From Candidatus Micrarchaeota archaeon (GTDB lineage Archaea > Micrarchaeota > Micrarchaeia > Anstonellales > Anstonellaceae): a stretch of DNA of 64,000 nt. The stretch is taken from contig JAOAKI010000014.1 of assembly GCA_026413765.1 (NCBI GenBank), positions 38,896 to 102,895 of the forward strand, in the 5' to 3' direction. The translations under genes and the position numbers were made by a program. Each line of letters begins with the position of its first letter. Positions within the stretch are counted from its first letter, which is position 1. The notes beneath the pieces were generated by a model, which made no database searches, had not been told where the DNA came from, and was given only the letters and a program-made list of their open reading frames with translations. Of this stretch, positions 1 to 64,000 are shown in pieces.

Positions 1-626
1 TGACTTTCAAGCCGTATGGCAGCTCGTAATTTGCCTCAGGGCCTGGAAGCTCGACAGCATCCTTTGGTATTGAAAGCATGATATTTTGCAGGACAAGGGC
101 GCTTTTGAGACCAAGCAAAGCAAGGAAAGCGGAGCGCAAGTCTCCTGTCTTTTGGCAAAGCAGATAAAACGACGATTTTGTGTAGGCATCAAGTATCCCG
201 TTCAACCAAGCCTGGAAAGTGCGGTAGCCTTCCACGAACAGCGCCTTCTGCGGATAAGGCTCATTGTATTCCTTGAGCACTCGAACCGCAACAAGCGGGT
301 TCATGAACATGTAATCGTAAAACTCCTTGAGCACTTTTTTCCTCTGCAGGTAGTAGTCGTCCTCAGGCCTTCCGTAAATCTTCGGATCCATCATGATTGC
401 CTCAACCTGCCTTATCAGCCCTGCATATTCTTGCAAAACCGACGATCTTTCCTCATCCAAGTCAACCAGCATCTCCTCCTCATATCGCATAGTCTTCCAA
501 GGCCGCGAAAGATTGGACAAGACTCTCAAGTGCGAGTTTATGCACTGCGGCGTAGAAAGCCCAAGGCCGCACGTCGGGCAATCCATCACAAGACGGCTTC
601 CGCTGTACTCTGCCCTACAACCCATG
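1..626 (-). CDS. hypothetical Cys-rich protein, N-terminal ~208 aa only (3' end lies beyond window edge)
   Basis: Minus-strand ORF with ATG at 626-624 (in-frame stop at 638-636 just upstream) and open through position 1; absent from the supplied track because it has no stop inside the window. Begins MGCRAEYSGSRLVMDCPTCGLGL.. (CxxC pair). The + strand ORF 86..748 is its R-rich low-complexity shadow. Confidence 0.45.
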
Positions 627-714
627 TTTCACATTTCATATTTGCGATTTTTATCTTTATCGTCGCAAAAAGCAGAAGGCCAGCCTGCATTGAGGCTGGC
701 CGAAGAAAAAAAAT

Positions 715-930
715 TCAAGCATTCTTCAGCTTTGCCTTGTATACGTAGCCATCTTTTCCAAGATAGTACATATACCCTTCTTGCTTTGTGATTTTCTCAG
801 TCCCAACGCGCGCTTTCTTTCCTTTTTTGTTGTGCTTCATCGGGGCTTTCCATACATAGCCGTCTTTCCCTATGTAGTAGAGGTACCCTTCTTCGCGTTG
901 TATCTTTTCAGTTCCAACTTTTTGTCCCAT
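715..930 (-). CDS. small lysine-rich protein made of two ~33-aa tandem repeats (VGTEKIx(4)EGYxYYxGKDGYVxKA); function unknown
   Basis: 71-aa ORF with a visible internal duplication in the translation; no homolog recognised. Confidence 0.4.
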   Translation of the reverse strand: MGQKVGTEKIQREEGYLYYIGKDGYVWKAPMKHNKKGKKARVGTEKITKQEGYMYYLGKDGYVYKAKLKNA

Positions 931-1079
931 CTACAAACACCTCCAAAATAGGCATGGGATTCTCGTCGTCTTCTTCGTCGGCAGAATTTATAAATATATC
1001 TACGACGAAAGCTGCCAACTGCGCAAGGCTTCCGAAAACTGTTTAAAAATATCTAATTAGTTTTAAAGAGGGGGTATTT

Positions 1080-2360
1080 ATGGGTCAACTGAATTCCGGA
1101 GCAGCGGTCGTCGCATTTGGCGGTGGCCCATCGCGCGTTGTGAACCAAACATTTTGCTCTCTTGTGCTGCATTTGCAAAAGAGCAAGGCAAAGAGAATCT
1201 ATTCGCCTAAGTTCGGCCTTCGCGGACTTCTTGATGAAAAGAATCCGCAAGTATTTGACCTTTCCAAACAGCCAAAAGATCTGCTTAACAAAATCGCGCA
1301 GCAGCCAGGCGCAATCTCTGGAACTGCACGAAGAAAATTGAACGAGGAGAAAGGCGAGCCAGAAAAGCTCGTGGAACTTTTGAAGAAAAACGATGTTCGC
1401 TACCTTTACCTGATTGGTGGCGACGACACCGCCAGCGTCTGCCTTCAGCTTCAGCGAGCTGCGCAAGCCCGCAATTACGAATTGGCAACTTTCCATCTTG
1501 CAAAAACAATCGACAATGACCTTGAAGGGCATCATCACACACCAGGCTTTCCAAGCGCAGCTCTCTTTGTTGCTCATGCGGTGCAAGGCATCGAAGCAGA
1601 CAACAGATCAACAGGCGGCATCCAATTTGTCATTTGCATGGGCAAAGACGCAGGCTATCTTTCTGCAGCAGCATCGCTTGCAAAATACAAGGAGGATGAC
1701 GGGCCGCATGCATTCTTCCTACCAGAACAAAAATATTCCAGCCTACAGCACTTCTTGGATTCGCTTGTAAGCAAAATAGAGGAAATCTACAGCAAGCTTG
1801 GCAGGGCGTTGGTCATCGTTTCTGAGGGCATAGGAATTACAGTCTCCTCAAACCAATCAACAAAGAGAGTCCCTCTCTTGAAATACATCCTTGAAAGCAA
1901 AGGGGAAAGTGTGGTAGGGGACAACTTTGGAGGAATCAGCCTCAGCAGAGGCACTTCATTGGGGGACTTTCTTGTGAACGCAGTAAAATCAAAAATCAAG
2001 GCAGACGTCCGCTCAACCACGCTTGGTTATCCGCAGCGCAGCTTCCCATTGATCTACTCTGAGCTTGACGCGCAAGATGCCTGGCTAGTGGGCAAAGAGG
2101 CAGTCAACTACACGCTTGATGGCTTCGAAGAAGGCAGTGTTGCATTGCTCGAGCCAGGCGCAATCACCAAGACGACACTGCTCCCTCTCGTAATGGTAGG
2201 GATTCGAAAAAGAGAGATGCCGCAAGAATATCTTTCTCCTGACGGCTGCTTGCTGAATGTGCCACTCTTCAAGGAATACGCAGTTCCGCTGATTGGCAAG
2301 AAAGTCTTGCCTGCACCCCTTGTCGAGCTTGTTCCTGCCTATTACTCATTCAAAACTTAG
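1080..2360 (+). CDS. pfk: 6-phosphofructokinase, PFK-A family (possibly PPi-dependent type)
   Basis: N-terminal FGGGPSRVVNQ, the YLIGGDDT motif and the MGKDAGYL motif (cf. MGRxCGxLA of PFK-A); SD-like GAGGGGGT 6 nt upstream of the ATG. Confidence 0.55.
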   Translation: MGQLNSGAAVVAFGGGPSRVVNQTFCSLVLHLQKSKAKRIYSPKFGLRGLLDEKNPQVFDLSKQPKDLLNKIAQQPGAISGTARRKLNEEKGEPEKLVELLKKNDVRYLYLIGGDDTASVCLQLQRAAQARNYELATFHLAKTIDNDLEGHHHTPGFPSAALFVAHAVQGIEADNRSTGGIQFVICMGKDAGYLSAAASLAKYKEDDGPHAFFLPEQKYSSLQHFLDSLVSKIEEIYSKLGRALVIVSEGIGITVSSNQSTKRVPLLKYILESKGESVVGDNFGGISLSRGTSLGDFLVNAVKSKIKADVRSTTLGYPQRSFPLIYSELDAQDAWLVGKEAVNYTLDGFEEGSVALLEPGAITKTTLLPLVMVGIRKREMPQEYLSPDGCLLNVPLFKEYAVPLIGKKVLPAPLVELVPAYYSFKT

Positions 2361-2406
2361 CGCCGCGCCATCCCTCTTTAATTTCTTTGCCTTCCTTTGC
2401 TAATCC

Positions 2407-3741
2407 ATGGACCTGGGCAGAAGCTTGCGCCAAGCCCTTGCAAAATTCACCGGCGCCTCTTTTGTAGACGAGAAGGCAGTCAAAGAGCTGTGCCGCGAAA
2501 TTCAGCGCGCTTTGATATCTGCCGATGTGAATGTACGCTTAGTTTTCGAGCTCACAAAAAGAATCGAAACAAGAGCGCTTCAGACGAAGCTTGCAGAAGG
2601 GCTATCGCTCAAAGAGCACGTCGTGCGCATTGTCTACGAGGAGCTTACAAACATGATGGGCGAAAGCTATACTCCTCGCCTTTCGCCCCACAAAATACTG
2701 CTCCTTGGCCTTTACGGAAGCGGAAAGACAACGACAGCAGGAAAGCTTGCACATTTTTACAAAAGCAGAGGGCTTTCGGTTGCGCTAGTCTGCTGCGACA
2801 GCGACCGGCCTGCTGCCTTCGAGCAGCTTTCCCAAATAGCAAAGCAAGCAGGAGCGTCATTCTTTGGCATCCAAAATGAGAAAGATCCAAAAAAAATTCT
2901 GCAGCATTCGATGCCGCATTGGAAAGAAGATGTGATAATCATCGATTCAGCCGGCAGAAACGCGCTTGACCCTTCGCTGATAGAGCAGCTCAAAGAGATA
3001 GCGTCAATCGCAAGCCCTGACGAAAAATTCCTTGTTGTATCTGCCGATATAGGCCAAGTTGCAGGAAAGCAAGCCGCGCAGTTTCACGAGGCAGTCGGCC
3101 TTTCAGGAGTGATTGTCACCAAAATGGACGGCAGCGGAAAAGGCGGAGGCGCACTTTCTGCAGTCGCGGCGTCGAAAGCCAAAGTCGCTTTCATAGGGAC
3201 AGGCGAAAAGCTCGACGCGTTTGAGCCATTTGACGCAAAGAAATTCGTAGGGAGGCTCCTTGGCTTCCCGGACATCCAAACACTGATAGAGAAAATAAAA
3301 AAAGTCACCGAAGAAGAAAAGCTTGCCAGCCAAGAAGCACCAGAAAAGCTAACCCTCAAGCTTTTCTATGAGCAGCTGAAGGCAGCAAAAAAGCTAGGCC
3401 CACTTTCCGATGTGCTATCTATGCTTGGCGCTTCCGACATGCCAAAAGAATTCCTCCAAGCAAGCCAAGACAAAATGAAAAAATACGAAGCAATCATCTC
3501 CTCGATGACTTCTCAAGAAAGGGAGGACGCCTCGCTTTTCAGAAAGCAAAAGTCCCGGATTTTGAGGGTCGCAAAAGGCTCTGGCACAAGCGAGCAGGAC
3601 GTCAAAGACTTGCTTGACCAGTTTGAAAAAATGAGCGCGCTATTTAACCAATTCAAGAAGAACCGCGGGCTGAGAAAGAAAATGGAGAAGATGCTAAAAG
3701 GCGCAAACATCGACTTGTCGAAATTCAGCGGGCTTACTTGA
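2407..3741 (+). CDS. srp54: signal recognition particle protein SRP54
   Basis: N domain, G domain with GLYGSGKTTTAGKLA and DSAGR, and a Met-rich M domain (ISSMTSQERED..RVAKGSG). Confidence 0.9.
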   Translation: MDLGRSLRQALAKFTGASFVDEKAVKELCREIQRALISADVNVRLVFELTKRIETRALQTKLAEGLSLKEHVVRIVYEELTNMMGESYTPRLSPHKILLLGLYGSGKTTTAGKLAHFYKSRGLSVALVCCDSDRPAAFEQLSQIAKQAGASFFGIQNEKDPKKILQHSMPHWKEDVIIIDSAGRNALDPSLIEQLKEIASIASPDEKFLVVSADIGQVAGKQAAQFHEAVGLSGVIVTKMDGSGKGGGALSAVAASKAKVAFIGTGEKLDAFEPFDAKKFVGRLLGFPDIQTLIEKIKKVTEEEKLASQEAPEKLTLKLFYEQLKAAKKLGPLSDVLSMLGASDMPKEFLQASQDKMKKYEAIISSMTSQEREDASLFRKQKSRILRVAKGSGTSEQDVKDLLDQFEKMSALFNQFKKNRGLRKKMEKMLKGANIDLSKFSGLT

Positions 3742-4483
3742 CGCCTTCTCCTTGTGTGCGGGCAAGCGCCAATTCCTTTGTAATCAGCTCCTCAAGCACT
3801 TCTTTTGCAATTATTCTCCTTCCGCCAATTTTTTCGTGCGGAATGCGATTCCTGTCAAGGCGTCTCTCAAAAGCGTTCCTCTTTATTTTTATCCCGCGCT
3901 GCGCCAAGACTTCCATCGCCTGGCTTACGTCGTAATAGTTTTTGGCAATGTGGATGAGCCCTTCAATCGCAGCTTTTGGTATCCAGCGCTGCGTGCCAAT
4001 CTTCAAAGAAGGAATAGCATTTTTTTCTATTCTGCCAATGAATGCCCTCAAATTGAGCTTCTCATACTTCTTGAGCTCATTATATGCTTGCTTGACAGTA
4101 TAAAACTCGTTTGCCAGCGCAATCCAGTCATTTATCACCGGCTTTGGTATGACCCTTTTGTTTCCTATCTTTTCTGAATATATCGATTTTCTTTCCACTC
4201 TCCCTCCGAAGGCGCGGAAAGAAATGTCAATTCCTCCCCTTCTTAGCTCATCATAAGCCTCGTCAATCGTATAAAGGCCTAAGTTTTTGAGCCTGTCTTT
4301 CTCTAGCTTGTCTTGGGCATGCAATTCTTTTGCTTTATTGACAATTTCCTGAATATTCTCGTGGAGCTCCTTTTCAACTTCTGCCCTCTTTGCTTTCATG
4401 TCAGAAATCTTCATCGACTTGAGCTTCACGATCATCGGATCCTTGATGACTTTCTCAATCACGATCCTTTTTCCACGAGGCAT
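3734..4483 (-). CDS. DNA-binding protein with a K/E-rich coiled-coil N-terminus and three tandem excisionase/MerR-type HTH (HTH_17-like) repeats
   Basis: Three ~50-aa repeats, each with YxxxEAxxxLxxxGIxIxxRAFxxRxERxxIPxxKIGxxRxIPK (cf. HTH_17 '..rrgelpavkiGrrwri'). Confidence 0.5.
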   Translation of the reverse strand: MPRGKRIVIEKVIKDPMIVKLKSMKISDMKAKRAEVEKELHENIQEIVNKAKELHAQDKLEKDRLKNLGLYTIDEAYDELRRGGIDISFRAFGGRVERKSIYSEKIGNKRVIPKPVINDWIALANEFYTVKQAYNELKKYEKLNLRAFIGRIEKNAIPSLKIGTQRWIPKAAIEGLIHIAKNYYDVSQAMEVLAQRGIKIKRNAFERRLDRNRIPHEKIGGRRIIAKEVLEELITKELALARTQGEGVK

Positions 4484-4638
4484 ACGCCTTCACCCTATAA
4501 ACACCACGTTTTACCATTTTTTCTTTAATACAACTTATTTATAATACCTTCGTCTTGCAGAGAGCTTGCAGCCCAAGCTTTAAATGTTTATGTTTCTTTT
4601 GCAAGCTGCTTTAATTTTTTTTTGATTCTTTTCTTTGC

Positions 4639-5769
4639 ATGGCAGTTCCACTGTGCAGATACTGCAGAGAATGCTTTTCAGACCGCAAGGCATTCAAAGA
4701 GGCACTTGCTGGCGCAGAGTGCGCACTGTGCCGTGGAGCGTTCCTGAGCCTAGAAAAGCTGGTTTCAGATGCGGTTGCCCGTTCCAAAAGCTTCGAGTGG
4801 GAGACTTTTGCGGTCTCCTCTTCGGTGCCCTCAGAGTGCACGCTGAGGGAACAGCAGCTTTTGGATGCTTTTGAGCCGCGCAATTTCAATTCAGTAAAAA
4901 ATATCCTGAACAAGAACCTCATCGCATTGCTTTTGGGAAGCACGAACAAGAAGCACGACCCTCGCTTTCCCGACGCAGTTTTTGAATTCAATTTTTCAAG
5001 CCAGTCCTGCAACGTTTACCCATCAAACATCTTTTTTTTCGGGCACTACATAAAGCTTTCAAGGAATTTTTGCCAAAGCAGATGGTATTGCAAAGAGTGC
5101 AGAGGCAAAGGCTGCAAAAAATGCGGCAACATTGGGGCAAATTTCCCCTCTGTCGAAGAGGCGATTGGCAAGCCTCTTGCGCAGCTTTTTGGTGCGCAAG
5201 ATTTCATCTTGCATGCAAGCGGAAGGGAAGATGTGGATGTGCGCTGCCTTGGGAACGGCCGCCCATTCGTTCTTGAGCTTGTGCGTCCCGCAAAAAGAAA
5301 GGCTGATTTGCAATCTGCGATTGCAAACCTAAACTCCGATATCCGCATTGCGGATTTGAAAGCGGTCAACAAGGGGTTTGTGGACGTAGTATGCAACTCT
5401 CATTTTGTCAAGGAATATATCGCGCTGGTGAGCGCCTCGCGGCCGCTCACTGAGCAAGACGCAAAAAAAGCCGAAGAGCTTTCAGGAGTCTTGCTTTATC
5501 AAAAAACTCCTACCAGAGTGCTTTCTCGGCGCTCGGATTTGGAAAGGAAGCGGAAAATCCTGTCAATTTCTGCTTCTTGCCTGGGGGACGGGCGGCTCAA
5601 GCTGCACATTGTTGCCGAGGCAGGAACTTACATCAAAGAGTTTATCTCATCAGATGGCGGAAGAACGGTCCCAAGCATTTCTTCCCACCTCGGCTGCAGT
5701 GCAAATTGCGATGAGCTTGATGTAGTGCGCATCCACGATTATTTTCTTCAAACAGTCAAAACAAATTAA
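4639..5769 (+). CDS. pus10: tRNA pseudouridine synthase Pus10
   Basis: N-terminal Zn-ribbon (CRYCREC..CALCRG) and the catalytic-region match GREDVDVRCLGNGRPFVLEL. Confidence 0.8.
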   Translation: MAVPLCRYCRECFSDRKAFKEALAGAECALCRGAFLSLEKLVSDAVARSKSFEWETFAVSSSVPSECTLREQQLLDAFEPRNFNSVKNILNKNLIALLLGSTNKKHDPRFPDAVFEFNFSSQSCNVYPSNIFFFGHYIKLSRNFCQSRWYCKECRGKGCKKCGNIGANFPSVEEAIGKPLAQLFGAQDFILHASGREDVDVRCLGNGRPFVLELVRPAKRKADLQSAIANLNSDIRIADLKAVNKGFVDVVCNSHFVKEYIALVSASRPLTEQDAKKAEELSGVLLYQKTPTRVLSRRSDLERKRKILSISASCLGDGRLKLHIVAEAGTYIKEFISSDGGRTVPSISSHLGCSANCDELDVVRIHDYFLQTVKTN

Positions 5770-5793
5770 ATAAATTGTCTTCCTGTTATCCCC

Positions 5794-6678
5794 ATGCTTT
5801 TGGAAAATTTACCTGCCGAGCTTCCAGGGCTTGAAGTGCGCATCGCAATCGCAGTCGTCTTTACTGCCGCTGCCGCTTATTTTGACGCTTTCCGCAACAA
5901 ATGGGTCCCAAACAAGCTCGTCTACAGCTTTGCCATCTGCGCAGTGATTGTCAATTTGATCTTCTACAGCCAAGCCTCAATCTATGCTTTCGCAATCGGC
6001 ATAGCCGTCTTCGCAATCACCTATCTTCTTTACAAGGCGGGCCAGATTGGCGGAGCAGACGTGTTTGTCTTAAGCTCAATTTCACTTTGCATACCATATT
6101 TTTCCTCCTCTTTTCTTGCCCCCAAGCAAACAACCTTTTACCCTTTCATCCTTTCAGTCTTGCTTCCTGCAAGCATATTATTCATTATCCACATGCTGAC
6201 TAGGTTTTTGCCTTATGCGGCAAGATTAGTCATCCAAGGGAAAGTGCGTCTCTCTTTGCAGAGGGCGTTTGGCCCAATGCTTCTTTTGCTGTCCTTCACA
6301 GTGTTTATGCAGGCGTTATCCCTCTTTCCTGCGCCTTTCTCGCCGCTTCTGCTATTGCTTTTTTGGTTCCTCTTTCTTTCGCTGCTCTTCTTTTCGTTCT
6401 TCAAAGAAGAAATCAAAGCCTCTATGGTGGAGGAGCTTCCTCCTGACAAGCTTGAGGAAGAAGATGTACTTGCGCTCGAGCGAATTGACCCTGTGCTTGT
6501 CAAATCGTTGGGTCTCAAGCCGCTGCTTTCGCAAGAGCAAATAATCAAACTTAGGCAAGCAAACCTATCCAAAATCCCGGTTTACACAAAGATGCCATTC
6601 TTTTTGCCATACTTGTTTTTTGGCCTTCTTTTTGCCTTGCTTTTCGGCGATCTCTTCTTATACTTGTTTCCTTATTAG
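5794..6678 (+). CDS. archaeal type IV prepilin/preflagellin peptidase (A24 family) with a C-terminal extension
   Basis: Polytopic membrane protein with the first catalytic Asp context (YFDAFRNKWVPNKL, cf. D..IPn) and a GGADV motif (cf. GGGD). Confidence 0.6.
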   Translation: MLLENLPAELPGLEVRIAIAVVFTAAAAYFDAFRNKWVPNKLVYSFAICAVIVNLIFYSQASIYAFAIGIAVFAITYLLYKAGQIGGADVFVLSSISLCIPYFSSSFLAPKQTTFYPFILSVLLPASILFIIHMLTRFLPYAARLVIQGKVRLSLQRAFGPMLLLLSFTVFMQALSLFPAPFSPLLLLLFWFLFLSLLFFSFFKEEIKASMVEELPPDKLEEEDVLALERIDPVLVKSLGLKPLLSQEQIIKLRQANLSKIPVYTKMPFFLPYLFFGLLFALLFGDLFLYLFPY

Positions 6679-9074
6679 AAAAATGAAGACAACCCTGTCT
6701 GCTCCCCGCCGAATTTAAGATCTTCTTTCGAGTAGCCCAGCTCTTGCAGTATCTTCATCACAGCCGGAAGGACTTGGTTTTGGATGTAATAATTCGGGTC
6801 ATAGTCTTCCGCAAGCTCAGCAAGCGTTGCTTTCTCTGAAATGGTCGCGCCTCTCTTAGTTATCACATATCCAATGACGCTTCCTTTTTCAATAGGCAAG
6901 CCGGCAGCAATCCCCTTTCTTGCTGCAGAAAGCTCGGGAGATATCACGTCATATTTTTTAGGATCTTTGCGCAGTTGCGTATAAATCACAAGCTCTTCTA
7001 TGGGGACGCTTCCGCTCTTTAGCTGTTCGATTACTTCCCTGACGACTTTCACTGCCATTTCTTTGCTTCCGTTCTTCAATATCGCTTCTAGTACTTTCTT
7101 TTGGGTAGTTTTGGCAATATTTGACCAATCTCTTCTTACAAGCTCAAAGCCTCGAATTTTGATTTTACCATCCTGCCCGATCAGCGCATATTTTTTCTTC
7201 GCCCCTTCCGCATCGGCGTTTCTTTTTGTGACAAAAAGGCCTCGCGGATAAAATCCCTCAAGCTCCAATTCCATGTCCTTTGGGAGCTGGCGATTTATGC
7301 TCTCCATGAACGCAAACGCATCCTCTTTTTTCTTTGAGCCCAGCAAAAGAAAAACCGAGTCGGTGTCGCTGTATAAAACCTCGAATCCTGCTTCGCTTGC
7401 CTTTCGGATCGTGTCTTGGATATAGTATCTTCCCCATGCAGTCACCGCTTCGCCGCATTCTCTGGAATACCATCTTGAACGAGGATAGGCAAGATATCCA
7501 TAATAGGAATTTGCAAGTATTTTCAGCGATTGCACCCTGGCAAACAGAATCTCATATTCTTGCGTGTCCTTGGGCATGTTTTTCAGCTGGGCCTTCAGCT
7601 TGCTTCTCATCTCTATCAGCTCTTCAAGCACAGCAGGAATCAGCCCTTTTGGGCTTTTGAGGAACCTGCTGCCATTAGGGGCAACATAGCATTCCGAATC
7701 CGGCACCGAGGAAGGAGGATTCAAAGTGAAAGGGTCTATATTGTGCGAGGTGATGATCGAAGGATATAGGCCGCGAAAGTCAAAAACCACGATGTTTTCA
7801 TAAATGCCAGGCTGCGGTATCTTGACAAAAGCGCCTTTGATCGGCCCAAGCTCCCTTTCCTGAATGACTGAATCGTCAGGCTTGTTTGGTATTATCTCTT
7901 GCCTTTGCGCGCTCTTGTGCATCAGGAGAGATTCGACAAGCTGGCCAGCGGTCGCATTCACGGTGTCAAAAAGAGGCAGCCTTGTGATGTTGCTCATCTC
8001 TATCTCAAGCGGCAAGAGTATCTTTCCGATCTCCATCGTTGCTTGGGCATCAAATAGCGAGTAGTCTGCAAGCTTGCCCCTCTGCTCTTCATCCTCCCAC
8101 ATCCTCCAAATATCAAATTTTTGAACCATCAATTTCTTTTTGCCGGTAAGCTCTTCGTACGCATTTTCCAAACTGTATTTGCTCACCTTGAAAGCTCCTA
8201 TGAACCCCATAAACCGCACTAGCGGATACAAATCAATATGTATTCTGCCCGCGATTTTTGCGACAGTTCTTATTCCATGCCTTTTGATTCTGAACGGCTT
8301 CCCGTCCCTTCCTATTGAAAAATCCAAGCCATTTATGTCCGCCCTTGCTTTAAGATATGGCAAGTCAAAGACAGTGCTGTTGTATCCAAAAAGAACCTCA
8401 ATGTCGTTCTCCTTCACCACCTTCAAAAACCTCGCAATCATCTCTCTTTCATCTTTGCAGACAATTGCAAAATCCCTTTTCACGTCTTTGGTTGTGATCA
8501 CTTTCTTTTCACCACTATGCCCAACTTCATAGCTTATCATGATAATCTCGTCCTGGTCTTGCCTTGGAGCGCCTTGTGGGTTGTATGTTTCTATGTCAAA
8601 AGCCATTGTGCGCAAAGAGGTTTTCCTATCGACCGTCTTTTTTATTGAAACCAAAAATTTTCCTCTTCTTTCATACACAATAGTGGTGAAAGGAGCAAGC
8701 CCCTTGTCTATCATATATCTTCGCCCAAACGGTATTGCATTCTCATAAGAAGGATAAGGCAACGCTTTGCTGATTTTCGGAACATCCGCAGGCTGCTGGC
8801 AATACACTTTCCACAAATTCCGCTCTTTGCCAAATACCTTCCTTTTGACCCATTCTAATTTCACAGGGGCTATCTTCCTCCCCTCTGCCTCTATCGAAAC
8901 TGTCTTTATCTGGCTTTCTGCGCTAAGCGGGGCATCCAGGTAAAAATAAGGAAGGTAAAAGTCATAGAGACGAAAAAAGCGCCTCCCTTTCATCAGCAGC
9001 CTTACTGCAGTCCTTCCGTCTATTATTTTGTAATCCGCATCTATCAGCATCGCCTTTCTTGTGACCGTCTCCAT
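6675..9074 (-). CDS. polB: DNA polymerase, family B
   Basis: Exo I FDIETYN, the polymerase motifs DFRGLYPSII and YSDTDS, ~800 aa; likely start METVTRK at 9074 (the ORF extends to 9092); no intein. Confidence 0.9.
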   Translation of the reverse strand: METVTRKAMLIDADYKIIDGRTAVRLLMKGRRFFRLYDFYLPYFYLDAPLSAESQIKTVSIEAEGRKIAPVKLEWVKRKVFGKERNLWKVYCQQPADVPKISKALPYPSYENAIPFGRRYMIDKGLAPFTTIVYERRGKFLVSIKKTVDRKTSLRTMAFDIETYNPQGAPRQDQDEIIMISYEVGHSGEKKVITTKDVKRDFAIVCKDEREMIARFLKVVKENDIEVLFGYNSTVFDLPYLKARADINGLDFSIGRDGKPFRIKRHGIRTVAKIAGRIHIDLYPLVRFMGFIGAFKVSKYSLENAYEELTGKKKLMVQKFDIWRMWEDEEQRGKLADYSLFDAQATMEIGKILLPLEIEMSNITRLPLFDTVNATAGQLVESLLMHKSAQRQEIIPNKPDDSVIQERELGPIKGAFVKIPQPGIYENIVVFDFRGLYPSIITSHNIDPFTLNPPSSVPDSECYVAPNGSRFLKSPKGLIPAVLEELIEMRSKLKAQLKNMPKDTQEYEILFARVQSLKILANSYYGYLAYPRSRWYSRECGEAVTAWGRYYIQDTIRKASEAGFEVLYSDTDSVFLLLGSKKKEDAFAFMESINRQLPKDMELELEGFYPRGLFVTKRNADAEGAKKKYALIGQDGKIKIRGFELVRRDWSNIAKTTQKKVLEAILKNGSKEMAVKVVREVIEQLKSGSVPIEELVIYTQLRKDPKKYDVISPELSAARKGIAAGLPIEKGSVIGYVITKRGATISEKATLAELAEDYDPNYYIQNQVLPAVMKILQELGYSKEDLKFGGEQTGLSSFF

Positions 9075-9138
9075 CAAAAGGTATTTATGCAACGATTATT
9101 TAATTAGCCTGCATGTAGAACTTTCAGGAGGTGTGAAA
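9075..9138. promoter_or_regulatory. 64-bp divergent promoter region between polB (-) and gap (+), AT-rich with TATA-like TATTTATGC/TTATTTAATTA and a GGAGGTG SD for gap
   Basis: read from the sequence; archaeal BRE/TATA assignment is tentative. Confidence 0.3.
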
Positions 9139-10182
9139 ATGTCACCAAAGATTGCGGTAAATGGTTTTGGAAGGATAGGCAAGCTTGTAGTTCGCGCAGC
9201 TTTCGAGCGCGGACTCGTAGGCAAAGCATTTGAGATTGCGGCAATAAACGACACGCATGATCCTAAGCTTTCTGCGCATCTTTTCAAATATGACTCCACG
9301 CAAGGCCAATTCAATGGCAAAGTTTCTGGGCAGGCAATTTCTGGAAAACAGAAAGTTCCAGGGCAGACTGGGGTCCTTATTATCAATGATTACGAAATAC
9401 CAACAGTCTCATCGCGCGATCCGTCCACGATAAATTGGGGAGCGATGGATGTCGATGTGGTGCTTGAATGCACCGGGGCGTTTACTGACAGGGCAGGCGC
9501 ATCAAAGCACCTTCAATCGGGCGCAAAGAAGGTGCTGATATCTGCGCCGTGCAAAAGCGGCGACGCAGACGCGACAATTGTCATCGGAGTAAACGAGGAG
9601 CAGTTTGACAAGAAAAAGCACAAAATCGTCTCGATAGGCTCTTGCACAACCAATTGCCTGGCGCCTGTTGCAAAAGTCTTGGACGACTCATTTGGCATCG
9701 AATCTGGCTTCATGACAACATGCCACGCATACACAAACGACCAGCTGATTTTGGACGCCTATCATAAGGATTTCAGGAGAGCTCGAGCAGGCGCAATCAA
9801 CATCATTCCCACCTCGACCGGCGCGGCAAAGGCGATCGGAGAAGTCATACCAAAGCTCAAAGGAAAAATGGACGGCCTTGCTCTCCGCGTGCCTATCCCA
9901 GTAGGCTCTATTAACGACCTCACCTGCATGCTCAAAAAAGAGGCAACCGCAGAGGAAATCAACAAGGCAATCAAAAAGGCAGCAGAAGGCAAGATGAAAG
10001 GAATTTTGGAATACACCGAAGACCCAATCGTCTCGCAAGATATTGTCCACAATCCAGCAAGCTCAATTTTTGACGCCCTATCCACAAAAGTCATCGGCAA
10101 ACAGGCAAAAACGCTTGCATGGTACGACAATGAATGGGGATTCTCAAACAGGATGATCGACATGACGCTCAAAATGCTATGA
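9139..10182 (+). CDS. gap: glyceraldehyde-3-phosphate dehydrogenase, type I (bacterial/eukaryotic type)
   Basis: NGFGRIGK Rossmann motif, active-site SCTTNCLAP; GGAGGTG SD 7 nt upstream of the ATG at 9139. Confidence 0.85.
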   Translation: MSPKIAVNGFGRIGKLVVRAAFERGLVGKAFEIAAINDTHDPKLSAHLFKYDSTQGQFNGKVSGQAISGKQKVPGQTGVLIINDYEIPTVSSRDPSTINWGAMDVDVVLECTGAFTDRAGASKHLQSGAKKVLISAPCKSGDADATIVIGVNEEQFDKKKHKIVSIGSCTTNCLAPVAKVLDDSFGIESGFMTTCHAYTNDQLILDAYHKDFRRARAGAINIIPTSTGAAKAIGEVIPKLKGKMDGLALRVPIPVGSINDLTCMLKKEATAEEINKAIKKAAEGKMKGILEYTEDPIVSQDIVHNPASSIFDALSTKVIGKQAKTLAWYDNEWGFSNRMIDMTLKML

Positions 10183-10191
10183 GATGAAGAT

Positions 10192-10368
10192 ATGGAAACC
10201 GGGCAAGTGATTGCTGCAAGGCTTGTTTTGCTTTTGCCTGCAGCTTTCTTGATCTTCCTATTGCTTGAAAGCCAAGACAAAATCGTCCGCCTTGCGGCAA
10301 TCGTGGGCTTGCTTCTGATTTGGCAAGCCAGGGAATGGCTGCTTTTGCAGCTAAACCGTAATAAATGA
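10192..10368 (+). CDS. possible small two-TM membrane protein (58 aa)
   Basis: Short ORF METGQVIAARLVLLLPAAFLIFLL..AAIVGLLLIW in an otherwise unusually long 360-nt intergenic region, followed by a hairpin. Confidence 0.25.
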   Translation: METGQVIAARLVLLLPAAFLIFLLLESQDKIVRLAAIVGLLLIWQAREWLLLQLNRNK

Positions 10369-10395
10369 TTCGCTCGAAGAGAAAATAAAAGTAGG

Positions 10396-10416
10396 CCTGC
10401 GCCAAAAAAGCGCAGG
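10396..10416 (+). terminator. GC-rich hairpin (7-bp stem CCTGCGC / GCGCAGG, A-rich 7-nt loop) followed by a T-run
   Basis: Perfect inverted repeat read directly from the sequence. Confidence 0.3.
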
Positions 10417-10430
10417 CAAGGCGACCAGTT

Positions 10431-10447
10431 TTCTGTCTGAGACAGAA
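10431..10447. promoter_or_regulatory. 17-bp perfect palindrome TTCTGTCT-G-AGACAGAA, candidate dimeric transcription-factor operator, followed at 10488-10512 by duplicated TATATAAATG boxes
   Basis: Palindrome and duplicated TATA-like elements ~95 and ~35 nt upstream of the CDS at 10543. Confidence 0.35.
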
Positions 10448-10542
10448 CAGAAGACGGGCATGTCCTGTGATTTGTTTTGCGGGGGTCTAATATATAAATG
10501 TTTCTATATAAATGAACACAAAAAACAACAGAAGGTAATTCC

Positions 10543-11271
10543 TTGGAAGAGGCGCAAAAAGACAAGCAGTTTCGGCTGGAAGATTTGCCCGAGGGGCTTC
10601 GCACTATTGCGCAGCCTCCTTCTCAGGAGGTAGCCAAACCACCAGCGGATTCGCCGCCAAAATCTCGTCCAAAAACCCAAAAAGAGCAAGAGCTTGAAGC
10701 ACTGATAGAGAAAAGAAAGCAGCTCATACAGCAACTCAAAGAAAAGAATCCACTGCTTGCTGAGTCAAGAAAAAACATCGCGCAGCTCAAAAGCCAAATC
10801 TCAGGGAAAGGCGGCAAAAAAACAGCGCGGCTGATTGAGGAAGTAGAAAGACTCGAATTCTCCATCGCAACCGAAGCGTATACTCCCAAGCAAGAAAAAG
10901 AGTTGATAAAAAAGATCAGACTTTTGAACGAGGAGATCGCAAGGCACAAAGAAGTCGATGAATTGCGAAAAAAGCTTCAAGAAGAGCAGCAACTGTTCAA
11001 GGCCCGCCTGTCGGAGATAAAGGTGCTTGAGCACGAGCTTGCTTTGGTGCGCAAGGCATGCTCAGAAAAATACGCCGAAGTTCTTGCAGAAAGGAAAGCC
11101 GCATACGAAAAGAGGAAACAAGAGCAGCTTGAAAGGCTCAAGAAGCGCGTCCAAGAGGAAAATGAAAAGTTTAAGAAAAAAAAGCAAAGTCTTGCCGCCA
11201 AGGCTTACGACGACACAGTGACATTGGACCAAATAGCAATCATCGAAAGGAAAGAGAAAAAGAACAAATGA
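10543..11271 (+). CDS. K/E-rich coiled-coil protein (resembles the uncharacterised archaeal coiled-coil protein family, COG1340-like)
   Basis: Heptad-rich sequence over nearly the whole 242 aa, no TM segment. Confidence 0.4.
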   Translation: MEEAQKDKQFRLEDLPEGLRTIAQPPSQEVAKPPADSPPKSRPKTQKEQELEALIEKRKQLIQQLKEKNPLLAESRKNIAQLKSQISGKGGKKTARLIEEVERLEFSIATEAYTPKQEKELIKKIRLLNEEIARHKEVDELRKKLQEEQQLFKARLSEIKVLEHELALVRKACSEKYAEVLAERKAAYEKRKQEQLERLKKRVQEENEKFKKKKQSLAAKAYDDTVTLDQIAIIERKEKKNK

Positions 11272-11274
11272 GCG

Positions 11275-12501
11275 CTACGAAAAGAGAAGCTTCAAGTAAA
11301 AAAGCGGCGAGATGTACTCTTTCTTTGCCTCTTCGTTTGTGAATGTGCCTGCAATCGCTTCTCTTGCCTTTGGGCTTTTTGCAGCCTTGCTTATCACAAA
11401 ATTCAAAAGCCACTCTATCTTGCCCAATTTCTGCATCGCATAGCTTAGCTTTAGCTCATTTTCTATCTCCGCCCAAAGCTTTTGGTCATATTTGGCAAGC
11501 ATTTCAGCGTCTGTTCTGCCAAAAGAAAGCGCTTCATCTGCAACTTCAGCAGCAATTTTTCCAGAAGTCATAGCATTTCCAATCCCTTCACCAGAGAACG
11601 GGTCCACAAGCCCAGCCGCATCCCCAACCAGCAAAAACCCATCTCCGCTAACCTTTCTCTTCTTTGAGCCAAAAGGCAAAGACCATGCGCTTATGGGCGA
11701 CAATTGCTTTGCGTTTGCAAACCTGCTTTTGAAAAGCGGGTTATTGTTGATAATGTCAAGCATTGCCTTTTGCAAATTGACATTCCCTTTCTTCATGTCG
11801 CTCATCACCATGCCGACCCCAACGTTGGCGATTCCGTGCTCCAAAGGAAATATCCAGAAATAGCCAGGCAAAATCGACTTCACAAAATGTATCTCAAGAG
11901 TCGAATTCATCCCGCTTATGCCGCTATAGTACGCCCTATATGCTATGCACGTGTGCTGCGGATCCACATCCGCGCCGCGCGTCTCTCTTGCGACAACAGA
12001 AGCAACGCCATCCGCGCCGATCACAATCTTAGCTCTAAATTCCATCTCCTGCTTTGCCTTGTCCCTTGCGCGCACACCTATCACTTTCTGGCCCTCCTTT
12101 ACCAGGCCAGTCACTTCAACTCCTTCATAAGAATCACACAGTCTTTTAGCATTATCCCAAAGAATGTTGTCATACACCATGCGCCGGCAAACATATCCTT
12201 TTGAAATCTGGCCATCGCTGCCTTTGAATGGGATAGTCACAACAGTGCCATTGGGAGAAGAGAAAGTGATGCCGACTACTTCACCATGCTCGGCCTTCTC
12301 AAGCGCATCAGTAAGTCCAAGCTCGCGCAAGACACCAACTGATTTTCCAGAAATTGCATCTCCGCATGTTTTGTTTCTCGGCCAATTCTCCTTCTCCAAC
12401 AGCAGCACTCTCCTTCCTTTCTTTGCAAGAAATGTCGCTGCCGTCGAGCCAGCAGGCCCGCCTCCAACAACGATTGCATCATAAAGTATCTCCTGTGTCA
12501 T
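11275..12501 (-). CDS. geranylgeranyl reductase family flavoprotein (digeranylgeranylglycerophospholipid reductase-like)
   Basis: N-terminal FAD motif YDAIVVGGGPAGSTAA, C-terminal GDAAGLVDPFSGEGIGNAM; probable start MTQEILYD at 12501. Confidence 0.8.
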   Translation of the reverse strand: MTQEILYDAIVVGGGPAGSTAATFLAKKGRRVLLLEKENWPRNKTCGDAISGKSVGVLRELGLTDALEKAEHGEVVGITFSSPNGTVVTIPFKGSDGQISKGYVCRRMVYDNILWDNAKRLCDSYEGVEVTGLVKEGQKVIGVRARDKAKQEMEFRAKIVIGADGVASVVARETRGADVDPQHTCIAYRAYYSGISGMNSTLEIHFVKSILPGYFWIFPLEHGIANVGVGMVMSDMKKGNVNLQKAMLDIINNNPLFKSRFANAKQLSPISAWSLPFGSKKRKVSGDGFLLVGDAAGLVDPFSGEGIGNAMTSGKIAAEVADEALSFGRTDAEMLAKYDQKLWAEIENELKLSYAMQKLGKIEWLLNFVISKAAKSPKAREAIAGTFTNEEAKKEYISPLFYLKLLFS

Positions 12502-12566
12502 GCTTGCACCTTGCATTGGCTTTTTACAAGCGAAGGATAAAAAAACTCTTTGTTTACTTTCCCTAT

Positions 12567-13199
12567 ATGGCAAGCAGCACCGCCTTTTCAGGGGTAAAAA
12601 TCACCTGGCTTGGCCATGCTTCTGTAATGCTGGAAGGAGACGGGCTGACTTTCTATATCGACCCTTTCGTCCTTCCAAAAGGCGCAAAGCCAGCTGACGC
12701 AATCCTTTATTCTCACGGCCATTTTGACCACTGCGTTGCGGCCCCCTCAATCACAAAGCCCAGCACAGTCCTTTTAGGGCACGGCTGCAAATTGCCTTGC
12801 AAGCTGATTGAGATTGGGCAAAAGGAAAAGATAGGCAGTGTAGTGGTCGAAGCAGTCCATGCCTACAACATCAACAAGCCCTTCCATCCGAAAGGAAGCG
12901 GCGCAGGCTTCATCTTGCGCTTCAAAGGGGCGTCCGCCTATTTTGCCGGAGACACAGATTTCATACCAGAAATGAAAGGCTACAAATGCGACATCGCCCT
13001 TCTTCCAATAGGAGGCACTTACACGATGAATGAGCTTGAGGCAGCCGAAGCAGCTGCGGCAATCATGCCCAAGCTGGCAATCCCGATACATTACAATTAC
13101 TTGAAGGAGCTTTCGGCAGACCCGGAAAAATTCAAGGTAGCAGTGGAAGAAAAGACGGGAGGGAAAGTAGATGTGCGCATCCTCTCTCCCCTCGTGTAA
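12567..13199 (+). CDS. metallo-beta-lactamase-fold hydrolase, UPF0173-like (paralog 1)
   Basis: HGHFDH motif, ~210 aa, alignable to the CDS at 40038..40742 (AYFAGDTDF..DIALLPIGG vs IYYAGDTYSF..DVAIVPIGG). Confidence 0.65.
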   Translation: MASSTAFSGVKITWLGHASVMLEGDGLTFYIDPFVLPKGAKPADAILYSHGHFDHCVAAPSITKPSTVLLGHGCKLPCKLIEIGQKEKIGSVVVEAVHAYNINKPFHPKGSGAGFILRFKGASAYFAGDTDFIPEMKGYKCDIALLPIGGTYTMNELEAAEAAAAIMPKLAIPIHYNYLKELSADPEKFKVAVEEKTGGKVDVRILSPLV

Positions 13200-13220
13200 A
13201 AAGTCTAGGATAGGTGGCAT

Positions 13221-16200
13221 ATGAAGAGGCTTTTCATCCTTTTGCTATTTTTTTCATGCCTCTCAGCAGAGCGTTTCAGCGATTGCATCAATCCTTCTGC
13301 TCTTGAGCGCTTTTGGCTTTCTCCTTCTTATGTCTCCTCAAACCCATACATCTACAACTTTGGTTTTTCGCGCATCTACTCGTTGTCGTTTGAAAAAACA
13401 TTGCCGAGCCTGGGCGCAGACAACGCCTCAATTCTAAGCTGGGATGAGCTTCGCTCAGCTTATGGGCTGAAAGAAAACCAAGAGCTCCTCCCAATCAAAA
13501 AGGGCCTTCAAGGCGCCTCAGAAGCGCTGGCTGCAGCCAAAGAGGCCTCTTATTCTGCCCAATCTTCCATGCTGAAAGTCAAAGAGCTTGCCAAAGAATT
13601 TGAATATTCCGCAGAGAACGTTGCGCTTTTTGCGGCAGGGGTATTTTTTCTTCCGACCTCCCCTCTTATTTTCGAGATGGTGGTGCTTTACAAGTTTTGG
13701 AAAACAGGCGAAGCGTACTATTATGCGACCACCTTCCCAAACAATTATGCGGAAGCTCTTTCGAACTTCGCAGATGCTTATGAGCAGCTGAACTCTGCTT
13801 CAATCCAAGCGGCTTTTTTGGCGCAGAAAGCTTATGATGAGCTGGAGCTTGCAGGCGCAGGCAGCCCCGCCTACAGCGGCGTCGCAAAAGAGCCATTTTT
13901 CTATGCACAATCGAAGGCATCGGTTTTCTCCCCTTTCTGCTTTAAGCAGAGGCAGCTTTCAGACAGCATCGCTGAATATTTTGCAAGCAAGCCTCAGCTG
14001 CCCGACTTTTCGAACCTCAGCTTCGGAAGATACCTCGAGCTTGCGGGCGGAAAAGAGAACTCCTCGATTATTGTCTTTATCGGGCTTTACCAAAACCTCT
14101 CCGAAGCATACAAAGAAATGGAAAACGAATATCTGCAAGCAGAATTCCAAGCAAAAAACAAGCTGGCTAGTCTTTCGTTGAAGATTGAGGAGTTGCGCAG
14201 ACAAGATATCCATCTTATACCTGATGCCCAGCCAGCCCAGCTGCGCGAAGTCTCGGTTGGCAAGGAATTTTCTGGGATTGCAAGCGGCCTTGTTCAGGCA
14301 GAAAGCGAATATGAAAAGGCAAGCAGGCTTCTCCAAGCCTCAAAAGAAGCAAAATCCTCAAAAATGAAAGACTATCTTGCATCCGCAATAAGCCTTGCCA
14401 AAGAATCAGCAGAGACTTCAGAAAATGCTTTATCCTCCCTTTCCTCTGTGCACGCCTCCGCCATTCTTGCAGTTGAAAACACGCAAACCCTTGCCGACCG
14501 GACAATCAAGAGAGCGCAGGAAACCCTGCAGCCTCCTGCCTCGCTTGCGGCTTCGCACAATACTATCTTGGCAAACAGCCTTTTAAATGACGCAAAAGCA
14601 GCCTATAGCCAAGCTTCGCTTGAGCCAACCTTAGGCAAGAAATACAAAGCCTACTTTACCGCCTATCGCCTTGCCGATTCCGCCCTCGTGCTTTCTTCGG
14701 ATGCAGGCTCTGCAGATTCCAAAAGCCGCCTTCTTGAGCAGCTCAATTCTTTTGCAAGCTTTCTGGACGCGCTGGAAAAGGACGGCTTTGATGTCGAATA
14801 CGAAAGGCAGCAAGCCAAAGAGCTGCAAAGCTTGCTTTCTTCCTCCTCTTCATACACAGGCGAGCTTTTCCAAAAAATCAGCAAGCTTTTGGCAGACAGG
14901 AAAGAATTTTTGCTGCAGCAGCTTTCTTCCAAAGCCGCCCGGCTGGAGGCTGATTTTTGCGCCTTGAAAGAGGATGTGTCTATTCTGCGGAGGCAATCCA
15001 TGCTTCTTCTGCCTGAATTCGACCAGCTTTCTGCATATTTTGCCGGATGCAAGCTGGATTTGGAGAGGGCGGCAGGCAAGCTCAAAAGCATCCAAGAGTC
15101 ATTGTCAAAGGCAAGGCTTGACGCGCAAAGGAAAATACCAGAATTCCTTTCTTTCGAGCTTTCAAAAAATGCAAAAGCATTTGAGTTGCTGCCAAGCCCA
15201 ATTTTGGGAAAAAAGCAAAGGGCGCAAATTACGATTTCCACCGTAAATCCCTCCCCTTTTGCCTCAAATTCCCCAATTTCATTCCATGCAAAAACGACAA
15301 TTCCTGTCTATTCCTCTGAAATCGTCTCTGGAAATGTGATGGATGCATTTGGGGCAGAGTCAGGCTCGACAATCACTTTGCCCTCGGTTTCGGCATACCA
15401 AAACATAATTCTCAAATTCGAAAAAGATTACGAGCCGGCGCAGCGAATCTCCTCTTCTGAAAAATGCAAGGTGGCATCGCCCGAAGGAGCATGGGTGGAA
15501 AGGGCAATTTCGGTGTTCTCCAAGTCGGACCTAGAAACTCTTTATCTAGATGAAAAAGTCGACGGGCAAGTTGAGGACGCATATGCGCATATTTCAGGAA
15601 GAGCTTACCGGCTCTACCAATCTGATGGCAGCCTGAAAGGCCCAATCTACTTTTTGCCAGCAGGCCAGCACACGATTTCAGTCAGGTTCCTTCTTTCAAA
15701 GCCATTCTCACTTGCGCAAAAAGAGCGCGTGCATTCTACCGAAAGCGGCAAGCACAAAATATCCTATATCGTGGAGGTGCAAAACATTTCTGTGGCTTGC
15801 GAAGAGTTCTCAATAACTCTTTCAGAGCCTTTCCCTGCCACTAATTTTTCAGTTGAGGGATTTGATTTCTACAAACCCTCTAAAATCTCGTTTTTGTCCT
15901 ATGCTGGCAGGACATCAGCCGCCTTTTCATTCCAACTGCAAAGCTCTGCCCCAAAATTCCTGGTCTCTTTCGAGATTGCTGACGTTCAGGCTGCGCTTTC
16001 AGATGCGCTCATGCAGGCGGAATTGCAAGTGCTTTACCACAACCGCTCAAAAGATGCCGAGCTTCTCTCAACCGCAAAACTTCTGCTGCAGCAAAACAAA
16101 ACAAAGGAAGCGCTTGCGCTGCTTTCGCAAATAGGCTCTCGCCCAAGCTTGCCTGAGCCGAAAGAAGAACAGTTTGAAAAAGAAAACACGCAAGCAATCG

Positions 16201-17252
16201 AAGCAATTTCTCTTGCAAAAGAGGCCCTCTCCTCTATCCAAGCTTATGATTCTCCATATTTTGCTCAGCTTTCCAGCCTGCTTTTTGATCTGCAAGAAGG
16301 GCAAAACCAGTCGTTGAAATTGCTTGAGGAAGGGAAATCCGACGCAGCCACCGCCATGCTAAGAAAGCGCATAGAGAAATACCGGCTGTCGCTTTCCTCT
16401 CTTTCTTTTAAGGCGGCCTCAGAGGCGGCAGACTCCTTGTCAGAAGCCAAGACAGCAGCCACCCAAAGCCTGCTTTTTTCTGAGATTGAAGAAGACATAA
16501 AGAAGGCGCACCTGCTTTATTCCCAAGGCAATCACCTCTCCTCGCTTCAGCTTTCCTTGAGCGCGATTGCGAAGCTCAAGAAGCTAAAAGAGCTCAGCCA
16601 GCAGCAAGAGCAAGAGCAAATCAGCCAAGCAGAAGAAATAAAAGCCAAATTTGCAGCCGAAAAACAGAAAGTCGAAACGCTCATCGCAAACTATTCCCAG
16701 CAATATTTTGCCCTCACCTCGCAAAGCAGACGCAAGCTGCTTTATACGCCTTCTGCTGCTTCGGAGGAGCTGGAAGCTGCCTCCAAAAAGCTTGCCGCCG
16801 CCTTCAAGCTAAAAGATGGCAAAAAAATCCTTTCAGAAGCAAACGCCTCCCTTACGCTTCTTCTTGAGCTTGAAAGTAAGCTCCAATCCATGCTCAGCCA
16901 AATAAAATCAAACGCCGATTCCTCTTTAGAGGTGGCAAGAATAGCCTTTCTTGAGGCAAACAAAACAGCTCAAAAAGAAGAGGCAGAGATGCTTCTAAAG
17001 GAGCTTTCAAAGTCCGAGGAGCTCTTTGCAAACGCCTTGTATGCGGATTCACTTGCGCTCTCTGAGAAAGTCATCAAAGCGGCAAACGCGATTGTCTCAA
17101 GGAATGCGCAACCAACCGACTTCAGGCTTGTCGGCCTTGGCATTGCCTCTCTTTTGTTCATTGCACTTGCAGTCTGGGCGTTTTCCTCTGGAATGAAGCA
17201 GCCGAAGCCAAAGAAACAAATACCGAAAGCAAGCCAAGAAAAGCAGCCCTAG
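13221..17252 (+). CDS. 1343-aa secreted A/S/L/E/K-rich coiled-coil surface protein with a C-terminal TM anchor
   Basis: Signal peptide MKRLFILLLFFSCLSA, long alpha-helical low-complexity regions, a central beta-rich segment (~aa 690-900), and C-terminal LVGLGIASLLFIALAVWAF plus a basic tail. Confidence 0.7.
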   Translation: MKRLFILLLFFSCLSAERFSDCINPSALERFWLSPSYVSSNPYIYNFGFSRIYSLSFEKTLPSLGADNASILSWDELRSAYGLKENQELLPIKKGLQGASEALAAAKEASYSAQSSMLKVKELAKEFEYSAENVALFAAGVFFLPTSPLIFEMVVLYKFWKTGEAYYYATTFPNNYAEALSNFADAYEQLNSASIQAAFLAQKAYDELELAGAGSPAYSGVAKEPFFYAQSKASVFSPFCFKQRQLSDSIAEYFASKPQLPDFSNLSFGRYLELAGGKENSSIIVFIGLYQNLSEAYKEMENEYLQAEFQAKNKLASLSLKIEELRRQDIHLIPDAQPAQLREVSVGKEFSGIASGLVQAESEYEKASRLLQASKEAKSSKMKDYLASAISLAKESAETSENALSSLSSVHASAILAVENTQTLADRTIKRAQETLQPPASLAASHNTILANSLLNDAKAAYSQASLEPTLGKKYKAYFTAYRLADSALVLSSDAGSADSKSRLLEQLNSFASFLDALEKDGFDVEYERQQAKELQSLLSSSSSYTGELFQKISKLLADRKEFLLQQLSSKAARLEADFCALKEDVSILRRQSMLLLPEFDQLSAYFAGCKLDLERAAGKLKSIQESLSKARLDAQRKIPEFLSFELSKNAKAFELLPSPILGKKQRAQITISTVNPSPFASNSPISFHAKTTIPVYSSEIVSGNVMDAFGAESGSTITLPSVSAYQNIILKFEKDYEPAQRISSSEKCKVASPEGAWVERAISVFSKSDLETLYLDEKVDGQVEDAYAHISGRAYRLYQSDGSLKGPIYFLPAGQHTISVRFLLSKPFSLAQKERVHSTESGKHKISYIVEVQNISVACEEFSITLSEPFPATNFSVEGFDFYKPSKISFLSYAGRTSAAFSFQLQSSAPKFLVSFEIADVQAALSDALMQAELQVLYHNRSKDAELLSTAKLLLQQNKTKEALALLSQIGSRPSLPEPKEEQFEKENTQAIEAISLAKEALSSIQAYDSPYFAQLSSLLFDLQEGQNQSLKLLEEGKSDAATAMLRKRIEKYRLSLSSLSFKAASEAADSLSEAKTAATQSLLFSEIEEDIKKAHLLYSQGNHLSSLQLSLSAIAKLKKLKELSQQQEQEQISQAEEIKAKFAAEKQKVETLIANYSQQYFALTSQSRRKLLYTPSAASEELEAASKKLAAAFKLKDGKKILSEANASLTLLLELESKLQSMLSQIKSNADSSLEVARIAFLEANKTAQKEEAEMLLKELSKSEELFANALYADSLALSEKVIKAANAIVSRNAQPTDFRLVGLGIASLLFIALAVWAFSSGMKQPKPKKQIPKASQEKQP

Positions 17253-17297
17253 CTTTCTTTTTATAAATTTTAGCGGGCATAGTCTCTTGGTGTGGGG

Positions 17298-18200
17298 ATG
17301 CAAGATCTGATCTCTATCCGCGACCTTGACAAAAAAGAAATCGAGTTGTATCTGAAAGAAGCTTCAAGGATGGAGAAGATGCTTTCTTCTGGGCAGCTCT
17401 CCTTGCTTAAGGGCTGCATTGTCGCAAACATGTTCTTTGAGCCCTCCACAAGAACAAACATGTCTTTCCAAGCAGCCGCCAAAAGGCTGGGGGCAAAAGT
17501 CTTGACTTTCCACCATTCCACAAGCTCTACTGCAAAAGGCGAGACTTTTGCGGACACTGTCAGGATGATGGACGGCTATGCAGATGCCCTTGTCATAAGG
17601 CATTCGATGGAAGGCGCAGCACGCTTTGCCGCAGATTTGGCATCCAATCCCGTCATAAATGCTGGCGATGGCGGCAACCAACATCCGACGCAAACACTCA
17701 TCGATCTTTATACAATACTCAAGCTCAAAGGCAAAATTGAAGGCCTCAATGTGACGCTGCTTGGCGACTTGAAGCACGCCCGCACAATGCGCTCGCTGCT
17801 TTATGGCCTTTCGATGTTTGGGGCAGAAGTTACCCTCTGCTCGCCAGAGCAGCTGAAAATCGACCCAGAAATCATTTCAGAGGTAAAAGAGAAATTTGGC
17901 GCAAAGCCAACGCAGACATCGAAGATAGATTTAGCAAAATGCGACGTGCTTTATGTTTGCAGGATACAAAAAGAGCGCTTTTCAGACCCATATGAGGCGG
18001 AGAGGATGCAAAAAGAGTTCCGTGTTGATCTGGAGCTTCTGTCCAACGCGCCGAAAAACCTTGCAGTCCTGCACCCGCTTCCAAAAATCGACGAAATACC
18101 TCCCGAGCTTGACTCTACTCAATTTGCCAAATATTTTGAGCAAGCAAAAAACGGAGTGCCGGTTAGGATGGCGGTCCTGTACCGCTGCATAAGAGGCTGA
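17298..18200 (+). CDS. pyrB: aspartate carbamoyltransferase catalytic subunit
   Basis: STRTR (FFEPSTRTNMSF), HPTQ and HPLP motifs; TATA-like TTTTTATAAATTTT ~35 nt upstream. Confidence 0.9.
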   Translation: MQDLISIRDLDKKEIELYLKEASRMEKMLSSGQLSLLKGCIVANMFFEPSTRTNMSFQAAAKRLGAKVLTFHHSTSSTAKGETFADTVRMMDGYADALVIRHSMEGAARFAADLASNPVINAGDGGNQHPTQTLIDLYTILKLKGKIEGLNVTLLGDLKHARTMRSLLYGLSMFGAEVTLCSPEQLKIDPEIISEVKEKFGAKPTQTSKIDLAKCDVLYVCRIQKERFSDPYEAERMQKEFRVDLELLSNAPKNLAVLHPLPKIDEIPPELDSTQFAKYFEQAKNGVPVRMAVLYRCIRG

Positions 18201-18204
18201 GGTT

Positions 18205-18639
18205 ATGCCACTGATGGTAAAAAAAATAGAGGAAGGCACTGTGATGGACCATATCAGTGCAGGCATGGGCATCAAAGTCTTGCAGATCATATCTGCAAAA
18301 TATCCGATAGAAAAGTCTGCTGCGCTTATAATCAACGTCCCATCAAAGAAGCTTGGCAAAAAAGACATCGTCAAGCTTGAGGGCGTCTTTGTGGACGAAA
18401 AAACTGCAAACAGGATTTCACTGATTGCGCCGAACGCAACAATGAATATAATCCGCAGGGGCAAAGTGGTTGACAAGCACAAGGTCGTCCTGCCCAAAGT
18501 CCTTTCCGACTTGCTCAAATGCCCGAACCCAAGATGCATCACAAGATTCGAGCATGTCCATACAACCTTTTTTGTCGAAGGAGGCAAACTACGCTGCAAG
18601 CATTGCGAAAGAACATTCCTGCCAGAGGAATTCGAATGA
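18205..18639 (+). CDS. pyrI: aspartate carbamoyltransferase regulatory subunit
   Basis: C-terminal Zn domain CPNPRC..CKHCE; 4 nt downstream of pyrB. Confidence 0.85.
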   Translation: MPLMVKKIEEGTVMDHISAGMGIKVLQIISAKYPIEKSAALIINVPSKKLGKKDIVKLEGVFVDEKTANRISLIAPNATMNIIRRGKVVDKHKVVLPKVLSDLLKCPNPRCITRFEHVHTTFFVEGGKLRCKHCERTFLPEEFE

Positions 18640-18941
18640 AATCCACATTCATCAAGGCCAAGCCAGCATCGATCGTCCTTCTGCTGAAAGACACAAACCA
18701 AGTCTGGTACCCTTCAAAGCTTGCAAGAGGTGCAAACTGCTCTTATGTCTATGTGGTCTCTGTTCTTCAGAAGCTTTCAAAATTCGGCGTTGTGGCGGCT
18801 GAAAAGAAAGGGAAGCAGAAGTATTATCGGCTGACAGAAAAAGGTCTGCAGCTTGCACTCCTTCTGGACGAATTTGTCAAAAGGTGCGATTCGATCAGCG
18901 CAGAAGCCAAGCCTTCGCAGCCTTCCGCGCAGCAGCAATAG
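18636..18941 (+). CDS. small winged-helix transcriptional regulator
   Basis: ATGA start/stop overlap with pyrI; ~100 aa with an HTH-like YVYVVSVLQKLSKFGVVAAEKKGKQKYYRLTEKG; the longer track ORF 18519.. overlaps pyrI out of frame and is rejected. Confidence 0.45.
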   Translation: MKSTFIKAKPASIVLLLKDTNQVWYPSKLARGANCSYVYVVSVLQKLSKFGVVAAEKKGKQKYYRLTEKGLQLALLLDEFVKRCDSISAEAKPSQPSAQQQ

Positions 18942-18982
18942 GGCACATAAGCAGCTTTTTATATTTTGTTTTTGTTCAGAAT

Positions 18983-19486
18983 TTGGGTGGTTGTTTGCCA
19001 GCTATAAAACAGCAGCCTCCTGCTGAACAGTCATTGCTGTCTTTCATTCCTCAAGGGCTGCCTCGCACTGCAGCAGAGTATCTTGTCTCAGGCGCGATTG
19101 GCGGATTGGTTTATTTTGGCTTTTTCATCCTTGTCTTGGGTCTGCTCTTCTTCATTAAGGACAATAACATGGCGTTAATTTTTCTTCCCTTGACTTGCGT
19201 CATTCCTCCTCTGACAGGGGCACTTTCAGCACTTGTGTTTGAGCGCGTAAGGAACAGGCCTCTTTCGCTCAAGTCTGCTGCAGCTGTCGGCGCGATTGCT
19301 GGGCTGCTTGGCTCTTCAATTTCGTCGCTCGTGGCGCTTCTTGCAAGCTTTTTTGCCCCGCCAAATTCTGTTTTCAGCCTTTTGCAGCCTCTGCTGTTGT
19401 TTGTCGCCCTTGCAGTTTTGGCTGTCGTTGACAGCATTCTTGCTGCGTTGGGAGCAGCAGTAGTTGCGCATATCACAAAATCGTAA
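18983..19486 (+). CDS. polytopic membrane protein (start uncertain, TTG proposed)
   Basis: Several hydrophobic helices; the first in-frame ATG (19169) would cut a predicted TM helix, so a TTG at 18983 or 18995 is more plausible. Confidence 0.3.
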   Translation: MGGCLPAIKQQPPAEQSLLSFIPQGLPRTAAEYLVSGAIGGLVYFGFFILVLGLLFFIKDNNMALIFLPLTCVIPPLTGALSALVFERVRNRPLSLKSAAAVGAIAGLLGSSISSLVALLASFFAPPNSVFSLLQPLLLFVALAVLAVVDSILAALGAAVVAHITKS

Positions 19487-19490
19487 TTTT

Positions 19491-20483
19491 ATGTCTCTTT
19501 TGCAGGATTTCCAAAACAGCGTTGGCAGCTTTGACATAGCAATAATCGCCGCTACGATCTCAATACTTTTAGGCGGCATTCTTTTTGGCGTCGGCTTGGG
19601 CTTTGGCGTAAGGAGGCTGAGGCTCCTTGGAGCAGAAGAGATTGCGCAAGGCATAATTTCCGCAGCAATGCTTGGCGCGATAATCTCTTTTGCAGCCTTG
19701 CTGAGCTCTGCAACTTCTTCAATAGTTCCTGCGCACAACATTCCCCAATGCGCGCAAGTGGAAAAGCCAACAAGCTCGCCTTTCTCCTATTATGCTTGCT
19801 TCCTTTCCGCATACTCCAGCTCGTTCAACCGCCTTGCGATACACATTTCCAGGTCTTCAGAGATAGCAGGCATGGTCGGGACGCTGAACATCAAAATAGC
19901 AGAAACATCTTTTGCGCCTTTCTTTGCGCTTTCTTCCTATTCGCAGCAGCTTTCGTCATTGGCGTTCGAAATGCATTCGCTTTCTGCTCTCGCCATACTT
20001 GAGCTTGAGGTTGCCTTTGCAATAAAAGATTCCGCGCTGGCTTTCTTTTTGCCGGCAGGCCTAATATTGAGATCTTTTTTTGCCACGCGAAAATTAGGCG
20101 CAGCGGTGATGGCGATCGCAGTTTCCGCCTATCTTGTCTATCCTTTGCTGTTCTTGCATGCCTTCCAGTCAAGCAAAGTTCTTGACGCATCAAAAGAAGC
20201 CCTCGAATACACCGAGCGCTTCAACCAAACCTTTGCTTCAATCCCACTACTTGATTTTGACTCGCCAGGTCAAGTCAAGGCAAAGATTGGCCAGATGGCG
20301 CAGCAGGACTTTTCAGACGCTCTCCAGCCGATTTTTTCAACCACCTTGAGGGCAATCAGCCTCGCAAAGACCGACCTCATAATCTACCCACTCGTTTCTA
20401 TCCTGGTCTCCGCGGTTGCGGCAATCGAATTCTATCGCATATTTTCTGCCACCGTCTTCCTCTCATTCATCGATTCAATATAG
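19491..20483 (+). CDS. polytopic membrane protein, unknown function
   Basis: Start MSLLQDFQ directly after the upstream stop; about 7 hydrophobic segments. Confidence 0.4.
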   Translation: MSLLQDFQNSVGSFDIAIIAATISILLGGILFGVGLGFGVRRLRLLGAEEIAQGIISAAMLGAIISFAALLSSATSSIVPAHNIPQCAQVEKPTSSPFSYYACFLSAYSSSFNRLAIHISRSSEIAGMVGTLNIKIAETSFAPFFALSSYSQQLSSLAFEMHSLSALAILELEVAFAIKDSALAFFLPAGLILRSFFATRKLGAAVMAIAVSAYLVYPLLFLHAFQSSKVLDASKEALEYTERFNQTFASIPLLDFDSPGQVKAKIGQMAQQDFSDALQPIFSTTLRAISLAKTDLIIYPLVSILVSAVAAIEFYRIFSATVFLSFIDSI

Positions 20484-20551
20484 TCCAAAAGGAACTTTCT
20501 GTTTCAAATGGCACACAGCTCTTTTAAACCCGCTCTAGCAGTGTTCTTGGC

Positions 20552-21001
20552 TTGACGGAGGTGCAAGCAATGGCTCAAATGCAGCAGGCTATGCAACAAA
20601 CATTCTTGGTCGTAACCAGATTTAAAAGCAGCAATTATGCCGAATTCAGGTTCTTCTTGTCTGAAAGAAAAGACCCCGGCATGTGGCTGGTCAAAGAAGG
20701 GCAGCTGGTGTACTCTGCGCCACTTCCCTTGGCCATCAGTAAGCTCCTTCCAAAGCCGAAAGGACTTTATTTGATGGGAACAGCCGACTTTCGCCTAGAT
20801 GGCAACGGAAACGCGTTCTTGGAATACATCGGGCAAAACTTGTTTTACAGGGGAGAAAGCAAAGATTCTGCCATCAAGGCGCTTACGCTCGAAAAGATGA
20901 TGCTTGATTTTGCAAAAGACAACTTGAGGAAAAACGGCACTCAAAAATTCGGAGTGGCATTCGACAAAGAGAATCCAATAGTTGAGCCCGCCATCCTTTA
21001 G
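20552..21001 (+). CDS. hypothetical protein
   Basis: 149-aa ORF with no recognised motif. Confidence 0.35.
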   Translation: MTEVQAMAQMQQAMQQTFLVVTRFKSSNYAEFRFFLSERKDPGMWLVKEGQLVYSAPLPLAISKLLPKPKGLYLMGTADFRLDGNGNAFLEYIGQNLFYRGESKDSAIKALTLEKMMLDFAKDNLRKNGTQKFGVAFDKENPIVEPAIL

Positions 21002-21543
21002 AAGCTTTTTTCAATAAGCGAAAGCGCCCGCCTTATTTTTTCGAATGCGGCATCAAATCTCTGCCTATACACGTAAGCAAGCCCCTCAGCCAGATCGTCA
21101 TTTTCCTGCATAGGCGAAAGCACAAACCTGTAGCGCCTCTTTTTTTGCTCAATTATCCCAAGCCTCTTGAGCTGCAGCAAATGGTATCTAATAGCTTTCG
21201 GATTCGGCTCCTCCTTTTTTATTTGCCGGACCTTCTCGATTATCTGGTGGATATCTGGGTCGCCGTGGGTCTCCCTTTTTTTGTAATGGAAAAACAGCAG
21301 AGCCTCAAGGACTTCCAGCAGCCCGGTTCTGGATTCGTTTGGATAGATAAGCCCAAGCGAGAGCGCCAAATATCGGATGAGGCCCTTGCGCGTCAATTTC
21401 AATTCTTCTGAGAACTGCAAGTCCCGCACGAGGCACTCTCCCCTGATCAGCTGCGCCTCTGGAATCTCCATAGATTTGCTGTGCGCGCCAAAAGTTAAAA
21501 ATTCCAACGTGAAAATTGCCTTATGCTCAATCCAGCCACGCAC
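20998..21543 (-). CDS. putative winged-helix DNA-binding protein
   Basis: HTH-like IRYHLLQLKRLGIIEQKKRRYRF near the C-terminus. Confidence 0.4.
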   Translation of the reverse strand: MRGWIEHKAIFTLEFLTFGAHSKSMEIPEAQLIRGECLVRDLQFSEELKLTRKGLIRYLALSLGLIYPNESRTGLLEVLEALLFFHYKKRETHGDPDIHQIIEKVRQIKKEEPNPKAIRYHLLQLKRLGIIEQKKRRYRFVLSPMQENDDLAEGLAYVYRQRFDAAFEKIRRALSLIEKSF

Positions 21544-21588
21544 TTTTATCCGATCCGACTGACAGCATACATAAGAAATGAGGTTGAG

Positions 21589-21885
21589 ATGGAAATAACC
21601 GTGCGCAATGAAGGCAATGAGCCAAGATGGGTAGAATGCGACATCTCTGTGCCAGAGGCGATCTCGCTTGCACCTGACAGGCAGCTTTCAAAGGGGCGCG
21701 TGCGTCTCGGGATTGCCCTCCCAAACGCGAAAGCCACCAAAAAGGTCAAAATCTACGGCGGGGCAGGCTCTTATCCTGACACTTACTCCATCAGGCTGAC
21801 TATCTATGGCTTTGGGATTGACGGCGCAATCGCAGAGCGCTATGACCTGAAAACCGAGCTTCGCTGCGAGAAGGCAGGAACTTGA
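21589..21885 (+). CDS. small beta-rich (CARDB/Ig-like?) protein without a signal peptide
   Basis: Start MEITVRNEGNEP preceded by GAGGT; the TVRNEGN motif is typical of CARDB-type folds. Confidence 0.35.
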   Translation: MEITVRNEGNEPRWVECDISVPEAISLAPDRQLSKGRVRLGIALPNAKATKKVKIYGGAGSYPDTYSIRLTIYGFGIDGAIAERYDLKTELRCEKAGT

Positions 21886-21890
21886 AGCTC

Positions 21891-22499
21891 TTATGCGATC
21901 TTTTTGGTCAGAAGCGGCTCAATATGCGCCAGCACATTCGCAAAAACTTCCTCTCTCGGCCGATCTCCTCTGATAACCGCCCAATTATAAGAAAGAAACC
22001 CTTCTCTTGCCATTCTCAGATAGTTTTTTCGCACAAAATGAAGAAACTCCAAATCTTTCTCATGCCTGTCTGGCTTCCTTTGCATGCTCTTCCTTTTCTT
22101 TGCGACTGTTGGTGGTATGTCCAGCAAGACAACCAAATCTGCGCTTTTTGCCCCCAACGCGCCTATCTTCTTCTTCAGCTTCGCATAGCCAATCTCAGCG
22201 CCTTGGTAGGCAAGAGTGGAATGCAGATATCTGTCGCAAATGACAACAAGGCCCTCTTTTATCTCCTTGTCTACTTTCGCCTGCTCTTGCATTATGTCGT
22301 TCGCAAAAACATCGGCCAGTTTTTGTGCCGGAACGTTTGCCTTGCCTGAAAGATGAGCAAAAGCTTCCTTAGCTTTCTTTGTGGGGTATTTGTGCAAGCG
22401 ATATCCTATTCGGTGCTGCTTGAGGTATTCTGCCAGCATCTTTATTTGCGCGCCTTTTCCCGAGCCATCAATGCCTTCAAACACCAAAAGCATGAGCAT
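21891..22499 (-). CDS. tmk: thymidylate kinase
   Basis: P-loop FEGIDGSGKG, DRY motif region (VICDRYLHS). Confidence 0.8.
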   Translation of the reverse strand: MLMLLVFEGIDGSGKGAQIKMLAEYLKQHRIGYRLHKYPTKKAKEAFAHLSGKANVPAQKLADVFANDIMQEQAKVDKEIKEGLVVICDRYLHSTLAYQGAEIGYAKLKKKIGALGAKSADLVVLLDIPPTVAKKRKSMQRKPDRHEKDLEFLHFVRKNYLRMAREGFLSYNWAVIRGDRPREEVFANVLAHIEPLLTKKIA

Positions 22500-22541
22500 T
22501 TCTTGCGCTCTAATTTTAAAGAGCTTCTGCATTTTTCATCC

Positions 22542-23504
22542 ATGGCATCCGTTCTCCTCACCGGCGCAAATGGCAGGCTAGGCTCTGCACTCTTGGTTGC
22601 GCTTGCCAAAAAAGGCTTCAAGGTTCGGCCAGTTTTGAGGGAGCAAAATCCATCTTACAGAAACGCAGTCGTCTGCGATCTTTCCCGCAGCCAGCTTTCG
22701 GAAGAGGACTTCAAAGGGATAGATTTTGTTGTCCATGCAGCAGGGCTGGTCGGGGACCACCCATACGACAAGCTTTTTTCCTCAAATGTGCTTACAACAA
22801 GGAACCTCCTTGCAAGCTGCCCATCAACAATAAAAAAGGCAGTCATTGCAAGCTCTATTTCGGTCTATGGGGATGCGCCGAAAGGAGGGCAGATTTCGGA
22901 ATCCTCTCCTTTGCGCCCAAAAACTCCTTATGGATTAAGCAAGCTTGCCGCAGAAAAGGAGGCTTTGAGCTATTGTGGCAAGTTCCCAATCGTTTTGCTT
23001 AGGATAGGCATGATTTATGGGCCTGGCTTTGAAGAAGGCTATTTCACTGTCCTGGACTTTCTTTCAAGGCGCAAGATGTTCTTCTTGGGAAAAGCCGACA
23101 ATAGAATTCCACTTGTGCACATATCCGACGTCTGCTCTGCATTTCTGTGCGCGCTTAAGGCAAAAACACCGCAGTGCGCCGCATACAACATAGTCGGAAA
23201 AGAGCAGATGACGCAAAAGCAAATTCTCCAGCTTGCATCCTTGCTGCTCGATGTCCCTCCACCTGCAAGGCACGTAAACCCTCATCTGCTTTCTGCCTCA
23301 GCCAAGCTTCTTTCCTTTTTTGGCAAAAAGCTTGATTTCGACTTGGAAAACATACGCCAGCTTTCCGCTGACCGCGCATTCCTCATCCAAAAAGCAAAAA
23401 AAGAGCTGAAATGGGCCCCAAAAGTTGCGCTTTCGAAAGGGATTGCAGAAATGATAAATATATATAAAGCCAAAAGGCATGCATTAAAGCAAGTGGTTTT
23501 GTGA
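22542..23504 (+). CDS. NAD-dependent epimerase/dehydratase family protein
   Basis: LLTGANGRLGSALL Rossmann motif, YGLSK catalytic motif. Confidence 0.75.
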   Translation: MASVLLTGANGRLGSALLVALAKKGFKVRPVLREQNPSYRNAVVCDLSRSQLSEEDFKGIDFVVHAAGLVGDHPYDKLFSSNVLTTRNLLASCPSTIKKAVIASSISVYGDAPKGGQISESSPLRPKTPYGLSKLAAEKEALSYCGKFPIVLLRIGMIYGPGFEEGYFTVLDFLSRRKMFFLGKADNRIPLVHISDVCSAFLCALKAKTPQCAAYNIVGKEQMTQKQILQLASLLLDVPPPARHVNPHLLSASAKLLSFFGKKLDFDLENIRQLSADRAFLIQKAKKELKWAPKVALSKGIAEMINIYKAKRHALKQVVL

Positions 23505-24277
23505 TAGGCAAAACTGAAAAATACATCAAAGAGGAGCTGGAACGCAAGGGCGCGCTCTTGTTTGCGCTGATAGACCCACTTGACTATGCCTCTGAGCAGC
23601 AGGCAGCCAAGACCGGCGTAAGCGCCGCAGAGGCAGGGGCAGACTTGATATTGGTTGGTGGAAGCATAGGCGCCCAAGGCGAACTTCTTGATGTGGTCTG
23701 CAAGCTTATAAAAGAAAAAGCAAGCGTTCCCGTTGTGCTTTTCCCTGGCAACATCGCGACAGTAAGCAAGTTTGCCGATGCAGTCTACTTCATGTCGTTG
23801 CTCAACAGCCGCAATCCATATTGGATCAGCCAAGCTCAAATGCTTGCGGCATTTTCAATCAAGAAGCTCGGATTAGAAGCCCTGCCAGTAGGCTATATAG
23901 TGGTTGAGCCAGGCGGAACAGTGGGCTTCGTTGGAGACGCCAACCTTGTGCCGCGCGACAGGCCGCATATAGCTGCCGCATTGGCCCTCTCTGCCCAGCT
24001 TTCAGGCCATCGTTTTGTGCTGACCGACTGCGGCAGCAATCCGCGCACAGGCCATATGCCGCTTGAGATGGTTCGAGCAGTCGCAAGCAACATCTCAATA
24101 CCTTATATTGTCGGCGGCGGCGTCCGCACTCCCAAAGAAGCGTCATCAATCGTTTTGGCTGGGGCAGACGCAATTCAGGTGGGCACCGCAATCCAGAAAG
24201 GCAACCCAGAAGCCAAAATTAAGCAGCTTTCATCTGCAATCCATGAAGCAGGCAAGAAAAAGCGAAAATCTTTTTGA
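23501..24277 (+). CDS. geranylgeranylglyceryl phosphate synthase (PcrB/GGGPS family)
   Basis: TIM-barrel family signature (ADLILVGGS.., GGGVRTP..); ATGA-type overlap with the upstream gene. Confidence 0.75.
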   Translation: MIGKTEKYIKEELERKGALLFALIDPLDYASEQQAAKTGVSAAEAGADLILVGGSIGAQGELLDVVCKLIKEKASVPVVLFPGNIATVSKFADAVYFMSLLNSRNPYWISQAQMLAAFSIKKLGLEALPVGYIVVEPGGTVGFVGDANLVPRDRPHIAAALALSAQLSGHRFVLTDCGSNPRTGHMPLEMVRAVASNISIPYIVGGGVRTPKEASSIVLAGADAIQVGTAIQKGNPEAKIKQLSSAIHEAGKKKRKSF

Positions 24278-24304
24278 CTTAAGGCGACAAAAGAGGCAGC
24301 CGCT

Positions 24305-24919
24305 ATGCAGAAGATAGAATTCAAAAGCCTGTCCTTCCTTGTATATCCTGGCGTCTATTTGCCAGCCGAGGACTCTTTTTTGCTTGCAACTTACGCCTCA
24401 GCTATAGTTGGAGGAAAAAGGATCCTTGACATGGGCTGCGGATGCGGAATTGCGGCACTTGCTGCTGCAGCTGCCGACCGCAATAACATTGTCATCGGAG
24501 CGGACATAAGCCCGCAAGCAGTGGCATGCAGCAGAGAGAATGCCAAAAACAACAGCCTGGCAAACTGCTCATTTTTTGTTTCAGACCTTTTCAGCTTTCT
24601 GCCAAAATCTTCGTTTGATGTTGCACTTTTCAATCCACCCTACCTTCCGACATCTGCCAGCGAAAAGCTCAAAGGCGCAGAGAATTTTTTTTATGACGGC
24701 GGAAAAGACGGGCTTAGGACAATTCGAAAATTTGTCAGAGGGCTCAATGCATTCCTTGCACCGAAAGGAAAAGTCGCAGTAGTCGCAAGCTCACTTTCTG
24801 ATGGGATATCAAAAACAAAGGAGCTGCTTGAAAGCAAAATAGGCCCAGCCAAGATTGTTTCCCAAGAGTCTTTCTTTTTTGAGAAGATTGCCCTCTTGGA
24901 GGCGACTAAGCATGCCTAA
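24305..24919 (+). CDS. N5-glutamine methyltransferase (Mtq2/PrmC/HemK-like)
   Basis: SAM motif ILDMGCGCGIAAL and NPPY motif (FNPPYLPT). Confidence 0.7.
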   Translation: MQKIEFKSLSFLVYPGVYLPAEDSFLLATYASAIVGGKRILDMGCGCGIAALAAAAADRNNIVIGADISPQAVACSRENAKNNSLANCSFFVSDLFSFLPKSSFDVALFNPPYLPTSASEKLKGAENFFYDGGKDGLRTIRKFVRGLNAFLAPKGKVAVVASSLSDGISKTKELLESKIGPAKIVSQESFFFEKIALLEATKHA

Positions 24920-25628
24920 TCCTTACCAGAGATTCAGGGTTGTTCTTGTCGAGCCGCAATACGAGATAAACGTTGGCGCAGTTGCCCGTGCAATGAAAAA
25001 TTTCGGCTTTTCAGAGCTTTTCTTAGTGAATCCAAAATGCGACCACCTCGGCATAGAAGCAATAAAGCATTCAAAGCACGCATCCGAAATCCTTGAAAAT
25101 GCGTCGGTTTGCAGCTCACTTGCACAAGCCACAAAAGGCTGCGATCTGGTTGTCGGGACAACAGGTGTTCTCTACAGGCATTGGCACAAGACTTTCCGTT
25201 TCCCAATCTCAATAAAGCAGCTCAAAAGCAAAATCAAGCAAAGCAAAAAAAGAAAAATTGCCCTTCTTTTCGGGAACGAGGGCACCGGCCTTTCTGAAGA
25301 GCATATATCTTCATGCGATTTGCTGGCAACAATCCCTTCCAACCCTGCCTATCCTGTCTTGAACCTTTCGCATGCGGCAGCAATTGTGCTTTATGAGCTT
25401 TCCGACCTTCCTTTGCAAAGCTTTTTGCCGGCGCAGAAGGGGTCAAAAGAGCAGCTGCTTGGCGCTTTTTTCAGCCTCGTTGACAGATATGCGCGCCAAC
25501 TGCGGAACCCAAACAAAACAAAAGTAGCTTTCAGGCGGCTAGTTGGGAAATCAATGCTTGCTGAAAAGGAATGCGCCACCCTGCTGGGCGTGCTGCGCAG
25601 AGCGCTGCGCGAACTTGAAAGCAAATGA
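24912..25628 (+). CDS. SpoU/TrmH-family RNA 2'-O-methyltransferase
   Basis: LLFGNEGTGLSEE and the IPS..LNLSHAAAIVLYE motifs; start overlaps the upstream stop by 8 nt. Confidence 0.7.
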   Translation: MPNPYQRFRVVLVEPQYEINVGAVARAMKNFGFSELFLVNPKCDHLGIEAIKHSKHASEILENASVCSSLAQATKGCDLVVGTTGVLYRHWHKTFRFPISIKQLKSKIKQSKKRKIALLFGNEGTGLSEEHISSCDLLATIPSNPAYPVLNLSHAAAIVLYELSDLPLQSFLPAQKGSKEQLLGAFFSLVDRYARQLRNPNKTKVAFRRLVGKSMLAEKECATLLGVLRRALRELESK

Positions 25629-25631
25629 ACA

Positions 25632-25997
25632 CTACTTTTTCTTGCTTTTCACAATCTTTACTTTCGAAGGAGTCAAGAGTATTTTGTCGTTGTCAATCCT
25701 GGCAATGTCTCCATTTATTTTTGTGATATGCATCTTTATGTTGTCGATAATCTGCCTCAGCTTGTTTGGCTGCTTGCTCATCGGGCTGACATTCAAAAGG
25801 ATTATGTTCTTTGCCTTAAGCTCCTCCATTATTATATTCACGTCGTTTTCGCTCTCAAGAGCAATTGGCTTTACATAGAAATCAGCAGCCTCGTGAAGGA
25901 CATCGACATTTTCCATCTCAACAGCATTCATGTATTCCTCAAGGTTTATTTCCTTGTTTAATCCAATGCTTTTAGTTATCTTTTCAAGTATGCCCAT
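25632..25997 (-). CDS. sepF: SepF-like cell-division protein (DUF552)
   Basis: ..IILLNVSPM..LRQIIDNIKMHITKINGDIARIDNDKILLTP matches the SepF core (..NL..l..rRiiDf..G...a..G.i..i...vfLltP). Confidence 0.55.
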   Translation of the reverse strand: MGILEKITKSIGLNKEINLEEYMNAVEMENVDVLHEAADFYVKPIALESENDVNIIMEELKAKNIILLNVSPMSKQPNKLRQIIDNIKMHITKINGDIARIDNDKILLTPSKVKIVKSKKK

Positions 25998-26140
25998 CCT
26001 CTCACCTCAAATTGTCGGCACCTTCCTTATTCGAAGTATAGCTTAATAAGGCTTATTATTCTCTGCCTTTTCCCCCTTTAAAATCTTTTATGCTTTTTTG
26101 CTGTATTTACCAACCAAAAGCAGGTGTAGGCGTGTGCAGC

Positions 26141-27367
26141 ATGTCAAAATCATTTTCAGAAATCCTTTCTAAGCCCACAGTCTTTGCGGACAGGAACGTG
26201 CTTTCTCCGCATTATGTGCCCGAGGTTCTGCCCTTCAGGGAAGGGGAAATATTAAAGATTATGGAAGGGCTTTCGCCAGTGTTCAACAACCAAAGGCCGC
26301 GCAACATGTTCATCTACGGGAAAACAGGCACAGGCAAGACGGCATCAGTCAAGCACGTCATCTCAAAGTTCGAGTCTTACAACCAGCAACAATCCAGCGT
26401 GGTGGCAAAAGCAGTGTATGTCAATTGCAGGATGTACAATTCGCGCTATCGAGTTGTGCAGAAGATAACCAAAGAGCTTCTGCCAGATGTGGATTCAATG
26501 GGCTTTGGGCTGGCTCTGCTTTACGAAAAAATGAAAGAGGAGATAATGCGGCGCAAGATGCACCTGGTAGTTGTCCTTGACGAGGTTGACATGGTCAAAG
26601 ACCTGGACGACCTCCTTTACACACTGACTCGCTCAAACGATGAGCTTCAGTCAGGCAGCGTGTCAATCATCGGAATATCCAACAAGCTCTCCTTCAAGGA
26701 CCAGCTTGACCCGCGCTCAAAAAGCTCTCTTTGCGAAAATGAATTCGTTTTCCCAACATATACTGCCCCTCAGCTCCAGGAAATCCTTGCGCAGAGGGCA
26801 AAGCTAGGGTTCAAGGAAGGCGCTATCGAAGAGCCTGCAATAAACCTCATCGCAGCCATCACAGCGCAGGAATCAGGAGATGCCCGCTATGCATTGCGGC
26901 TGCTGATTAAGTCCGGGGAAATCGCAGATGAGAAAGGCGCCACAAAAATAACAGACAGAGAGGTCGAAGAAGCCCGCCGCTCAGTTGATAGGGATGTTGC
27001 TTTCGATGCAATCTGCACCCTTCCTGACCACCAGCAGCTGGTGCTGCTTGCGATCGCCAACCTCTCCCTTGACAAAAGCAAAATCAGCCGCTTGGGCGAA
27101 AAAGACCAGGAGGACGACTTTTTCCTTACCTCTGGCGAAGTTTATGAGGAGTATTGCAAGGTCGCCCGCAAGCACCGCAAGCCGCGCCGCTCTGCAAGAT
27201 GGTACCGCGAGTACTTAAACGACCTCGAGATGCTGGGTCTCATTACTACTGTTGAATCGGGAGCAGGAATGCGCGGGAGGACGCGCTTGATACGTATAGG
27301 CTATCCGCCTTCTGACGTGAAAAAAATCATAGAGAAAAACTTCACAATCATCGAGGCAGGTGAATGA
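26141..27367 (+). CDS. cdc6: Orc1/Cdc6 replication initiator
   Basis: AAA+ Walker A YGKTGTGKTA, Walker B VVVLDEVD, C-terminal winged helix. Confidence 0.85.
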   Translation: MSKSFSEILSKPTVFADRNVLSPHYVPEVLPFREGEILKIMEGLSPVFNNQRPRNMFIYGKTGTGKTASVKHVISKFESYNQQQSSVVAKAVYVNCRMYNSRYRVVQKITKELLPDVDSMGFGLALLYEKMKEEIMRRKMHLVVVLDEVDMVKDLDDLLYTLTRSNDELQSGSVSIIGISNKLSFKDQLDPRSKSSLCENEFVFPTYTAPQLQEILAQRAKLGFKEGAIEEPAINLIAAITAQESGDARYALRLLIKSGEIADEKGATKITDREVEEARRSVDRDVAFDAICTLPDHQQLVLLAIANLSLDKSKISRLGEKDQEDDFFLTSGEVYEEYCKVARKHRKPRRSARWYREYLNDLEMLGLITTVESGAGMRGRTRLIRIGYPPSDVKKIIEKNFTIIEAGE

Positions 27368-27898
27368 ATGCAGTCTGCAGTAAAAAAATCGGCACTGGCG
27401 ATTTTTCATGCATTAAGGCTCAAAAGGCTGCCTCGCACAGGTTGGCTTGAGGCGATGGAATTGCCGGAATCGGTCGCAGACCACTCTTTTGGCGCAAGCT
27501 TCATCGCACTTGTGCTTTCGCGCATGGAAAAGCTGGACAAAAAAGAGGAAGCAGCGCTCCTGTCCAGCGTCCTGCTTCACGATCTGCACGAGGCGCTGAC
27601 GGGTGACCTGTCGCTTAGGCAAAAAAGCTATGTCTCTGCAGACTATAAAAAGGCGAAATCCGACATTCTCAGCGGCACCTTCCTGGCCAAAGACCCACAT
27701 TTGCCTCTGCAGCCAAAAATCATGCAGCTTTGCCATGATGCAGACAGACTTGACCTCCTTTTCCAGGCGCTAATCTACAGGCAGCTTGGAAAAAAGACCG
27801 ATTCTTTCATAAAAACAGCTCTTTCTGAGCTCAAATCAGCAAGCGCACGCAGGCTTGCAAGAGAAGCAGTCGCTCTTTCGGAAACTATTGGTCCATAA
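27368..27898 (+). CDS. HD-domain phosphohydrolase (YfbR-like 5'-deoxynucleotidase family)
   Basis: RLPRTGW..ESVADHS..HDLHEALTGD; the start ATG immediately follows the cdc6 stop. Confidence 0.7.
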   Translation: MQSAVKKSALAIFHALRLKRLPRTGWLEAMELPESVADHSFGASFIALVLSRMEKLDKKEEAALLSSVLLHDLHEALTGDLSLRQKSYVSADYKKAKSDILSGTFLAKDPHLPLQPKIMQLCHDADRLDLLFQALIYRQLGKKTDSFIKTALSELKSASARRLAREAVALSETIGP

Positions 27899-28175
27899 GT
27901 TCAAGAGCTTTTTTTACCGACATTCCTTCCCTGATGCCCAAATCGTCTGCCCAGCTTGTGAAAGATTTTATCTTGGCTTTGAAAAATTCGTCAAAATTTT
28001 TTACCCCCGAGACAAATGCGGCAATGTCGCCATATTTCTCTGCTGCCTCTTTTGAGATGTAGCCGCAAGCCACATACCCTCTTTTTGCCTTCACAATCAG
28101 CAAAGGCACGTTGCCAAGCGGGAAACTCAACCCAACATATTCCCTGCCTTCAAAAACAAGCTTCTCCTCAGCCAT
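27885..28175 (-). CDS. conserved hypothetical protein (DUF1805/YunC-like?)
   Basis: 96-aa ORF; family assignment from memory only. Confidence 0.35.
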   Translation of the reverse strand: MAEEKLVFEGREYVGLSFPLGNVPLLIVKAKRGYVACGYISKEAAEKYGDIAAFVSGVKNFDEFFKAKIKSFTSWADDLGIREGMSVKKALELMDQ

Positions 28176-28194
28176 ATGACCCCTCCGGAATTGC

Positions 28195-28494
28195 CTACCA
28201 TCTTGGCCCGGAATTCCATCTGTCAGTTGGAGGTCTGAAATTTACGTTTCTGCTTGCTTGCAGAGCAGCTCTCTTTTTCAGCTTTTCAAATATTTTCCGA
28301 TGCTTGCCGCACGAAATGCAGTAATAGCTTTCTATGAACGTGGTGGCCTTCACGTCTTCATTGGTTTTCAGTTCGGTTGAGAAGACGTTCACCTTGCTGA
28401 ATTTGACTGCCTTGTCTTTAGGCATTGTCCTGCCGCACGCAGCACAAGTGACTAGCCTTTCCCTGCCTCTTTTCTTGCTTGCCATAAAACTCAC
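28195..28494 (-). CDS. rps26e: ribosomal protein S26e (tentative)
   Basis: C-x2-C..PKDKA...Y-C-x-S-C pattern (VTCAACGRTMPKDKAVKF..YYCISCGKH) as in S26e. Confidence 0.45.
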   Translation of the reverse strand: MSFMASKKRGRERLVTCAACGRTMPKDKAVKFSKVNVFSTELKTNEDVKATTFIESYYCISCGKHRKIFEKLKKRAALQASRNVNFRPPTDRWNSGPRW

Positions 28495-28679
28495 TTTTCC
28501 CTAATTTTTATTGCATATCGCCCAGCCAGCTTTGCGCCCAGCTTCTGTGCAATCTGCGATTTCTCCGGATCAATCACAATCAGCTGGCCAGAAAACTTCT
28601 CAGTAAGCTCGCTTGTCTGGCAAATAGGGCATTTGTCCTCTTCAGAAACTAAAAGTTTGCATTTTTTGCAAGCCTTCAT
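28491..28679 (-). CDS. spt4: transcription elongation factor Spt4 (RpoE'')
   Basis: 62 aa MKACKKCKLLVSEEDKCPICQTSELTEKFSGQLIVIDPEKSQIAQKLG; ATGA overlap with rpoE, the classical rpoE-spt4 pairing. Confidence 0.8.
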   Translation of the reverse strand: MKACKKCKLLVSEEDKCPICQTSELTEKFSGQLIVIDPEKSQIAQKLGAKLAGRYAIKIREK

Positions 28680-29242
28680 TTCTTCTCCTCCTTCTTCTTT
28701 TCTTGTTCCTTTGCAACCAGCCATTCGTCTTTGCCAAGACCTTCGGGCCTCATCGTAAGCCCAATCTTGCATTCTGGAATGCTTGGCTTGAGGCTAACGG
28801 TCGATATTTTTGCAAACACGCGGTCGCCTTTTTTAAGCGTTTTTTTGCTTTCTTTCCCAGTGAACGACATCGTCTTTTTGTTGTAGTTGAGGAAGTCATT
28901 TGCAATTTGCGAAAGATGGACAAGCCCTTCTATAGGGCCCAAAGACACAAATACTCCGAACTCCACGACTTCGGATACTTCAGATTCGACGATCTCGTTA
29001 ATTTGTGGCAGGTATGTCAGCGCTTCAAACTCAACTTCGTAATAAGCCGCATTGTCCCCAGGCACAACCAAGCCATCTCCAGTCGCCTTTGCGTTCCAGA
29101 CAGCAAGTATTATTCCCGCATCCTTGTCCACCCTTCTTTCATACTGTTCGCGCAATATCTGCGTCAAAGCATCCTCTAGCTTCATCGAAAAAAACTGTGG
29201 AGGAAGGCGAATCTTGTCTCTGCATTTCAGTACGTAATACAT
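28676..29242 (-). CDS. rpoE: DNA-directed RNA polymerase subunit E' (Rpb7 homolog) with S1 domain
   Basis: N-terminal MYYVLKCRDKIRLPPQFF and a C-terminal S1-like fold. Confidence 0.8.
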   Translation of the reverse strand: MYYVLKCRDKIRLPPQFFSMKLEDALTQILREQYERRVDKDAGIILAVWNAKATGDGLVVPGDNAAYYEVEFEALTYLPQINEIVESEVSEVVEFGVFVSLGPIEGLVHLSQIANDFLNYNKKTMSFTGKESKKTLKKGDRVFAKISTVSLKPSIPECKIGLTMRPEGLGKDEWLVAKEQEKKKEEKK

Positions 29243-29360
29243 AAAGACACCATTTAAGTTAAAGGCAAGACAGGTTGCTATTTTCGCAAAAAAGGTTTAA
29301 AATAGCCTCACTTGCAAGCCAATCAAGAACATGTTTCCCCTGCACATGCGCCTTACCATG

Positions 29361-30203
29361 TCATGCCTTTTCGTAAATTTTTTTGAGCTTCAAGGCGTCT
29401 TTCTCAAGCAGTGGGGATTCGCAAATCACTCTCCCGCTCCAGCCATTCTCTTTCCAAGCTTTTGCAAGCTGCTCAAACGGCGGGGAGTTTGAAGATACTT
29501 CAAGATGGTTTTTCTCGCCTTTTGGCGTGAATTCAATGCCTGAAAAATGGCAATGGAAATCTTTCGCCGCTTTTGAGCCAAGCCTTTTTTCGACTTCATG
29601 AAGGACCTTCTCGTATTGGCTTTTGCTTTCAAGCCTTGCTTCTCTTGCATGGTAGTGGGCATAATCTATGACAGGCATCACCTTATCTATCCCAAAATGC
29701 TCTGCCAGATCAATTATTTCATCAAGCGACCCATAGGCAGACGGCTTGCCGGTAAGTTCTGCTCCAAGCGCAACCCCTCTTATTTTGAGCTCTTCCATCC
29801 TATCCAAGCAAAGCTGGTAGGTCTGAATCACCTGCTTTCTGCATTCTTGCTGCGGCCTTCCCATGTAATAGCCGCTGTGAATCACTACTGGCGAGGCGCC
29901 AAGCCAAAATGCTGCCTGCGCGCTTGAGACGATATGCCGTATGCTTGCCTGGATTTTGTGTTCCTCCTTTGCGCAGCAATTTATGTAATAGGGAGCATGG
30001 CAAGAAAGGCGCACTTTGTTTTCTTCCGCAGCCGTCCTTACTTCCTTTGCGGCCTGCTGCGACATTTTCACTCCGTATACAAACTCCACTTCCATCGCTC
30101 CAAGCCCAATATTCCTGCAATACATTACGCCTTCTGTTGTATCCCCATTTTTCTCCAAAATGGCAATAGGTATGCCTGCAGGCCCAAACTCGACATCCCC
30201 CAT
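29361..30203 (-). CDS. xylose-isomerase-like TIM-barrel protein (AP endonuclease family 2 / endonuclease IV-like)
   Basis: Metal-site-like motifs (SCHAPYYIN, HSGYY, IDYAHY); start MGDVEFGPAGIP chosen to avoid overlapping sufU. Confidence 0.5.
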   Translation of the reverse strand: MGDVEFGPAGIPIAILEKNGDTTEGVMYCRNIGLGAMEVEFVYGVKMSQQAAKEVRTAAEENKVRLSCHAPYYINCCAKEEHKIQASIRHIVSSAQAAFWLGASPVVIHSGYYMGRPQQECRKQVIQTYQLCLDRMEELKIRGVALGAELTGKPSAYGSLDEIIDLAEHFGIDKVMPVIDYAHYHAREARLESKSQYEKVLHEVEKRLGSKAAKDFHCHFSGIEFTPKGEKNHLEVSSNSPPFEQLAKAWKENGWSGRVICESPLLEKDALKLKKIYEKA

Positions 30204-30207
30204 AATC

Positions 30208-30612
30208 TCACTTTTCTGCAAGATATTTGTATAACGCCAGCTTGAAAGCCTTGAGCGGCAAAAGTGCACACCCAAGCCGCGCAGGGCCTGGGTCTATCCC
30301 AATCAGCGACAAGACAAGCCTTTTGTCTGCTTTTTTTGCATTCTGCAGGCTTTCTCCCTTGACCCTTTCAGAAAGCATGGAAGCCGAAGCAGTGCATATT
30401 GCGCACGCCTGCGCTTGCCAGCCGATTTTTGCTATTTTCTTTCCCTCAACTTTTATCCACACCTTTATCCTGTCGCCGCACAATGGATTGTGCTCCTCTG
30501 CTTCAGTCGAGAAATCCTCAAGCTTCTCAAAATTTCGTGGACGCTTGTAATGCTCTATTATGTTTTCCCTATACAAGTCAGCGTTTTCCATTATCCAAGC
30601 CTCGCAAGGCAT
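30208..30612 (-). CDS. sufU: Fe-S cluster assembly scaffold SufU/IscU (NifU-N family)
   Basis: HYKRPRNF, NPLCGD, ACAICTASAS motifs; the alternative start at 30591 abuts the sufS stop. Confidence 0.8.
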   Translation of the reverse strand: MPCEAWIMENADLYRENIIEHYKRPRNFEKLEDFSTEAEEHNPLCGDRIKVWIKVEGKKIAKIGWQAQACAICTASASMLSERVKGESLQNAKKADKRLVLSLIGIDPGPARLGCALLPLKAFKLALYKYLAEK

Positions 30613-31808
30613 TTCTTTGCGGCATCCACCAGCCGTTCTGCCTCATTTTGGGTGTTGTAAAGATAAAAGCTTGCGCGGCAACTGGCAGCGGTTCCAAGAA
30701 GCTGCAAAAGCGGCTGAGCGCAATGGTGCCCTGCCCTGATGCATATTGCCTCTTGGTTTGCGAATTCTGCCACGTCGTGGGCATGTATTTTTTTGAGGTT
30801 GAACGAAACCAACCCAATCTCTTTTCGCGACGGACCGTACACTTCAGCTCGGCTGATGCGCCCTATTTCCTCCGCAAAGAAATCCGCAAGCTTTTGGGCA
30901 TGCCGCTGGATATTTTTCATCCCTATTTTTTGGACATAATCAATTGCGGCTGCAAGCCCAATTGCGCCTGCGACATTTTGAGTACCAGCCTCGAACTTCT
31001 TCGTGGATTCCGCAAACTCTGTCTTTTGGAGAGTGACTGATTTTATCATGTTCCCTCCAAACAAGAATGGCGGCAAGCACTCATGGAGCTCTTTCCTGAT
31101 GTAAAGAACCCCGATTCCCATCGGCCCGCATATCTTATGCCCTGAAAACGCAAGAAAATCGCACCCAATCTCTTTCACATCTACCTTCAGGTGGGGCACG
31201 CTTTGCGCAGCATCAACGCAGCTGTAAGCCCCGCCTTTTTTTGCTATTTTGCAAAGCCTTTTTGCGTCATTTGCGCTCCCAAGAACATTTGAGGCATGAA
31301 TGAACGAGAAAATGAAAGGCTGCTTGCCCATTTTTTCTTGCGCATCCTCATAATCAATCTGCCAGTCAGAAAGCGAAATTTCTGCATAATCAATCTCTAT
31401 TCCAAGCTCTTTTGCCTTTGCCTGCCAGGGGACAATGTTGCTGTGGTGCTCCATTTTCGAAAGCAGGATGCCCCTCTTTTCTTTCGCAGCAAGGCTGCAG
31501 GCCATAGTCGCAACCGCATTGAGCGCTTCAGTAGTGTTTCTTACAAATATGATTTCGCTTGCGTCCGCATTGATGAATTTAGCAACCTTTTTGCGCGCAT
31601 TCTCGTACAGCTCGGTTGCCTCTTGCGAAAGAAAATGCGCGGAGCGATGCACATTGGCATTGCTGCTTTTGTAGTATTCTGCAATCGCATTGATTACCGC
31701 AAGCGGCTTTTGGGTGGTTGCTGCATTGTCAAGATATGCTATCTTTTTCCCATTTACCTTTCTTTTGAGGATGGGGAAATCTTGCCTTACTTTCTCAACG
31801 TCAATCAT
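30591..31808 (-). CDS. sufS: cysteine desulfurase SufS
   Basis: PLP-lysine region SGHKICGPMGIGVLY, C-terminal RAGHHCAQP; start MIDVEKVRQDFPIL. Confidence 0.9.
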   Translation of the reverse strand: MIDVEKVRQDFPILKRKVNGKKIAYLDNAATTQKPLAVINAIAEYYKSSNANVHRSAHFLSQEATELYENARKKVAKFINADASEIIFVRNTTEALNAVATMACSLAAKEKRGILLSKMEHHSNIVPWQAKAKELGIEIDYAEISLSDWQIDYEDAQEKMGKQPFIFSFIHASNVLGSANDAKRLCKIAKKGGAYSCVDAAQSVPHLKVDVKEIGCDFLAFSGHKICGPMGIGVLYIRKELHECLPPFLFGGNMIKSVTLQKTEFAESTKKFEAGTQNVAGAIGLAAAIDYVQKIGMKNIQRHAQKLADFFAEEIGRISRAEVYGPSRKEIGLVSFNLKKIHAHDVAEFANQEAICIRAGHHCAQPLLQLLGTAASCRASFYLYNTQNEAERLVDAAKKCLARLG

Positions 31809-32946
31809 CGCCCACACCTTTGCATGCAGCCTCAATAGCCTTCGAGACGCTTCTTTCAGCCTTTTCTTTGGAAAACTCCCCAATTTTGTTCAATATTTCG
31901 CCTGCAAACCCCTCCACAATCGCCTTTCTTGCCTCGGCAGGCTTTATTCCTCTGCTTTGCAGATAAAACAGCTGGTCTTCATCCACTGTCGAGACAGTTG
32001 AACCATGCCCTGCAAGAACCTGGTTGTTGTGCACATAAAGCTGAGGCGAGATGTGGCACAAGGCGCGATTTGATAGCATCAGGGCATTTGCCGCAAAATG
32101 CGTGTCCGCCTCTGCGGCACTGTGGTCAATCGAGACTCCTCCTTGAATGCGTGTTGTTGATGAGCCAGCGGAAATATATCGCAGAACCATTCTTGAAAAC
32201 GTTTTTTTGGCAAGATGATAGAGGCGCACCTTTCTTTCTATTTTCTGCCTCTTGTTTGCAACCGATATCTCATATCTTTCGCAGCGGCTGCCTTGCTTTT
32301 GCTGCACTATTGCTTCCTCCTCTTTCCTGGAAGCGCAGCCTATATTTGAGCTGGCCATCTTCAGCTTGCTTTCTTCGCCAATCACCGCAAGCATCCCGCT
32401 TTCAGCTTTGCTGCTCATCTTCTCATTCTGCACAAAGAAAGCCTCAACGCACGCACCGTTTCCCACTGCCAACATCCTGGCTTCCTGTAGCTGCGCAGAG
32501 CCAGATAGATTTTCGACAACTATCTGGGATGAAGCGCCGTCCTCAAAAAGAAAAAAGCTAGCGAAATATTGTGGCGGCTTTTCGCAGATGCGGATGCTTA
32601 TTTTGGATTCGCCTTCCCCTGCCGCCACCACGAAAGCATCCGTAAATAAAGCAAACGAAAGCAGATAGTCGTCTGGCGCATAGCTGAGCATCTGCGCGCC
32701 AAGCTGCTCCCTTAGCGCACCGCCCCTCCTTAATGCCTCTTCAATAGAAACGACTGCGCAGTTGCCACTCCAGTTTGCCCTAATGCAAGCCTCTCCCTTT
32801 GTCATTTCAAAATCAACTATCGTCGCCTTTCCTTTCCTTTTTTGCAGCAAATAGGCTGCCTGCAGCCTTTTTTCAAGCAGCCACTGTGGCTCGCCCAAGA
32901 AATAGGAAATTCGGCGAACCTGCTCTTCAATCGGCAAAGAATTCAT
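31801..32946 (-). CDS. sufD: Fe-S cluster assembly protein SufD
   Basis: SufB/D-family C-terminal region; sits between sufB and sufS. Confidence 0.75.
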   Translation of the reverse strand: MNSLPIEEQVRRISYFLGEPQWLLEKRLQAAYLLQKRKGKATIVDFEMTKGEACIRANWSGNCAVVSIEEALRRGGALREQLGAQMLSYAPDDYLLSFALFTDAFVVAAGEGESKISIRICEKPPQYFASFFLFEDGASSQIVVENLSGSAQLQEARMLAVGNGACVEAFFVQNEKMSSKAESGMLAVIGEESKLKMASSNIGCASRKEEEAIVQQKQGSRCERYEISVANKRQKIERKVRLYHLAKKTFSRMVLRYISAGSSTTRIQGGVSIDHSAAEADTHFAANALMLSNRALCHISPQLYVHNNQVLAGHGSTVSTVDEDQLFYLQSRGIKPAEARKAIVEGFAGEILNKIGEFSKEKAERSVSKAIEAACKGVGDD

Positions 32947-34376
32947 CCGACCGAGCCCTCCATCTCAAGCTCTATCAGGCGATTCAGCTCAACTGCATAT
33001 TCCAAAGGCAGCTCTTTGACAATGGGCTCTATGAAGCCACGGACTATCATCGCCAAAGCTTCTTCCTGCGTTATCCCTCTGCTTTGCAGATAAAACAGCT
33101 GGTCCTCCGAAATCCTCCCTACGAAGGCTTCATGCCCTACTGTTGCGTGCTTGGTCCTGATGTCCATCACAGGGACAGTTTCAGCTTTAGATATGTCGTC
33201 TGCCATCATGCTGTCGCAGCGCACATTGCATTTTGCGCCTCGCGCTTTCTTTGAAATATGCACCAGCCCACGGTATCTGACAACGCCGCCAAAACGGCAT
33301 ATGCTTTTGCTTAACACCTTGCTGCACGTGTCTTCTGCCAAATGGATGACTTTCGCGCCAGTGTCTTTTACTTGCTTTTCTCCTGCAAGCGCAATTGACA
33401 GGTGCTCCGCCCTTGCTCCTCTTCCTACAAGGACACTGCAAGGATAAAGCATTGTAGTGCCAGAGCCAAGCGTCCCTGATACCCACTCCATGATTGCGTT
33501 CTCCTCGACAATCGCCCTTTTTGTATTCAAGTTATATACATTCTTGCTCCAATTCTGTATCGAGGTGTACCTTACTCTGCTTCCTTTCTTTGCGAATATT
33601 TCCACAACTGCAGAATGGAGAGAATTTTTTGTGTAATGGGGCGCAGAACAGCCTTCAATATATTGGACCTGGCTTCCTTCTTCGGCGATTATGAGCGTAT
33701 GCTCAAACTGCCCAAATCCAGGATAGTTCATCATGAAATATATCTGAAGCGGCTGTGGCACGCTGACTCCTGCAGGAACATAGACAAAGCTGCCTCCTGA
33801 CCAAAATGCCCCGTGCAGCGCGGCAAACTTGTTGTCAGACGGAGGCACACATTTTGTCATGAAATATTTCTTCACGATTTCTGGGTATTCTTGCACCGCG
33901 CTGTCCATGTCCATAAAAATGACACCGAGGCTATCAAGCTCTTTTTTGAGCTTCTTGTAAAGAACCTCGGAATCGTATTGCGCCGAAACACCAGCCAAAA
34001 ATTTCCTTTCGGCTTCCGGTATGCCAAGTCTCTCAAAAACCTCCTTTATGCTTTGAGGCACGCTATCCCAGCTTTCTGCGACCGCAAAGCCCTCTTTTCC
34101 TTTTGGCCTCACAAACCCCACTATGCTGCCGAAGTCAAGGCCGCCCAGGTCAGGCCCCCACTTTGGAATGGGCTTCTTCTCAAAAATTTTGAAGGATTCT
34201 ATTCTTTTCTTCCTCATCCAATCTGGCTCGCCTTTAACATCAGAAATCTCATTGACAAGCTCTAATGTCAGCCCCTGGTGCTTTGCTTTATAGGCAACGT
34301 TGAGCTTGTCGTTCTCTGTGGGCTCCTGGCGCAGCAGCGCATCTTTCCCGTATTCGCTTAGGATTTTTTCATCCAT
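32943..34376 (-). CDS. sufB: Fe-S cluster assembly protein SufB
   Basis: 477 aa, conserved SufB core (..RGARAEHLSIALAGEKQ..EDQLFYLQSRGI). Confidence 0.9.
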   Translation of the reverse strand: MDEKILSEYGKDALLRQEPTENDKLNVAYKAKHQGLTLELVNEISDVKGEPDWMRKKRIESFKIFEKKPIPKWGPDLGGLDFGSIVGFVRPKGKEGFAVAESWDSVPQSIKEVFERLGIPEAERKFLAGVSAQYDSEVLYKKLKKELDSLGVIFMDMDSAVQEYPEIVKKYFMTKCVPPSDNKFAALHGAFWSGGSFVYVPAGVSVPQPLQIYFMMNYPGFGQFEHTLIIAEEGSQVQYIEGCSAPHYTKNSLHSAVVEIFAKKGSRVRYTSIQNWSKNVYNLNTKRAIVEENAIMEWVSGTLGSGTTMLYPCSVLVGRGARAEHLSIALAGEKQVKDTGAKVIHLAEDTCSKVLSKSICRFGGVVRYRGLVHISKKARGAKCNVRCDSMMADDISKAETVPVMDIRTKHATVGHEAFVGRISEDQLFYLQSRGITQEEALAMIVRGFIEPIVKELPLEYAVELNRLIELEMEGSVG

Positions 34377-34385
34377 CTTGACACC

Positions 34386-35123
34386 TCAAATGCTTCTGTA
34401 TACCCACTGATACCCTTCTTCTTCAAGCTTGTGGGCAAGGCGCTGGTCACCTGAAAGGATGATTTTGCCGTCCCTCATGACATGCACAGCATCCACCTTC
34501 AACCCTTTCAATATTCGCGCATAATGCGTCACTATAAGCATAGAGCTTTGCGGGGTTATCAGTTTTTCAAGCATCTTTGAGATTTTGGAAATAGCATCGA
34601 CATCAAGTCCCGAGTCAAGCTCATCAAGCAGCGCCAAACGCGGCTCCAATACCGCCAGCTGCAATATCTCGCTTCTTTTCTTTTCCCCGCCAGAAAATCC
34701 CTCGTTTATCCCTCTCTTTGCCAAAGCAGCCTCCATTCCAAGCATCGCCATTTTCTCGTTTAATATTTTCTCAAATTCGAATGGCGAGATTTCCCTGCCA
34801 AACCTTGCGGCATATGCCCTGCGAAGAAAAGAAGCAAGTGGCACGCCTGGAACTTCGTTGGGCGACTGGAATGCCATCAGAAGCCCAAGTGATGCTCTTT
34901 CATGCGGCTTCAGCCTGAAAAGATCTTTCCCATCAAAGACCGCTTTTCCGCTGACTTTATATTTGGGGTGGCCTGCCAAGGCAGAAAGAAGGGTGGATTT
35001 GCCAGAGCCGTTCTGCCCCATTATCACATGGACTTCTCCAGCGTTGATATCAAGGGAGATGCCTTTGACTATCTTCAAATCTCCGACAGAAACCTCAACA
35101 TCTCTCAGCGAAAGCAATGCCAT
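34386..35123 (-). CDS. sufC: Fe-S cluster assembly ATPase SufC
   Basis: Walker A GQNGSGKST, ABC signature FSGGEKKR, Walker B LALLDELDSGLD. Confidence 0.9.
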   Translation of the reverse strand: MALLSLRDVEVSVGDLKIVKGISLDINAGEVHVIMGQNGSGKSTLLSALAGHPKYKVSGKAVFDGKDLFRLKPHERASLGLLMAFQSPNEVPGVPLASFLRRAYAARFGREISPFEFEKILNEKMAMLGMEAALAKRGINEGFSGGEKKRSEILQLAVLEPRLALLDELDSGLDVDAISKISKMLEKLITPQSSMLIVTHYARILKGLKVDAVHVMRDGKIILSGDQRLAHKLEEEGYQWVYRSI

Positions 35124-35129
35124 CCTTTC

Positions 35130-35459
35130 TCACCTTGCACAAATCAGGCATGGGTTTTTTGCCTTTCGGCTTTCTTTTTTTGCAAGCGCGATTATCTTCG
35201 CAATCTCAACATCGACCTTGCCTGCCTTGGCGCCCTTTTGCACCAGCTTTTTTGCAAGCGCAAGGCATGCTTGGCGCGCTTTTTGCGAAATCCGCCAGTT
35301 GCCTCTTTTGCCGCTTATGTATTGGGATACTGCCGCCTCGGTAGTCCCAAGGACCTTTGCAATAAACTCTCTCTTTGCGCCTTGCTTTTCCATCCCGATC
35401 GCCAGCTGCCTTGAGATAGCCGGCAGTATCTTCCAATAGACTTTTGAGCATGGCAACAT
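35130..35459 (-). CDS. small XRE-type HTH transcriptional regulator immediately upstream of sufC
   Basis: HTH FIAKVLGTTEAAVSQYISGKRG; 7-nt gap to sufC. Confidence 0.45.
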   Translation of the reverse strand: MLPCSKVYWKILPAISRQLAIGMEKQGAKREFIAKVLGTTEAAVSQYISGKRGNWRISQKARQACLALAKKLVQKGAKAGKVDVEIAKIIALAKKESRKAKNPCLICAR

Positions 35460-35499
35460 GCAAAAATAACAATTGTTAAACTTAAATAGCTATCAACAC

Positions 35500-36114
35500 T
35501 TACTTAAAGACTCTGCCCGTCTGCATTGACCAAAGCAGCAAATCCATCTCTTCCATCGGTATCTTTTTTCTTCTGCAGAAATCAAGCATCCTTTGCTCTA
35601 TTTCCTCATATTTTCTTTTTGTCAGCGAGCGAGGCATGCTTATTACCTGGTATTCTGAAAGCTTGTGCAAGATATGCCTGTCAATTATTGCTATCTTTTC
35701 GCCTCTTCCGACATTCCTCAAATAGTGGCTTGCCTCTTTCAAACCAATCCCTTTTATCGTATTTACCAGCGCCTGGCGGGCTTTTTTGCTGTCCTGCTGG
35801 AAAGTCATCTTTTTCAGCTTTCGAATATGCTTTCTTGCCTCAACCAAATAGCGCGCCTTTTTGTTGTGGAATCGCGCCTTTCCCCTGAGTATGGCCGCAA
35901 CTTGCTCTTCGCTGCCCTCAAAAAGAAGACCCTTGTTTTTGAGCTCTTTGACTGCCTCGTCACAAAGCAATGCGTTGCTTTGGGGCGTAAGCATGCAAAA
36001 TGCCAGTTCCTCAAAAAGGCGCTTTGCGCCGGCTTTCTGAAGTTTTCTGAACTCAGCAAGCCTCTTTTTTATCTGCTGCTTCCTCTTTTTGTATTCTGCT
36101 GAAATGTCAGCCAT
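35500..36114 (-). CDS. ogg: N-glycosylase/DNA lyase, archaeal Ogg2-type 8-oxoguanine glycosylase (HhH-GPD)
   Basis: HhH motif IKGIGLKEASHYLRNVG followed by the catalytic IIDRH; ~205 aa. Confidence 0.6.
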   Translation of the reverse strand: MADISAEYKKRKQQIKKRLAEFRKLQKAGAKRLFEELAFCMLTPQSNALLCDEAVKELKNKGLLFEGSEEQVAAILRGKARFHNKKARYLVEARKHIRKLKKMTFQQDSKKARQALVNTIKGIGLKEASHYLRNVGRGEKIAIIDRHILHKLSEYQVISMPRSLTKRKYEEIEQRMLDFCRRKKIPMEEMDLLLWSMQTGRVFK

Positions 36115-36655
36115 CTTTCCACTCCAACTTTCCGTGGCCTGGGCAAAGAAGACGGTAGGGTATTTTTTCGATCAATGCCAAACTTTCAAGCAAGGCCTTT
36201 TCGTTCCCTCCCAAGTCGGTTCTTCCAACCATCCCTTCGGCAAACTTCGTATCGCCTGAAAATAAAAGCCCAGTGCCTTTGTCATATATGCAAATGCTTC
36301 CTTCAGTGTGGCCGGGAGTATGATAAAATTCAAGAAGATGGGCTCCAAATTTCAATGGTTTCATCGGGTTCGGCTTTGCGTTTTTCGGAATCCTCACATA
36401 AGGCCCTGAAAACGAGAACTCTTTTTCATGAAGCAAAACATTTTTCCATCCAGGGCGGACGCCGCCCGTGTGGTCAAAATGTCCATGCGTTAAAATGCAC
36501 AAATCAGGCTCAAGAGGCACTTCTGTTTTTTCATCTCCAGCATCAATCAGGATTTTCCCAAGCTCGTTTTCTATCAAATAGATGTTGCTGCACAGTCTAC
36601 CCTCAAAACTCAGCAGGTAAGTCTCATGCGCTATTTTTTTGAGCAAAAGATTCAC
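36107..36655 (-). CDS. metallo-beta-lactamase-fold hydrolase (glyoxalase II-like)
   Basis: THGHFDHTGG and HTPGHTEGS motifs. Confidence 0.65.
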   Translation of the reverse strand: MNLLLKKIAHETYLLSFEGRLCSNIYLIENELGKILIDAGDEKTEVPLEPDLCILTHGHFDHTGGVRPGWKNVLLHEKEFSFSGPYVRIPKNAKPNPMKPLKFGAHLLEFYHTPGHTEGSICIYDKGTGLLFSGDTKFAEGMVGRTDLGGNEKALLESLALIEKIPYRLLCPGHGKLEWKDG

Positions 36656-37422
36656 CTTATCGTCATGTTGCCGGAAGGCAATATCGCAAGAACTTCTTCA
36701 TACTCCGCGCCAAGCAATTTTGCAATCTGCCTTGCAGCCTGTCCCTTTTCAGCCCCGCCAGGATAAATCACAATCGGCATCGTTTGTGCATCTTTGTGGC
36801 AAGCAGGCAAACATAAAACCCTCTTTCCATCCAACCCAATTGCAAGCGCAAGCTGCGTTTTGTGGAACCATTCTCTCTTCCCTTCTATCGCAAATGCGCC
36901 TTTTCCCACATACCCTTTGTGCGCTGTCTTTGAAAGCTGGCTTTTTTGCACGCAATAGACATCGACTGCGGCAGCCCCTATCTTCCAGGCAGAAGAGTGC
37001 GACGCCGCAAATTGCGCGGCTTCCTTTTTTTCTTGCTCGGAAGCGTTTTTTCCATCAACCAAAATGGTGGCAGGTGCGCCCTGTATGTCTGCATGGAAAA
37101 ACAAATCGCCGTCAGTCATCACCGAAGCGACAAGATGGTCGTTCTGGGCAGCATCTCTCCCAGCCAAAACCAGCCGTTTTCCAGAAGTGAAAAACCAATG
37201 GTATTTTTCATACCATTCTTTCTTCCTTTTCATTTTTGGCTCGATTTTCTCATCTTTGCGCAACGAGGCTGCCTTCTCAAGCTCTTCTTGCGTCTTTCTC
37301 AAAGCTTCCTTTGCCCCTTCAATTTTTTTGGCTATGCTTTTTGCAAGCTCAAAATAATGCGAAGCATTCCCCTGCGCATCCTTCCGCAAATCCAGCTTTA
37401 TCTTCATCAGCATAGCGTTCAA
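36652..37422 (-). CDS. stand-alone NFACT-R (DUF814) domain protein, Rqc2/NEMF C-terminal homolog
   Basis: ..GDLFFHADIQGAPATILV.. region typical of NFACT-R; no NFACT-N/HhH part upstream. Confidence 0.5.
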   Translation of the reverse strand: MNAMLMKIKLDLRKDAQGNASHYFELAKSIAKKIEGAKEALRKTQEELEKAASLRKDEKIEPKMKRKKEWYEKYHWFFTSGKRLVLAGRDAAQNDHLVASVMTDGDLFFHADIQGAPATILVDGKNASEQEKKEAAQFAASHSSAWKIGAAAVDVYCVQKSQLSKTAHKGYVGKGAFAIEGKREWFHKTQLALAIGLDGKRVLCLPACHKDAQTMPIVIYPGGAEKGQAARQIAKLLGAEYEEVLAILPSGNMTIR

Positions 37423-37469
37423 CCTTTATAGTTTAAAAATTGTTTTTATAAAAGGAAATCGGTGGAATA

Positions 37470-37799
37470 ATGCGTACCTTGAGATTAGTGTTTCTCATAT
37501 TCCTTGCACTCTCATCCATCTTATTTGCATCTCAGCAACCAACCCAAAAGCTCAAGGACGCCTTGCAGCAGCTGTGTGTTGGCGTGAGGGACCTGATTCC
37601 AGTGGCGGCAATGACGATGGTTCTTCTTGCCGCAGTTATCTATGCGACAGGGCAGATGATGGGGGCAGAAACCCGAGCAAGGGCAAACGTTTGGGCAACT
37701 TCTTGCCTTACAGGGGCGCTCATAGGAATATTGATAGCAGTGATTGCCCCTTCAATCCTAACTAACCTTGCCCCCCCAGGAACGCAAGTCAACTGCTAA
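37470..37799 (+). CDS. small secreted two-helix membrane protein resembling VirB2/TrbC conjugative pilin (CedA1/TedC-like?)
   Basis: Signal peptide, then two hydrophobic helices separated by a short charged loop (..AAMTMVLLAAVIYATGQMMGAETRARANVWATSCLTGALIGILIAVIAP..), 109 aa. Confidence 0.35.
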   Translation: MRTLRLVFLIFLALSSILFASQQPTQKLKDALQQLCVGVRDLIPVAAMTMVLLAAVIYATGQMMGAETRARANVWATSCLTGALIGILIAVIAPSILTNLAPPGTQVNC

Positions 37800-37851
37800 A
37801 AAATCAGCGCTGCCTCTTGTTTTTAAAGCTTCATAGCCAACTTCCACAACT

Positions 37852-39588
37852 ATGGAGCCCGCGCTTGCGGTAGGCATCAGTGTCAGCGTTATCATGCTTT
37901 TTGCTCTGCTTTTTGAGAAATTGCGCCTTCCTCTCATCCTAGGGATTCTTCTTGCGGGGATGCTGATAGGGCCGCACTCTCCTCTTGCCGAGCTAAAATG
38001 GGGCGATTTCAGCTTCAGCAACCTCATTATTTTTGACATCTCCACTGTTGGAGTCTTTGCTGTCATAGGCTCGGCCCTGATCCTTTTTGGTATAGGCCTG
38101 GAGTTTTCAGTAATACGCTTGGCGCAGGCAGGGCCATTCATTTTGCTTGCCACCGCCATAAAGGTAGGATTCACCTATCTTATTGCAAATTTTGTTTTGC
38201 TTTTGCTGGGCTTTCCCGCCCAGACAGCAAGCCTGGTTTCAGTTGCGCTTTCGTTTTCTTCCACGCCAATCATTATCAAATTGCTTGAGTCTTCAGGCAA
38301 AATAAGGAGGCCCGAAGTGCCCTTCATAATCTCCATCTTGGTCATCGAGGACCTCATTGCGGTCTTCTTGCTTGGTTTGCTTGCATGGCCTTCGCTTGAA
38401 GGCGAATACAACATATTTTTCTCTTTGGTCAAAGTTCTGGTCACATTCGTCTTTGCCTACGTCGTCCTTTCCAGATTCATCTCCAAATTCCTTTCTTTAA
38501 TCTCGCATTCAGACGAGCTTTTGATCTTGGGCACGGTAAGCTGGGTGCTAATGATAGGCTATATTTCAGATGTCATCGGGCTGTCGTTTTCAGTCGGTGC
38601 TTTCCTTGCAGGCAGCACAATTGCAGGCTCATTTGAATCTAGGAAAATAGAGGACAAAATAAGGCCGTTCAATTTCCTTTTTGCGTCGTTTTTCTTTTTC
38701 TCAATAGGGCTTATGATAGATCTGTATTCAGTGATTTCCAACCCCTTTTTGCTTTCGGTCTTTCTTTTCTTAGCAGTGGCTGTACGGTTTTTTGCAGCAG
38801 GCATCTCTTCCTATCTTGCAGGCTTTGCAGGAAGGAACTCAAGCTTTTGCTCCACCGCTTTGCTGCCCGTCTCTGAGCTTTCTTTGCTTCTTTTGAGTCA
38901 CGGGATTGCAAGCAACATCGTCCCACACTACATGCTTGGAAGTTTTGCCTTCGCAATATTGGTCTCCTCTTTCGTGTCGACCTGGACGATCGGCAGGGAA
39001 AACGAAATCTACAATTTGCTACTGAACATAAGCCCCCAGCTTCTCATCAAGAACATGCGCCTTGTCAGGATGACTATCTTGGGCATGCGCAAGGCAGTCG
39101 TCGAGTCATCGAAATATTATCGAGTTGTTGAAAAATTGCCTTCTATTACCCAAGGCACAACTGGCGTTTCTACACGGGAGCAGCTTGCAATAACCTCAAA
39201 AAACAGCGTCCTTTTTGCCCTCTGCTCTCTTCTGTTTTTTCTGGGCATCTTTTTGGTCCAAAGCCCCCAATTCAGCTTCCTTTCTTCATTTTTCATCTTT
39301 GTTTTTGTCTTGTTTTTCTTTTGTTCAGCCCTTTTCCTCGTCAACCTCAGCTCATCATTTTCTTCTCTTGCGAAAATGGTCTCCCGCTCGGCAAATGGAG
39401 CCAGATACTGCATCCTTGTGCACTCAGCGGCAGCAGCAACCTTTCTCTTCCTTTTTGCAGCCTATTGTATAGGCTATTTTTTTGTGCCCTCTTCGCTTGC
39501 GATTCTGCTTTCTATCCCTTCAATAGCGTTTGCGCTAAAAGAAGCCATCCTTGCATTCAAGCTGATTTCTTTTGGCGCAAGGCTCTAG
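37852..39588 (+). CDS. CPA2-family monovalent cation:proton antiporter (Kef/NhaP-like), membrane domain only
   Basis: ~12 TM helices with Na_H-exchanger-like organisation; a C-terminal extra membrane region, no TrkA domain. Confidence 0.6.
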   Translation: MEPALAVGISVSVIMLFALLFEKLRLPLILGILLAGMLIGPHSPLAELKWGDFSFSNLIIFDISTVGVFAVIGSALILFGIGLEFSVIRLAQAGPFILLATAIKVGFTYLIANFVLLLLGFPAQTASLVSVALSFSSTPIIIKLLESSGKIRRPEVPFIISILVIEDLIAVFLLGLLAWPSLEGEYNIFFSLVKVLVTFVFAYVVLSRFISKFLSLISHSDELLILGTVSWVLMIGYISDVIGLSFSVGAFLAGSTIAGSFESRKIEDKIRPFNFLFASFFFFSIGLMIDLYSVISNPFLLSVFLFLAVAVRFFAAGISSYLAGFAGRNSSFCSTALLPVSELSLLLLSHGIASNIVPHYMLGSFAFAILVSSFVSTWTIGRENEIYNLLLNISPQLLIKNMRLVRMTILGMRKAVVESSKYYRVVEKLPSITQGTTGVSTREQLAITSKNSVLFALCSLLFFLGIFLVQSPQFSFLSSFFIFVFVLFFFCSALFLVNLSSSFSSLAKMVSRSANGARYCILVHSAAAATFLFLFAAYCIGYFFVPSSLAILLSIPSIAFALKEAILAFKLISFGARL

Positions 39589-39995
39589 GTCTTTTTTTGC
39601 TGCGGGGAAGGAGGCGTAGGGCTAAGCTGGATTTTCGGTGGCATGATAGGAGGCGAAAGGTTCACTGCGCGCACAACCAGCGTCCCATTTGTCCCGCATG
39701 CATAATTGATCGCGTTCAATATCAGCTCCGCATAAGAATCAGGCAGTCTTCTTTCCTTTACCCATCGGTCATTAATCTCTTTTGCAAGCTTTGCATCCTC
39801 GCTTGCATAGACAACTCCATCCATCTTCAGTTCCCCAACACCATCCATGTAAGATGCAGCATATGTAAATCCAATCTCCACCATATTGTTTTTCACAGAT
39901 AGGGACTCTATTCCTATGTTGATGTTGAGACCAACTACCTCCTCTTCCTTGTTCCTCCTTGCCTCCACACGGTTTATCTTTATCGCTGTTATCAT
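39585..39995 (-). CDS. hypothetical protein with a Pro-rich C-terminus
   Basis: 136-aa ORF, no motif recognised. Confidence 0.3.
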   Translation of the reverse strand: MITAIKINRVEARRNKEEEVVGLNINIGIESLSVKNNMVEIGFTYAASYMDGVGELKMDGVVYASEDAKLAKEINDRWVKERRLPDSYAELILNAINYACGTNGTLVVRAVNLSPPIMPPKIQLSPTPPSPQQKKT

Positions 39996-40037
39996 GCTAT
40001 CAACCTCATTTTGAATTGCAATGCAAAATAATAAAAA

Positions 40038-40742
40038 TCAAAGCCGCAATTGCTGACCAACTTTCAAAATCACCCCCTTTGTCGTGCTTCCCAAATCGTC
40101 AGCAAACTCATTTGGCTCCTGCATTATCTTGTCGAATGTATTGTACCCCATGGGTATTGCAACTTTGGGTCTCATTTCCTTGACGCTGCTGCTTGCCGCA
40201 AAAGGGTCCATAACTGCCCCGCCGCCGATAGGCACAATCGCGACATCGCAGCGTATCCTTCCCATGTCAGTAAAGCTGTAAGTGTCGCCTGCATAGTAGA
40301 TGCTTAATCCATCTCCCTTCAACAAGTAGCCGACAGGATATTGCGATTGCGGATGTATCGCCTTTATCACCTCGACATCAATGCCTTTCAGTGTGAATTT
40401 GTCCTGCACATGAACCTCGATCTTGAACCTCTCTGACAAATCTATCCTTGAAAGGGCAGGCTTTGGGGCTATTACCGATGAAAAGCACCTTTCGGCTATC
40501 TCCTTTACTGTCTCTGGCTCGCAATTTGCGGGTTCTTCATTTGGCAAAAAGATCATGTCGCATTCCTTCACGTTCCTTGGAACCAGCGCGGACTTGACAA
40601 GCCTTCTGTATTGCCCTATCTGCTCGGCAACCGATGGACTAAATAGGCTGACAATGTTGCCTAGCCTTATTTCAAAGCAATTGTGCCCAAGGTAGGTTAT
40701 TGCCCTCACGATGGGTTTGACACGCCGCAAATTTAAATACAT
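40038..40742 (-). CDS. metallo-beta-lactamase-fold hydrolase, UPF0173-like (paralog 2)
   Basis: Alignable to 12567..13199 across the metal-binding core. Confidence 0.65.
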   Translation of the reverse strand: MYLNLRRVKPIVRAITYLGHNCFEIRLGNIVSLFSPSVAEQIGQYRRLVKSALVPRNVKECDMIFLPNEEPANCEPETVKEIAERCFSSVIAPKPALSRIDLSERFKIEVHVQDKFTLKGIDVEVIKAIHPQSQYPVGYLLKGDGLSIYYAGDTYSFTDMGRIRCDVAIVPIGGGAVMDPFAASSSVKEMRPKVAIPMGYNTFDKIMQEPNEFADDLGSTTKGVILKVGQQLRL

Positions 40743-40759
40743 AATGCCAATAGTCTTAT

Positions 40760-41611
40760 ATGCGATTCACTAAAGCCACAGCTGCCGTGGCATTTTTTTT
40801 ATTGCTTTTCGCAAGCGTTGCGTTTTCTTCGAACTTCAGCCTGCGCTCTCTGTCAGTCTTCATCCGAATAAACCAAGACGGCAGCGCAAACGTAGAGGAG
40901 CATTTTGCGATAATGATGAACTCTTCCCTCAAAGAATTCTATGAAGACACGCGCTCAATCTATTCCGACCTTGCCACCTGGAGAGCAAAGACGGGCATCG
41001 CAGAGTTGAGGCACCACATTAGCAGAGCATATGCAGATATACGAAATCTCCGTTTAGTGCCTCAGCCTGTCGAAAGATGCAATCTATATGTGAACTTGTG
41101 CCATGCCACGCTTCTTTTGGCTTACGATGTTCCTGCCTCAAAGCAAGGCTCGGGCTTAGTAAAGGTAGACTGGTATAAGCCGAGAACCGCCAAATATTCA
41201 ATAGAGGCGGATGCGCTTTCTTTTGAAAGGACCAAATCAGGGGACTTGCTTTTGCCGCCAAACACCAACATCACATTTGCGATACCGCCTCTTGCAGACA
41301 GAATCTATTTTTCAGCCATCCCTGAAAACATCGCAGACCAAGCCTCCAATTTCAGGTACGATTACACTTCAAACTTGCGCTATTACGTTGGGCAAAGCAG
41401 GATATTCAACTGGAGAGGAGAGATGCTTTCGAAATTCCAGTTCACTTTCGAAATAGAATTTCCTCTCGAAACCGAAGTGATAGAGTTTTTCAAGGAAGCG
41501 CAAACTTCGGTCTTGACATTGTTTTTTGGCCCGCAAGGCCTTGCTGCACTAATAATTCTATCTTCTGTAGCAGCCACAATTTATTTCCTGAATAAGATTG
41601 AAAGGCAGTGA
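40760..41611 (+). CDS. secreted protein with C-terminal TM anchor; multiple N-x-S/T sites
   Basis: Signal peptide AAVAFFLLLFASVAFS, C-terminal LAALIILSSVAATIYFL; its stop overlaps the pheS start (ATGA). Confidence 0.5.
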   Translation: MRFTKATAAVAFFLLLFASVAFSSNFSLRSLSVFIRINQDGSANVEEHFAIMMNSSLKEFYEDTRSIYSDLATWRAKTGIAELRHHISRAYADIRNLRLVPQPVERCNLYVNLCHATLLLAYDVPASKQGSGLVKVDWYKPRTAKYSIEADALSFERTKSGDLLLPPNTNITFAIPPLADRIYFSAIPENIADQASNFRYDYTSNLRYYVGQSRIFNWRGEMLSKFQFTFEIEFPLETEVIEFFKEAQTSVLTLFFGPQGLAALIILSSVAATIYFLNKIERQ

Positions 41612-43032
41612 TTATGATGCTTCACCAAATAGAATCAAAGATTCTTGCTTATCTTGACAAAAGGAAGAGCGTCTCCCAGCTTGCCGCCGAAACAGGCCTT
41701 CCGGAAGACTCTATTTTTTCATTTGGCCAATCTTTGAAGGAAAAAGGGCTTGTGTCAATTTCTGTTGAGCCAAAAGAGCAGCTCACCCTCACTACAGACG
41801 CAAAGCGCTTCCTTTCAGAAGGCTTTCCGGAAGAGAAAGTTTTTGCAAAGGCAAAGCAAAAAGCAAGCGTTTCAGATCTTTCAGAAGAGGAAAAAAGCAT
41901 CGGGCTGCCTTGGGCAATCAAGAATGGGTGGGTTGAGGTCCGCCAGCAGTTGCTTTTCCCAAAGGCAGAAAACATTGGGCAATACAGCCAAAGGGTGTTG
42001 CTGCAAGCAATCGCAGAGGGCAAGCCAGCAGATGCATCACAAAAGCAGCTGCTTTTGAAAAGAAAACTGCTTGAAGTTTCAGTTCTAAAAACGGTCTTCC
42101 TTGAGCCCACTGCTGCAAAGCCACCGCAAGATTCCTCGCTTGGGCAGATAAACGCCCTTTCGCGCGAGATGCTCATTTCTGGAAGCTGGCAGAAAGTTTC
42201 GCTTCGCCCCTATGATGTTGATGCCCCCGTCGAAATACCGCACCCGGCAAGCCGCCATATCATCTCGCAATTGCGCAAAAAGATAAGCATGATCTTTGCG
42301 CAAATGGGCTTTGAAGAAATGCAGGGACCTGAAATCCAGTCCAGCTTCTGGAATTTCGACGCGCTTTTCCAGCCACAAGACCATCCAGCAAGAGACCTTG
42401 CCGACACATTCTATCTGAAAGGCAGCCAGCCTCTCCCCTCAGACGAGCAGCTGATTCAGAGAGTAAAAAAAGTGCATGAAAGATATTGGGGAGGGGTATG
42501 GAAGAGGGAGCTTGCCTGCCGCCCTGTATTGCGGACACATACCACCGCAGTTTCTGCCTCTTACCTATACCACCACTGCCAAAATAGCCAGCCGAAAAAA
42601 TATTTCTGCATAGGGAAGGTCTTCAGGAATGAGGCAACCGACTACAAGCACTTGGCAGAGTTTTTCCAAGTCGAAGGGATCGTTGTTTGGGAAGGCGCAA
42701 ACTTCCGCCACCTTCTTGGCTGCCTCAAGGAGTTCTACCGCAGGCTAGGCTTTGAAAAGATACGCTTTCAGCCATCTTATTTCCCTTACACCGAGCCTTC
42801 GCTTGAGATTGCAGTCTATTTTGAAAAAAAGGAGCAATGGATAGAGCTTGGGGGCGCAGGGATCTTTCGGCCAGAAGTCTCAATCCCGCTTTGCAACAGG
42901 TATCCTGTCCTTGCATGGGGCCTTTCATTGGAGCGCCCGCTGATGCTACTTTACGACATTGACGACATACGCGATTTTTACAAAAGCAGCATCCGCTGGC
43001 TCCGGTCGCGCAGGATATACGCTCAAGATTAA
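41608..43032 (+). CDS. pheS: phenylalanine--tRNA ligase alpha subunit
   Basis: Class II aaRS motifs (..FRNEATDYKHLAEFFQVEG.., ..GAGIFRPEV..), archaeal-length 474 aa. Confidence 0.85.
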   Translation: MIMMLHQIESKILAYLDKRKSVSQLAAETGLPEDSIFSFGQSLKEKGLVSISVEPKEQLTLTTDAKRFLSEGFPEEKVFAKAKQKASVSDLSEEEKSIGLPWAIKNGWVEVRQQLLFPKAENIGQYSQRVLLQAIAEGKPADASQKQLLLKRKLLEVSVLKTVFLEPTAAKPPQDSSLGQINALSREMLISGSWQKVSLRPYDVDAPVEIPHPASRHIISQLRKKISMIFAQMGFEEMQGPEIQSSFWNFDALFQPQDHPARDLADTFYLKGSQPLPSDEQLIQRVKKVHERYWGGVWKRELACRPVLRTHTTAVSASYLYHHCQNSQPKKYFCIGKVFRNEATDYKHLAEFFQVEGIVVWEGANFRHLLGCLKEFYRRLGFEKIRFQPSYFPYTEPSLEIAVYFEKKEQWIELGGAGIFRPEVSIPLCNRYPVLAWGLSLERPLMLLYDIDDIRDFYKSSIRWLRSRRIYAQD

Positions 43033-43057
43033 ATATTTCTCTGCAGTTGCTCACACC

Positions 43058-43741
43058 ATGGAAAGCATTTTCAGCGGCGCTGCGCTGTTTTTCTATACCC
43101 TTTTTGTGCAAAACATATCGCTCACGCTGTCCTCACTTGACAAGCTGATAGAATATGAATACGATTTTGCCCAAGAAGGCTTGATCCCAAACCAGCCATA
43201 TTCTGGGCAAATAAGGGTCTATTGGGCAGTGCCAAACCAGTCGCTGCAAAAGCTCCAATCGCCCAATATCACCGTGAAAGTCATGCTGAATTCCTCTTCA
43301 AGCTGGGTGCAGTTTCTTGAGGATGGCCAAAACAGAAGCTATCGCGAGGTATTCCTTAGCTGCAGGCTGGCAAACGCAACCTGCCTCGAAGGCTCAGTCC
43401 TTGAAGCGACAGTGCCTGTGCTGATAGTCGCTCCTTCCCTCAATTCCTCAGATACATTGATGCTGAAGATAGAATCAGAAATCGTCAGCAACATCCAACC
43501 TGCACAAGCCAGTCCTGCCTCTGCGCAGCCAGCTTTCGAAATGCCAAAAATAACAATCAACCTCACCAATATAGAAAATCAGCCAAACAGCACGTCCAAC
43601 GACTTTTTTGGCAGCCTGCAGCCGCATGGCGATTACAAAAACCCAATTGACTATCTTAGGGAAAACCCAATAATCTCGATCACTGCGCTTCTGATTGTGA
43701 TTGTTGTGACAGGCGCTTATCTTCTTAATTCGAAGGATTAG
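43058..43741 (+). CDS. secreted/membrane-anchored protein
   Basis: N-terminal hydrophobic segment GAALFFYTLFV, C-terminal TM ISITALLIVIVVTGAYLL, N-glycosylation sequons. Confidence 0.45.
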   Translation: MESIFSGAALFFYTLFVQNISLTLSSLDKLIEYEYDFAQEGLIPNQPYSGQIRVYWAVPNQSLQKLQSPNITVKVMLNSSSSWVQFLEDGQNRSYREVFLSCRLANATCLEGSVLEATVPVLIVAPSLNSSDTLMLKIESEIVSNIQPAQASPASAQPAFEMPKITINLTNIENQPNSTSNDFFGSLQPHGDYKNPIDYLRENPIISITALLIVIVVTGAYLLNSKD

Positions 43742-43771
43742 GAATTGCTTTTAATCAGTTAGCACATTATT

Positions 43772-44653
43772 TTGTCCATGTTCGAATTGGTGATGCTTGG
43801 CACTTCTTCCGCAAACCCAACCGTGCACCGGAACCTCCCTGCTATTGCAGTAAGGAAAGAAGGGCAACTTCTGCTTCTTGATTGCGGGGAAGGGACCCAA
43901 AGGCAAATGATGCTCTACGGCGTCTCTTACATGAAAGTTTCAGCAATCTTTCTTTCCCATCTGCATCTTGACCACTGCTTGGGAGTTTTCGGTCTGATTG
44001 AGACGATGGCGCTGAATGGCAGGACAAACGAATTGAAAATTTTTGGGCCAAAAGGAACAAGCGCTTTGCTTGAGGCAAAATACGAACTGCACGACTTTGC
44101 CAAAGTCCAGGAGATAGCGCCAGGATTTGAGGCAGATTTTGGGCAGTTTTTTGTCCGCGCAATAAAGGTGCTTCATACAAAAAACTCGCTTGGATTCATA
44201 CTGCAAGAGAAAGACAAAATACGTTTTTATGAGGAGAAGGCGCACATGCTGGGTTTAAAGGGCCCAATGTTCTCCGAGATACTCCGCAAAGGTCAGCTGC
44301 CAATAGGCGGGCGCAAAGTCAGCCTCAAAGAGGTCACCTATGTCCAGAAAGGAAAGAAAATAGCCTATTCAGGTGACACGCTGCCTTCGCCTGAATTTGC
44401 CAAAGCCGCAAAGGAAGCGGATTTGCTAATCCATGAGGCAACCTTCTCATCAGAGTTTGATCAAGAGGCGAAAGATTCGCTCCATTCTACTGCAGCCGGC
44501 GCTGCCTGGGTGGCAAAAAAAGCAGGCGCAAAAAGGCTTATCCTTACGCACATTTCGAGCCGCTTCCGCGACCCAACTGTCCTGCTTGAGGAGGCAAGGG
44601 CAATCTTTCCCTCAGTGGAAGTTGCTTATGACGGCATGAAGCTGCAAGTATAA
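43772..44653 (+). CDS. rnz: ribonuclease Z (tRNA 3' endonuclease)
   Basis: HLHLDHCLG motif, ~293 aa MBL fold. Confidence 0.75.
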   Translation: MSMFELVMLGTSSANPTVHRNLPAIAVRKEGQLLLLDCGEGTQRQMMLYGVSYMKVSAIFLSHLHLDHCLGVFGLIETMALNGRTNELKIFGPKGTSALLEAKYELHDFAKVQEIAPGFEADFGQFFVRAIKVLHTKNSLGFILQEKDKIRFYEEKAHMLGLKGPMFSEILRKGQLPIGGRKVSLKEVTYVQKGKKIAYSGDTLPSPEFAKAAKEADLLIHEATFSSEFDQEAKDSLHSTAAGAAWVAKKAGAKRLILTHISSRFRDPTVLLEEARAIFPSVEVAYDGMKLQV

Positions 44654-44695
44654 TTCTTTTAATTTTATGAACTACCAAACACCTAAGGTGGTCTT

Positions 44696-45736
44696 ATGAT
44701 AAATATCCAGCTGCTTTCCAAGCTTTCGGAATCTTTCGGGGTTCCTGGGCACGAGAAAGAGATTGCAGCATTGATGGAATCGGAATTCAAAAAATTGGGC
44801 TATAGGGTGGAGATTGACAGGTTCGGGAATGTCATTGCTCACTCTCCTGCAGCAAAAAAGAAGCCGCTCATGCTTGGCGCGCACATGGACGAAATCGGCA
44901 TGCTCGTGAAATTTATCAACGAAAAAGGATTCATCCGATTCATCAAAATTGGCGGCATTGACAACCGAGTCCTAGTCAATCAGCGTGTAGTCATCCAGAC
45001 TGAAAAAGGCAACATCTACGGAGTCATTGGAAGCAAGCCGCCTCACATGCAGAAGCCAGAAGACATGAAAATGGCAATAGACAACAAGTCACTGTTCATT
45101 GACATTGGCGCAAAAAGCAGGAAAGAAGTCGAAAAAATGGGAGTCAGAATAGGCGACCCAATATGCTTTGACATAAGCACAAAAGTGCTGAACAACAAGC
45201 TCATCACAGGCAAAGCACTCGATGACAGGGTCGGCTGCTACATCCTGCTTGAGGTTGCAAAGAAAGTAAAAAACAGGAACGTCGTTTTGGTTGGCACTGC
45301 GCAAGAGGAAGTCTCGACTTTTGGCAAGGGGGCAATGATTGCTGCGTACAACCTAGAGCCATCCGCATTCATTGCAATCGACACCGCAATAGCAGGCGAC
45401 CACCCCGAAATGAGCGAAGACGAGGCGCTGATTCATCTTTATAAGGGGCCCGCAATCTGCCTTGTTGAGGCTGGCGGCCGCGGAAACGTGGCAGACTCGA
45501 TCATGAAGGAAAAATGCATCTCAGTCGCAAAGAAAAACAAAATCCCCTACCAGATTGAAGTGATTGAAGGGGGCGCAACTGACGCAGCCTCAGTCTACGG
45601 GGAAAAGGGCGGCATACCGTCAATTTCGATCAATGTTCCGACAAGATATATACACTCAAATGTCGCAGTCTGCGCTATTGACGACATTGAGAAGACTACA
45701 AATTATATTGTCAAGCTGGTGGAAGAGCTTGCATGA
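44696..45736 (+). CDS. M42 family peptidase (TET aminopeptidase/FrvX-like)
   Basis: GAHMDEIG motif, ~346 aa. Confidence 0.75.
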   Translation: MINIQLLSKLSESFGVPGHEKEIAALMESEFKKLGYRVEIDRFGNVIAHSPAAKKKPLMLGAHMDEIGMLVKFINEKGFIRFIKIGGIDNRVLVNQRVVIQTEKGNIYGVIGSKPPHMQKPEDMKMAIDNKSLFIDIGAKSRKEVEKMGVRIGDPICFDISTKVLNNKLITGKALDDRVGCYILLEVAKKVKNRNVVLVGTAQEEVSTFGKGAMIAAYNLEPSAFIAIDTAIAGDHPEMSEDEALIHLYKGPAICLVEAGGRGNVADSIMKEKCISVAKKNKIPYQIEVIEGGATDAASVYGEKGGIPSISINVPTRYIHSNVAVCAIDDIEKTTNYIVKLVEELA

Positions 45737-45767
45737 TGCAAGTTTCAAGAAAGGAGTCTTCACTTTT

Positions 45768-46292
45768 TTGCTAGCCTCCATCTTCCTTTTCGCCTTGCTT
45801 GCTGCATCCGCGCTTGCGCTTGAAGCAAAAAAGCCAGATAAGGCATTTCAGAAGTACCATCTTTTGCGGGTTCAGGAGCTTGCAGTCAGGACCGCAATCA
45901 TGGAATCGGTTTCAGCATCTGCGCAAAAGGCGCTTTATGCCGCAATCGCACTGGACCAAGAGCCGTATTTCTACATTAAAGGGGCAGTGCATGAAAAGCT
46001 TGTACAGCTGGAGGAAGAATTTCGAAAAGAAGGCTTTGACGTGGTCATCTGGTGCGGCTTCCCCTCCGCCAAGCAGCTTGCAGATGCATCAAAAGAAATG
46101 CAAAAGGCGGGAAAAGCGCTTAGCCCAGCAAGCACTGTTCAGGTTTCCGCAGGAAGCTGCCTTCACAGCATCCATGTGGGTCTTGCTGAAAGGAAGGTGC
46201 AGCTTTCATCGTTCGGGTTTTCGCTTTATTCAGAACCGCTTGGCGCAGGAGTTGCGTTCAAAATGCCTCCAAATGCTGAGGTTGATTTTTGA
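45768..46292 (+). CDS. secreted protein, first gene of the pilin-like operon (TTG start proposed)
   Basis: TTG at 45768 gives (M)LASIFLFALLAASALA|LEAKK, a canonical signal peptide; the stop overlaps the next ATG (TGATG). Confidence 0.4.
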   Translation: MLASIFLFALLAASALALEAKKPDKAFQKYHLLRVQELAVRTAIMESVSASAQKALYAAIALDQEPYFYIKGAVHEKLVQLEEEFRKEGFDVVIWCGFPSAKQLADASKEMQKAGKALSPASTVQVSAGSCLHSIHVGLAERKVQLSSFGFSLYSEPLGAGVAFKMPPNAEVDF

Positions 46293-46633
46293 TGTGCAAA
46301 AAATATTTTGGCCAAGCCTCATTTGAGGCGCTTCTTTCTTTTGCCTTGCTGCTTTCTTGCATCACACTGCTGTTTTTTCATGCAAACGGCATTTGCGGCA
46401 AATTCGTTTACCAAATAGAGGCAAGCGCAGAAAAGATCCGTCTCTCAAACGCAGCATTGCTTCTCGACAGCGCAGCTTCAAGCAAAGTCTTTGCCCAATT
46501 TCAGGAAAATCTGACAAACATATCCGTTCAAGGCGATTCGGTCTTCTCGCCGAAATACCCGCAAATCAGGCAAAAGCTTCTTCATAACGCATCAGTGGGT
46601 CAGGATGGGACAATCTATGTGCAAGCCCAATAG
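46292..46633 (+). CDS. type IV pilin-like protein with class III signal peptide
   Basis: N-terminus MCKKYFG|QASFEALLSFALLLSCITLLF (basic, G, Q, acidic at +5, then a hydrophobic helix). Confidence 0.55.
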   Translation: MCKKYFGQASFEALLSFALLLSCITLLFFHANGICGKFVYQIEASAEKIRLSNAALLLDSAASSKVFAQFQENLTNISVQGDSVFSPKYPQIRQKLLHNASVGQDGTIYVQAQ

Positions 46634-47003
46634 CTCGAAGGCCTTTTATTCGTTCGATGCAGCCTTTGCATTATTATTTGCCCTCATGATTTACCTTGCT
46701 TTCTCTTCGATAATTTTTTTGGTTTCGGAAGGATTCTCATCCTATGCGGATTCTTATTCAATGTCTGCTGCCTCTGCCCGCATATCTTTCCTCATTTTAG
46801 ACAAAATGAAAAAAGGGGAGTTTGATTTCGGCTGTGAAAAGATAAGGAAGCAGGTTGGGCTTTCTTATCTGAGGGCAGAGGCGCATGTGGGCGACCAAGA
46901 ATTCATTTCAGAGGCAGGAAGCAAAGGGAAACAGCTTTTCTGCACTTCCAGGCTTTTCATTTTTTCAGGCAAGGTCTCCAAGCTGGTGGTGTGCGTGTCA
47001 TGA
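46617..47003 (+). CDS. type IV pilin-like protein with class III signal peptide
   Basis: N-terminus ..NSSKAF|YSFDAAFALLFALMIYLAF. Confidence 0.5.
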   Translation: MCKPNSSKAFYSFDAAFALLFALMIYLAFSSIIFLVSEGFSSYADSYSMSAASARISFLILDKMKKGEFDFGCEKIRKQVGLSYLRAEAHVGDQEFISEAGSKGKQLFCTSRLFIFSGKVSKLVVCVS

Positions 47004-47338
47004 AAGCATTTGCGATGTCTTTCGAAGCAGGCCTGTCGTTCTTGCTTTTGCTGTCTGCCCTGGCAATTGTGCAATTTTTTGCGCCAGCAAAGTTCAGCCA
47101 GTCAGATTTCTTTCTTTGCTTGGATGTCGCGCAGATTTTGGTCGAATCCTCCGCATTCTCAGAAGAGCGCATGCTTGAGTCAATGCTACAAGAGGCGTCC
47201 TTTCTCTCGGGTCTTTGCATTCAGGCAAGCCACTTTTCCACTTGCTCTTATGAAAGGCAGGAAAAGCTTTCCATACATTTTCCAGTGTGGGCAAACGGCT
47301 CGATAGCAAGCCAGAGCGTTTCGTGCTGGAGGCACTAG
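47000..47338 (+). CDS. type IV pilin-like protein with class III signal peptide
   Basis: N-terminus MKAF|AMSFEAGLSFLLLLSALAIV; ATGA overlap with the upstream gene. Confidence 0.5.
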   Translation: MKAFAMSFEAGLSFLLLLSALAIVQFFAPAKFSQSDFFLCLDVAQILVESSAFSEERMLESMLQEASFLSGLCIQASHFSTCSYERQEKLSIHFPVWANGSIASQSVSCWRH

Positions 47339-47377
47339 CCTTTTATTGGTTGCAGAATAGATTTTCGTGGTGGTTGC

Positions 47378-48415
47378 GTGGTAAGGCTTGCCTTTGTGTT
47401 TTTGCTTGCAATGTCGGTTCTCGTCCAGTCGCACAACCTTTCAATCAAAGTGCTGCTTCTCCCAGACACCATTGCGGTAGGCACAAACGTTACTGTCCTG
47501 CACGACGGTGTTGAGCTCTTTACAAAAAAGGCAGACAAAAACGGAATTGCTTCATTCGAAGTGCCATCTGGAAGCTATTTTGTCATCTTGAAGAGAGGCG
47601 GCTATCCAACACACGTGAACCTTTTGAACGTCGAAAAGGACACAGAAATTACTCTGTTTTTGCGCAATCAAATTTCTTACGGCGGCATCTACGGGCAAAT
47701 CAGAGGCCCCCAGAATTTCTCAAACGTTTCAATATCGGTCTATTCGGGCCAAAAGCTGGTAAAGAAATTCAGCAGCAAGGCAGACAACACCCCAAACAAG
47801 GACGGCTATTTTTTCATCCAATATCTCCCAGAAGGCGAATATAGGTTTGTTTTTGATGCACCTGGCTTTGTCTCAAAGGAAGAGGAGCAGCAAATATTCG
47901 AAGGCCAATTTAATGAGCTGAATGTTTTCCTTGAAAAGGAGAAGCCAGCAGAAGAGCCAAAAGCAAACGCCACCGCGCCTGCAAAGCCAACCTTGGTTGT
48001 GAGCTCGGACATGCAGAAATACTCGAAAGTGACTGTCACTCTTTCAGTAGGCAATGCCCCACTGCCAGGAAAGCAAATCATTGTGAAGACCCCTGCAGGC
48101 AACCTTGAGCTGACAACATCGGACAAAGGGCAAGCATTCTTCAATGCAGCAGAAGCAGGAACATATGTTGTCTCTTATGAAGACATCAACTATACTTTTT
48201 TCATCCAAGAGGATGAAAAGCCAAGCATAGCTCAGCCTCCAGCTGTGCAAGAGCAGGCAAGCAGCCAGCCCAAAGCCGAAGCTGCTGAGGAAAGCCAAGC
48301 AAGCATTGCAATTTTTGGCTTGGCGGCAGGCATGATTTTTATCTTCATGGCAATAACAGTTGTCGTGCTGTGGCAGGTGCTCAAAAAAGGCAAGCACAAG
48401 CGCCACAAAAGGTGA
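47378..48415 (+). CDS. surface protein with carboxypeptidase-regulatory-like beta-sandwich domains and a C-terminal TM anchor
   Basis: Signal peptide, repeated ..[33 protein letters not shown].. modules, C-terminal [23 protein letters not shown] plus a [10 protein letters not shown] tail. Confidence 0.55.
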
Positions 48416-49377
48416 GCATTTTGTTCGACCCTCAAAATTTCATCAAAGAGTCGGTTGAAGACATAAAAAGAAAAGTAGGCTCGAATGTTGCTGTGATTGC
48501 TGTCTCTGGCGGAGTGGATTCTTCGGTTGCAGCCGCTCTTGCAACAAGAGCCCTCCAAAACAACGTTCATTGCATTTTTGTGGACACCGGCCTGATGAGA
48601 AAAAATGAAGCACAAAATGTGCAGGCTTTGATGTCAAAGGCAGGAGTCAGCGTCCAGATAATTGATGCAAGCAGCCTCTTCCTTTCTGCGCTCAAAGGCG
48701 TGTCAAATCCAGAAAAGAAGCGCAAAATCATCGGGAAGCTCTTTATAAAAGTTTTCGAGGCAGAGGCGAAAAAGAGGAAGGCAAAATTTTTGGTCCAGGG
48801 CACAATTGCTCCAGATTGGATTGAGTCAGGAGCAGGACTCCGAGACACAATCAAGTCTCACCATAACGTTGGGGGGTTGCCGAAAAAGATGGGCATGAAG
48901 CTGGTTGAGCCGCTGCGGGAGCTCTACAAGGACGAAGTAAGGAAAGTCGCATCTGCGCTTGGATTGCCCCAGCAGATAGTCAATAGGCAGCCATTTCCTG
49001 GCCCCGGTCTTGCAGTCCGCATAATAGGAGCAGTCAGCAAAAAGAAGCTGCAAATCATCCGTGAGGCATGCGCAATCGTCGAAGAAGAAATCGAGAAAGC
49101 CGCGCAAAGCGGCCAAATCCAGCGCCCTTGGCAATATTTTGCAGTGCTTCTTCCGCTGAAGTCGGTGGGCGTCTTAGGTGACGCAAGGGCTTATGGATAT
49201 ACAGTTGCAATAAGGGCAGTCGAAAGCATAGACGGAATGACTGCCAAACCCTCTCCCCTTCCAGCCGAGCTTCTGGAGACCATCTCAAACAGGATAACAC
49301 GCCAGCTCAAGCGGCAGGTCAACCGAGTGGTTTATGACACAACAAGCAAGCCACCTGCGACAATTGAGTGGGAATAG
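48412..49377 (+). CDS. guaA: GMP synthase, ATP-pyrophosphatase subunit B (split archaeal form)
   Basis: PP-loop SGGVDSSV; GTG start overlapping the upstream stop (GTGA). Confidence 0.85.
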
Positions 49378-49379
49378 CT

Positions 49380-49946
49380 ATGAGAATCGCAATCGTTGAT
49401 TTTGGGTCGCAATGGACGCATCGCATCCACCGCACTCTCAAATACTTGGGAGCAGAGTCTGAGATAGTGCCTGTCAAGACGCCTGTCAAAAAAATCCTGG
49501 CTTTCGACGCGCTTATTTTTTCTGGGGGCGCAATAAGAATCGCTTTGGGGGACGCAAACCAAACTGGAAACGCGGCAAAATACCTAAAAGAGTTCACAAA
49601 TCCCATCATGGGAATCTGCGCAGGGCAGCAATTCATCGGGTTGTTTTTTGGGGGCAAAGCACGAGAATCAAAAACCCCAGAATACGGCAAGGTGGAGCTG
49701 TTTGTCGATTTCCACAATGAGATTTTTGAAGGCTTGCCTGACCGCTTCACTGTATGGGCAAGCCACAACGATGAGGTAGTTGACACTCCAGGCTTCCAGG
49801 TTCTTGCGCACTCAAAAGACTGCTCAAATCACGCTTTCAAATCTCTCTCACGGCCAATCTATGGGTGCCTTTTTCACCCAGAAGTTGAGCACAGCCAATA
49901 CGGCAGCCAAATCTATGCCAATTTCATTAAAATCGCAAAAAAATGA
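49380..49946 (+). CDS. guaA: GMP synthase, glutamine amidotransferase subunit A
   Basis: Class I GATase G-x-C-x-G motif (GICAGQQ) and the HPE motif (FHPEV). Confidence 0.8.
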   Translation: MRIAIVDFGSQWTHRIHRTLKYLGAESEIVPVKTPVKKILAFDALIFSGGAIRIALGDANQTGNAAKYLKEFTNPIMGICAGQQFIGLFFGGKARESKTPEYGKVELFVDFHNEIFEGLPDRFTVWASHNDEVVDTPGFQVLAHSKDCSNHAFKSLSRPIYGCLFHPEVEHSQYGSQIYANFIKIAKK

Positions 49947-49949
49947 GAG

Positions 49950-50068
49950 TGCAGGGAGGGAGATTTGAACTCCCGATGACCTAAAGTCACCAGATTGCTT
50001 ATTGCCCTTTTGCAAAAGCAAATGGGATCTTGAGTCTGGCGCGTTAAACCTGGCTCCGCCATCCCTGC
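49950..50068 (-). tRNA. tRNA-Leu(CAA) containing a 33-nt intron at the canonical 37/38 position
   Basis: Minus-strand read: acceptor GCAGGGA/TCCCTGC, 3-bp D stem (class II), anticodon stem CCAGA/TCTGG with loop CUCAAGA interrupted after G37, extra arm TGAC..GTCA, T arm GGGAG-TTCAAAT-CTCCC, discriminator A. Confidence 0.8.
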
Positions 50069-50095
50069 ATCCTATCTTTTGAAGCATAAAAAATA

Positions 50096-51355
50096 TTAGG
50101 ATGGCGGCAAGCGAGCAGCTTCCATTTCCTCCTCAATCTCCTTCTCCCGCTTCTTTCTTCTGTAATACATGATGGTGTATGCCACAAAACCCAACACAAC
50201 AGCTATTGCAACATAATGCTCTAGCCCAAGCTTATCCAAAATCCCCTCTTCTTTCTTTTTCTCCTCGGCAGGCTTCTTTTCGGTTGGAATGACATAGCTC
50301 CCGCTGGCGGTTCCGCTATTGCCTTCCTTGTCTGTCACTTTTACGAGATATTTGACAATCGTGTCTTTTGGTGCAGGAGGTATCTTTGCCTCAAAAGTGT
50401 TGTATCCTATCGTATATGCAGGCACATAGCTAGTCTTGTTTTGGATTTCATACGAAAGGACCACGCTTGCTATTCCGCTTGCCTTGGGGCCAGGCTCCTG
50501 CACATAGACGTTTACCACCACTTCACCATTTTTTTGGATTCGGTGGTGCATCTCCGCTATCTTCGGCGGAGTCTTGTCGAAAACCAATTGCATCCTGTCT
50601 GAAGTCTTGAGGCTCAGCTGCATTTTTTTGAAGCTTTCGTTGTAGCGGACAACAAGATGGGGATTTTCATTTGTGATGTTTTCAAAGACTGCCTTGCCGC
50701 CTTCTACCTTTTTTGTTTGATTGTCTAGCTCAGCAACCGCCTCGACGGGCAATCCAAAGTCATCGACCACTTCCAGCTCAAACCTATATCTTGGGATAGT
50801 GATCGTTATTGCTTTGTCCTTGTCAAGCATCAAATCAGCGTTTCGGACAGTATTTTCAACCTCTGCCCTCACATTGTATTTGCCGGGTGGCAGCTGGAAA
50901 ATCGCATCTCCGTTTGTGTCAGTGCCTATTGTCCTGTTTCCAATAGTCACCTTTGCCGGCAGGGGCTTTCCATTCTGGTCTCTTACGCTGACTACTGCAA
51001 AATATGCAGTCACTTGCATGCTGTAAGTTCGGTCAATAGGGGGGTCATCCACCACCAAATTTGCGGTCTTCAATTCGGAGCCATATTTCACATAAAGCGT
51101 GTAGGTGTATTTTGTTTGCGATTTGATTTCTTCCCAATTAGTGAAGACTATCTCCACTGTGCCATTGGCTGAAGTGAGCTTTGGCTTGGTTTTCACATAT
51201 CCAGCGACAGAATTCAGCTGGTGCTCAACATATACTTGCGCCCCTTCAACAGGCCTTAAGCTCTGGTCAAAAACTTGGACCGTCAGTTTCTGGGTATAGC
51301 CGCAATATGCAGCCCCCACAAGCAATGCCAAAATGAAAATAGTCAGCTTCTGCAT
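50096..51355 (-). CDS. surface protein with carboxypeptidase-regulatory-like domains and a C-terminal TM anchor
   Basis: Signal peptide MQKLTIFILALLVGAAYC, several CarbopepD_reg-like modules, C-terminal YVAIAVVLGFVAYTIMYY plus a RRKKREKE tail. Confidence 0.55.
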   Translation of the reverse strand: MQKLTIFILALLVGAAYCGYTQKLTVQVFDQSLRPVEGAQVYVEHQLNSVAGYVKTKPKLTSANGTVEIVFTNWEEIKSQTKYTYTLYVKYGSELKTANLVVDDPPIDRTYSMQVTAYFAVVSVRDQNGKPLPAKVTIGNRTIGTDTNGDAIFQLPPGKYNVRAEVENTVRNADLMLDKDKAITITIPRYRFELEVVDDFGLPVEAVAELDNQTKKVEGGKAVFENITNENPHLVVRYNESFKKMQLSLKTSDRMQLVFDKTPPKIAEMHHRIQKNGEVVVNVYVQEPGPKASGIASVVLSYEIQNKTSYVPAYTIGYNTFEAKIPPAPKDTIVKYLVKVTDKEGNSGTASGSYVIPTEKKPAEEKKKEEGILDKLGLEHYVAIAVVLGFVAYTIMYYRRKKREKEIEEEMEAARLPPS

Positions 51356-51475
51356 GCTTTACTTTTTTGTGCCATACTATTTAATCCTGGCGCATCTGAT
51401 GAGAAAAGCTTTTATATTCTACTTCCGAATGATGGAGCAAGAGTAATTATGCCAAAATTTTGATGGAGGGATAAG

Positions 51476-51937
51476 ATGGGCGTTCGTATGAGAGGACAAG
51501 GTGCAACCGAGTATCTTGTCTTGCTTGCTGTGGTTTTGATTATTGCGCTGGTTTCAATTGCGCTGCTCGGGTTCTTCCCAGGGCTTGCCTCAGACGCAAA
51601 AATAACGCAGTCAAACACTTATTGGAGAGGCGAGGCAATGCCATTCAGCATTATAGAGCACTCTTTTGATTCTTCCGGAAACGGCAGCATCGTGATTACC
51701 AACAGAGACGCAAGCGGCACACTGACAATCACCAACATCACTGTGGGCAATGCAACATATTCAACCCCAACCGTTCTTGCCCCAGGCGACCAAAAAGTCA
51801 TCCCGCTTTCTGGAGCAGGCAGCGGCTCAGCCGGAGGCACTTACGAGTTTGATGTCAAGATCTCCTACACAAGTATTGGAGGCTTGCCAAAAACACAAAC
51901 CGGCAAATATCCCCTGATTGGGAAATTCTACTCTTAA
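51476..51937 (+). CDS. archaeal type IV pilin (class III signal peptide), candidate major pilin
   Basis: N-terminus ..MRGQGATEYLVLLAVVLIIALVSIALLGF matches [KR]G|Q..TEYL.. then a hydrophobic helix; TATA-like GCTTTTATATTC upstream. Confidence 0.65.
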   Translation: MGVRMRGQGATEYLVLLAVVLIIALVSIALLGFFPGLASDAKITQSNTYWRGEAMPFSIIEHSFDSSGNGSIVITNRDASGTLTITNITVGNATYSTPTVLAPGDQKVIPLSGAGSGSAGGTYEFDVKISYTSIGGLPKTQTGKYPLIGKFYS

Positions 51938-51980
51938 GCACACCTTCTTTTTTTCTTTTTTCCATTTTTTCAACAATCGC

Positions 51981-52958
51981 CTATTCTGAAAGCCAGACAA
52001 GGCTTTCATTTTGCGCAACATATCTTACTTTTTTTCCTGCAAGCCAGCTTGCCTTTAGCTCTATCAGCGTTTTTGCCTCTGCGCCTTCAACCTCTTTCAG
52101 CCCAAGAACAGAAAGAAGCTGCCCAAGCTTCATAGTAAATTGCCTTTTGCCAATCCAAACTTTGCACTCTTGGCCTTCAACTTTCACGTATTTGAATTCG
52201 CCTTGCTCTTCTGCCCCCTTTTTTATCAAGCGCGAATTGAAATTGAAATGTATTTCTCCATTCTTGAACAGCACATTGTCTAGAACCACCAAATCCCCAG
52301 TTGAAATGCCGGCCTTCGAATAGTCGAAATCTTCCTGCCAGATGACGACACGCCTGCATCCGTTTTTGCCGCAAAGCTGAAATGCTGACATCTTTTTTTC
52401 TTTTCCAGTCTTTTTGTCAATATAGAAATAGTCAGGCTCAATCTCGCCAACTTGCCCTTCCACATTGCATATCCCTGCAGTAAGCTGGTCCACTTGCAGC
52501 CTTGGCGCCCTCTTGACTATCTTTATTTCTCCTCCTTTGCCTACCCAAATCTCTCCCCCGCGGAAATAAGCGCGCCTAACCTCTATCTCATCTTGGTGGC
52601 AAATTTGTTGCGCAATTTTTGCCTGTTCGTTCCACAAGACCAACGTTGCTTCCGCGCTTTTGTCATAGATATGCAGGCGGACCGAGCAATCCTGGCTGCC
52701 TGGATAATATTGCACAGGAAATACTCTCTTGACGGTTGCATTGAAGCTGAATGGCAAAACTGTTTTTGCTGCCTCTGCAAGCAAGATGAGTCCATCAATT
52801 GCAATCCCTCTTTCTTTGCACAGAAGGCGGATAGCGGCTTCTCTTGAAAGGAGGCCGCCAAATTCCTCAATTTTCTTGCTGATCTCTTCCTCCAGCTTTT
52901 CGCCCAGCTCTTCCCCAAGCTTCCCTTCAGCATCCATATTTGGCGCTTTTGATGGCAA
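51981..52958 (-). CDS. putative RPA-like single-stranded-DNA-binding protein with 2-3 OB folds
   Basis: Repeated OB-fold-like segments (..VRLHIYDKSAEATLVLWNEQA.. and ..FQLCGKNGCRRVVIWQED..). Confidence 0.4.
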   Translation of the reverse strand: MPSKAPNMDAEGKLGEELGEKLEEEISKKIEEFGGLLSREAAIRLLCKERGIAIDGLILLAEAAKTVLPFSFNATVKRVFPVQYYPGSQDCSVRLHIYDKSAEATLVLWNEQAKIAQQICHQDEIEVRRAYFRGGEIWVGKGGEIKIVKRAPRLQVDQLTAGICNVEGQVGEIEPDYFYIDKKTGKEKKMSAFQLCGKNGCRRVVIWQEDFDYSKAGISTGDLVVLDNVLFKNGEIHFNFNSRLIKKGAEEQGEFKYVKVEGQECKVWIGKRQFTMKLGQLLSVLGLKEVEGAEAKTLIELKASWLAGKKVRYVAQNESLVWLSE

Positions 52959-52968
52959 CTTTTAAAAT

Positions 52969-53889
52969 GTGCAGCGAAGCAATCTTTTCATGCAGCCGCA
53001 AGTCGTCACAGTAGGGCATATCATCTACGACATAAGAAATTATGTTGTCGAATTCCCGCAGCCAGACCAGACCGCTGTAATGCGCATGCACCCAAAGGCA
53101 GGCGGAGGAGGCTCGGCCGCCAACATCGCTGTCAATTTGAGCAAGCTTGGCTTTCGGTCTGGCGTGATTGGGAACGTCGGCTCAGACAGGCATGGCAAAT
53201 TCCTTCTGGAGGAGCTTTCCAAATTCAAAGTCGACACTTCTCAAGTGCGCGTCTTCAAAGGAATGAGCGGGCTTTCAGTCATCATCATCGATTCGCATGG
53301 CGAAGTTCGGATAATTGAGGATTATGGCGTCTCTGACCGAAGGCGCGCAATTGACAAGGATTACATCAGGCAGGCAAAATTTATCCATTTGAGCGGCTGC
53401 GCAAAGCACCTTCTTGAATCTGCAAGCAAGATCGCCTACTCATTTGGGCTCCCAATCTCGTTTGACCCTGGCAGAGCAGCTTCTCACCTGGGGGAAAGGC
53501 AGCTTTCAAGCATCCTCAAGCGCTGCGATTTCCTGATCATAAACCGCAAAGAGCTATTCGCGCTGACTTCAAGCAGGGAAGAGTCCGAGGCTGCAAGGCT
53601 TGCAAAAAAATACGGTCTGGTTTGCCTGATCAAACAGGGTGGAAAAGAAATAATCGTCAAGACAAATTACGGGCAGTCGTTTGATGTGCCTCCTTTCGTT
53701 GTGAAGCCTGTTGACACGCTTGGCGCAGGGGACGCATTTTGCGCAGGGTTCATCGCAGGCATCTTAGAAAAGCGCTCGCTGTTTGAGGCGGTGCGATTTG
53801 CGAATGCGGTTGCAGCCGCAAAAGTCCTTCGCAAAGGCGCACAATCCCTGCCTTCAAGAAGATTCATAGTGAAGAAATTCAATGTGTAG
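52969..53889 (+). CDS. PfkB-family carbohydrate/nucleoside kinase (ribokinase fold)
   Basis: C-terminal TLGAGDAFCAGFIAG signature. Confidence 0.75.
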   Translation: MQRSNLFMQPQVVTVGHIIYDIRNYVVEFPQPDQTAVMRMHPKAGGGGSAANIAVNLSKLGFRSGVIGNVGSDRHGKFLLEELSKFKVDTSQVRVFKGMSGLSVIIIDSHGEVRIIEDYGVSDRRRAIDKDYIRQAKFIHLSGCAKHLLESASKIAYSFGLPISFDPGRAASHLGERQLSSILKRCDFLIINRKELFALTSSREESEAARLAKKYGLVCLIKQGGKEIIVKTNYGQSFDVPPFVVKPVDTLGAGDAFCAGFIAGILEKRSLFEAVRFANAVAAAKVLRKGAQSLPSRRFIVKKFNV

Positions 53890-54603
53890 GTGTCTTGTGT
53901 GAAAGTCAAAAGCGCTGCTCTTGTTTTCAACCCAAAAAAACATGCTGCAAGAGCGACCGCGCGGCAGGTCCGCAACTTCCTTGAGAAAAACAAAATAAAG
54001 ATAAATCAAAAAAACCCACAGATCGTGATCACGATTGGCGGCGACGGCACAATTCTGTTTGCAAAAAAATACTATGGGATTCCTTTCTTTTCGATTGGCA
54101 GCCAGACAAGCTTCATATGTCAAGCGACATTTGCGGACTGGAAGGCAAAACTGAAAAGAGTCCTTCTCAAACCCAAATTAAGCAAAAGAATCCTTCTTGA
54201 GGCAAAAATCGCAAAATATAGGTTGCCTTTAGCGCTCAACGAAGTCGGCGCACGAAGCTCAAAGCCTCAGCTTTTGCAGCTGCAGCTATTTGTCGGCAAG
54301 AGGAAATATGCTTTTCGGGCTGACGGCGTCATTTTCTCCACGCCAACCGGCTCTTCAGCTTACTGCTACTCTTGCGGCGGCAAAGAGATGCCCAAAGAAA
54401 GTTCGAAATACCAAATCGTGGCAATCTGCCCATTCCGCAGAAGCTTTAAGCCAATCATCCTCTCTTTGCCATGCAGGCTCCATCTGGCTGGCATGCAGAA
54501 GGCGGACGTTTTTGTCGACGGAAAAGTATTCTCAAAGCTTTCCCAGTCCGATTTTCTGCAAGTCAAGATCAGCAAAAAGAAATTTCTTTTCCTTGAGCCC
54601 TAA
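53890..54603 (+). CDS. nadK: NAD kinase
   Basis: GGDGTILF motif and NEV..DGVIFSTPTGSSAY. Confidence 0.75.
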   Translation: MSCVKVKSAALVFNPKKHAARATARQVRNFLEKNKIKINQKNPQIVITIGGDGTILFAKKYYGIPFFSIGSQTSFICQATFADWKAKLKRVLLKPKLSKRILLEAKIAKYRLPLALNEVGARSSKPQLLQLQLFVGKRKYAFRADGVIFSTPTGSSAYCYSCGGKEMPKESSKYQIVAICPFRRSFKPIILSLPCRLHLAGMQKADVFVDGKVFSKLSQSDFLQVKISKKKFLFLEP

Positions 54604-55823
54604 AAAAGCAAAGCCCGCAGGTAAAAAAGCAAATCAGCCGCATTCTTTTTTGCCTCTTTGCTTGCAATCATCGAGGCAAGCTCTTTGCGGAGCCATTCCT
54701 TTTGCTTTGCCCTTTTTATGAGCAAGTCCAAAAGCCACTGCTGTCTTCCGAGCCGCTGCATCGTGTAGCTATAGCTTACCTCTTTTTCCATCTCTTTCCA
54801 CAGCGCTTTCTCATAAGCTATGCAATCGCTTTCGCTGATGTCTCTTGCCAATTTTTCACCAAGCACTTCTGAAGCAATTTTTGCGCTTCTCATCGCATTC
54901 CCAATCCCCTCGCCAGAAAACGGATCAACAAGGGATGCGGCATCACCCAAGAGTATGAAGCCGTTGCCTGCGCACCTTCTTTTCGCAGAAGCCAAAGGAA
55001 GCACCCAGCCAGCAAGCTCCCCATCCATCTTTGCGCCTTCAAACCTTTCTGCAAATTTCGGATGCAGAAGGCACTTTTGCAGTAGCGCAGAAAGGTTCAC
55101 TTTCTTGCGCGATATGTCTGAAAGAAGCATCCCCACTCCGACATTTGCGCTGTTTTTTGAAAGCGGGAATATCCAAAAGTAACCAGGCATGCATTCTTGC
55201 AAGAAGTGAATCTCTATATTGCCAGTCAAGCCCCCCACATTCTTGAAATATCCTCTGATGGCGGAGCACATGTGTTGCGGATTGTATGAAAAGCACCCCG
55301 TCTTTCGCGCCACAGTGGAGTTTGCGCCATCTGCTCCTACGACAAGCTTTGCCCTAAATTCAAATTCCTTTCCTTGGCGGCTTTTTGCCACAACGCCTGC
55401 CACTTTTTTGCCTTCAAAAACCAAATCCACCACTTCCATCTCTTCAAGCGCAGTGCAGCTTTTTTTTGCGTGTTCAAATACAAGCAAGTCAAAATCCACC
55501 CTTTTGCATACATATCCGCATGCAAATTCCCTTTTTGCGCCCTCCAGGCTGATTTCGACTTCATGCCCTGCTGGAGAAGAAAACACAACCCCGTTGTTCC
55601 GGAGAAACCCGATCATTTGCAGCTTCTTTTCAAGCCCAAGCTCTTGCAGGACTGAAATCGCTTTCCCGCCAATTGCATCACCACAAGGCTTGTCTCTTGG
55701 GAATCTTTCTTTTTCCAAAAGCAAGACATCGCAGCCTTTTTTGGCAAGCAAAGCTGCGCAGCTTGCTCCTGCCGGACCTCCACCGACAACGATTGCGTCA
55801 AACTGGCTTTTCATGCGAGGCAC
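54600..55823 (-). CDS. geranylgeranyl reductase family flavoprotein (second paralog)
   Basis: FDAIVVGGGPAGASCA FAD motif; GDAASLVDPFSGEGIGNAM. Confidence 0.8.
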   Translation of the reverse strand: MPRMKSQFDAIVVGGGPAGASCAALLAKKGCDVLLLEKERFPRDKPCGDAIGGKAISVLQELGLEKKLQMIGFLRNNGVVFSSPAGHEVEISLEGAKREFACGYVCKRVDFDLLVFEHAKKSCTALEEMEVVDLVFEGKKVAGVVAKSRQGKEFEFRAKLVVGADGANSTVARKTGCFSYNPQHMCSAIRGYFKNVGGLTGNIEIHFLQECMPGYFWIFPLSKNSANVGVGMLLSDISRKKVNLSALLQKCLLHPKFAERFEGAKMDGELAGWVLPLASAKRRCAGNGFILLGDAASLVDPFSGEGIGNAMRSAKIASEVLGEKLARDISESDCIAYEKALWKEMEKEVSYSYTMQRLGRQQWLLDLLIKRAKQKEWLRKELASMIASKEAKKNAADLLFYLRALLF

Positions 55824-55881
55824 TTTCAGTGCAATCTATATAAAGCTGTTGTGTCAAAAAAAGTAAGCGTGAGGTGCTGAT

Positions 55882-58026
55882 ATGAAAGGTGCGTTGTTTG
55901 CATGTTTGCTTCTTTTGATGGCAGCAAGCTTTTCCTATGTCATTCCTGAAGAGGAGCCAATTCTTGAAGATGTGACTCCTCCATCGCTTTCCACTTCGGT
56001 TTCAGTCAACGGAAACGTTTATACCCTCTCTGCTTCGGCTTCTGACCCAAGCGGGATTGCATCCATCAAGCTTTATCTGAGGAAATCAACGCAGGCGCAA
56101 TTCCAGCTTGTGAAATCTTGCTCTTCTTCACCTTGCATATACACAAGCGGTGATAGCGACGGCACTTACATTTTTTATGCAACCGCAACTGATGCTTCTC
56201 CAAACTCAAACCAGGCAATCTCGCCTGAAAAAACATTTGTGTTAAGCGGAGACACAACTCCCCCGCAAGTTTCTGCCTCTGCCACTGTGTCTGGGAATGT
56301 GGTGACTATAACAGCTTTCGCATCCGACCCAAGCGGCATATCCTCAATCAAAATTTATGTTGCAAAAGGCATGCTTGGCGGCCATGACCCATTTATAGAA
56401 GTAAAATCCTGCAGCTCTTCCCCCTGCCAGCATATTTCTGGATACAACAGCGGCTCTTATGTCTATTATGCCAAAGCGACAGATGCTTCTCCCAACCAAA
56501 ATTCCGCAAGCACTGCATACAGCACGTTTACTGTCGCATCAGCAACAACGCCACCAAATGTGATTGATGCTAATCTGCCTGTCGCAACAGTTGGAAAATC
56601 TTATTCTGGGGAAATAACAGCAAGCGGCGGAGATCCTCCCTACTCTTGGTCGATTGTGGAGGGCGCTCTTCCGCCAGGGCTTTTTCTTTCTTCAGGAGCC
56701 AACAAAGCGCAAATAACCGGAACGCCCACAAAAGCCGGCCTATATACTTTCGGAATTCGTGCCACAGACTCTCTAGGCCAAATTTCCACCACACGCATAT
56801 TTCAAATTTCAGTCATTGATTCTGTTAGCTGGAGCTGCACAATTTCTCCTTCCTCGCTTTCGCTTTCAGCAGGCTCAACGCAGAAGCTTTCAATAACTTG
56901 CTACAGAAAATCGCAGACAACCGGAAAAACAGATGAAGACGAGTGCCCGCCGATTTCTTGGCAGAGCACAATTGGCACAATCTCTGGAAACTCAAGGGGA
57001 GCCACTTTCAGCGCAGGCTCATCTGGAGGCTCAGGCACAATCACTGCATCAGGAAATGGATTTTCTTGCTCAGTTCCAGTTTCAGTCTCTAGCGGCACTG
57101 GGGGCGGCGGCAGTGGCGGAGGCGGGACTGGAGGTGGAGGCGGTGGCGGGGGCGGCAGTGGCGGAGGAGGGTTCAGAACATCAATAGGGGTCAGCGCCAC
57201 CTGCGTCAACAACCCAGTGACGATAAACGTCCGCTATCTGAGCAATGCTTCTGGCCAGCCAAAAGCAACAGTTGATGTGTATTATTACTCACAAAACAAA
57301 TTCAGCAAAGTATACACAAACACAATAAGCTCAACTTCCTCACTGTCGTTTGTGCCTTCCGAAATAGGCGCATACCAGATCCGCGTCTCACTTGGATCAG
57401 AGCAGACGACAGCAGACTTCACTATTCCTGCCTGCAGCCAAGAAGTCCTGCAAAACCCACAAAACATCACCTTGCAGCTTTCCCCAAGCAAAGAGACAAT
57501 ATTGAGCAAGAAAGTCACTTATACTGGCGGCTTTTCAAAAGAGTTCAGAGTCTATCGCATAACAGTTGGCTCAGATGTCACCTATGAGACCCAAATAGAC
57601 CTCTATTATGTGGCAAACGAATCACAAAACATCACAGTCCGGGACTTCATCCCCAACACAATTGTCTCAAACATGCAACAGATAACTTTCGAGCAGGCGC
57701 CTCGCAAAGTCGATTCTGCGCAAGCAGGCATTCTTGCTTTTGAATGGCCACTCAATGCGCAAAAAGGGCAGACCGTCCATTTCAAATACTCGTTCAGACG
57801 ACAAATAACTGACCAAATGGTTGCAAACATCCCTGCTCCAGTGGCTATCGCAGCCACGCAAGGAACCCAGCAGGTTGGTCTTTCATTGGGAGGAATAACC
57901 GACAGCGTTTCTGCTGCGTTGGTAGGTGCAATAGGAAGCAACTGGTGGGCAATTGTCCTCCTGCTGGCGCTGGTTGCGCTTGCAGTAATTTACATGTTTG
58001 TCTTTGGGACAAAAAAGGAAGGCTAA
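55882..58026 (+). CDS. 714-aa surface adhesin-like protein with tandem Ig-like repeats, a 'putative Ig' (dystroglycan/cadherin-like) domain, a Gly-rich linker and a C-terminal TM anchor
   Basis: Signal peptide; two ~100-aa repeats (..ASDPSGIASIKLY.. / ..ASDPSGISSIKIY..); GGDPPYSWSIVEGALPPGL..ITGTPTKAGLYTF..ATDSLGQ; (G)n linker at ~aa 405-432; C-terminal WWAIVLLLALVALAVIYMFVF. Confidence 0.7.
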   Translation: MKGALFACLLLLMAASFSYVIPEEEPILEDVTPPSLSTSVSVNGNVYTLSASASDPSGIASIKLYLRKSTQAQFQLVKSCSSSPCIYTSGDSDGTYIFYATATDASPNSNQAISPEKTFVLSGDTTPPQVSASATVSGNVVTITAFASDPSGISSIKIYVAKGMLGGHDPFIEVKSCSSSPCQHISGYNSGSYVYYAKATDASPNQNSASTAYSTFTVASATTPPNVIDANLPVATVGKSYSGEITASGGDPPYSWSIVEGALPPGLFLSSGANKAQITGTPTKAGLYTFGIRATDSLGQISTTRIFQISVIDSVSWSCTISPSSLSLSAGSTQKLSITCYRKSQTTGKTDEDECPPISWQSTIGTISGNSRGATFSAGSSGGSGTITASGNGFSCSVPVSVSSGTGGGGSGGGGTGGGGGGGGGSGGGGFRTSIGVSATCVNNPVTINVRYLSNASGQPKATVDVYYYSQNKFSKVYTNTISSTSSLSFVPSEIGAYQIRVSLGSEQTTADFTIPACSQEVLQNPQNITLQLSPSKETILSKKVTYTGGFSKEFRVYRITVGSDVTYETQIDLYYVANESQNITVRDFIPNTIVSNMQQITFEQAPRKVDSAQAGILAFEWPLNAQKGQTVHFKYSFRRQITDQMVANIPAPVAIAATQGTQQVGLSLGGITDSVSAALVGAIGSNWWAIVLLLALVALAVIYMFVFGTKKEG
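57100..57175. repeat. simple (GGN)n glycine-codon repeat inside the adhesin gene
   Basis: ggcggcggcagtggcggaggcgggactggaggtggaggcggtggcggggg..; the opposite strand yields a spurious poly-Pro ORF. Confidence 0.6.
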
Positions 58027-58027
58027 T

Positions 58028-58495
58028 TTAGCCTTTCTTTTCCTCTGCCGAATAAGTCACTTCATCAAGGAGCCTTCGGTAGCTGTAGATTTCGTGCGGT
58101 GCGAAAAACCTCTCAATCTCTTTTTTTGCAGTTTCAGCTGAGTCTGAAGCATGAATTATGTTGCATTGCATAGACAAAGCGTAGTCGCCTCTTATAGTTC
58201 CGCTTTGCGCTTTGCTTGCGTTTGTAGGGCCGCACATTGCCCTTACAGTGTCCACCGCCTCTTTGCCTTCTATGACTGCTACAATGACTGGAGTGGAGGA
58301 CATGAACTTTTCAATTCCTGGGAAAAATGGCTTGTCTGCAATATGCGCATAGTGCTCTTTGAGCATTTTTGGCTCAAGCTTTATCATTTTCAGCCCAACA
58401 ATTTGGAATCCTCTCTTTTCAAACCTTGAAAGCACCTCTCCACACAGCCCCCTCTGTATGCAATCCGGCTTCAGTATGATCAATGTGCGATCCAC
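58028..58495 (-). CDS. ndk: nucleoside diphosphate kinase
   Basis: ERTLIILKPD-type N-terminus (MDRTLIILKPD), NIIHASD active-site His. Confidence 0.85.
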   Translation of the reverse strand: MDRTLIILKPDCIQRGLCGEVLSRFEKRGFQIVGLKMIKLEPKMLKEHYAHIADKPFFPGIEKFMSSTPVIVAVIEGKEAVDTVRAMCGPTNASKAQSGTIRGDYALSMQCNIIHASDSAETAKKEIERFFAPHEIYSYRRLLDEVTYSAEEKKG

Positions 58496-58499
58496 ACAA

Positions 58500-58784
58500 T
58501 CACCGCTTCTGCTCTTTCTTTTTCTCCTCTTTTTCTTTCAACTTCTGCTCAATCTCTTTCGCAAGCGCTGACTCCTTCTTTTGCTCTTCGCTTTTTTGGC
58601 TCTCCAAAACCAATCCCTTGCTTGTCCATCTGGTTAGCCTGCCTTCTCTCTTAAGCTTCAGCTGATTTTTCTTGCATTTTGACGAGCAAAAAGAAAAGAT
58701 CACTCCGTCGCGCAAAACGTACATCAGCCCTGCTCCTGGGCGAAGTGGATTGTTGCAAAACGAACACACTGCCATCCTTTTCAC
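58500..58784 (-). CDS. rpl24e: ribosomal protein L24e with K/E-rich C-terminal tail
   Basis: CSFCNNPLRPGAGLMYVLRDGVIFSFCSSKC Zn-ribbon pattern. Confidence 0.8.
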   Translation of the reverse strand: MKRMAVCSFCNNPLRPGAGLMYVLRDGVIFSFCSSKCKKNQLKLKREGRLTRWTSKGLVLESQKSEEQKKESALAKEIEQKLKEKEEKKKEQKR

Positions 58785-58786
58785 CT

Positions 58787-59005
58787 TTATTTAGCTTTGA
58801 TTTCTTTTGCCTCTCTTTCGGTTTCAAGCAGAAGTATTATGTCTCCTTTTTTGACAGGCCCCTTGACATTCCTTCTTATTACTCTGCCTTTGTCTTTTCC
58901 ATCCAGAATCTTGCACATCACTTGATAAACTTCCCCATGTATCCCAGTTTTTGTGATTATCTCAACGACTTCGACAGGGACTGCGCTGTCTTGTTGTGTT
59001 GCCAT
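58787..59005 (-). CDS. rps28e: ribosomal protein S28e
   Basis: [56 protein letters not shown]. Confidence 0.85.
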
Positions 59006-59010
59006 CTACA

Positions 59011-59484
59011 TCACTCCTTCTTTTTTGTCCTTCCTTTCTTCTTTTGCGCTGCTTCTTCCTTTTTTCCCTCTTCTGCTTCAGGCTGCTTCATCGGCATTTC
59101 TTGCTTTTTTGCTTCGTATTTCCCCTCTTTTGCAAGCTTTTCTATGATGTCTCTTGCAAGCTCAGCGGCATTTCCTGGCTTTTCGATTGCCACCGCCGCG
59201 CAAGCAACAGGAAGACCTGCAGCGGTCCCAAGCTCTTTCTTTGTTGCCACATAGCAAAAAGGAACATTCTTTTCAGCGCACAAAATTGGTATATGCATGA
59301 CCACCTCTTCCGGGTCAACATCTTGCGCAATTACCACCAGTGTCGCATTTCCTGCTTCAATCGATTTAGTAGCCTCATTTGCTCCTTTCCTTATTTTTCC
59401 TGTGTCTGCCGCCACTTTGACTGCTTCCAATGCCTTTGTTTGGACCTCTTTTGGTGTCTCAAATTTCACATAGCTTTTCATCAT
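59011..59484 (-). CDS. rpl7ae: ribosomal protein L7Ae (also a box C/D-H/ACA sRNP and RNase P component) with K/E-rich C-terminal extension
   Basis: ..[31 protein letters not shown]..; start MKSYVKFE. Confidence 0.85.
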
Positions 59485-59580
59485 TTTCACCTCATTTCCG
59501 CAATTGCGGATTTTCATCGGCTCTTGTCAAAAAGAGCACAGATATAGGCGCGCATTACTTTAAAAAAGTAGCGCAACCGG

Positions 59581-61047
59581 CTAGCCAAGGAAATTCCTTT
59601 TCCAGGCAGTCTTGATTATCGCGTCTGTCAGGTGCGCCCTGTTGTCAGAAAGTGCAATGTCCATCACTTCTTTCGCAGCTTCCGAATAATCCTCGTCAAT
59701 CCTGCAATCAAAATTGTCAAGCAGGCGAAGTATGTTCTGCCCCACGCCGCCCGGCAGCCTTTCCAGGTTCTGCTTGCAGACGTATTTTGTCGAGTCTGAA
59801 ATGTCCTCGTCGAATGCGATGTAGAGCGTCCGCACCCTGTCAAGCTCCTGCTGGTTGAGAGCAGACAATCCCAACAGCTCGGGCGGCAGACCGATAGAAT
59901 AAAGCGCAGCGCAAAAAGGGATAGCCCGCGGCAGCGTTATGCCTCTCATTGAGCGAGCATAGCCAAAAAGCCCGATGTGCAATTTCCTTGCTCTCCTTGA
60001 AGGCACATATTTTGCAAGGATGGTTATGAGCGGGGAAAGCGCCTCTACTTCTTTTTGGTATTGGGCAATTGTCTTTTGGGTTATCTGCTCTATCGTCTCT
60101 TCATCCACGTGAAGAGGGTTTCTCCTTTTCGTTTCGTTTATCTCTTCCGTCCCATTCCTCACAACACTTTCAGGGTAGTCGTACTTGTAAGATGACTGGA
60201 GCGTGAACGTCTGCACCGAAGGGTATTCGCGCAGGCAATTTTGCACATTTGTTGGCTTCAGGTTGCCCCTGAAAGGCGCAGAGCCGACGCCGATTATCGG
60301 GTAAATCTCAACCGATGTCCTTTCTGCAAGCTGGTGCAGTTTTTGCAAGCAAAGCTTATTGAGCAGCACTGCCGCAAGCGAGCCATAATTTAATGCAGGG
60401 TCTGAGCGGGCAAGGAAGACCCGCTGGTATTCCACCTTTTTATTCTGAAGATATTGGCCAACAATCTTGTCTGCGCCAATAAGAGAATCTTTGTCTTCCA
60501 CAAGAGGAATAAGCGAAATTTCCTGCGGGCCGAAATCCCCAACCCATTCAGAGACCGTCACATCCGCTATCCTAAATGCTTTCTTGCCGACCACGATTTT
60601 TTTGTAATATTCGTAAAGCCTATCGAGCTGGACTGCGGAGGTGCACATCGGCAGTATTATCTCCCAAATGGGCGCAGAATCGCTGCCTGCAGCAATCGCT
60701 ATGTCATAGCTTCTTGGTATGCTTTCAAGCGTTTCAAGCAGGATTTTTCCTTGCGTCTTTTCCACATTTGGGTTCGGGACTCTCAAAGTAAGATATATGT
60801 CTTTCCCAAGCACATTTTCGGAGAAAAACTGCGGATAGCGCACAAGCAACTTCTCAACTACGTAATTGTCTACCTCTTTGCCTTCGCAGTCCCACATCTG
60901 CTCGGAAATTCCCAAATGCGAAAACACATAATAGGCTTCCTTTATTTCGGTTTCGCCTGCCACTATTTCGCTGTCTGAAAAAAAAGGCGAGTTGACATTG
61001 TCTGGGTGCTGAGTGCTCATGCACCTGGGTATTTTTCTGCTTGGCAT
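59581..61047 (-). CDS. ppcA: phosphoenolpyruvate carboxylase, archaeal type (atPEPC)
   Basis: N-terminal KIPRCMSTQHPDN signature, ~490 aa. Confidence 0.65.
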   Translation of the reverse strand: MPSRKIPRCMSTQHPDNVNSPFFSDSEIVAGETEIKEAYYVFSHLGISEQMWDCEGKEVDNYVVEKLLVRYPQFFSENVLGKDIYLTLRVPNPNVEKTQGKILLETLESIPRSYDIAIAAGSDSAPIWEIILPMCTSAVQLDRLYEYYKKIVVGKKAFRIADVTVSEWVGDFGPQEISLIPLVEDKDSLIGADKIVGQYLQNKKVEYQRVFLARSDPALNYGSLAAVLLNKLCLQKLHQLAERTSVEIYPIIGVGSAPFRGNLKPTNVQNCLREYPSVQTFTLQSSYKYDYPESVVRNGTEEINETKRRNPLHVDEETIEQITQKTIAQYQKEVEALSPLITILAKYVPSRRARKLHIGLFGYARSMRGITLPRAIPFCAALYSIGLPPELLGLSALNQQELDRVRTLYIAFDEDISDSTKYVCKQNLERLPGGVGQNILRLLDNFDCRIDEDYSEAAKEVMDIALSDNRAHLTDAIIKTAWKRNFLG

Positions 61048-61136
61048 CGAGCCGTTTTTGGCAGCTCTAATTTTTATTTGCTTCCACAACAAAGTTTTTT
61101 AAACAGTTCTTATCACTTTTTGCGACAAGTGTTTTT

Positions 61137-61412
61137 ATGCCCAAGCTAAAGCAAAACATTTCCCCCGCGCAAGCAATTGCCCGCCTGGAAAAATTCATTG
61201 GCAAAAAAGATGCACAGGAGCTTGTCTCCAAAGTGGTCCAATCAGAAGGCAACGCCAAAATAACGATCCAGCGCGAGCTTTCACTCATTGTCCCTCCAAG
61301 CCCTTTTTACCGCTATTTTCTCGAAGGGCTTACGTTTGGGTTAATCAAGACAAAAGAGCACAAGATCCAAAAAATCCTGCTTTCACTTGACCCAAAGAAA
61401 AAAGATGAGTGA
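61137..61412 (+). CDS. hypothetical small protein
   Basis: 91-aa ORF between ppcA and the rRNA leader; no motif recognised. Confidence 0.3.
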   Translation: MPKLKQNISPAQAIARLEKFIGKKDAQELVSKVVQSEGNAKITIQRELSLIVPPSPFYRYFLEGLTFGLIKTKEHKIQKILLSLDPKKKDE

Positions 61413-61794
61413 CTTTTTCAAAATGGCATTGCAGTCAGCAGACTCATTTGCAGCCGCCAGATTGGCAAGCCGCACTTTGTTTGGAAGACAGCTTGCCACA
61501 AAAGAAAATCTTTTTAAATCATTCTTTCCTAATAAAAAGCCGCAACCATCAGGGCAAAGCCCTGACATTAGCAGCAGAGGTGTTTTGGCTGCGATGCATA
61601 CAACAATTTGAGTGTTAAGCACCTCCACCGCTTATTTTTGCGGTGAGAGGGAGGCTCACCGCGTTTGGGCCGCTATTTTTGCAGTGATGATGCCGCGTTC
61701 CCCTTTTTGGGGAAGCGTTAGCCTTCGCGGGCAACTTACATGCAGAAATGCATGTATTTCATGAGTATGAAGAAAGCAACTGAAGTTCACCGAT

Positions 61795-64000
61795 ATGCAT
61801 GTTACGCCAATCAGTGGATGGCTAGGCTTCGGTAGTATCACGGCCCCGTAGCAAGCTGCGAAAAGCTCCGGGTAGGAGCAGGCATCCTTTGATCCGGAGA
61901 TCGGGCGGAGTGCCGCAAGGCACAGAATACCCCGGGAATTAAAACATTCTAGTACCGGGAGGAAAAGAAACCAACAGGGATTCGGTGAGTAAGGGTGACT
62001 GAAAGCCGAAGAGCGCAAACCGAATGTAGCATGGCAACATGCTGCAGATGTGGGCGGCGCATCCGTTTCCAGATTCGAGGTCGGCTGGAAAGCCGCGCCA
62101 TAGAGGGTGACAGCCCCGTAGATCAATGGAAGCGGAGCAAAGCAATCAAGAGTAGTGCTCATTGGGTATTGGGCATGAAGATGGCGGGACTAACCGCCAA
62201 CGCTAAATATAACCGAAGACCGATAGCGAATTAGTAACGCGAGTGAACGCTGAAAAGGAGTCCGAAAGGACAGTCAAAAGAACCTGAAACTGATTGGTGA
62301 AAGGTTGATGCAGCGTGGAAGGGCACGACTGCCAAAGCAACCAGTCGAGAGGCTGGAAGCAAGGCAGGCATACCAGCGTTGCATCGTTCTTCTCGAAGCA
62401 AGAGCCAGGGAGTTGATGTGGTGTGGCGAGGCGAAAGCCGAAGCGAAAGCGAGTGGGCGCATCGAAAGAAAGGCCCGTCGTCCGAAAGGGCGATCAGTCA
62501 CACTCATCAGACCCGAAGCCGATGTGAACTAAGCGAGCGCAGGTCGAAGCCAGCCTGACGGTTGGTGGAGGACCGCAACCGGTGCTAGTATATTCTGCTC
62601 GGGTGACGCGCGCTTAGGGGTGATAGTCCAATCGAACTCGGCAATAGCGGGTTCCCCTCGAAATGTCCCTCAGGACAGCCTCGATGGAGGTTGGATGCGG
62701 GGTAGAGCACTGATCGTAAGGACTGGCTCCGAAAGGGGTCACCTTGCTGTCAAACTCCGAATCTGCATCCACCGTAGAAGTCGGGAGTCGGGTTCTGCTG
62801 GGTAAGCTAGCAGGCCATCACGGGAACGACCGGTGCCGCAGTTAAGGTCCCTAAATTCAGGCTAAGTGCTAATCCAAAAGGAGTGTCCGGTCTAAAACAG
62901 CTGGAAGGTAGGCTTAGAAGCAGCCATCCTTTAAACAACGCGTAATAGCGGACCAGTCTAGATCGCACATTCCGAAGATGATCGGGGCTAAGCCTGGTAC
63001 CGAAACTGCGGAGTTGCCCCAAAAGGGCAACTGGTAGGGGGGCGAGCTGGTTGGGCAGAAGCAGGGCCGTGAGGTCCTGTGGACTGGCCAGTTATGAATA
63101 TCCTGGTATTAGTAACAGCATATCCAGGCGAGAATCCTGGACGCCGCATAGCACACGGGTTTCTGGGCAATGTTCTTCAGCTCAGAGTTAGGCGGTCCTA
63201 AGACAGCAGCTAATTGCGAGCTGTCGAAAGGGAAAACGGTTAAAATTCCGTTCCTGCACAGGTAGACGCGGCAACGCAAGTTGTGCTTCTGACGCTTTGG
63301 GGTAGGGGTGGAGGAGGAGACTTCTCTTAAAGCTCATAATGCCTTCGAGTCTCATTGTGAGGAGAAGAGGCATAAAGAGCCCAAAACATCCTGATCCCTG
63401 GAGCCCATGAAAAGGGAGCATGACCGATCCTGTGCACCCGTACCTAGAACTATTACAGGTGCTGCTGGCAGAACAAGCCAAGGCGTGTCAGGAGAATTCA
63501 GCTAAGGGAACTCGGCAAATTAGTGGCTTAACTTCGGGAGAAGCCATGCCTGCCTTTCCGCAAGGATGGGCAGGTCGCAGTGACAAGGGGAGGTCGACTG
63601 TTTACCAAAAACACAACTCGCAGCCAATCGGAAACGATTAGTACTGCGGGTGACGCCTGCTCACTACTGGTACGTGAAAGCCTGTTCCAACGGGCTTAAG
63701 CGCCAGCAAAGAGCGGGGGTAACTCTGACCCTCTTAAGGTAGCGTAATACCTCGCCGCTTAATTGGTGGCTTGCATGAAGGGCGTAACGAGCCTCCCGCT
63801 GTCCCTAGCTGGAACCTGGTGAACTTACTACTCTGTGAGTATGCAGAGGACTTCTAGGGGGAAACGAAGACCCCGTGGAGCTTTACTATAGCCTGATCTT
63901 GTGATACGAGCGTTGCTGCGGAGCGTAAATGGGAGCCGCTATGTTGCGCCTCTCGGGGTGCAAATAGGCGCCGTTGTAACACCATTCAGCAGCGCTTGTA
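61795..64000 (+). rRNA. rrl: 23S (large subunit) rRNA, 5' ~2.2 kb; continues beyond the window; 5' end approximate (+/-50 nt)
   Basis: Domain I ..CAGTGGATGGCTAGGCTTCGG..GATCCGGAGAT..GGGAGGAAAAGAAACCAACAGGGATTC..; domain V ..CTTAAGGTAGCGTAATACC..GGCGTAACGAG.. and GAAGACCCCGTGGAGCTTTACTATAGCCTGA near 63870 (E. coli ~2060), which places the 5' end near 61800. Confidence 0.85.

Follow-up and report, generated by a model that had tools for sequence, protein, structure and literature searches.

A divergent, expanded and machinery-uncoupled VirB2-like protein family in the DPANN phylum Micrarchaeota

The gene, its product and its neighbourhood

The gene considered here lies on the forward strand of the window, by which we mean the whole 64,000-nucleotide stretch of DNA analysed and to which all positions below refer. 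The original prediction described it as a lone gene for a small protein of the conjugative pilin type (VirB2/TrbC-like) in an archaeal context. The open reading frame at 37470..37799 (+) proved to be real, with an ATG start, 109 codons followed by a stop and a translation that contains the peptide quoted in that prediction, and an identical protein, annotated as hypothetical, is on deposit for a Candidatus Micrarchaeota archaeon (locus tag N3G80_04245). The window encodes an LSU rRNA of archaeal type (61790-64000) and a tRNA with an intron (49950-50068), which confirms the archaeal context. A chance open reading frame can be dismissed, since the protein has 786 homologues at E<=0.01, and its core VIYATGQMMGAETRARANVWATS, together with Cys36 and Cys109, is invariant across 45 of them. 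The homologues listed are 56-80% identical to it, and the named ones are from Micrarchaeota. The features of the locus are as follows, with conservation values taken from the alignment of the close family.

37430..37447 (+): putative archaeal promoter, a AGTTTAAAAA(t/c)TGTTTTT element read from the sequence
37432-37439 (+): TATA-like box TTTAAAAA, about 31-38 nt 5' of the ATG of the pilin-like gene
37461..37465 (+): GGTGG, Shine-Dalgarno-like ribosome-binding site, 5-9 nt 5' of the ATG
37470..37799 (+): open reading frame of the VirB2-like hairpin precursor; within the Micrarchaeota 'GAETRARA' family it is the orthologue that occupies the conserved slot
37470..37529 (+): Sec-type signal peptide, residues 1-20, with n-region MRTLR, a hydrophobic core and the end ...ILFA; helix 2-18 in the model
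37530..37598 (+): exposed N-terminal part of helix 1, residues 21-43, amphipathic and extracellular, with the invariant Cys36; conservation 0.61
37599..37649 (+): transmembrane part of helix 1, residues 44-60, PVAAMTMVLLAAVIYAT; conservation 0.90
37650..37688 (+): hairpin loop and flanks, residues 61-73, GQMMGAETRARAN; conservation 1.00 in 45 homologues
37689..37760 (+): transmembrane helix 2, residues 74-97, VWATSCLTGALIGILIAVIAPSIL; conservation 0.89
37761..37796 (+): variable exposed C-terminal tail, residues 98-109, ending in the invariant Cys109; conservation 0.49
37820..37827 (+): putative separate TATA-like box TTTTTAAA of the downstream exchanger gene, which would end the transcription unit of the pilin-like gene

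The motif at 37430..37447, which would serve as the promoter, recurs at an equal distance in the orthologous loci L006, L007, L008, L016, L021, L022 and L025, and GGTG is found at the equivalent position in most orthologous loci that have ATG starts. A scan for bacterial promoters and terminators found nothing, a method that is irrelevant to an archaeon.

The topology first proposed for the product, a signal peptide followed by two hydrophobic helices joined by a short charged loop, is confirmed by the alignment and by AlphaFold2 models built on the 45-sequence alignment. The model of the full protein (pLDDT 88) places the signal-peptide helix at residues 2-18 and the hairpin helices at 24-62 and 66-100, while that of the mature protein (pLDDT 90) consists of helices 3-42 and 46-80 with a three-residue turn between them. 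The precursor thus combines an N-terminal signal sequence, two hydrophobic helices and a short, basic loop (GQMMGAETRARAN). A signal peptidase I site, for which a check had been recommended, is predicted from the sequence pattern to lie after the conserved F-A that closes the variable hydrophobic stretch, and the signal peptide is the least conserved segment of the close family (0.42). The loop is predicted to be cytoplasmic as long as the protein resides in the membrane and luminal if it polymerises, an orientation based on the positive-inside rule and on the analogy with VirB2. Cys36 and Cys109 may form a disulfide bond. Archaeal type IV pilins (class III signal peptide) have a short N-terminal leader whose prepilin-peptidase site ((K/R)G/A) leads directly into a single hydrophobic helix, and their C-terminal domain is globular. 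The window protein instead begins with a Sec-type signal of the classical kind, after which come two more hydrophobic helices. Genuine class-III-type pilin-like open reading frames do occur in another part of the window (45.9-47.3 kb) and are unlike the hairpin protein.

The neighbours are housekeeping genes: a divergent upstream gene for an NFACT-R protein, genes for metallo-beta-lactamase-fold proteins, Ogg, the SUF system and PheRS. A Na+/H+ exchanger gene of 578 codons (37852-39588) follows 52 bp downstream on the same strand, and this arrangement is conserved in further Micrarchaeota genomes and in 20 of the analysed loci. The exchanger lies co-directionally 35-63 bp downstream in 16 of the 19 orthologous loci that were measured, the gaps in the other three being 102-224 bp, which could indicate that the pilin-like protein is an accessory or regulatory subunit of the exchanger. 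However, synteny covers the entire region, about 30 kb with 55-75% identity, so that the adjacency says little. The TTTTTAAATTT box about 25-30 nt 5' of the exchanger ATG is conserved across the orthologous loci; since each of the two genes thus has its own conserved TATA-like box, and given the GGTG ribosome-binding site, the pilin-like gene is treated here as monocistronic. About 55 other loci of the family have no exchanger nearby, and no CPA-type exchanger is known to require such a subunit. In view of the separate promoters and of the paralogues in other contexts, a role as exchanger subunit was rejected as extremely improbable.

Resemblance to VirB2 pilins and the gene family in Micrarchaeota

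The window protein matches the Pfam model TrbC (PF04956) with E=5e-5 over profile positions 16-96 of 98, although its 23.9 bits miss the gathering threshold of 27.9, and the model T4SS_pilin (PF18895) with E=0.01, where 16.4 bits stand against a cut-off of 26.6. The NCBIfam model of TrwL (NF033899) gives E=3e-4 and 21.2 bits, below its cut-off of 100. Among the 45 close homologues, 31 match TrbC and 36 match T4SS_pilin at E<=0.01, with best E-values of 5e-7 and 4e-6, respectively, and some of them carry precomputed PF04956 or PF18895 annotations. In a search of the family profile against PDB chains, the best match was TrwL, the VirB2 pilin of plasmid R388 (8s6h), with a marginal E=0.058; the alignment starts in register at the mature N-terminus and runs across helix 1, where residues 44-60 of the window protein pair with helix 1 of TrwL. 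A comparison by hhalign with six genuine MPF_T pilins (VirB2/TrwL/TrbC, taken from annotated plasmids) gave a weak match (P=0.002). A bare hairpin is beyond classification by fold search. The mature protein had no tblastn match in 72,556 plasmids.

In a control with reversed sequences, none of ten matched TrbC or T4SS_pilin even at E<=1, and the best background value was about E=0.009. The similarity to the pilin profiles therefore exceeds that expected from composition and hydrophobicity alone. In a broad set of 134 cluster representatives, the matches at E<=1e-3 number 15 for TrbC and 12 for T4SS_pilin, and in the same set the unrelated membrane families Cyt_bd_oxida_II and Yip1 reach E-values of about 1e-5. 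An alternative is that this small membrane protein serves some other function, perhaps within an unrecognised membrane complex, and resembles pilins only because both combine a signal peptide with two hydrophobic helices. Against this, two independent Pfam pilin models, the NCBIfam TrwL model and TrwL in the PDB all rank at or near the top and align in register, the reversed controls never matched the pilin models, and the genomic link of a sister subfamily to a VirB4-class ATPase, described below, is independent of sequence similarity. We therefore regard an unrelated function as quite improbable, whereas homology of the window protein to the VirB2 superfamily appears probable. The VirB2/TrbC-like reading of the original prediction is upheld as far as architecture and a weak but specific profile similarity are concerned; all scores stay below the curated cut-offs.

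The description of the gene as "lone" holds for the window, which contains a single copy of the family, but not for Micrarchaeota genomes, which carry several dispersed copies. An exhaustive profile search grouped the family into 407 clusters at 50% identity (E<=1e-3). In species-representative genomes, all 154 relatives found (154/154) come from Micrarchaeota or from unnamed archaeal MAGs, and the family is chromosomal and absent from viral contigs. The number of copies per assembly has a median of 3 and a maximum of 8 in the 38 assemblies sampled, with six family genes on the near-complete contig of Ca. Anstonella LFW-35 and five in the organism most closely related to that of the window. 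The window gene is the most conserved member, with a fixed position, of this Micrarchaeota-specific multigene family.

The family is recognised by the loop signature Y-x2-GQ-x2-GAETRARA-x-VWAT, which, like both cysteines, is at least 90% conserved among the 134 cluster representatives; E67 and R69 are invariant in these, and the neighbouring residues are at least 90% conserved. Within the close family, conservation falls from 1.00 in the loop to about 0.9 in the helices and 0.5-0.6 in the exposed termini. This gradient fits a VirB2-type pilus, whose lumen is lined by the loop and whose exterior carries the termini.

Apart from the position represented by the window gene, the family occupies several types of slot. 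Tandem arrays of 2-6 genes are followed by genes for PAC2 and superoxide dismutase, and other members lie beside type-IV-pilin-like genes with a divergent GspE/FlaI/VirB11-class ATPase, or beside genes that, judged by sequence alone, are glycosyltransferase-like. Further members are located directly 3' of genes for giant surface proteins without a Pfam match, in L069 also without an NCBIfam match. These giants, which have a signal peptide and a C-terminal transmembrane segment, precede the family arrays as c102 in L061 and as c115 in L055 and L069, and a homologue of c102 is encoded in the window at 13221-17252. Many paralogues are fusions in which the hairpin module is followed by an extracellular Cys-rich tail (14-16% Cys) in proteins of up to 1,276 aa. 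The extensions start at the position of the C-terminal tail (residues 98-109) and reach about 1,150 residues. The module can also be duplicated or stand C-terminal to a signal peptide and an Ig-like region, and one member has a Hint domain. Pfam detects no domain in the long fusion proteins except for one Gly-rich domain.

Extensions of about 1,150 residues are hard to fit into the lattice of a major pilin. As the main alternative, the hairpin might be a non-polymerising membrane anchor for extracellular, disulfide-rich surface domains, the 109-aa form being a scaffold or anchor partner for S-layer or giant surface proteins, and its resemblance to pilins would then reflect shared ancestry or convergence and not pilus formation. 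The many fusions to Cys-rich tails, an Ig-like region or a Hint domain argue for this, as do the giant surface proteins directly upstream of family arrays, with the c102 homologue in the window, and the extracellular location of both invariant cysteines. However, an anchor function leaves the absolute invariance of the cytoplasmic loop unexplained, and the most conserved member of the family has essentially no extracellular domain to hold.

The search for assembly machinery and the Micrarchaeales cluster

According to the original prediction, genes for VirB4/CedB or VirB6/CedA are missing from the surroundings of the pilin-like gene to a distance of 10 kb. This was confirmed, and no such ATPase was found anywhere in the 64 kb of the window. 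Pfam scans of 20 window open reading frames did not find a VirB4/CedB ATPase, a Walker-A screen of the window returned only three open reading frames, all of which belong to housekeeping families according to Pfam, and a six-frame tblastn of the window with the proteins of the Micrarchaeales cluster described below, including its VirB4-class ATPase, gave nothing. For VirB6, the evidence for absence from the window is thinner, as the scans covered part of the polytopic open reading frames.

The same picture emerged across the family, as none of the 77 loci, together about 1.13 Mb, has a VirB4-class ATPase within 10 kb. This result counts in favour of a membrane anchor. Several candidates for hidden machinery were rejected. 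The scanned open reading frames of at least 380 aa with a Walker A motif in the 1.13 Mb of family loci were all housekeeping or T2SSE-type ATPases. The protein c39 (813-938 aa, Walker A), considered as a hidden VirB4, is a divergent GspE/FlaI/CpaF/VirB11-class ATPase of a type-IV-pilin-like locus. The genes conserved beside the tandem arrays encode PAC2 and Fe/Mn superoxide dismutase.

A different arrangement was found in Micrarchaeales. A search of 1.84 billion proteins yielded the multi-module relative P0262 (E=2.5e-20), which heads a co-directional gene cluster that carried no Pfam annotation. On a 488-kb contig, the cluster runs from hairpin-module proteins through four polytopic membrane proteins and five unknown proteins to an ATPase. 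This ATPase of 503 aa matches DUF87 (5e-17), AAA_10 (8e-14) and P-loop_TraG (3e-10) in Pfam. Its best NCBIfam models are CedD (3e-19), CedB (1e-16) and VirB4-like conjugal ATPases, with HerA repair helicases ranking lower, although it stays below all equivalog cut-offs of the NCBIfam models; its PDB matches include HerA and the C-terminal domain of VirB4. It has 963 homologues, of which the best 120 are 70-87% identical, and the named ones among these 120 are mostly from Micrarchaeales, Micrarchaeaceae and Micrarchaeia. The homologues listed include the cultured Ca. Mancarchaeum acidiphilum Mia14, and some carry the JGI label 'VirB4 component'. In the arCOG table published with the complete Mia14 genome, VirB4 is marked absent and three copies of HerA are listed, which fits the Ced literature, where CedB and CedD are HerA-clade, VirB4-like ATPases.

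The cluster is collinear in Mia14 and in five further Micrarchaeales loci and comprises roughly 16-20 genes, of which only the ATPase is annotated; in L096, its head gene is flagged TrbC by Pfam. In Micrarchaeales, the hairpin gene is followed by a gene for a 243-aa protein with six transmembrane segments, and the CedD/CedB-like ATPase lies downstream. This six-segment protein has no detectable relation to the hairpin module or to any solved structure, and an assignment of the polytopic proteins of the cluster to VirB6, VirB3 or CedA was rejected, as Pfam, NCBIfam, PDB and hhalign gave no signal. The sole cluster gene with a homologue in loci of the window type is the small gene after the ATPase (E=1e-9), whose homologue in L048 lies directly upstream of a pair of family genes. 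Considering the gene set of a conjugation system, i.e., a pilin with VirB4 and VirB3/VirB6, none of the partners accompanies the window gene within the 64 kb, and the Micrarchaeales subfamily is linked to the ATPase only. No assembly accession is shared by the 'GAETRARA' subfamily and the Micrarchaeales ATPase cluster among those compared. The clustering of related modules with a VirB4-class ATPase is left unexplained by a membrane anchor, and we consider such a non-polymerising anchor rather unlikely; the roles of filament subunit and anchor are compatible and do not exclude each other.

Proposed function and comparison with known systems

In the most likely reading, for which we see the chances as about even, the window protein would be a membrane-stored subunit of a T4SS- or Ced-like filament or conduit whose machinery is encoded elsewhere. 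The precursor would be exported by Sec and trimmed by signal peptidase I to a two-helix hairpin of about 88 residues in the cytoplasmic membrane, with both ends outward and the GAETRARA loop in the cytoplasm. By analogy with VirB2, CedA1 and TedC, we propose that subunits are drawn from this membrane pool and polymerise, probably with membrane lipid, to form a tubular filament or a short conduit. The lumen would then be lined by the conserved loop, with the variable termini on the exterior, where paralogues with Cys-rich tails would display these. The assembly machine would consist of a CedB/CedD/VirB4-class ATPase and polytopic membrane partners encoded elsewhere in the genome; related hairpin genes of the sister order Micrarchaeales are clustered with an ATPase of just this class. 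A likely use would be the contact with host or neighbour cells and the import or exchange of DNA or other material. The dispersed DNA-uptake or conjugation-like system that the original prediction had offered as one option is now favoured, in view of the ATPase clustering in Micrarchaeales and of the distal loci of the Ted system, while the partner ATPase in the window lineage is one that we infer.

A wider proposal, which we put forward tentatively as a possibility, is that Micrarchaeota possess a chromosomal T4SS- or Ced-like apparatus which is undescribed in the searchable literature and whose subunits are the expanded VirB2-like family, with the window gene as its invariant core. Its subunits would include tandem variants and fusions to Cys-rich, adhesin-like tails, and it would build tubes or contacts that bring DNA, lipids and other material from host cells. 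In the window lineage, the pilin genes would be fully uncoupled from the machinery genes.

These results bear on how DPANN archaea connect physically to their hosts and draw material from them. In targeted literature searches, neither VirB2-like nor VirB4-like components turned up for Micrarchaeota, and the published genome analyses of this group name type IV pili, Sec and Tat but no T4SS-like system. The present analysis points to a phylum-specific, highly conserved, multi-copy family of VirB2-like hairpins and to a conserved cluster in Micrarchaeales, including Mia14, that pairs hairpin proteins with an ATPase of the CedB/CedD/VirB4 class. This is a divergent, expanded and machinery-uncoupled VirB2-like family in a DPANN phylum. 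If its members form filaments or conduits, conjugation-type pili would reach a third archaeal group, and concrete candidates that can be tested in existing co-cultures would be at hand. If they do not polymerise, the hairpin would still be a new and abundant membrane-anchor module for Cys-rich surface proteins.

With the bacterial pilins VirB2, TrbC and TrwL, the window protein shares a signal peptide, predicted in its case to be cleaved, a mature length of about 70-90 aa, two hydrophobic helices with a short basic loop, and similar motifs, (I/L)VP(I/V)AA ... YA-G, around helix 1, and multiple or arrayed copies are possible in both. In contrast, the window gene has no adjacent virB3 or virB4, whereas all genuine examples examined adjoin virB3, and it is chromosomal, located in an archaeal housekeeping neighbourhood and off mobile elements. 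The Micrarchaeota family is further distinguished by its invariant GAETRARA-x-VW loop, its Cys pair and the Cys-rich extensions of its paralogues.

CedA1 of the Ced system (Sulfolobales/Desulfurococcales) and TedC of the Ted system (Thermoproteales) are similar to the window protein in being chromosomal and archaeal, and it may share their VirB2-like fold. For the ATPase class that is the candidate partner in Micrarchaeota, CedD and CedB are the best-scoring models. According to Beltran et al., the signal peptide of TedC is cut by signal peptidase I, Ted components may sit at loci distant from tedC, and the pilins are proposed to derive from bona fide membrane proteins (PMC9905601); the processing of TedC resembles that predicted for the window protein. 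A match to CedA1 or TedC was not obtained, as the family profile retrieved from the PDB chains at E<=10 only TrwL and three unrelated chains, the presence of Ced and Ted pilus chains in this set being assumed. The missing match is weak evidence, since the components of Ced and Ted have no recognisable similarity to each other (PMC9905601). There is no CedA/TedA-like (6-7 transmembrane segments, VirB6-like) or CedB/TedB-like gene near the window gene. Micrarchaeota differ from the carriers of both systems in being a DPANN lineage and not Thermoproteota, and their family has grown to several members per genome and includes fusions.

A further system for comparison is found in Patescibacteria, which have chromosomal arrays of 2-11 VirB2-like genes (PF18895/PF04956) and an essential T4SS, with pilin genes near virB4 in 1,135 of 1,948 assemblies (PMC12102498). 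The Micrarchaeota family differs in that virB4 is nearby in none of the 77 loci analysed, in belonging to the archaeal domain and in its other loop signature. The likenesses are that both occur in ultra-small organisms that have symbiotic relatives, on the chromosome and without a relaxase context, and that both form tandem arrays of divergent pilin-like genes, with 2-11 genes in Patescibacteria and 2-6 in Micrarchaeota. In addition, most close homologues of the window protein match the Pfam model T4SS_pilin. If the proposed apparatus exists, it would be an archaeal parallel to the essential chromosomal T4SS and the pilin arrays of the ultra-small Patescibacteria.

A possible giant surface protein, an exchanger homologue and RNA genes of the window

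Apart from the gene of the VirB2-like hairpin family itself, the following features were located in the window:

13221-17252, +, protein of 1,343 aa
37852-39588, +, homologue of Na+/H+ exchangers
49950-50068, -, tRNA of 119 nt
61790-64000, +, LSU rRNA gene, starting at 61790

The 1,343-aa protein, which has no match in Pfam or NCBIfam, carries hydrophobic segments near residue 133 and at the C-terminus (around residue 1,299). Its homologue in the compared locus L061 has 1,398 aa and is directly followed downstream by four tandem family genes, and the window protein is possibly a giant protein of the surface or S-layer type with a functional tie to the family. In the exchanger homologue, the Pfam domain spans residues 14-380; beyond it the protein continues for about 200 residues, with four additional predicted transmembrane segments. 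The length of this C-terminal extension is conserved among the relatives examined, which are 578-580 aa long in total. Since no SSU rRNA gene lies upstream of the LSU rRNA gene within the window, the rRNA operon appears to be unlinked. The tRNA was detected by Rfam and missed by ARAGORN, and probably contains an intron.

Long members of the hairpin family

In one family member, P0133 (247 aa), the hairpin is followed C-terminally by a Hint/intein-like domain (PT-HINT, E=1e-12), which suggests autoproteolytic processing at an exposed C-terminus. In other long members (P0157, P0161, P0176, P0137 and P0256) the extensions reach about 1,150 residues in length, with a cysteine content of 14-16% and no known domain.

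Type-IV-pilin-like genes and a divergent ATPase

Pilin-like genes of another type were found in the window together with a surface protein:

45900-47338, +, four small ORFs whose signal sequences are of the archaeal class-III (type-IV-pilin-like) kind, such as FGQ|ASFEALLSF and KAF|AMSFEAGLSF
47378-48415, after these ORFs, surface protein that combines a signal peptide with a CarboxypepD_reg domain and a transmembrane segment at the C-terminus

No assembly ATPase was found near these genes within the window. Similar type-IV-pilin-like genes directly adjoin family genes in L034, L050 and L064, and a conserved ATPase of 790-938 aa is encoded in these loci and in L061 (L034:15051-17489, L064:14864-17398, L050:14803-17616, L061:14470-16839). 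This ATPase has a Cys-rich N-terminus and no Pfam match; it matches PDB 2oap (E=7e-6) and the TadA and VirB11 models of NCBIfam, and is a very divergent member of the GspE/FlaI/CpaF/VirB11 superfamily. Family genes lie within 10 kb of it in five loci, in three different arrangements.

The ATPase cluster of the Micrarchaeales

A co-directional cluster of about 16-20 genes is conserved in Micrarchaeales:

L089:9283-21899 and L091:382-21045, VFSW01000001.1 / DAIDBN010000002.1
L092, the cultured organism Mia14, CP019964.1 686799-708316
L093-L097, further copies

Hairpin-module proteins are followed by four polytopic membrane proteins with 6-9 TM, and these by several uncharacterised proteins that are 277-520 aa long. 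Next come an ATPase of 503-505 aa, small proteins, a coiled-coil protein resembling ZapB and a protein with a length of about 795 aa. Only the ATPase, which belongs to the CedD/CedB/VirB4/HerA class, has a Pfam annotation.

The sole detectable homologue of any of these genes in window-type genomes is the small protein c136 (L048:9027-9314 and L079:10499-10834; 25% identity, E=1e-9), which in L048 is directly followed by two family genes. Its counterpart, a 118/133-aa gene with a weak HNH_5 match, is the second gene past the ATPase. Taken as a whole, the cluster looks like a so far undescribed T4SS/Ced-like apparatus.
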